Shown here: positions 1 to 18,020 of the stretch, piece by piece | Numbering within the stretch: the first letter of the stretch is position 1 | How the letters are laid out: every line of letters begins with the position of its first letter | Source: a virus | Lineage: Duplodnaviria; Heunggongvirae; Uroviricota; Caudoviricetes | IMG/VR virus record: IMGVR_UViG_2657245664_000010 | Length of the DNA: 18,020 nucleotides | Direction: 5' to 3' (one strand) | Notes under the pieces: generated by a model | What the model was told of the DNA's origin: nothing | Seen by the model: the letters and a program-made list of their open reading frames with translations, nothing else | Databases searched by the model: none | Made by a program: the position numbers and the translations under genes

Positions 1-186
1 ATGGCAGAAAGGTTCGTGAAAACGATGAAGGAAGACTACATCGCGTTCATGCCGAAACCGAATGTAAGAACGGCATTGCATAATCTTGCAGTGGCGATCG
101 AACATTACAATGAAAACCATCCGCACAGTGCGTTGGGTTATCGCTCTCCGCGAGAATATCGACGTCAGCGGGTAACGTTAACTTAA
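1..186 (+). CDS. IS3-family (IS2-group) transposase OrfB, C-terminal fragment; 5' end lies outside the window
   Basis: Translation ends ...[14 protein letters not shown]..., which from memory matches the C-terminus of the IS2 InsD-type integrase-core transposase. The ORF runs off the left window edge. Confidence 0.7.
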
Positions 187-223
187 GATACACCCCCTGT
201 CTGGAAATAAGGGGGCAAGAACA
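1..223 (+). mobile_element. Right end of an IS2-like insertion sequence, including the terminal inverted repeat
   Basis: Transposase 3' end followed by TGTCTGGAAATAAGGGGGCAAGAACA (about 199-223), which resembles the remembered IS2 right inverted repeat and ends in CA. The exact end coordinate is uncertain. Confidence 0.5.
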
Positions 224-227
224 ATGA

Positions 228-971
228 TCAGATTCCCTGGTGAGTAAGAATTTTACTTTCTGAACTCCTCTGAGGGTATTGACTTGGAGAAACACCAAAA
301 TAACGTCTAAATACATAAGTAAAGTATGAGACACTGGCATAACCACAGACCTTAGCTACTTTACTAATAGGATAACAACGAGTGCTGAGTAAATATTCAG
401 CCATTTGCATCCTCTCATCAAGTATGATCTTACTGAATGATACCCCCTCTTCTTTCAATTTCCTCTTTAGTAAACTTTCGCTGAGATATAATCTTGATGA
501 TATATCCTTAAGACGCCATGGTGCAGATAAATCCGTATGAATAATCGTTTTAACTTTAGCCCCTGTGCTTTTCAAACATCCAAACAGAAATACTCCAAAT
601 TGTTTTTCAGAAGAAAATGCAGAGAGACATGTAAAAGCAATAGACTCATCAAAAATTTCTATATATTCAGCACAGTGATTAGCCCAACTAATTAATCCTT
701 TAATTAAACTGAAGTCAGCAAAGTTTATTTTTAAATAAGATGGATATTCCCTACAATCAGAAATATCCCTTAAGTTATTAGCTTTCAAATAGCGACTAAT
801 AAACTCAGCGCCAAAATCCGCCACTATCACTCTTTCAGGATATGTCAGGAAAAAATCTCTATAGCTAGAGTCGACAAGTACAGATAAACCTCTATCCAGA
901 AACACACTCTCTTTTCCGAAATAAACATCAAAGGACTCCAAAATCAATATAACTGAACATGTAGTTGCCAT
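228..971 (-). CDS. AraC/XylS-family transcriptional regulator, AppY-like
   Basis: C-terminal double helix-turn-helix typical of AraC proteins (WRLKDISSRLYLSESLLKRKLKEEGVSFSKI... and ...GYASVSYFTYVFRRYFGVSPSQY). The N-terminal CSVILILESFD block resembles DLP12 AppY from memory. Very AT-rich gene and upstream region. The ORF track starts at a GTG at 980; the ATG at 971 is the likelier start. Confidence 0.75.
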   Translation of the reverse strand: MATTCSVILILESFDVYFGKESVFLDRGLSVLVDSSYRDFFLTYPERVIVADFGAEFISRYLKANNLRDISDCREYPSYLKINFADFSLIKGLISWANHCAEYIEIFDESIAFTCLSAFSSEKQFGVFLFGCLKSTGAKVKTIIHTDLSAPWRLKDISSRLYLSESLLKRKLKEEGVSFSKIILDERMQMAEYLLSTRCYPISKVAKVCGYASVSYFTYVFRRYFGVSPSQYPQRSSESKILTHQGI

Positions 972-1699
972 ATCATCCACCCAATTTAACTGAAACCAGG
1001 ATGAAGTATATGCATATAAAGTTCACTTTGCCAAACTTCAGTATAAAAAACCACATAAAAAATAGGGTGTGATAAAAAATACCGTAAAAATAAAGCAAAG
1101 GATTATAAATTCCGTTACAGTTACAAATGATACTAAAGAAACAATTCCTTAGAAAACCTTATTTACAGCCAATAAGTAAGACACTTATATGATATCAAGT
1201 TTTCATAAAACATAACTAGGCTAAATAGCTGCGCCTAATACCGCTACACTTTTGCCAGCCCATGTTTGCCTCCGGGTATTGACCCCTTCTCTACGCAACT
1301 TCAGTTCCCACCACCAACTTTGCGGCAGCTTTGTAGGATCAATGTCTAAAAGAATAATGGTGACCGATAAGAAAACGACTGAATAACTGCAGATTTTCGC
1401 TCGAAACCTTCCTGTCAGATCCATAGCGAATCAAGTGCTGAATGTCACAGTATCGAACAGAAAACAGTGACGATCTAACCCTTCAAGAATATTCTACGAT
1501 TGTTCTGTTTAGGAAAAGCAAGGCGGGAAGTCGGGAGATAAGTCATTGATAAAGTGGCGGAGAGAGGGGGATTTGCCCCCCCGGTAGAGTTGCCCCTACT
1601 CCGGTTTTCGAGACCGGTCCAATCATCAAACGAAACATAAAATTAATTCACATTATGAGGAAAAGTATCTTTTTTGTACTTGTAAATTCAAAGGCTTAG

Positions 1700-2569
<870 letters not shown>

Positions 2570-2645
2570 GTCTTTAAGTGATAAGCATAAACCGCAGCAC
2601 GATCTTGCATACGACGTGCTACGGCTTCCGACATCTTGCTAAACG

Positions 2646-3059
2646 TTAACTGACCGAATCTGGCTGAATAGGCAGTGACTGTGTCCAGTCACCAGCCCTG
2701 ATATATGCACGTAATGATTTACGGTACTCAGTCCACTCTGTAAGTGCCGACTTCACTGCGTTCTCAGTTGTGTCAGTGTAGTCAGCATCCTGGATCTGAT
2801 CGTTCAACAAATCGATTTGAGTTGTTGCGCGAGCATACTCAGAGTTTGATATTGCCATATTTTCCGCGGCTAATTCGGCAACTGATTTTTCAATAACTGG
2901 CGCCGTGAAATTAGTACCGTCATATGTCCAGTTTATTCCTGCGGCAATGCCAGTAATATTAATGACGGTGTAATCCGGAAATAATTTTTTTGCATCGTTA
3001 TCTGAATTACAGACAACCGTATTTACGACGACATTATTTTTAATTAATGCGTAATTCAT
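2646..3059 (-). CDS. Phage tail fibre assembly (chaperone) protein, Tfa-like
   Basis: Sits immediately downstream of the glycine-rich fibre gene with a 1-nt overlap. The N-terminal MNYALIKNNVVVNTVV...WTYDG pattern and the C-terminal ...LTEWTEYRKSLRAYI... pattern are reminiscent of Tfa-type chaperones. Confidence 0.55.
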   Translation of the reverse strand: MNYALIKNNVVVNTVVCNSDNDAKKLFPDYTVINITGIAAGINWTYDGTNFTAPVIEKSVAELAAENMAISNSEYARATTQIDLLNDQIQDADYTDTTENAVKSALTEWTEYRKSLRAYIRAGDWTQSLPIQPDSVS

Positions 3060-3694
3060 TATGCAAACTCCTCAATCACGCAGATCCCAGGCGCTCCTGT
3101 TCCACCGGCTTTTAGCACTCCTGAAAAAGCGGTGTCATAAGCAGCACCTCCGCCAGCACCATATGCTTTGGCTGCAACACCATTAGCAGAACCAGCACGA
3201 CCACCTCCCCCCCAGAACGAAGCCGCACCATTACCAAATGAGTAATAACTTCCCTGCTGACCGTCACTACCATAGCCACCATGGATATTGATTAGCCCGC
3301 CAGTAGCTGTTCCATCTGCACCACCAGAACCAATTGACGGAGTGTTTACGCCGGATCCACTACCACCGCGACCGGCTGACATTCCATTAAATGTTGATGT
3401 CCCACCTGGATTATCAGCTGTTCCACCTGCTCCGATAACGACAGAAAAATCACTGATATCTTCAAGGTCAAAAATACCGATGCAGGTTGCGGCAGAGCCA
3501 CCTCCACCTCCAAACGCCGTCTGAGAAAATGATGTGGCGATGACAGAACTACCACCGCCACCTCCCCCGGTAAGAATTACCTTAATTTTCCGGGTACCCA
3601 AGCATTGTGCTGGCATTACCGATAACGTCGTTCTGCACAAAATCCGCCACGCCATCGATACTGAAACCGCTGAAGCTGTCACTGATGCAGTCAT
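3059..3694 (-). CDS. Glycine-rich tail fibre protein, C-terminal portion (5'-truncated or fused; true start uncertain)
   Basis: Long Gly/Ser/Ala-rich repeats (GGGGGGSS, GGGGGS, GGSGSG) ending ...GICVIEEFA, directly followed by Tfa. The 5' part of the ORF overlaps the upstream gpN-like ORF in another frame, which suggests a deletion junction. Confidence 0.5.
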   Translation of the reverse strand: MTASVTASAVSVSMAWRILCRTTLSVMPAQCLGTRKIKVILTGGGGGGSSVIATSFSQTAFGGGGGSAATCIGIFDLEDISDFSVVIGAGGTADNPGGTSTFNGMSAGRGGSGSGVNTPSIGSGGADGTATGGLINIHGGYGSDGQQGSYYSFGNGAASFWGGGGRAGSANGVAAKAYGAGGGAAYDTAFSGVLKAGGTGAPGICVIEEFA

Positions 3695-4124
3695 CCAGTG
3701 CAGAACAGGATGACATCAGCGTCTGCGCCGTCGCCACGCCTGATGTGGGGTAAGAGAGATCTCCCGCTTCGACAAACTTCAGGTCAAAGCGGACAATACG
3801 CCCTTCACTCTTCGATGTGCTGACCCGAACTTCCCCGTCAACACAGACTTTCAGCTCACCGTATGTCGGGTGGACAAGCGTGCCGGGACCGGGTTTATTC
3901 AGCGCGTCAATCAGGCGATCGCGCTGGTCAAAGCAGTCATCTCCCACCACATAAGCCGTGATGGACGGGCGGAAAGTGACTTTTCCCAGATCTTCGGTAT
4001 AGGGTTTGTCGCGGTTCGGATATTCGTGTGTTTCCACACGACGGCCGGTTCCCGCACTTTCTTCTTCAACCTTAAACGGCACACCTCGAAATGACGCATC
4101 CTGAAGCCTGTCTTTCCACGTCAT
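3582..4124 (-). pseudogene. Mu gpN-like DNA circulation protein, N-terminal fragment
   Basis: MTWKDRLQDASFRGVPFKVEEESAGTGRRVETHEYPNRDKPY... matches the remembered N-terminal domain of Mu N (gp43) family proteins. At about 180 aa it is much shorter than full-length members. GGAG ribosome-binding site before the ATG at 4124. Confidence 0.55.
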
Positions 4125-4133
4125 ATACACTCC

Positions 4134-4165
4134 GAAAATAAAAAAGCCACCTATTAGAAGGTGGC
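4134..4165 (-). terminator. Rho-independent terminator downstream of the AT-rich membrane-protein gene
   Basis: On the minus strand: GCCACCT-TCTAAT-AGGTGGC (7-bp stem) followed by TTTTTTATTTT. Confidence 0.65.
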
Positions 4166-4185
4166 CTTGTAATGAATTTTATTAA

Positions 4186-4716
4186 TTAGCGAGTCAGAAA
4201 CAACGAATCTTTATACTTTTGCTGTTGTTCATTTAAATACTTAGCTGTTTCATCGCTGGCAAATGGAAATATTACCGTATTTTTAGGCATGGTAATTTCT
4301 TTTTTGTCCAGCGTCAGAGTAAACATAGGAACATACTGAGCAGAGTAACGCACCGCAGAAACGAGCTCTAGTTTAGACTCTTCAATAACACTTAAATTAT
4401 CCAGGCTAACTTTCTCTTCATCTTTTTTCTTTGACGCATTTAAAGTTTTTATTACTTTATTTAATTTCTCCTGAAAATCCTCCTTAAAGTTTTCAGGATT
4501 GCCGTCGACAACAAGAATCTGTTCACCCTGATTATCTGGAAAAATAATCTTTGCACTTATCAATTTATTTTCTTTATAAACATCACCAAGTTTTATGGCT
4601 CCTCCAGATAACTGAATAATATGTTCATCTTTAAAGGAGATGTTGCCAGAGATTATGAGAGATGAAAAAATAGCCGCTGCTCCAAGAATTACACTTGCTG
4701 TGATATAGCCTTTCAT
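4186..4716 (-). CDS. Hypothetical membrane-anchored or secreted protein (AT-rich cargo gene inside the tail module)
   Basis: 176-aa ORF with a hydrophobic N-terminus (MKGYITASVILGAAAIFSSLIISG), a Lys/Glu-rich body and markedly AT-rich codon usage compared with neighbours. It has its own terminator and an AT-rich upstream region. Confidence 0.55.
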   Translation of the reverse strand: MKGYITASVILGAAAIFSSLIISGNISFKDEHIIQLSGGAIKLGDVYKENKLISAKIIFPDNQGEQILVVDGNPENFKEDFQEKLNKVIKTLNASKKKDEEKVSLDNLSVIEESKLELVSAVRYSAQYVPMFTLTLDKKEITMPKNTVIFPFASDETAKYLNEQQQKYKDSLFLTR

Positions 4717-4807
4717 TTTTCGCCTATTAACATTTTTCTAAATGTGCATTAATTCTATCACTCTATTTATGACTTACAACCAGCAATACATGTGAGGGGA
4801 ATCCTGG

Positions 4808-6640
4808 CTACCAAAATCGGGTATAGCCAACATCGTGATTTATATCAATGCCACTGGAGCGTGTTTCCGTAACCCGCATACCTGGTGGCATATTTATAAA
4901 TGATACCTTGATCTCACCATCAACTTTTGGCGCGGTAGCTTTATTAATCATGAAGGGATTCGAGCCTGTGGCATCGGAGGCGTTGTTTGCCTGAGCCGGA
5001 TCCACCGCCGGATAAGGCGTGTATCCCCGTGCCGGTATTTCCGTCCCATAAGCATCATAAGCACCCGCGCCCCACTGCGCCGAGTTAATGGTATCGACCG
5101 TGTCACCGGAACTGTCGGTAAACCATTCAATAATCGGCTTCAGCTTATCCCACATATCCTGAAACCACTTAACAACCGGTCCCCAGTTATTGATCACCAT
5201 CCCCAGCGGCGACCAGGCAAAAACTTTCTTAAGGAGTTCCCAGCCAGCCTCAAAATAAGGACCAATGGTTTCCCAGAGCTTCTTGAAATAAGGTCCGACA
5301 ACATCCCAGTTAGTGATAATTAATCCCGCAGCCAGGGCTATCGCCGTCGCAATCATGCCAATCGGCGTCATCGACATGATCCTGCTGACAATGCTGATGG
5401 CACTGCCCACGCCCATCAATCCCAGTTTCAGAATCGCAAGACCGGCAGCAAGCCCGACGACGCCGCGAATAACCCGGGGATTTTCATCCGCAAACTTCGT
5501 GAATTTCTCCCCCAACTCCCCCAGCCACTGCGTGATGTTCTTAGCGTCACCAGAAAATGCGCCGCCAATAGCCGCAAGGCCGTTAGTTGCGGTCCCCGTC
5601 ATTGCCTCCCACAGGTTGGACAGCGTACCAAGCTGAGCCTGAACACGTTTATTCAGGCTGGCCTGTTTATTCATCTTCTGCTGGATCTGATCGTAGCCAT
5701 CCTTTCCTTTATCGATTAGTGCATTGACCACCTGAAGGGTTTCGGCATCATCACCAAATATTGCCTTAAGTACACCGGTTCGCTTAACGTCGGTCAGTTT
5801 TCGCAGCTTTGCCAGTTGCCTGAACATGTTATCAAGACCGCCAAAACTCCCTTTGCCATCAGTAAAATCGAGCTGTACCCCGAGTTTCTGGCGGGCCATG
5901 ATTTTATTGACGTCCCTGATTTTCTTAACGCTTAATCCGGACTGGATAACTTTTCGCAGGGCATTACCTGCCGACTCCCCGTTCATCCCCATCTGATCCA
6001 TCATGACACTGATGGGGGCAAGACTCTGTGCAGCCTGAAGACCGTCCTTATTCACCATCTTCAGAACAGAGCTGGTTTTAGTGAAGAATGACAGCATGTT
6101 GGTATCGTCCACGCCCAGATAAAACGCCTTCTGAATTGTGTCGAACAGCCCCATCATGTCTTCTGAGGCCGTTCCGGTAGCATCCTGCATCTTTGCGGCA
6201 AACTCAGCAGCCGCTTCCGGTGTTTTTTTCAGTTGTACCGCAAGATAAGCTGTCGCTTTACCCACACCACCAAGAATGTTTTCTGCCGGGATCCCCTGAC
6301 GCACCAGCATCTGCATCATGTTCTGGAAATCAGCCGTTGTACCGGGTAGCTGGTTACCCAGGCCAATAGCCAGTTTATTGATGTCCTGAAAGCTCTTTCC
6401 AACCTCGCCGTTCGCATCCATCATGGCGACTTTCAGCCCGGTGGCGGCGTTTTCCTGATCAGCATAAGATTTCAGGGAAAGCGTCAGACCCGCTGCCAGT
6501 CCGCCACCAAGCGCCAGCCCACCCTGTGACGCTTCTTCCGCCTGGCGTTTAAATCCCCGGATTTTCTTTTGCATTTTCGACAGCGCGGGAGAAAGCCTGT
6601 CGACACCGGTGATCAACGCCTTAAGCTCAAATTCAGCCAT
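4808..6640 (-). CDS. Phage tail tape measure protein
   Basis: 610-aa protein with an alpha-helical, Ala/Gly/Leu-rich repetitive composition and a hydrophobic segment (VIRGVVGLAAGLAILKLGLMGVGSAISIV). It sits upstream of the gpN-like gene, as in Mu-type tail modules. Confidence 0.7.
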   Translation of the reverse strand: MAEFELKALITGVDRLSPALSKMQKKIRGFKRQAEEASQGGLALGGGLAAGLTLSLKSYADQENAATGLKVAMMDANGEVGKSFQDINKLAIGLGNQLPGTTADFQNMMQMLVRQGIPAENILGGVGKATAYLAVQLKKTPEAAAEFAAKMQDATGTASEDMMGLFDTIQKAFYLGVDDTNMLSFFTKTSSVLKMVNKDGLQAAQSLAPISVMMDQMGMNGESAGNALRKVIQSGLSVKKIRDVNKIMARQKLGVQLDFTDGKGSFGGLDNMFRQLAKLRKLTDVKRTGVLKAIFGDDAETLQVVNALIDKGKDGYDQIQQKMNKQASLNKRVQAQLGTLSNLWEAMTGTATNGLAAIGGAFSGDAKNITQWLGELGEKFTKFADENPRVIRGVVGLAAGLAILKLGLMGVGSAISIVSRIMSMTPIGMIATAIALAAGLIITNWDVVGPYFKKLWETIGPYFEAGWELLKKVFAWSPLGMVINNWGPVVKWFQDMWDKLKPIIEWFTDSSGDTVDTINSAQWGAGAYDAYGTEIPARGYTPYPAVDPAQANNASDATGSNPFMINKATAPKVDGEIKVSFINMPPGMRVTETRSSGIDINHDVGYTRFW

Positions 6641-6923
6641 GTGTGCGTTTCTCCTGCTCTATCCTGTTTGCCTGACTGACCAGCAAGGGAATTTCACTGA
6701 TCGGCATATTCAGCAATTCGAAGGGATTAATGCGCCAGTAGCTGGCGCAGTCAAAGAAGCGATCAGTGAGGTATTCAGCCGTCAGGCCTGGAGGAAAAAA
6801 CCAGCCACAAGCCACGCCGCTGCATTCAGGTCTGCCGGAGACATCTGGTCGACAGAGCTTTGCGGCACTTTCGCCAGCCGCACAATGTATTTCGACACCA
6901 CATGCGCCAGAAGTCTGACGGAC

Positions 6924-7355
6924 TCATCCTGATTCATCTGGTAGGGATACCACACAGCCGGGATCGACGGGCAGCAGTTCAGCCACTTCGCCAAATGCTT
7001 TCACTTTGTAGGCGTAAAAGTTTCCCCGCAGGCACAGACAGGTGACCACCAGCTCCCAGAACTCCTGCGGCGTCATATAGCCATTGGGATGCGTGGAGAT
7101 CAGCTTATGCAGACGTTCGCCAGTGGCTCTCTGCTTCAGGCTGCCGTTCAGGTGATACAGGTTGCAGGGCAACATCCCGACCGACTCCGCCAGCACCCTG
7201 ACACAGGAAAAAACCGCCGTCAGTCGCATGGCCCGCTGGCTGCTGATCTGCTTTCCGGTATAGGTGTCGTAGGACAACCCGATAGCCTCCGCCAGCTCTG
7301 CTGGCGTGGTCACCGGTGCGTCACTTTTTCGTTGAAATAATCCCGAAAAGAACAC
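6924..7355 (-). pseudogene. HK97-family portal protein, N-terminal fragment
   Basis: ...LTAVFSCVRVLAESVGMLPCNLY...GERLHKLISTHPNGYMTPQEFWELVVTCLCLRGNFYAYKV... resembles the portal N-terminal region. It is truncated after about 140 aa and begins at a GTG overlapping the HNH stop. Confidence 0.55.
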
Positions 7356-7639
7356 TATTTACCTCCGCCGACATGCGCTTTAGGGATGATGTGGTCAACA
7401 GTTTTCGCCTCACGCACCACACCAGCACGCAGACATAACTGACACAGGCCTTTGTCACGCTTCAGAATGCGCGTACGTATAACATCCCACTTAGAACCAT
7501 AACCACGCTGATGACGGGACTGTCCTGGCTTGTATTGCTTCCAGCCTTCGCTTTTGTGGCTTTCGCAATAACCTGACGGGTCAGTGGTGGTATGGCGGCA
7601 GCCGCGAACACGGCAGGCTTTTGGGGTTCGTGGGGGCAT
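7355..7639 (-). CDS. Phage HNH endonuclease (HK97 gp74-like), apparently C-terminally truncated
   Basis: CRVRGC...YCESH zinc-ribbon-like N-terminus, then CQLCLRAGVV...TVDHIIPKAHVGG, the first half of an HNH motif. The protein stops before the expected second Cys/His pair. Confidence 0.6.
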   Translation of the reverse strand: MPPRTPKACRVRGCRHTTTDPSGYCESHKSEGWKQYKPGQSRHQRGYGSKWDVIRTRILKRDKGLCQLCLRAGVVREAKTVDHIIPKAHVGGGK

Positions 7640-7760
7640 ATGTACTCCAATGAAGAAACCAGCGAAATAGCTGCCTTCATTCGTAGTAAACCTTTTTCAT
7701 CAACGCAGTAATGGATTCTTTGAAGAGTCGCGATCAATACAACTCACTAATGGAGAGACT

Positions 7761-7778
7761 TGTCTCACGCATGAGACA
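7761..7778. promoter_or_regulatory. Perfect 18-bp palindrome TGTCTCACGCATGAGACA (candidate operator or hairpin)
   Basis: Exact inverted repeat (7-bp arms, 4-nt spacer) in the non-coding region between bor and the HNH gene. No adjacent T-run. Confidence 0.3.
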
Positions 7779-8163
7779 AATTTCCCGTTTGATTTAATGG
7801 ACACTATAGAGGGACAGAATGCCTTCCTCACTCGAATCACATCAATTAAGGAGGTTCAACATGTTTCATTCCACAAGTCATCAGGCTGTAATTATGGCAG
7901 CATCAGTTTGTGCCAAAGACCTTTTCCGCTTCACTTTGAGCCTGATTCATTTCTACCTGACCGGCTCGCCTCTATCTTTTTAATCCCCGCTTTATCCAAA
8001 TTGCATTGCCATAATGCCGACAACACACTGACATTCAAATCCAGACTACCTCCAATAGTCTGACCGTACACCTATATAGTTTTAATTTTCATCAATCCAT
8101 TTAACTATCGTTTAATTGTTGTCACATAGGATTCTGCTGTTTTTAACAATACAGGATAATAAG

Positions 8164-8457
8164 ATGAAAAAAATGTTGTTTTCTGCCGCTCTGGCAATGC
8201 TTATTACAGGATGTGCTCAACAGACGTTTACTGTTGGAAACAAACCGACAGCAGTAACACCAAAGGAAACCATCACCCATCATTTCTTCGTTTCGGGAAT
8301 TGGACAGGAGAAAACTGTTGATGCAGCCAAAATTTGTGGCGGCGCAGAAAATGTTGTTAAAACAGAAACCCAGCAAACATTCGTAAATGGATTGCTCGGT
8401 TTTATTACTTTAGGCATTTATACTCCGCTGGAAGCGCGTGTGTATTGCTCACAATAA
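8164..8457 (+). CDS. bor: Bor lipoprotein (lambda Bor / Iss family serum-resistance lipoprotein)
   Basis: MKKMLFSAALAMLITGCAQQTFTV...ITHHFFVSGIGQEKTVDAAKICGGAENVVKTETQQTFVNGLLGFITLGIYTPLEARVYCSQ is near-identical to remembered lambda Bor. Lipobox LITGC. Opposite strand to the lysis genes, as in lambda. Confidence 0.85.
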   Translation: MKKMLFSAALAMLITGCAQQTFTVGNKPTAVTPKETITHHFFVSGIGQEKTVDAAKICGGAENVVKTETQQTFVNGLLGFITLGIYTPLEARVYCSQ

Positions 8458-8463
8458 TTGCAT

Positions 8464-8489
8464 GAGTTGCCCATCGATATGGGCAGCTC
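8464..8489. terminator. Hairpin between convergent bor and Rz (possible bidirectional terminator)
   Basis: GAGTTGCCCAT-CGAT-ATGGGCAGCTC, roughly a 10-bp stem with one mismatch. No clear T-run on either side. Confidence 0.3.
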
Positions 8490-8962
8490 TATCTGCACTG
8501 CTCATTAATATACTTCTGGGTTCCTTCCAGTTGTTTTTGCATAGTGATCAGCCTCTCTCTGAGGGTGAAATAATCCCGTTCAGCGGTGTCTGCCAGTCGG
8601 GGGGAGGCTGCATTATCCACGCCGGAGGCGGTGGTGGCTTCACGCACTGACTGACAGACTGCTTTGATGTGCAACCGACGACGACCAGCGGCAACATCAT
8701 CACGCAGAGCATCATTTTCAGCTTTCGCATCAGCTAACTCCTTCGTGTATTTTGCATCGAGCGCAGCAACATCACGCTGACGCATCTGCATGTCAGTAAT
8801 TGCCGCGTTCGCCAGCTTCAGTTCTCTGGCATTTTTGTCGCGCTGGGCTTTGTAGGTAATGGCGTTATCACGGTAATGATTAACAGCCCATGACAGGCCG
8901 ACGATGATGCAGATAACCAGAGCGGAGATAATCGCGGTTACTCTGTTCATTGCTGACCCCAC
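8489..8962 (-). CDS. rzpD: Rz i-spanin (inner-membrane spanin subunit)
   Basis: N-terminal transmembrane segment ([18 protein letters not shown]), then a coiled-coil-like, charged periplasmic domain. Overlaps the endolysin stop. Contains the embedded Rz1 frame. Confidence 0.8.
8548..8730 (-). CDS. rzoD: Rz1 o-spanin (outer-membrane lipoprotein spanin subunit), embedded in Rz in another frame
   Basis: Lipobox VVVGC, followed by a proline-rich segment (PPPPPAW...PPPDW). Lies wholly inside the Rz gene, the classic Rz/Rz1 arrangement. Confidence 0.7.
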
Positions 8963-9444
8963 AAACAGATTTCACGCTCAATCTCACGACGAGTCATGAG
9001 ACCTTTCCATTGCTTACCGCCAGCATATGTCCAGCGACGTAGCTGATCACATGCGCCTTTGATATCGCCTTGGTTTATTTTGCGAAGAAGCGTCGATGTT
9101 CTGAAATTGCCAGCACCCACGTTGTAAACGAATGAGTAAAGAGCGCCGCGCATTGTTTCCGGTATATCGACTTTGATGTACGGGTTAATTTGTCTGGCGA
9201 CCGTGGCAAGGTCTTTATTCAGGAGGGCTTTGCATTCTGCTTTGGTATACGTTTTACCGAGCATGATGTCTTTTCCTGTATGCCCGTGACATACAGTCCA
9301 TACACCAACAATATCTTTGTATGGTATGTAGCTGACACCTTCCAGACCATCGTTACCACTTGGGCCAGTAATTAACACTGATGCTATAGCAATTGCTCCG
9401 CCACCAATAGCAGCAGCAACGGCTTTTCGTAATGATGGAGGCAT
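8947..9444 (-). CDS. rrrD: SAR endolysin (phage-21 R-type lysozyme)
   Basis: N-terminal Gly/Ala-rich signal-anchor-release segment ([20 protein letters not shown]), then a lysozyme-like domain. Start overlaps the holin stop. Confidence 0.85.

Positions 9445-18020: not shown

Follow-up and report, generated by a model that had tools for sequence, protein, structure and literature searches.

A probable single-deletion scar between gpN-like and tail-fibre gene remnants in a defective SfV/e14-type prophage of Escherichia coli

The prophage and its intact counterpart

The window, i.e., the whole analysed stretch of 18,020 nucleotides, is a multiply deleted SfV/e14-type prophage of Escherichia coli situated at tRNA-thrW, with proA adjoining (Table 1). 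In two complete and independently sequenced genomes, those of E. coli SCU-118 and CPE35, the whole 18-kb arrangement recurs with 100% identity. SCU-118 originates from a human in the USA, and CPE35 from swine. An intact counterpart of the prophage was found in E. coli BE311 (locus L003) at 99.97-100% identity, and the att repeat at window positions 16571-16622 recurs there at the opposite prophage end (L003 5548-5600). The parental gene order in BE311 is tape measure, a 176-aa gene, the gpN-like gene (442 aa), five baseplate genes, the fibre gene (304 aa) and a 137-aa gene in the position of the fibre chaperone. The same full order was found in strains H10407, B27 and QEC11-421 and in the phages SfV, SfI and SfII. 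Relative to BE311 the window has undergone four deletions, 23,475 bp in total, so that its modules for head, tail, terminase, replication and immunity are no longer complete, and the element is therefore defective. The 176-aa gene gave no Pfam match; it was untouched by deletion, and it is present in BE311, H10407 and B27 and absent in QEC11-421. It is followed by a terminator-like hairpin with a T-run at positions 4168-4143. A promoter and terminator scan of positions 2500-7500 gave counts at the shuffle level.

The initial annotation took the Mu-type tail genes in a lambdoid, HK97-type element as additional mosaicism. This part has to be given up: a Mu-type tail with an HK97-type head in a lambdoid element is the normal architecture of SfV/SfI/e14-type phages, and the tail cluster shares 97% of its nucleotides with those of SfV, SfI and SfII. 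These serotype-converting myoviruses of Shigella flexneri share with the window's parent the whole segment from the tape measure to the fibre N-terminus at 97% identity, and they integrate, as the window prophage does, at thrW next to proA. SfI has been described at thrW/proA, and the SfV type as a mosaic of lambdoid genes with e14/SfV-type morphogenesis genes (PMC3636060). The three phages are complete, inducible and equipped with gtr serotype-conversion genes, whereas the window prophage is defective, and their fibre C-terminus and chaperone differ from those of the parent, similarity stopping at about fibre codon 99. Phage Mu itself is more remote. Its gpN (gp43) shares the DNA_circ_N N-terminal domain with the window remnant at the level of family similarity only, and the Mu order of N, baseplate genes, fibre and chaperone is that of the window-type tail, in which gpN is here cut after residue 177.

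Table 1. Features of the window at and around the four deletion joints.
Feature	Position	Strand	Evidence
Intact 137-aa gene in tail-fibre-chaperone position, WP_001104934.1	2646..3059	-	gene context; PHROG matches
Tail-fibre remnant, codons 126-304 (Gly_rich_2 distal tip) and stop 3061-3059	3059..3598	-	PF21722; phrog_863, phrog_6202, phrog_454 tail-fibre C-termini
Out-of-frame read-through of fibre DNA in gpN frame: codon 177 third base, Pro-Glu-Asn, TAA	3582..3594	-	sequence read directly
Deletion joint J1, single TACCC copy (GGGTA on coding strand)	3595..3599	.	blastn blocks vs L003; three-way alignment
gpN-like DNA circularization / baseplate hub remnant, codons 1-177 of 442, start ATG 4124-4122	3595..4124	-	PF07157, phrog_184
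Spurious N-terminal extension of 211-aa ORF (residues 1-32): gpN coding DNA in fibre frame	3599..3694	-	frame analysis; fibre homology from ORF residue 33
176-aa gene between tape-measure gene and gpN, function unassigned	4186..4716	-	phrog_5485 E 3.8e-108
Tape measure gene, intact, 610 aa, upstream neighbour in tail operon	4808..6640	-	PF10145 E 1.3e-26; annotated in L001 and L003
Joint J2 (TACC), 6,821 bp lost; tail-assembly gene C-terminus to portal gene N-terminus	6948..6951	.	comparison with L003
Joint J3 (CA; imperfect repeat 6 of 7 bp), 2,610 bp lost	7372..7373	.	comparison with L003
Joint J4 (GGTA), 9,194 bp lost	13945..13948	.	comparison with L003
Integrase	15399-16562
tRNA-Thr(CGT)	16577-16652
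proA	16767-18020

Two gene remnants on either side of joint J1

The gpN-like remnant lies in a minus-strand ORF at 3582-4130, which reads 182 aa from a GTG and 180 aa from the ATG at 4124. The domain DNA_circ_N is complete in it (PF07157, E 6.5e-35, residues 9-95, profile positions 2-88 of 88), and the baseplate hub family phrog_184 was matched at E 2.4e-83 over profile positions 2-179 of 411. The remnant is identical in 177 of 177 positions to residues 1-177 of the BE311 DNA circularization protein WP_024180500 (442 aa). Proteins of this class have about 410-490 aa, so that the ORF is not full length; 177 of 442 residues are 40%, close to the third of the usual length that the initial annotation had estimated. 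The part of the intact protein that matches phrog_17109 (residues 237-442) is missing from the window, identity to the 442-aa proteins ends three codons before the stop of the ORF, and PGAP treats the piece in SCU-118 as a pseudogene lacking its C-terminus.

A second minus-strand ORF (3059-3694, 211 aa) overlaps the first by 113 nt in another frame, as the initial annotation had pointed out. Its glycine-rich body was confirmed by Gly_rich_2 (PF21722, E 3.2e-9, 37.6 bits against a curated cut-off of 24.3, residues 33-208). Residues 33-211 are identical in 179 of 179 positions to residues 126-304 of the intact fibre, which in BE311 is one uninterrupted 304-aa ORF (L003 10270-11184) composed of an SfV-like attachment domain and the Gly-rich tip. 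The remnant has neither a start codon of its own nor the N-terminal baseplate-attachment domain; residues 1-125, which in the intact fibre match the fibre N-termini phrog_1396, phrog_2617 and phrog_18834, are deleted. PGAP starts the remnant at an ATG at 3616, inside the out-of-frame gpN DNA, and gives a CDS of 185 aa (L001 9460-10017), which in CPE35 is named "glycine-rich domain-containing protein". A PDB sequence search of the fibre returned nothing for the Gly-rich tip, which has no counterpart in Mu S, and for the N-terminal part a weak match to the Mu fibre S (5yvq, E 0.006).

The 211-aa ORF ends at the start of the 137-aa ORF. The initial annotation was correct about this position, while its label Tfa for the latter is less secure: the score against Caudo_TAP (PF02413) was 17.3 bits, below the cut-off of 22.1, and the PHROG tail fibre assembly families phrog_136 and phrog_188 were matched at E 8e-6 and 2.7e-4. 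Behind three different fibres, the intact BE311 one and P2-type ones with the same tip, the 137-aa gene stands where the chaperone gene is expected. Together with the tip it forms one cassette, and this cassette is the actual mosaic piece of the region. It is absent from SfV-type phages and 98% shared with fibres of P2-type prophages; in E. coli TUM2820 and AST46 about 1 kb of tip and 137-aa gene is 98% identical to the window, in the gpH-gpG position, and the TUM2820 protein (WP_001104934.1) is identical to the 137-aa product of the window. The fibres of TUM2820 and AST46 (557 and 483 aa) differ from that of the window in being complete, with P2-type N-termini and apparently intact tail clusters. 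A distant search of phages with the Gly-rich module turned up no more than a 197-nt stretch of 68% identity in fibre genes of Klebsiella phages. The exchange of the cassette was an older event, distinct from the deletion, and its borders lie near window 2592-2628 and L003 10887.

Origin of the joint

Comparison with BE311 placed the missing DNA to the base. Window 1568-3599 corresponds in blastn to L003 8779-10810, and window 3595-6951 to L003 15656-19012; between window 3599 and 3600 thus 4,850 bp of the BE311-type parent are absent and one copy of a 5-bp repeat is left. In a three-way alignment TACCC was present in both parental ends, with one copy kept and no bases added. Removed were codons 178-442 of the gpN-like gene, codons 1-125 of the fibre gene and, between them, five baseplate genes (P-like, V, GP46, J/gp47 and YmfQ/gp48) that are present in the loci L002, L003, L008 and L009. 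The initial annotation had inferred both the loss of these genes and an internal deletion joining two modules, and on both points the intact relatives bear it out. It had spoken of fused tail genes; a fused protein is not encoded, J1 joining two pseudogene fragments in different frames. The joint was found in two of 5,426 complete E. coli genomes, its gpN flank in about 1,100, and similarity stops at the J1 boundary in about 1,100 genomes.

We therefore consider the region as very probably what a single intramolecular deletion left behind in a defective SfV/e14-type prophage at tRNA-thrW. A BE311-type parent lost 4,850 bp between its two TACCC repeats and kept one of them, and the gpN frame now enters fibre DNA and ends there after three codons. 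A microhomology of at least 5 bp is expected at a random joint with P = 0.005. Every base of J1 derives from the two parental ends, and neither a mobile element nor a recombinase site is present there. The joint was probably made by illegitimate joining of two DNA ends through short homology, or by replication slippage, and neither by site-specific nor by homologous recombination.

Recombination between two different prophages, or the uptake of a foreign fibre module by gpN, would also bring two modules together, and the mobility of the cassette, foreign to SfV-type phages and shared with P2-type fibres, speaks for it. However, BE311, F41 and K99S already have the cassette joined to a fibre N-terminus of SfV type, and they have it in the same prophage at the same chromosomal site, and both flanks of J1 are 100% identical to the BE311-type prophage. 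With the cassette in place beforehand and both flanks identical, one deletion explains everything, and such recombination at J1 appears very improbable. Still far less credible is a pair of complete native genes, a short gpN-like and a short Gly-rich one, that arose without deletion. The 185-aa CDS call agrees with such genes, as does the fact that PGAP splits even the intact BE311 fibre into two features; yet that fibre is a single ORF, the gpN ORF stops just past the end of its homology and is flagged as truncated by PGAP itself, the N-terminus of the Gly-rich ORF is out-of-frame gpN DNA, and the arrangement is confined to two genomes. Neither ORF aligned full length to a complete protein, which leaves the deletion unrefuted by that comparison. 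An assembly or sequencing artefact has nothing in its favour and is next to impossible, the same 18 kb having been obtained independently from SCU-118 and CPE35.

Four other mechanisms were considered and rejected. Pin/Gin-type recombination at pseudo-sites fails since real pix sites (TTCTCCCAAACC-AA-GGTTT) are unlike the sequences at the joints and no pin gene exists in the BE311-type parent; integrase-mediated deletion fails since the att core lies elsewhere with no breakpoint there. The thrW-derived att core is not known to contain the GGTA/TACC motif discussed below. IS-mediated deletion or IS1 remnants were rejected on the lack of extra bases at any joint, and an intron-like or RNA-level removal on inspection of the end sequences, which are unfit for it. 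The X14-3 copy of the prophage is truncated by IS1, a different kind of event.

J1 is accompanied by three further deletions, with joints of 4, 2 and 4 bp. The deletion at J3 took out the start of the portal gene, ymfR, the two terminase genes and a portion of the HNH gene; the one at J4 extends between ninB and exo and took replication and immunity genes with it. J2 to J4 have thereby removed head, terminase, replication and immunity genes, and no virion or tail can be made. At least 4 bp of microhomology, for which P = 0.017 per random joint, was found at three of the four window joints. Among the 5,426 genomes there was no intermediate with just a subset of the four deletions.

J1 is ordinary prophage decay, and in itself it matters little. 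Both remnants would be non-functional pseudogenes, presumably not expressed and still present only for lack of a deletion that removes them. The joint records, to the base, how an SfV-type prophage recently decayed one step further, its intact parent surviving in other strains. It is also a warning that database calls of a "glycine-rich domain protein" of 185-211 aa and a "DNA circularization protein" of 180 aa are here pseudogene fragments.

Recurrent sequences at the breakpoints and candidate triggers

The fibre-side end of J1 lies on the palindrome GGGTACCC, and the sequence GGTA/TACC recurred in related prophages. It was the most frequent 4-mer at joints, occurring at 12 of 19 mapped joints and ranking first of 136 4-mer classes. 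Of the 16 held-out joints 9 had it, where 1.4 were expected (P 1.3e-6); this value calls for caution, as the motif was noticed only afterwards and two of the "held-out" joints were already known when the test was set up. The boundaries KFu022 tfa|terminase and AVS0747 yahC|head-closure lie at gene ends and resemble borders of modules or of the host, for which reason they were scored as motif-negative. The motif was missing at three or four joints (window J3, G4/9 J|terminase, LR-33), and in the lambda-type prophages DLP12 and Qin it was present at only one of three.

The parental locus contains six GGTACC sites. Three of them are breakpoints, situated in the fibre (window), the portal (window and e14) and the sheath (SHP24), with four breakpoint sides falling on them (P 1.4e-7), and the window deletions remove or border all six. 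Pooled half-sites gave the palindrome GG(G/A)-TA-(C/T)CC, many partner sites were one-mismatch variants of GGTACC (GATACC, GTTACC), and a central flexible TA or CA step was common to 13 of 15 two-sided joints. Three times a single nucleotide served as breakpoint in two lineages, each with a partner of its own: the portal site (window and K-12 e14), the ymfT site (SHP24 and DLI.5a) and the oweE-like site (e14 and KFu022).

A close comparison is offered by e14 of K-12. This prophage is of the same phage type, with SfV-like structural genes at about 97-98% nucleotide identity, and has likewise decayed by internal deletions joining gene fragments (oweE, aaaE, beeE, jayE); its joints also show GGTA or GGT. 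The portal fragment beeE ends at the same nucleotide as that of the window, the portal-side breakpoint of J2 (L003 25828) being the GGTACC site of the e14 beeE|jayE joint. The two differ in that e14 sits in icd, joins the portal to baseplate gene J with loss of the tape-measure and gpN genes retained in the window, and has a Pin-invertible fibre module of the StfP/StfE type instead of the Gly-rich tip. DLP12 of K-12 shares the lysis, Q, porin and rusA block with the window. It has large deletions with 2-3 bp joints (exoD|peaD, aaaD|tfaD), one with GGTA at the break, and its loss of immunity and replication genes between exo and P resembles J4; its late region is of lambda type (siphovirus), its integration site is argU, and its terminase-to-tfa joint is without the motif.

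The deletion ends are probably not random. The position of the fibre-side end on a palindrome and the recurrence of GGTA/TACC and GGTACC at joints suggest a sequence-directed breakage, which would precede the joining of ends. Tentatively, and with more doubt than confidence, the gpN|fibre joint may be seen as one example of sequence-directed deletion shaping prophage decay in E. coli, with breaks favouring GGTACC and GGTA/TACC half-sites. The agent could be a KpnI-type restriction enzyme, a type II topoisomerase or an activity not yet described.

A putative GGTACC-specific enzyme (KpnI/Eco149I type) would attack unprotected prophage DNA both at its canonical site and at near matches to it, and the ends would be resected and joined via TA or TAC(C) microhomology. 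KpnI cuts one-mismatch star sites such as GATACC and GTTACC. The breakpoint sides on GGTACC, the loss or bordering of all six sites, the half-site palindrome and the one-mismatch partners agree with such cutting, and the sites at window J4 and DLP12-A, at least two mismatches from GGTACC, speak against it. A literature search on KpnI star sites gave nothing on point. We regard this trigger as unlikely.

The second candidate, cleavage complexes of DNA gyrase or topoisomerase IV at preferred sites (Ikeda-type topoisomerase-mediated illegitimate recombination), seems equally unlikely. The published consensus core of E. coli gyrase is CGGCGGTAT-NNNN-ATACCGCCG (PMC6379681), in which GGTA corresponds to positions -5 to -2, and GGTA and TACC thus adjoin the scissile bonds. 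Bacterial type II topoisomerases have common -4G/-2A and +6T/+8C preferences (PMC12324340), and in cryo-EM of gyrase a G-segment has the TA step of GTAC at its centre (PMC13284261); the central TA or CA step of the two-sided joints is consistent with this. Against gyrase, position -6 is G where the consensus has C, and the joints lie on GGTA itself, outside the predicted 4-nt stagger. The second half-site was at background in 16 GGTA-oriented sites (T at +6 in 4 of 16, C at +8 in 4 of 16), and the full gyrase-site model was rejected on this lack of enrichment.

If the ends of prophage deletions do gather on a short palindrome and return at identical nucleotides in independent lineages, e14 and similar cryptic prophages would owe their present structure to directed breakage and not to random deletion, and a specific activity that breaks DNA would have a share in steering the domestication of prophages. 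For the classical cryptic prophages with their fixed structures this would be a mechanistic explanation, and a directly testable one.

The gpN-like and fibre genes at the joint

The window carries two overlapping minus-strand ORFs, with DNA_circ_N and Gly_rich_2 domains, respectively, and the initial annotation had described both accurately. They share 113 nt, which each reads in a different frame. About 1,100 genomes matched a query of window positions 2600-4800, but solely over the part that begins at query base 996 (window 3595) and runs to the right, and the left part of the query was found 100% identical in E. coli BE311, F41 and K99S, approximately 4.85 kb from the right part. By blastn against the intact BE311 locus (L003), window 1568-3599 corresponded to L003 8779-10810 (100%) and window 3595-6951 to L003 15656-19012 (99.97%). 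At this joint, J1, L003 10811-15660 (4,850 bp) is gone from the window, and the five bases TACCC are present at both parental ends. The coding-strand sequence is ...ATG CTT GGG TA|T GTT... in the gpN gene, ...CCG GGT A|CC CGG AAA... in the fibre gene and ...ATG CTT GGG TAC CCG GAA AAT TAA at the window joint; the gpN product therefore consists of residues 1-177 (100% identical) followed by Pro-Glu-Asn. The fibre remnant comprises residues 126-304 of a 304-aa ORF (100% identical) in a frame other than that of gpN, residues 1-32 of the 211-aa ORF being out-of-frame gpN DNA, and it is left without an attachment domain, a start codon or any baseplate partner. Hence the proposal of tail genes fused by deletion holds for the deletion but not for the fusion, as the frames differ and no fusion protein is encoded. 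The baseplate genes reported as missing between N and the fibre are present there in BE311.

The feature is a deletion scar in a defective prophage, as the initial annotation correctly recognised; its parent is now known and its joint placed at single-base resolution. The scar is of an ordinary kind, and PGAP had half-flagged it before: in SCU-118 the gpN-like gene is already labelled 'incomplete, missing C-terminus', and the portal, tail-assembly, HNH and ninB fragments are flagged as well. The BE311 fibre (L003 10270-11184) is one uninterrupted 304-aa ORF, which RefSeq/PGAP splits into a 'StfP pseudogene, missing C-terminus' and a separate 'glycine-rich domain-containing protein'; this split is probably an artefact of the mosaic protein.

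The BE311 locus is a complete-looking prophage with the order HNH, small and large terminase subunits, portal, protease, capsid, connectors, sheath, tube, tail-assembly protein, tape measure, a 176-aa gene, DNA circularization protein (442 aa), baseplate genes (P-like, V, GP46, J/gp47, YmfQ), fibre, 137-aa gene, GIY-YIG gene and a lambda-like early region. ETEC H10407, B27 and QEC11-421 keep this layout with different fibre modules. The tail cluster of phages SfV, SfI and SfII is 97% identical in nucleotides to the BE311-type cluster, and in these phages, whose integration site is thrW, a lambda-like half accompanies the e14/SfV-type morphogenesis genes (PMC3636060). The Mu-type tail, taken earlier as added mosaicism in a lambdoid/HK97 element, thus belongs to the way in which the SfV-type group is natively built. 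The 176-aa gene (window 4186-4716, between the tape-measure and gpN genes) matches phrog_5485 and no Pfam family, has an N-terminus that looks hydrophobic by eye, and has a terminator-like hairpin behind it at 4143-4168. Some relatives have the gene and QEC11-421 does not, which gives it the appearance of a moron.

Locations of ORFs, deletion joints and motif sites (window positions unless a locus is named; L-numbers are compared loci, L003 being BE311)
Feature	Location	Extent or loss	Details
gpN-like ORF	3582-4130	minus; 182 aa from GTG, 180 aa from ATG at 4124	complete DNA_circ_N, PF07157, E 6.5e-35
Gly-rich ORF	3059-3694	minus; 211 aa	Gly_rich_2, PF21722, E 3.2e-9, curated cut-off exceeded
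137-aa ORF	2646-3059	after Gly-rich ORF	Caudo_TAP score under threshold
Integrase	15399-16562		of the prophage at thrW
J1	3595-3599
J2	6948-6951	6,821 bp	tail-assembly C-terminus and portal N-terminus joined; TACC
J3	7372-7373	2,610 bp	portal start, ymfR, both terminase genes, part of HNH gene lost; CA (6 of 7 imperfect)
J4	13945-13948	9,194 bp	ninB to exo (replication and immunity) lost; GGTA
GGTACC breakpoints	L003 10804, 19720, 25828		fibre (window); sheath (SHP24); portal (window and e14)
Further motif sites	L011 11136-11139, 9402-9404; L004 13068, 8328, 18805; L007 17612; L014 12006; L016 2377
SHP24 sheath/lysis			parental end GCGGGTA|CCGTC, a GGTACC site
SHP24 gpN/P4-like DNA			GCGGGTA|AAACC
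SHP24 DUF968/ymfT			GCGGTATCCG
DLI.5a capsid/ymfT			AGTTA|CCCTC; ymfT position as in SHP24, partner different
K-12 e14 portal beeE/baseplate jayE			microhomology GGTA; portal end at same nucleotide as J2, partners differ
K-12 e14 oweE/aaaE			CCAGGGTA|TCCC
KFu022 rzpD/oweE-like			oweE-like site identical to that of e14
G4/9		two joints	one motif-negative
LR-33		one joint	motif-negative
DLP12 vs lambda exo/P			GGAGGTA|AAC; motif-positive
DLP12 vs lambda A/tfa			motif-negative
Qin			motif-negative; just one side mappable

The glycine-rich tip cassette

Similarity to SfV-type phages ends at about fibre codon 99 (L003 10887), where a cassette of about 1.2-1.3 kb begins that comprises the Gly-rich tip and the 137-aa gene and extends to window position 2592-2602 approximately. 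Fibres of P2-type prophages (557 and 483 aa; L005 5055-7141 and L006 5046-6910) end in the same cassette with 98% nucleotide identity, and there too the 137-aa protein comes next, in the chaperone position. PHROG profiles put the tip at the C-terminus of long tail fibres; sequence matching returned no similar solved structure. The cassette has the look of a receptor-binding tip that is swapped together with its chaperone. The swap predates the deletion and is a separate event. Just downstream of the GIY-YIG gene, a 59-bp stretch (window 2570-2628) matches the 3' end or flank of pinE in hundreds of genomes, pinE being found in relatives that carry the invertible fibre module. The match suggests that, in an ancestor, the cassette took the place of a fibre module of the Pin-invertible type.

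Further deletions and the integration site

Three other joints, J2-J4, with TACC, CA and GGTA as their microhomologies, were mapped by the same comparison with BE311, and the four deletions together removed 23.5 kb with head, terminase, baseplate, replication and immunity genes. Joints placed at random in this DNA would show microhomology of at least 4 bp with a probability of 0.017 and of at least 5 bp with 0.005; the window joints are therefore short-homology events. That all four are recent follows from the near-perfect identity to BE311. Among 5,426 complete E. coli genomes no intermediates with some but not all four deletions were found. Both E. coli SCU-118 and E. coli CPE35 carry the 18-kb window on their chromosomes at 100% identity, and no other of these genomes reached at least 80% coverage of it.

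The window covers the right-hand portion of a prophage at tRNA-Thr(CGT) thrW (16577-16652), adjoining proA. A 52-bp att repeat (16571-16622) spans the 3' part of thrW; its second copy in BE311 (L003 5548-5600) lies about 260-315 bp left of the equivalent of window position 1, and another integrase-bearing island beyond it suggests tandem occupation of thrW in BE311. At window 1568-1579, BE311 carries IS421 (IS4-family) with a 12-bp target duplication, GGGATTTGCCCC, and the window has the empty site. DLI.5a (L007 116-2792) and B27 (L008 8832-11508) have a type II restriction endonuclease and cytosine methyltransferase pair beside the GIY-YIG gene, a place taken in the window by an AraC-family regulator (228-980); the prophage end near the GIY-YIG gene seems to serve as a variable slot for cargo. 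Although every virion module is gone, the cargo and lysis genes at 8116-11329 are all intact: a Bor/Iss lipoprotein, a holin-lysozyme-Rz cassette and an OmpC/NmpC-type porin (385-aa ORF; 1,098 bp in the annotation). DLP12 of K-12 keeps the same set.

GGTA/TACC at deletion joints

TACC/GGTA was the shared 4-mer in three of the four window joints (a-posteriori chance about 1.5e-4), and therefore more independent joints were mapped against the nearest intact relatives, with parents only 90-98% identical for some of them. Several breakpoints were reused with other partners: portal (window and K-12 e14), ymfT (SHP24 and DLI.5a) and oweE-like (e14 and KFu022). In SfV/e14-type prophages the joint motif is often GGTACC or GGTATCC.

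Joints were scored positive when TACC or GGTA lay inside the microhomology +/-4 nt in one parent or both. With the three discovery joints left out, 9 of 16 were positive where 1.39 were expected (Poisson-binomial P 1.3e-6), for a motif spotted after the fact, with two 'held-out' joints already seen before the rule was fixed and some sites reused, so that the joint events are not fully independent. The SfV/e14 type alone gave 8/13 (P 2.4e-6). GGTA/TACC ranked first among 136 4-mer classes, and the next-ranked classes overlap it. The BE311 locus has six GGTACC sites, of which three are breakpoints and all six are removed or bordered by the window deletions; four of approximately 34 breakpoint sides fall on such sites (P 1.4e-7). 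Pooled half-sites read GG(G/A)-TA-(C/T)CC, and a central TA or CA is common to both parents in 13 of 15 two-sided joints (exceptions SHP24-a and e14-b).

Breaks made by a GGTACC-specific restriction activity are one candidate cause, and would account for the canonical sites together with their near-canonical partners; a literature search for such restriction at these sites gave nothing usable. Gyrase or topoisomerase IV is another candidate, in favour of which we count the published E. coli gyrase consensus core CGGCGGTAT-NNNN-ATACCGCCG (PMC6379681), the preference of bacterial type II topoisomerases for -4G/-2A and +6T/+8C (PMC12324340) and a gyrase G-segment seen centred on the TA of GTAC (PMC13284261). 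However, the second half-site is only at background at the mapped joint sites, and the joints fall on GGTA itself. Neither Pin sites nor att cores nor IS ends are a fit for the joints. Whatever the cause, GGTA/TACC is far commoner at SfV/e14-type deletion joints than chance predicts, and the recurrent GGTACC/TACC breakpoints are the sole part of the finding that goes past routine.

What the first reader, a model, noticed from the sequence alone, without database searches (positions are those of the whole stretch)
4134..4807. AT-rich self-contained cargo gene for a membrane-anchored protein inside the tail module
Between the tape measure gene and the Mu-gpN-like gene lies a 176-aa ORF whose base composition is far more AT-rich than its neighbours. 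It has a hydrophobic N-terminal anchor or signal, an AT-rich upstream region and a strong terminator (hairpin plus TTTTTTATTTT) immediately downstream. That is the textbook signature of an independently transcribed, horizontally acquired moron. Cargo at this position in other phages includes superinfection-exclusion or envelope proteins (Cor, Lom types), but this protein matches none I recognise.
Basis: partly seen in the sequence, partly recalled or inferred. Interest (0 to 1): 0.55.

Follow-up and report, generated by a model that had tools for sequence, protein, structure and literature searches.

The report
Membrane-anchored cargo gene in prophage tail
An AT-rich add-on gene sits in a swappable slot between two tail genes of an E. 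coli prophage and encodes a membrane-tethered periplasmic protein of an uncharacterised phage family; its most likely job, not shown here, is to block entry of other phages.

Summary
A 176-aa ORF (4186-4716, minus strand; GC 0.34 against 0.52-0.55 in its neighbours, z = -6.6) lies between the tape-measure gene and a truncated Mu-gpN-like gene. It has an AT-rich leader and is followed by a stable hairpin plus T-run.

Comparison with relatives shows it is accessory cargo, not a tail part. The backbone is an SfV/SfI/SfII-like temperate myovirus, and in those isolated phages the slot is empty. In E. coli genomes the slot holds one of at least four unrelated AT-rich cassettes: this ORF (174 of 5426 genomes), a 164-aa secreted protein, a membrane-anchored OB-fold protein that PHROGs labels "Sie-like", or a bacterial PH-domain protein.

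The protein belongs to PHROG 5485 (unknown function). It is predicted to be a single-pass inner-membrane protein (N-terminus in, C-terminus out) with a roughly 150-aa periplasmic alpha/beta domain. The model is confident (pLDDT 92) and matches no solved structure. The gene is under purifying selection (dN/dS about 0.1). Relatives recur as AT-rich cassettes in tail modules of unrelated myovirus prophages and in a Q-holin slot.

Two corrections apply. The terminator's T-run and position belong to the phage backbone, and the promoter is only a consensus match. A role in superinfection exclusion is my inference (about 0.4).

This is a new member of a known kind.

The parts
4808..6640 (-). Tail tape-measure gene (610 aa). 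This is the upstream boundary of the cargo slot. Homology with empty-slot relatives is lost within its last few codons.
   Evidence: PF10145, E = 1.3e-26; RefSeq annotation; alignment A4.
4717..4807 (-). AT-rich 91-bp leader of the cassette (GC 0.34). It is absent from empty-slot phages.
4752..4779 (-). Sigma-70 promoter-like site, TTGTAA-16 nt-TAGAAT with TG before the -10 element. Consensus match only.
   Evidence: Not above the chance count, and not recovered by the same scan in L002, L016, L101 or L102.
4186..4716 (-). ORF176, the cargo gene (WP_000679479.1, PHROG 5485). It encodes a single-pass membrane protein with a periplasmic alpha/beta domain.
4648..4713 (-). Codons 2-23: the N-terminal transmembrane anchor helix.
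   Evidence: Hydropathy; AlphaFold2 helix at 2-23; positive-inside rule in 56 of 60 family members; some relatives have N-terminal extensions before the helix.
4133..4168 (-). Intrinsic-terminator-like hairpin (stem 4168..4143) plus T-run. The stem is specific to the cassette. The T-run onward is shared with empty-slot phages.
   Evidence: SfII authors annotate a terminator at this position in the empty slot.
3582..4124 (-). Truncated Mu gpN-like (DNA circularization N-terminal) gene. Its ATG is at 4124 and its GGAG RBS at 4130-4133. This is the downstream boundary of the slot.
   Evidence: PF07157, E = 6.5e-35; annotated as a pseudogene in strain SCU-118; alignment A4.

Best explanation
ORF176 is a moron: a self-contained accessory cassette made of an AT-rich leader, the gene and a hairpin. 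It sits in a polymorphic insertion slot between the tape-measure and gpN-like genes of an SfV/SfI/SfII-type temperate myovirus, which here is a deletion remnant at thrW.

The gene encodes a single-pass inner-membrane protein. The N-terminus is cytoplasmic, residues 2-23 form the membrane anchor, and a roughly 150-aa alpha/beta domain faces the periplasm. The protein belongs to an uncharacterised phage-borne family (PHROG 5485).

Shown here:
- It is cargo, not a tail part.
- It is a real gene under purifying selection.
- Its topology and fold are predicted with good support.

Inferred, at about 0.4:
- It is expressed from the prophage, and also late, by read-through of the Q-antiterminated tail operon.
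- It acts at the envelope as a superinfection-exclusion factor, most likely by interfering from the periplasmic face of the inner membrane with tape-measure or tail-tip mediated DNA entry of incoming phages. This would be analogous to HK97 gp15.
For: Accessory status:
- The flanks occur in 1093 of 5426 E. coli genomes, but ORF176 occurs in only about 174.
- SfV, SfI, SfII and vB_EcoM-689R6 have a 60-bp empty slot.
- The same slot holds a bPH_1 protein (24 genomes, and Edwardsiella phage EPP-1), a membrane-anchored tRNA_anti-like OB-fold protein on the opposite strand (70 genomes), or a 164-aa protein with an N-terminal signal-peptide-like hydrophobic segment (84 genomes, and phage SKA5). All have GC 0.31-0.39.

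Composition: z = -6.6.

Real gene:
- dN/dS is 0.08-0.16 in unsaturated pairs.
- 74 of 75 E. coli copies are intact, with 16 synonymous and about 11 nonsynonymous variants, the latter mostly conservative.
- The profile search finds 79 family clusters at 50% identity; the 60 near-full-length members aligned are 166-250 aa, most 170-180.

Topology:
- Each of the 60 aligned members has one hydrophobic helix.
- The N-flank has net charge +1.9 and the C-flank -0.5, and the N-flank is the more positive in 56 of 60 members.
- Three relatives have 50-118-aa N-terminal extensions before the helix.

Structure:
- AlphaFold2 with 60 sequences gives pLDDT 91.7.
- The only significant fold match is a lipoprotein of Pseudomonas phage ventosus. 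Foldseek gives E = 1.3e-6 and hhalign gives 77% probability, E = 2e-5. The same domain is therefore tethered to a membrane by a lipid anchor elsewhere.

Mobility between slots:
- One relative lies between the Q antiterminator and the holins of a lambdoid prophage.
- Others lie in tail modules of an E217-like prophage and a Yersinia prophage, again AT-rich with a hairpin and T-run.
- A lone copy remains next to icd in Lelliottia, with only the last tape-measure codons and the hairpin.

Hints towards superinfection exclusion:
- The allelic OB-fold cargo matches phrog_8545 'superinfection exclusion Sie-like' at E = 1.5e-49.
- The family repeatedly lies beside tape-measure genes.
- HK97 gp15 is the precedent: a moron beside the tape-measure gene whose inner-membrane product blocks DNA entry (PMC3594210).
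- A Q-type antiterminator (quuD) is present in this prophage.
Against: - No expression data exist.
- The promoter is only a consensus match, at chance frequency, and the simple scan does not find one upstream of most orthologues.
- No homology to any tested exclusion or defence protein was found: PADLOC, Pfam and NCBIfam give no hits, HK97 gp15 gives hhalign probability 0.1%, and PDB sequence and fold searches are negative.
- The PHROG 'Sie-like' label of the neighbouring cargo type is an annotation, not an assay, and that protein is unrelated to ORF176.
- Position beside tape-measure genes may only reflect permissive insertion sites at terminators inside long late operons.
- Survival in this remnant could be chance, because the adjacent tape-measure gene is intact too.
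Confidence: 0.45

Rival explanations
1. It is a lysogenic-conversion or host-fitness factor of the envelope, unrelated to phage exclusion. Possible roles include serum or complement resistance, stress tolerance, adhesion or colonisation, as with Bor/Iss or Lom. It would be expressed from the prophage for the host's benefit.
For: It has the same cassette logic as bor/iss, which is itself present in this prophage (window 8161-8457). The protein is targeted to the envelope. A lone copy is retained next to icd in Lelliottia after the rest of the prophage was lost. Carriers come from many animal and human sources.
Against: There is no similarity to Bor, Lom or any virulence family. A remote homologue exists in a 97-kb Pseudomonas syringae phage with no lysogeny genes annotated in the parts read, where host-fitness conversion makes little sense. 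Relatives are found almost only inside phage modules.
Confidence: 0.2
2. It is a non-essential helper for the phage's own lytic cycle, made late with the tail operon. It might protect progeny from adsorbing to debris by masking a receptor (like T5 Llp), modulate lysis or periplasmic events, or assist its own DNA delivery.
For: It is co-oriented with the tail operon, so Q-antiterminated late transcripts would read through it. The promoter is unproven. The family is repeatedly embedded in tail modules. A homologue is present in the Pseudomonas phage ventosus genome.
Against: It is absent from SfV, SfI and SfII, which are viable. Strong AT bias and discrete spacers on both sides are typical of autonomous units. 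The opposite-strand cargo in the same slot shows that the slot can host independent transcription units.
Confidence: 0.15
3. It is a conserved tail structural or assembly component, for example a chaperone paralogue or baseplate accessory.
For: Homologues at 33-58% identity keep the same position, between the tape-measure and gpN genes, in Leclercia, Edwardsiella, Lonsdalea and other prophages.
Against: The slot is empty in isolated SfV, SfI and SfII and in most related E. coli prophages. It is replaced by unrelated cargo in others. The protein has a transmembrane anchor and a predicted periplasmic location. One homologue sits between Q and the holins. It diverges far faster (41% identity to the Edwardsiella copy) than the flanking tail genes, which I judged about 80-85% identical by reading the translations.
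Confidence: 0.03
4. The periplasmic domain is an enzyme or an immunity protein, for example a nuclease acting on entering DNA, or an inhibitor of a tail-associated cell-wall hydrolase like T4 Sp.
Against: All these scores are below significance. No catalytic motif is conserved: the only invariant or near-invariant residues are G39, L43, G44, E49, Y124 and L134. The PDB profile search finds nothing.
Confidence: 0.07

Closest known systems
HK97 gp15 moron (Juhala et al. 2000; Cumby et al. 2012, as reviewed in PMC3594210)
   Same: It is an extra, compositionally deviant cassette with a downstream terminator, inserted in the tail operon directly beside the tape-measure gene. Its product is an inner-membrane protein. 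gp15 blocks DNA entry in a way that depends on the tail of the incoming phage.
   Different: There is no sequence relationship (hhalign probability 0.1%). gp15 is 62 aa with no sizeable periplasmic domain, whereas ORF176 is 176 aa with a roughly 150-aa periplasmic domain. gp15 lies upstream of the tape-measure gene in a siphovirus; ORF176 lies downstream of it in a myovirus. The function of ORF176 is untested.
PHROG 5485 (and its truncated form, phrog_34391)
   Same: ORF176 matches over the full length at E = 3.8e-108, and the distant relatives P0032, P0057 and P0091 match the same family.
   Different: The family has no annotated function, so membership gives no mechanism.
Membrane-anchored OB-fold (tRNA_anti-like, phrog_8545 'superinfection exclusion Sie-like') cargo of the same slot
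   Same: It occupies the same slot between the same two genes in sister prophages. It is AT-rich and has an N-terminal membrane anchor with an exported domain.
   Different: It has an unrelated sequence and fold, and it is on the opposite strand. Its 'Sie-like' label is an annotation that was not tested here.
Lipoprotein CNR37_00111 of Pseudomonas phage ventosus (UniProt A0A2H4P829)
   Same: It shares the predicted fold (Foldseek E = 1.3e-6, TM-score 0.56/0.66) and shows weak profile similarity over 133 columns, including the KD-x-IIH...V-x-[LV]-G-[DE]-V stretch. It is also membrane-tethered.
   Different: It has a lipobox (LTGC) instead of a transmembrane helix, is 144 aa long, and is in a 97-kb phage outside any tail-module slot. 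Its function is unknown.
Classical exported or membrane exclusion and conversion proteins (Cor, T5 Llp, lambda Bor/Lom, T4 Imm/Sp, P22 SieA, P1 Sim)
   Same: They are phage-encoded envelope proteins that change susceptibility to phage or host factors, and several are morons.
   Different: No similarity was detected in Pfam, NCBIfam or PHROGs. ORF176 has no cysteine, so it cannot be a lipoprotein. With one helix it is neither a beta-barrel nor a multi-pass protein.

Membership tests
Moron (Juhala/Hendrix definition, as stated in PMC3594210) | Extra DNA between genes that are adjacent in related phages | tested here: met
   The slot is a 60-bp spacer in SfII, SfV, SfI and strain DAM, against a roughly 680-bp cassette here. 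Alignment A4 places the boundaries at the last tape-measure codons and at the T-run.
Moron (Juhala/Hendrix definition, as stated in PMC3594210) | Base composition different from the surrounding genes | tested here: met
   GC is 0.343 against 0.52-0.55, z = -6.6 in the intact prophage. The same holds for orthologues and distant relatives.
Moron (Juhala/Hendrix definition, as stated in PMC3594210) | Own promoter | tested here: inconclusive
   TTGTAA-16-TAGAAT with TG lies at the right place, but the count is at chance level. The same scan finds an upstream site only in L008 among five relatives.
Moron (Juhala/Hendrix definition, as stated in PMC3594210) | Own terminator | tested here: met
   The hairpin folds at -15.6 kcal/mol, z = -4.7. 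Caveat: empty slots carry a hairpin at the same place, and only the stem is specific to the cassette.
Moron (Juhala/Hendrix definition, as stated in PMC3594210) | Expressed from the repressed prophage | not testable with these tools
   This needs RNA-seq, 5'-RACE or a reporter fusion in a lysogen.
PHROG 5485 | Full-length match to the family profile | tested here: met
   E = 3.8e-108, residues 1-176 against profile positions 1-176.
HK97 gp15-type exclusion protein | Sequence homology to gp15 | tested here: not met
   hhalign probability is 0.1%.
HK97 gp15-type exclusion protein | Moron beside the tape-measure gene encoding an inner-membrane protein | tested here: met
   Position. The single transmembrane helix is predicted only.
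HK97 gp15-type exclusion protein | Blocks DNA entry of superinfecting phage | not testable with these tools
   This requires plating, adsorption and injection assays.
Essential tail structural or assembly protein | Present in all functional relatives of the phage | tested here: not met
   It is absent from the isolated phages SfV, SfI, SfII and vB_EcoM-689R6, and tblastn finds no match in 50,697 phage records.
Phage lipoproteins (Cor, Llp, Bor/Iss) | Lipobox with an invariant cysteine after the signal sequence | tested here: not met
   ORF176 has no cysteine. Only 2 of 60 family members have a lipobox-like motif.
Known anti-phage defence systems (PADLOC-DB 2.0) | Match to any defence-protein model | tested here: not met
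   There are no hits at E up to 1.

The most novel reading that the evidence does not exclude
PHROG 5485 may be a widespread family of tape-measure-linked, membrane-anchored periplasmic proteins that block genome injection by recognising the incoming tape-measure protein or tail tip. Under this reading they stay genetically linked to their own phage's tape-measure gene so that exclusion specificity travels with it. The slot between the tape-measure and gpN genes of SfV-like phages would then be a previously undescribed swap-in hotspot for entry-blocking cargo, holding four or more unrelated cassettes of which three are predicted to be envelope-targeted.
Probability: 0.25. Interest if true: 0.6.

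Novelty: new member of a known kind. Interest (0 to 1): 0.4.

Why it matters
Serotype-converting SfV-like prophages are common in E. coli and Shigella; their flanking genes are present in about 20% of complete E. coli genomes here. A polymorphic cargo slot in their tail operon, with four alternative cassettes, would be a compact natural library of prophage-encoded envelope or exclusion functions.

ORF176 is the commonest occupant and founds a confidently modelled domain with no structural relative in the PDB. If it blocks entry, it would add a new protein family to the short list of injection-stage exclusion factors. It would also affect which phages can infect about 3% of sequenced E. coli, which matters for phage therapy and for prophage ecology. 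If it does not, it is one more uncharacterised moron.

Tried and rejected
- Pfam, NCBIfam and PADLOC scans of ORF176, and Pfam on 60 family members, gave nothing meaningful.
- The afdb50 fold library was unavailable.
- tblastn of ORF176 against 50,697 phage records found no match.
- The search for related loci with the diverse alignment failed because no block was conserved enough. The genome-contig scan with the close alignment added only two loci.
- A second homologous-protein run with the profile added little.
- The literature search for the accession WP_000679479 returned nothing, and no paper found describes this slot.
- The SNIPE membrane nuclease (PMC13190303) was considered as an analogue. 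From its abstract it is a different, characterised defence system; I did not compare it with ORF176.
- Tai and Tab tail-assembly blockers were considered. The text of the Tai paper that I searched puts Tai genes mostly upstream of the packaging module and never uses the word 'transmembrane'; of the Tab paper I read only the abstract. Neither was pursued.
- The idea that the terminator was imported with the cargo was rejected after alignment with empty slots.
- A cleaved signal peptide is considered less likely than a signal anchor, because relatives carry long N-terminal extensions and distant members have no conserved cleavage motif. SignalP could not be run.
- Rfam found no RNA family in the region.

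Full report
**1. What is at the coordinates**

The only ORF of 50 aa or more in 4134-4807 is on the minus strand, 4186..4716 (176 aa, ATG start). Upstream of it in gene orientation lies a 610-aa tape-measure gene (4808-6640; PF10145). Downstream lies a 182-aa fragment with the DNA_circ_N domain of Mu gpN-type proteins (PF07157).

- **Composition.** ORF GC is 0.343 and GC3 is 0.299, against 0.516/0.568 and 0.536/0.574 for the two neighbours. In an intact copy of the same prophage (E. coli S51, L001), every structural gene has GC 0.49-0.59. The ORF is 6.6 sd below the module's 531-bp windows.
- **Terminator.** The downstream spacer folds into a 10-pair hairpin (-15.6 kcal/mol, z = -4.7) followed by a T-run.
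- **Leader.** The 91-bp upstream spacer (GC 0.34) holds TTGTAA-16-TAGAAT with TG before the -10 element.
- **N-terminus.** Residues 5-24 are the only hydrophobic segment, and the protein has no cysteine.

**2. Where the window comes from**

The window is identical to a stretch of E. coli SCU-118. It is a decayed prophage at the tRNA-Thr gene next to proA. Present and apparently intact:

- the integrase and early genes;
- quuD, a Q-type antiterminator;
- a porin gene;
- the lysis genes essD, rrrD and rzpD;
- iss.

The remaining structural region is a set of fragments: HNH, the portal N-terminus and the C-terminus of a tail assembly protein. After these come an intact tape-measure gene, an intact ORF176 and a truncated gpN-like gene.

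In other strains such as S51, the same ORF sits in a complete module running from terminase through portal, capsid, sheath, tube, tape-measure, ORF176 and gpN to the baseplate.

**3. It is cargo in a polymorphic slot**

The tape-measure and gpN flanks are found in 1093 of 5426 complete E. coli genomes, but ORF176 in only about 174, always at 99% identity or more. The backbone is that of the Shigella serotype-converting phages. SfV, SfI, SfII and vB_EcoM-689R6 match both flanks at about 94% identity with nothing between them. In the spread sample of E. coli hits, most places with both flanks are also empty.

Other relatives carry different cassettes in exactly this place:

| Cargo | Size | Strand relative to the tail operon | E. 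coli genomes | Also in |
|---|---|---|---|---|
| ORF176 | 176 aa | same | 174 | – |
| Protein with an N-terminal signal-peptide-like segment, phrog_8976 | 164 aa | same | 84 | phage SKA5 (same position; identity by size only) |
| Membrane-anchored tRNA_anti-like OB-fold protein | 148 aa | opposite | 70 | – |
| bPH_1 protein | 125 aa | same | 24 | Edwardsiella phage EPP-1 |

All of these have GC 0.31-0.39 between flanks of 0.51-0.55. Viable isolated phages lack ORF176, so it is not a tail component.

**4. Cassette boundaries and the terminator**

I aligned the occupied and empty slots. Homology stops within the last few tape-measure codons. It resumes at TTTTTTAT..CGGAGT.TATATG, which is the T-run, the gpN ribosome-binding site and the gpN start codon.

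Empty slots still carry a hairpin there (CCCACTCCGGTGGG), and the SfII authors annotated it as a rho-independent terminator. Each same-strand cassette brings its own stem sequence but reuses the backbone T-run. The "strong terminator" is therefore real, but it is not evidence that this particular cargo was imported as a complete transcription unit.

Because the prophage has a Q-type antiterminator, such an internal terminator would be read through during late transcription. This step is an inference from lambdoid biology.

**5. The promoter is unproven**

The promoter-like site in the window is a consensus match at chance frequency: 2 sites found against 2.7 expected. The same scan finds an upstream site in the Lelliottia copy (L008), but not in the Leclercia, Edwardsiella, L101 or L102 copies. 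All of those copies do have AT-rich leaders with purine-rich ribosome-binding sites. The OB-fold cargo on the opposite strand shows the slot can host autonomous units.

**6. The protein**

*Family.* ORF176 matches no Pfam, NCBIfam or PADLOC model. It matches PHROG 5485, of unknown function, over its full length. A profile search of 1.84 billion representative proteins finds 79 clusters at 50% identity. Some of these are fragments. The 60 near-full-length members I aligned are 166-250 aa, most of them 170-180 aa.

*Conserved residues.* These are few: G39, L43, G44, E49, Y124 and L134, within the motifs G-x-V-x-L-G-x-V-Y-x-E and Y-x-S-E-x-x-P-x-F-x-L.

*Topology.* Every one of the 60 aligned members has exactly one hydrophobic helix. 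The N-flank carries net charge +1.9 and the 15 residues after the helix carry -0.5, and the N-flank is the more positive in 56 of 60. Three relatives carry 50-118-aa extensions before the helix. The helix is therefore a membrane anchor with the N-terminus inside, rather than a cleaved signal peptide, and the globular part faces the periplasm.

The single significant fold match is a 144-aa lipoprotein of Pseudomonas phage ventosus (Foldseek E = 1.3e-6). I located it in the genome as CNR37_00111, with lipobox LTGC. hhalign supports remote homology over 133 columns (77% probability, E = 2e-5).

*Selection.* The gene is under purifying selection. dN/dS is 0.08-0.16 in pairs where dS is not saturated. 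Of 75 E. coli copies from viral contigs, 74 are intact, with 16 synonymous and about 11 nonsynonymous variants, the latter mostly conservative.

**7. The family elsewhere**

Orthologues at 33-58% identity keep the same slot, between the tape-measure and gpN genes, in Leclercia, Edwardsiella, Lonsdalea and other enterobacterial prophages. They are always AT-rich and are followed by a hairpin and T-run. The Edwardsiella copy is 41% identical. By reading the translations, I judged the flanking tail proteins to be about 80-85% identical.

More distant members sit in other places:

- between the Q antiterminator and the holins of a lambdoid prophage;
- in the tail module of an E217-like prophage, between a small ORF and the spike gene;
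- directly upstream of a 767-aa gene in a Yersinia rohdei prophage. I take that gene to be the tape measure from its size and position only;
- next to a tape-measure gene on the opposite strand;
- for one weak member, beside a helicase, methyltransferase and ResIII cluster.

In the tail-module cases the gene is again AT-rich and bounded by spacers and a terminator. In Lelliottia amnigena a lone copy remains next to icd, with only the last tape-measure codons and the hairpin.

This pattern fits a mobile accessory cassette. The repeated closeness to tape-measure genes is suggestive, but it could simply reflect permissive insertion sites.

**8. Mechanism**

Shown here:

- ORF176 is accessory cargo.
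- It is a real, constrained gene.
- It has a single membrane anchor and a confidently modelled exported domain.

Inferred: the protein acts at the envelope of the lysogen. I rank superinfection exclusion at the DNA-entry step first, at about 0.4. The reasons are:

- the HK97 gp15 precedent, a moron beside the tape-measure gene whose inner-membrane product blocks DNA entry in a tail-dependent way (PMC3594210);
- the PHROG label "superinfection exclusion Sie-like" on the unrelated OB-fold cargo of the same slot;
- predicted envelope targeting of three of the four cargo types;
- a homologue in the Pseudomonas phage ventosus genome.

The rivals are:

- a host-fitness envelope factor of the Bor/Iss kind (0.2);
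- a late-expressed helper for the phage's own cycle (0.15);
- a tail component (0.03), which is essentially refuted.

**9. Comparison with what is known, and novelty**

The cassette meets three of the four sequence-level criteria of a moron. The promoter criterion is inconclusive, and expression cannot be tested here. It is not a member of the gp15 family, of the lipoprotein exclusion families (no cysteine) or of any catalogued defence system.

It is a new member of a known kind. Neither the protein family nor this slot appears in the literature I could search. Interest is moderate: the finding is not surprising in kind, but it defines a clean, testable candidate and a natural four-allele cargo slot in a very common prophage lineage.

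Noticed in passing
window 4133-4168, and the empty slots L013 826-885 and L107 1035-1073: SfV/SfII-type phages keep an intrinsic-terminator-like hairpin plus T-run inside the tail operon between the tape-measure and gpN genes, even when no cargo is present. Every same-strand cassette reuses the T-run and RBS but brings a different stem.
   Followed up: yes
L010, L011, L012, L014, L105, L106 (same slot in other genomes and phages): The slot between the tape-measure and gpN genes is a four-allele cargo hotspot: ORF176, a 164-aa secreted protein (phrog_8976), a membrane-anchored tRNA_anti-like OB-fold protein (phrog_8545 'Sie-like') on the opposite strand, and a bPH_1 protein. All are AT-rich.
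   Followed up: yes
L008 7633-8694 (Lelliottia amnigena): A homologue stands alone next to icd, which I recall as the classic e14 attachment site. Only the last tape-measure codons and the hairpin are left around it, so the cargo outlived its prophage.
   Followed up: partly
window 3059-4124 and 6640-7640: There are deletion scars in the prophage. The gpN-like gene is cut after about 180 codons and abuts a Gly_rich_2 ORF (3059-3694). A portal N-terminal fragment (6924-7355) abuts a tail-assembly-protein fragment. The head, sheath, tube and baseplate genes are gone.
   Followed up: partly
window 8161-8457 (+): There is a Bor/Iss serum-survival lipoprotein gene (GC 0.41) on the opposite strand within the lysis region. 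This is a second classical moron in the same prophage.
   Followed up: no
window 9750-11329 (+): A porin gene (10172-11329) lies between quuD and the lysis genes. It is preceded by the most AT-rich stretch of the window (GC 0.29 at 9901-10200).
   Followed up: no
window 228-980 (-) and 1745-2569 (+): An AT-rich AraC-family regulator gene (GC 0.35) and a LEM-3-like GIY-YIG nuclease gene lie beyond the tail-fibre end of the prophage, next to an IS/integrase-core fragment (1-186).
   Followed up: no
window 15399-16652: A tyrosine integrase gene lies next to the tRNA-Thr gene (16580-16652, minus) and proA. This is the prophage's attachment site.
   Followed up: partly
L109 6995-7429 (-) (Pseudomonas phage ventosus CNR37_00111): A 144-aa lipoprotein in a 97-kb Pseudomonas phage is a remote structural and profile homologue of the ORF176 periplasmic domain. 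It has a lipid anchor in place of the transmembrane helix.
   Followed up: partly
L110 7637-8330 (Lonsdalea prophage): In Lonsdalea the same slot holds the ORF176 homologue plus two further small ORFs (119 aa, phrog_4293; 83 aa, phrog_6136). The slot can therefore accumulate several cargo genes.
   Followed up: no

Follow-up and report, generated by a model that had tools for sequence, protein, structure and literature searches.

Deletion scars and a recurrent portal-gene break site in a cryptic E. coli prophage

Three short reading frames in the late region of a caudoviral DNA (IMG/VR record IMGVR_UViG_2657245664_000010; the 18,020 nucleotides analyzed are referred to here as the window) resemble pieces of an HNH endonuclease, a portal protein and a tail assembly chaperone, and lie directly against one another upstream of a tape-measure gene. 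The question raised by this arrangement is whether these frames are remnants of larger genes and, if so, how their ends came to be joined where they are.

A decayed prophage at thrW and its intact relative

The window is 100% identical to a decayed prophage at the tRNA-Thr gene (thrW) of E. coli SCU-118, and a second, identical copy is found in strain CPE35; the two are independently sequenced complete genomes, their origins being a human in California and a pig. In locus L001 a 64-bp att repeat lies outside the window. The element has the marks of a defective prophage, namely a tRNA/att site with an integrase, a complete-phage homologue and the loss of the genes for particle formation. It retains the integrase, Q, a porin, the lysis cassette, bor/iss and the tape measure, whereas the PGAP annotation of the element in its source genome contains no terminase, protease, capsid, connector, sheath or tube genes.

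The intact relative is a prophage of strain BE311, onto which the window maps as colinear blocks of 99.85-100% identity with no more than two mismatches in any aligned block, separated by jumps of 9,194, 2,610, 6,821 and about 4,850 bp in BE311. BE311 encodes an HNH protein of 116 residues, a portal of 413, a chaperone of 89 and a tape measure of 610, together with terS, terL, ymfR, protease, capsid, sheath and tube genes. Relative to it, the window has lost immunity, replication, terminase, head, sheath, tube and baseplate genes through four deletions (Table 1). Given the few mismatches per block, we infer that these deletions are recent. BE311 is not the literal ancestor; an IS421 in it is absent from the window. 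The ancestor was probably a complete hybrid phage at thrW, of the form still carried by BE311, in which the early, Q and lysis genes were of lambda/DLP12 type and the HK97-like head and Mu-like contractile tail of SfV/e14 type. About 23.5 kb would then have been lost from the lineage of SCU-118 and CPE35 through four illegitimate, RecA-independent deletions at microhomologies of 2-4 bp.

Table 1. Positions of genes, gene fragments and deletion junctions in the window
Feature	Position	Strand	Description
Junction D3	3595..3599	-	about 4.8 kb deletion; BE311 29997 joined to equivalent of L008 14810
Tail tape measure gene	4808..6640	-	610 aa, intact; PF10145, 1e-26
-1 frame extension	6633..6794	-	53 codons, PPGLTAEY...RTHG then stop; complete, identical to BE311
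-1 frame ORF as listed	6633-6815	-	60 aa
'TAC pseudogene	6782..6947	-	last 54 codons and stop of 89-aa Mu/P2-type tail assembly chaperone
Short ORF as listed	6782-6994	-	70 aa, TTG start at 6994
Slippery sequence GGT TTT TTC	6794..6802	-	heptamer T_TTT_TTC (6800-6794), intact
portal' ORF	6924-7355	-	143 aa, GTG start
portal' fragment proper	6948..7355	-	native GGAGG ribosome-binding site, GTG, codons 1-136 of 413
Junction J2	6948..6951	-	6,821-bp deletion; BE311 19823 joined to 26645; microhomology GGTA
Chi octamer GCTGGTGG (coding strand)	7046..7053	-	in portal', ~95 nt upstream of J2 break
HNH' pseudogene ORF	7355-7639	-	94 aa, end ...DHIIPKAHVGGGK
Junction J1	7367..7373	-	2,610-bp deletion; BE311 16789 joined to 19400
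Rz1 3' remnant	7931..8059	-	PGAP annotation; 89% identity to SfIV Rz1-HNH DNA
Junction D0	13945..13948	-	9,194-bp deletion, microhomology TACC; BE311 1022 joined to 10213
tRNA-Thr	16577-16652		adjoins SfV-type integrase

The other two deletions are in other parts of the window. D0 took out exo, bet, gam, kil, cIII, N, cI, cro, cII, O, P and ren together with the 5' end of ninB. D3, with a 5-nt alignment overlap at the crossover, removed baseplate genes and fused the DNA-circulation protein at about codon 177 to a glycine-rich tail-fiber gene. The Rz1 remnant marks an older mosaic joint, shared with the intact relative, at which a DLP12-type lysis cassette with bor/iss meets an SfV-type late region.

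Truncated genes at junctions J1 and J2

The HNH endonuclease had been read from sequence as halting after the first half of its motif, and profile searches bear this out. The fragment covers positions 1-26 of 47 of PF01844 (E 1.8e-5) compared with 1-47 of 47 for the BE311 protein, and it also matches phrog_144 (2e-33). HNH codons 1-88 (window 7639-7372) are followed in frame by the last five ymfR codons and their stop (VGGGK then stop, 7371-7355), such that the fragment ends ...VDHIIPKAH plus VGGGK where the intact homologue goes on GGTDADCNLQSLCWPCHKAKT. Of the catalytic His...Asn...His, the first His (DH83) is kept, and Asn97 and the final His106 are gone. The [CxxC]2 zinc site is likewise incomplete, with C66-x-x-C69 left and C102-x-x-C105 deleted. 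PGAP labels the gene "HNH endonuclease, incomplete, missing C-terminus".

A three-way alignment places both flanks of J1 at 100% identity to BE311, with BE311 16790-19399 missing. The deleted 2,610 bp hold the HNH C-terminus, cos, terS, terL and all of ymfR except its last 17 nt; the terminase genes that appeared to be missing between HNH and portal are therefore contained in this deletion, and HNH' no longer lies beside cos and terminase. The sequence shared across the crossover is TG[G/T]CGGC, of which TG is the exact microhomology. The HNH stop TAG (7357-7355) does overlap the portal GTG (7355-7353) by a single G at 7355, as had been noticed. Because J1 left HNH fused to the ymfR tail, this overlap is the native ymfR-portal junction. 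A fusion of HNH directly to portal thus stands as a deletion scar and not as direct contact, since the 17 nt of ymfR sit between the two. J1 gave no matches in IMG/VR, and its right end, scanned there as a possible hot spot, also gave none. In contig L197 the HNH gene is broken at the same nucleotide as in J1 with the opposite side retained, which we left as a coincidence.

The portal gene was found to be cut off early, in agreement with the sequence-only reading. Its 136 codons run into seven out-of-frame codons of chaperone DNA (SLPDESG, with the stop at 6924), and the PF04860 match covers profile positions 2-92 of 321 (E 3.6e-22) as opposed to 2-321 in BE311 (phrog_12, 1e-37). The fragment is identical to BE311 19398-19823 at 426 of 426 nucleotides, and both flanks of J2 are 100% identical to BE311. 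The J2 deletion spans portal codon 137 to chaperone codon 35 (BE311 19824-26644) and removed the portal C-terminus, protease, capsid, connectors, tail terminator, sheath, tube and chaperone N-terminus. The capsid, protease, sheath and tube genes that had been reported missing are exactly those held by the BE311 segments absent from the window. Each junction occurs in 2 of 5,426 complete E. coli genomes, and J1 and J2 always co-occur, in SCU-118 and CPE35 only; about 1,500 genomes have one or other flank, and no intermediate with J1 alone or J2 alone was found among the 5,426.

What remains of the chaperone, 'TAC, lacks codons 1-35 and any start codon of its own. The TTG that opens the listed frame is the sole upstream start and is spurious, being part of the portal sequence in another frame. 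The PF10109 match of 'TAC covers profile positions 42-78/79 (E 5.2e-6) compared with 2-78 for the intact protein, and PGAP labels it "phage tail assembly protein, missing N-terminus". The slippery sequence occupies the same place in BE311 and the corresponding place in SfV, and the -1 extension, whose stop overlaps the tape-measure ATG, matches phrog_32181 over positions 9-63 of 63 (2e-41). The sequence architecture for a -1 frameshift, a slippery heptamer with an overlapping -1 ORF, is preserved. The two short frames had been taken for what is left of a chaperone frameshift pair; this holds for the upstream frame, which is truncated, and not for the -1 frame, which is complete. As in P2 E/E+E' and the Mu gp41-type chaperones (PF10109), the pair lies directly upstream of the tape measure, with the slippery T_TTT_TTC three codons before the stop and the -1 extension reaching the tape-measure start; the window chaperone differs in having lost its start and codons 1-35, and for this reason neither the short nor the frameshifted product could be made from its own start. 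The tape measure has the same length as in BE311 and 96.5% DNA identity to SfV orf14. In the related strain LR-46 the tape measure contains a divergent sequence patch.

Taken together, the profile searches find HNH, portal and chaperone to be truncated members of their own families and not complete proteins of others, and alignment to BE311 defines two deletions of 2,610 and 6,821 bp in the intact parental arrangement. RefSeq PGAP independently classes all three genes as incomplete pseudogenes. J1 thus set HNH codon 88 onto the last five ymfR codons, and J2 portal codon 136 onto chaperone codon 35. The three fragments are most likely functionless, judged from what they encode, because HNH' is without the Asn, last His and second CxxC of its catalytic motif, portal' is one third of the protein and the chaperone has no start. 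Translation of portal' from the native ribosome-binding site that it retains is conceivable, and BeeE of K-12 is annotated as a protein. The element is presumably unable to cut cos, package DNA or build heads and tails. We are highly confident that the region consists of non-functional deletion scars in a cryptic prophage, with the portal break at a recurrent hot spot. The scars themselves are ordinary, textbook prophage decay that RefSeq had already flagged, and they show only that the thrW element is dead as a phage.

A recurrent break position in the portal gene

On its portal side J2 breaks at exactly the nucleotide that was broken in the making of beeE in the e14 prophage of K-12 (portal'::jayE, same GGTA). 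The window fragment and BeeE agree at 135 of 136 residues, and both alignments stop at residue 136. The same portal break is joined to other partners in IMG/VR loci L012 and L014 and in strain XH993. Between 10 and 14 SNPs per 420 nt separate the portal' flanks of the window, e14, L012 and L014, which makes these four distinct lineages. A protein survey yielded at least 20 distinct fusion proteins in which portal residues 1-136 are kept and the sequences then diverge into unrelated, out-of-frame tails; many of these come from uncurated Logan assemblies, at least nine junction types are found in NCBI genomes, and five fusions (L195, L197, L200, L201 and L203) were checked at the DNA level. In all, at least 23 differently joined remnants have the portal break in common. 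Four control positions scanned in the same way gave no matches, and in an HNH protein survey used as a control the break positions were scattered without clustering.

The portal-side end of J2 is therefore not random and is a nucleotide-precise, recurrent hot spot. The site (GCTGTGTGG TA CCGAAG) corresponds to portal nt 405-408, the center of a GGTACC palindrome, and all crossovers fall within G^GTAC^C with 1-5 nt of shared sequence; the outcomes include deletions and one reciprocal inversion nearby. The chaperone-side end of J2, which recurs in four junction types (site GGGG TA TCCC), is a second, weaker hot spot. Scans of genome representatives and metagenomes for new portal-site partners gave nothing beyond junctions of e14 type and chance matches to unrelated genes, and fusions keeping the right side of the portal break formed no clear cluster in a search of low sensitivity, as gene callers need a start codon.

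Could the fragment instead have been kept for what it encodes? A BeeE-like portal(1-136) might have been domesticated, for example as a dominant-negative poison of the portal rings of SfV/e14-like superinfectors, in which case its recurrence would be due to selection and not to a mutational hot spot. The origin or persistence of a 136-residue fragment with native ribosome-binding site and start in at least 23 joined contexts, along with the annotation of BeeE as a protein in K-12, would fit such a role. Protein-level selection, however, has no means of holding a breakpoint within the same 4-5 nucleotides, and what follows residue 136 is unrelated, out-of-frame sequence. The window copy is 100% identical to the intact gene, which leaves no time for selection; we consider domestication very unlikely. 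Homologous recombination between phages or prophages, such as e14-like gene conversion, could also have produced a mosaic in place of de novo deletions, and the DLP12-type lysis cassette beside an SfV-type Rz1 remnant and the LR-46 tape-measure patch are features of that kind. Against this, a single intact prophage matches each junction at 100% identity on either side, with only 2-4 bp shared at the crossover, SCU-118 has the portal region in one place only and thus no second copy as a donor, and the e14 portal has a different partner, which makes recombination an extremely improbable source of these junctions. The small size of the ORFs is all that speaks for an assembly artefact or for complete small genes of other families. 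The same junctions are present in two independently sequenced complete genomes, family models are covered partially here and end-to-end in the intact homologues, and the plus-strand ORFs of the interval have no family matches, so that we regard this reading as having practically no chance of being correct. Recent deletion from a BE311-like prophage is the reading we retain.

With regard to how the ends are chosen, several candidates were rejected. Folding of 111-nt DNA segments at both hot spots revealed no hairpin or cruciform (z = +0.5 and +0.1), and the SfV/BE311 cos (…CCTGACGTCT^TCCGGACTGCCC…) and the tRNA-Thr core of att are unlike the hot spots, which argues against a pseudo-cos or a secondary att site. 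A Pin/Gin/Hin quasi-site (...AAACC NN GGTTT...) has no similarity to the portal GCTGTGTGG-TA-CCGAAGC; the e14 pix arms read CCTTCTCCCAAACC-AA-CGTTT and AAACC-TT-GGTTTGGGAGAAGG. No IS or other insertion was present at the hot spots in 163 related loci, and the true Chi octamer, about 95 nt inside the retained side, is in the wrong position for RecBCD to set the endpoint. Under a best-microhomology model the actual partners rank 26th to 3,685th of about 5,700 segments for similarity to the portal site, and plain microhomology fails as an explanation because the portal site has better local matches than the partners actually used. Zinc-ribbon phage HNH nickases, with a [CxxC]2 zinc site in the catalytic domain, include one of AC^CG nick specificity (Xu and Gupta 2013, PMC3592412, Table 1). 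ACCG does occur at two of the partner sites and, at the portal break, 1 nt to its right, but the sheath and chaperone sites do not fit this geometry and a motif of 4 bp is too common to account for uniqueness.

We hypothesize that a site-preferring break, for instance at a type II topoisomerase cleavage site or a nick, would be followed by joining at microhomology. Candidate causes at both positions are strong cleavage by a type II topoisomerase, a nick specific to one strand, or some as yet unnamed nuclease. The portal site resembles the substrates of gyrase-mediated illegitimate recombination (Ikeda and co-workers; discussed in PMC11164529) in that G^GTAC^C is dyad-symmetric and a 4-bp stagger there would place a G after the cut on both strands, and in that deletions and an inversion arise with 1-5 nt of shared sequence overlapping the stagger. 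The link to gyrase or a topoisomerase is one of resemblance, with a local geometry that appears compatible; gyrase cleavage geometry and its 130-bp motif have been described (PMC6379681) in a strain without e14. Ordinary end-joining after any site-specific break would be expected to give the same junctions. That portal nt 405-408 in e14/SfV-type prophages is a nucleotide-precise break site made by an enzyme, and the chaperone site alike, is a proposal we make tentatively, as a serious possibility and not as the favored outcome. If true, the deletions and inversions that make cryptic prophages would begin time and again at such a site, the origin of beeE in e14 would be explained, and prophage decay in a large and very common family of E. 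coli phages would be partly site-directed and not random.

Comparison with related endonucleases, phages and prophages

The 116-residue HNH protein of BE311 aligns over its full length with the cos-adjacent HNH of HK97 gp74 type (PDB 5H0M, a 130-residue structure; E 1.4e-11), and like it comprises an N-terminal zinc ribbon and an HNH domain and is encoded beside cos and terminase. The window copy keeps the zinc ribbon, first CxxC and DH of this architecture and is without the Asn, final His, second CxxC and neighboring cos/terminase.

Among complete phages, the closest are SfV, SfII, SfI, SfIV and vB_EcoM-720R4, which have an HK97-like head, a Mu-like tail and integration at thrW. DNA identity of this group to the window is 97% over int-xis-att, 96.5% over chaperone and tape measure, about 90% for HNH and 99.8% for portal, and the gene order is alike (lysis, HNH, cos, terS, terL, small ORF, portal ... 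tube, chaperone, tape measure). In contrast to these viable phages, the window element is short of about 23.5 kb and has lambda/DLP12-type early, Q and lysis genes.

The break site could matter beyond this element, as independent lineages, the reference strain K-12 among them, broke the portal gene at one nucleotide and joined it to more than 20 different partners. The e14 prophage of K-12 (ymfN = oweE'::aaaE', ymfR, beeE, jayE) shares with the window an SfV-type structural backbone, deletion scars that fuse genes, and ymfR followed by a portal fragment of exactly 136 codons broken in GGTA, the two fragments differing by 14 SNPs in 420 nt. It differs in residing at icd with its own integrase as opposed to thrW with an SfV-type integrase, and its portal' is joined to the baseplate gene jayE and not to the tail chaperone. 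In the window, for its part, the tape measure is retained, whereas terL and almost the whole of ymfR are missing.

Truncated genes and their deletion junctions

The reading frames of the scarred interval (6633-7639) and their assignment to truncated families are real, far beyond chance; each truncated product covers just part of its family profile. In Pfam, the truncated HNH nuclease (HNH') matched only positions 1-26 of 47 of PF01844, the truncated portal (portal') positions 2-92 of 321 of PF04860, and the 70-aa frame positions 42-78 of 79 of the tail-assembly-chaperone family PF10109. PHROGs agreed with these assignments and gave a full-length match of the -1 frame to phrog_32181, and plus-strand ORFs of the interval matched no family in either database. 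The sequence-only reading had described an HNH gene cut after the first half of its motif, with a stop overlapping the GTG of a portal gene that is itself broken off early. The searches bear this out, and the stop and start share one base (TAGTG).

The bor-to-HNH interval used as a query retrieved four further genomes 100% identical there, one of which, BE311, has a complete prophage. Its early genes are exo-bet-gam-N-cI-cro-cII-O-P-ren-nin of lambda type, followed by quuD, a porin, essD-rrrD-rzpD, iss and an Rz1 remnant, then HNH (116 aa), terS, terL, ymfR, portal (413 aa), protease, capsid and connectors, and finally sheath, tube, chaperone (89 aa), tape measure (610 aa), a 176-aa ORF, DNA-circulation protein, baseplate and fibres. 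The window aligned with BE311 as colinear blocks of 99.85-100% identity with four jumps between them, the deletions D0, J1, J2 and D3. D0 fused the DUF1317 gene to ninB with loss of exo, bet, gam, kil, cIII, N, cI, cro, cII, O, P and ren, which leaves the remnant without repressor and replication genes but still with Q and a full lysis cassette. D3 joined 177 N-terminal codons of a Mu-N-like DNA-circulation protein to a glycine-rich tail-fibre gene (PF21722). BE311 also carries an IS421, absent from the window, between the GIY-YIG and AraC-family genes, where the flanking alignment blocks overlap by 12 nt; BE311 is therefore a sister and not the literal ancestor.

Alignment to this intact relative placed J1 and J2 to the nucleotide. 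At J1 (a slash marks the break), the HNH parent reads ...CCTAAAGCGCATG/GCGGCACTGAT, the ymfR parent ...GTCGTCTG/TCGGCGGAGGTAAATAGTG and the window ...GCGCATG/TCGGCGGAGGTAAATAGTG, with an exact microhomology of TG or, alternatively, 7 bp with one mismatch. From HNH the reading frame passes without a shift into the last five ymfR codons (VGGGK, then stop), so that the proposed direct fusion of HNH to portal does not hold; it is the native ymfR-portal junction that supplies the TAG/GTG overlap, the GGAGG ribosome-binding site and the GTG start. The Asn, the final His and the second CxxC, which Xu and Gupta (PMC3592412) treat as the defining features of the motif, lie in the part lost from HNH'. 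In L197, a contig from GCA_038072745.1, HNH is broken at the nucleotide used by J1 (~1374 in the contig, BE311 16789, window 7372-7373) with the opposite side kept, giving a YdaT::HNH C-terminus fusion; this may be coincidence, because HNH fusion proteins generally break at scattered positions.

At J2, the portal parent reads ...GGCTGTGTGGTA/CCGAAG, the chaperone parent ...GAGCTGGGGTA/TCCCTACC and the window ...GGCTGTGTGGTA/TCCCTACC; the microhomology is GGTA, because the window joins the left side of the portal to the right side of the chaperone there. Portal' thus has exactly 136 portal codons followed by seven codons of chaperone DNA (SLPDESG, then stop). The truncated chaperone ('TAC) keeps codons 36-89, and the TTG at 6994 is portal DNA read out of frame. 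The slippery GGT TTT TTC, three codons ahead of the chaperone stop, is kept, and the 53-codon -1 extension is complete, ending in a stop that overlaps the ATG of the tape measure. The suspected remains of a frameshift pair are thus a genuine pair, in which the first frame lacks only its first 35 codons and the second, also taken for a remnant, is complete. Overall, the earlier observation and its interpretation are correct with small corrections only.

Features, junctions and breakpoints of the window and compared loci
Feature	Window position	Strand	Position elsewhere	Detail
HNH' ORF	7355-7639	-		94 aa, C-terminal end ...DHIIPKAHVGGGK
Portal' ORF	6924-7355	-		143 aa, GTG start
Chaperone ORF	6782-6994	-		70 aa
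-1 frame of chaperone	6633-6815	-		60 aa
Tape measure ORF	4808-6640	-		610 aa, complete, PF10145 (Pfam)
D0	13948-13945			9,194 bp deleted, microhomology TACC; immunity and replication genes gone
J1	7373-7367			2,610 bp deleted
J2	6951-6948			6,821 bp deleted
D3	3599-3595			~4.85 kb deleted; all baseplate genes gone
D3 product	3059-4130
IS421 site equivalent	1568-1579
Portal-side J2 breakpoint	6948-6951		BE311/L007 19820-19823; L009 10136-10139; L006 ~4422-4431	…GCTGTGTGGTA/CC, portal codon 136
Chaperone-side J2 breakpoint	6947-6952		BE311/L007 26641-26645; L005 ~4395-4402	GGGG/TATCCC, imperfect palindrome
LR-46 breaks			L005 2971, 4395-4402, 5211-5212, ~7270
tRNA-Thr (CGT)	16577-16652
Chi octamer	7046-7053
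Rz1 3' remnant	7931-8059
bor/iss gene	8164-8457
Porin gene	10172-11329			385 aa, PF00267
176-aa ORF	4186-4716			GC ~38-39%
GIY-YIG protein	1745-2569	+		LEM-3-like
AraC-family regulator	228-980	-

Recurrence of the portal and chaperone breakpoints

The portal break of J2 is a nucleotide-precise recurrent breakpoint, common to the cryptic K-12 prophage e14 and many other remnants. When IMG/VR was scanned for sites where the 18 nt to the left of the break run into a non-parental base, five loci proved to be true junctions; they fall into three kinds (e14-type, L012 and L014), with the break joined to BE311 34385 in L012 and to 21943, in the capsid gene, in L014. Any two of the four portal fragments (window, e14, L012 and L014) are 10-14 SNPs apart per 420 nt, and these four are therefore separate lineages. 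Equivalent scans of four control positions, two elsewhere in the portal, one in the chaperone and one at the right end of J1, gave zero matches, and among 118 loci with a portal start in an unselected IMG/VR sample just two had portal-internal deletions, both elsewhere in the portal.

We also surveyed 5.8 billion proteins with the 143-aa portal', which yielded 45 close matches, all short and derived from portal. Of these, at least 20 keep portal residues 1-136 (±1) and then have differing tails. On the plus strand the tails map to 14 or more separate points of the structural region of BE311; one (P0008) maps to the minus strand, and several have no counterpart in BE311. In three further proteins the break lies 2-3 codons upstream of 136, and one of them (P0031) also has a minus-strand tail; the other break positions (49/50, 67, 99, 150 and 161-163) have one or two proteins each. 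To control for query-end bias, the survey was repeated with the 94-aa HNH', which gave breaks scattered over residues 57-111 and no cluster at 88. The DNA of five contigs (L195, L197, L200, L201 and L203) bears out the junctions, with 2-5 nt shared (GTA, TACC, TGGTA, TA and TACC) and all crossovers inside G/GTAC/C. In the Logan contig encoding P0031 (L199), the segment BE311 19815/17-23223/24 (portal 3' part, protease, capsid and connector) has undergone a clean reciprocal inversion, with ends at 4400-4402 and 7808-7809 where 3 nt and 2 nt are duplicated; one end lies 6 nt to the left of the portal hot spot.

The chaperone break is less strongly recurrent. Four junction types use it (window, LR-46, L134 and L166), the left partners in the last three being HNH codon ~46, foreign DNA and a 41-bp sheath piece. 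Sheath positions 25407 and 25447 recur as well, and XH993 joins the portal hot-spot site to 25407.

Possible origins of the breakpoints

The scars most likely arose by illegitimate, microhomology-mediated deletion; the junctions themselves are shown, and the recombination pathway is what we infer from them. Of 5,426 complete E. coli genomes, only 2 have J1, and the same 2 have J2; one or other of their flanks is present in ~1,500. Assembly error is ruled out by two independent complete assemblies with the same junctions, and gene conversion from another remnant by the lack of a second portal-region copy in SCU-118.

On testing, neither hairpins, insertions at the sites, choice of partner by best microhomology nor resemblance to cos, att or Pin crossover sites found support as an explanation of the hot spots. 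A perfect Chi octamer (GCTGGTGG, coding strand) lies inside portal', ~95 nt from the J2 break, in an orientation that would stop RecBCD arriving from the deleted side; Chi was rejected as the endpoint setter, as it is that far inside the retained side. Intact HNH is homologous over its full length to the 130-aa HNH endonuclease of PDB 5H0M, and HNH enzymes encoded next to cos nick sites resembling AC^CG (PMC3592412, Table 1). An ACCG does lie one nucleotide right of the portal break, but the other recurrent sites do not fit this geometry. The portal hot spot is compatible with a candidate type II topoisomerase site: G/GTAC/C is dyad-symmetric, and a 4-bp stagger there would put G after the cut on both strands, the pattern of quinolone-stabilised gyrase cleavage (PMC6379681). 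Illegitimate recombination via gyrase is on record (PMC11164529). A site-specific nick priming template switching would fit the hot spot equally well.

Prophage make-up and known relatives

The 1.5 kb around the scars is 100% identical in two complete E. coli genomes, SCU-118 (human, California) and CPE35 (pig), and in SCU-118 the entire window is a prophage adjoining proA and tRNA-Thr. There PGAP annotates the HNH endonuclease, portal protein and tail assembly protein as incomplete pseudogenes, and NinB, DUF1364, Rz1 and DNA-circularisation genes as partial. LR-46 (L005) has the same hybrid prophage in another decayed version, with DNA 100% identical to the window from rzpD to HNH but other deletions (in rrrD, HNH to chaperone with a straight join, tape measure to DNA-circulation, and inside the baseplate region); 1.2% divergence over a patch of its tape measure suggests recombination with another SfV-type prophage.

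Shigella phage SfV is 97% identical to the integrase-xis-att region and 96.5% to the chaperone-to-tape-measure stretch, vB_EcoM-720R4 99.8% to the portal piece, and SfIV and SfV ~90% to the HNH piece; the early, Q, porin, lysis and bor/iss genes are DLP12/lambda-like. An SfV-type Rz1 3' remnant stands directly downstream of the complete DLP12-type lysis cassette and of the bor/iss lipoprotein gene, which is on the opposite strand; this is an older mosaic joint, which the intact BE311 prophage shares. A complete general porin gene, also on the opposite strand, lies between Q (quuD) and holin, as nmpC does in DLP12. Between tape measure and DNA-circulation gene, the 176-aa ORF looks like a moron; it has a predicted N-terminal membrane segment, no Pfam family and a sole match to phrog_5485 (unknown function), and is conserved in BE311. 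The GIY-YIG protein and the AraC-family regulator lie at the prophage right end.

The element should be incapable of cos cutting, DNA packaging and head or tail building, and the HNH', portal' and 'TAC fragments are most likely inert, although portal', like K-12 BeeE, retains a good ribosome-binding site. The scars are ordinary, already flagged in RefSeq and e14-like in kind, and their interest rests solely on the recurrent portal and, less so, chaperone breakpoint. The closest precedent is e14 itself, with ymfN (a replication-protein/terminase chimera), ymfR, beeE (the portal fragment) and jayE. By BLASTP, BeeE and portal' share 135 of 136 residues, the alignment ending at residue 136 in both. 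The e14 DNA matches BE311 to position 19823 and is picked up again at 33103, so that its portal break falls in the GGTA tetranucleotide of J2, whereas its right-hand partner differs from that of the window.
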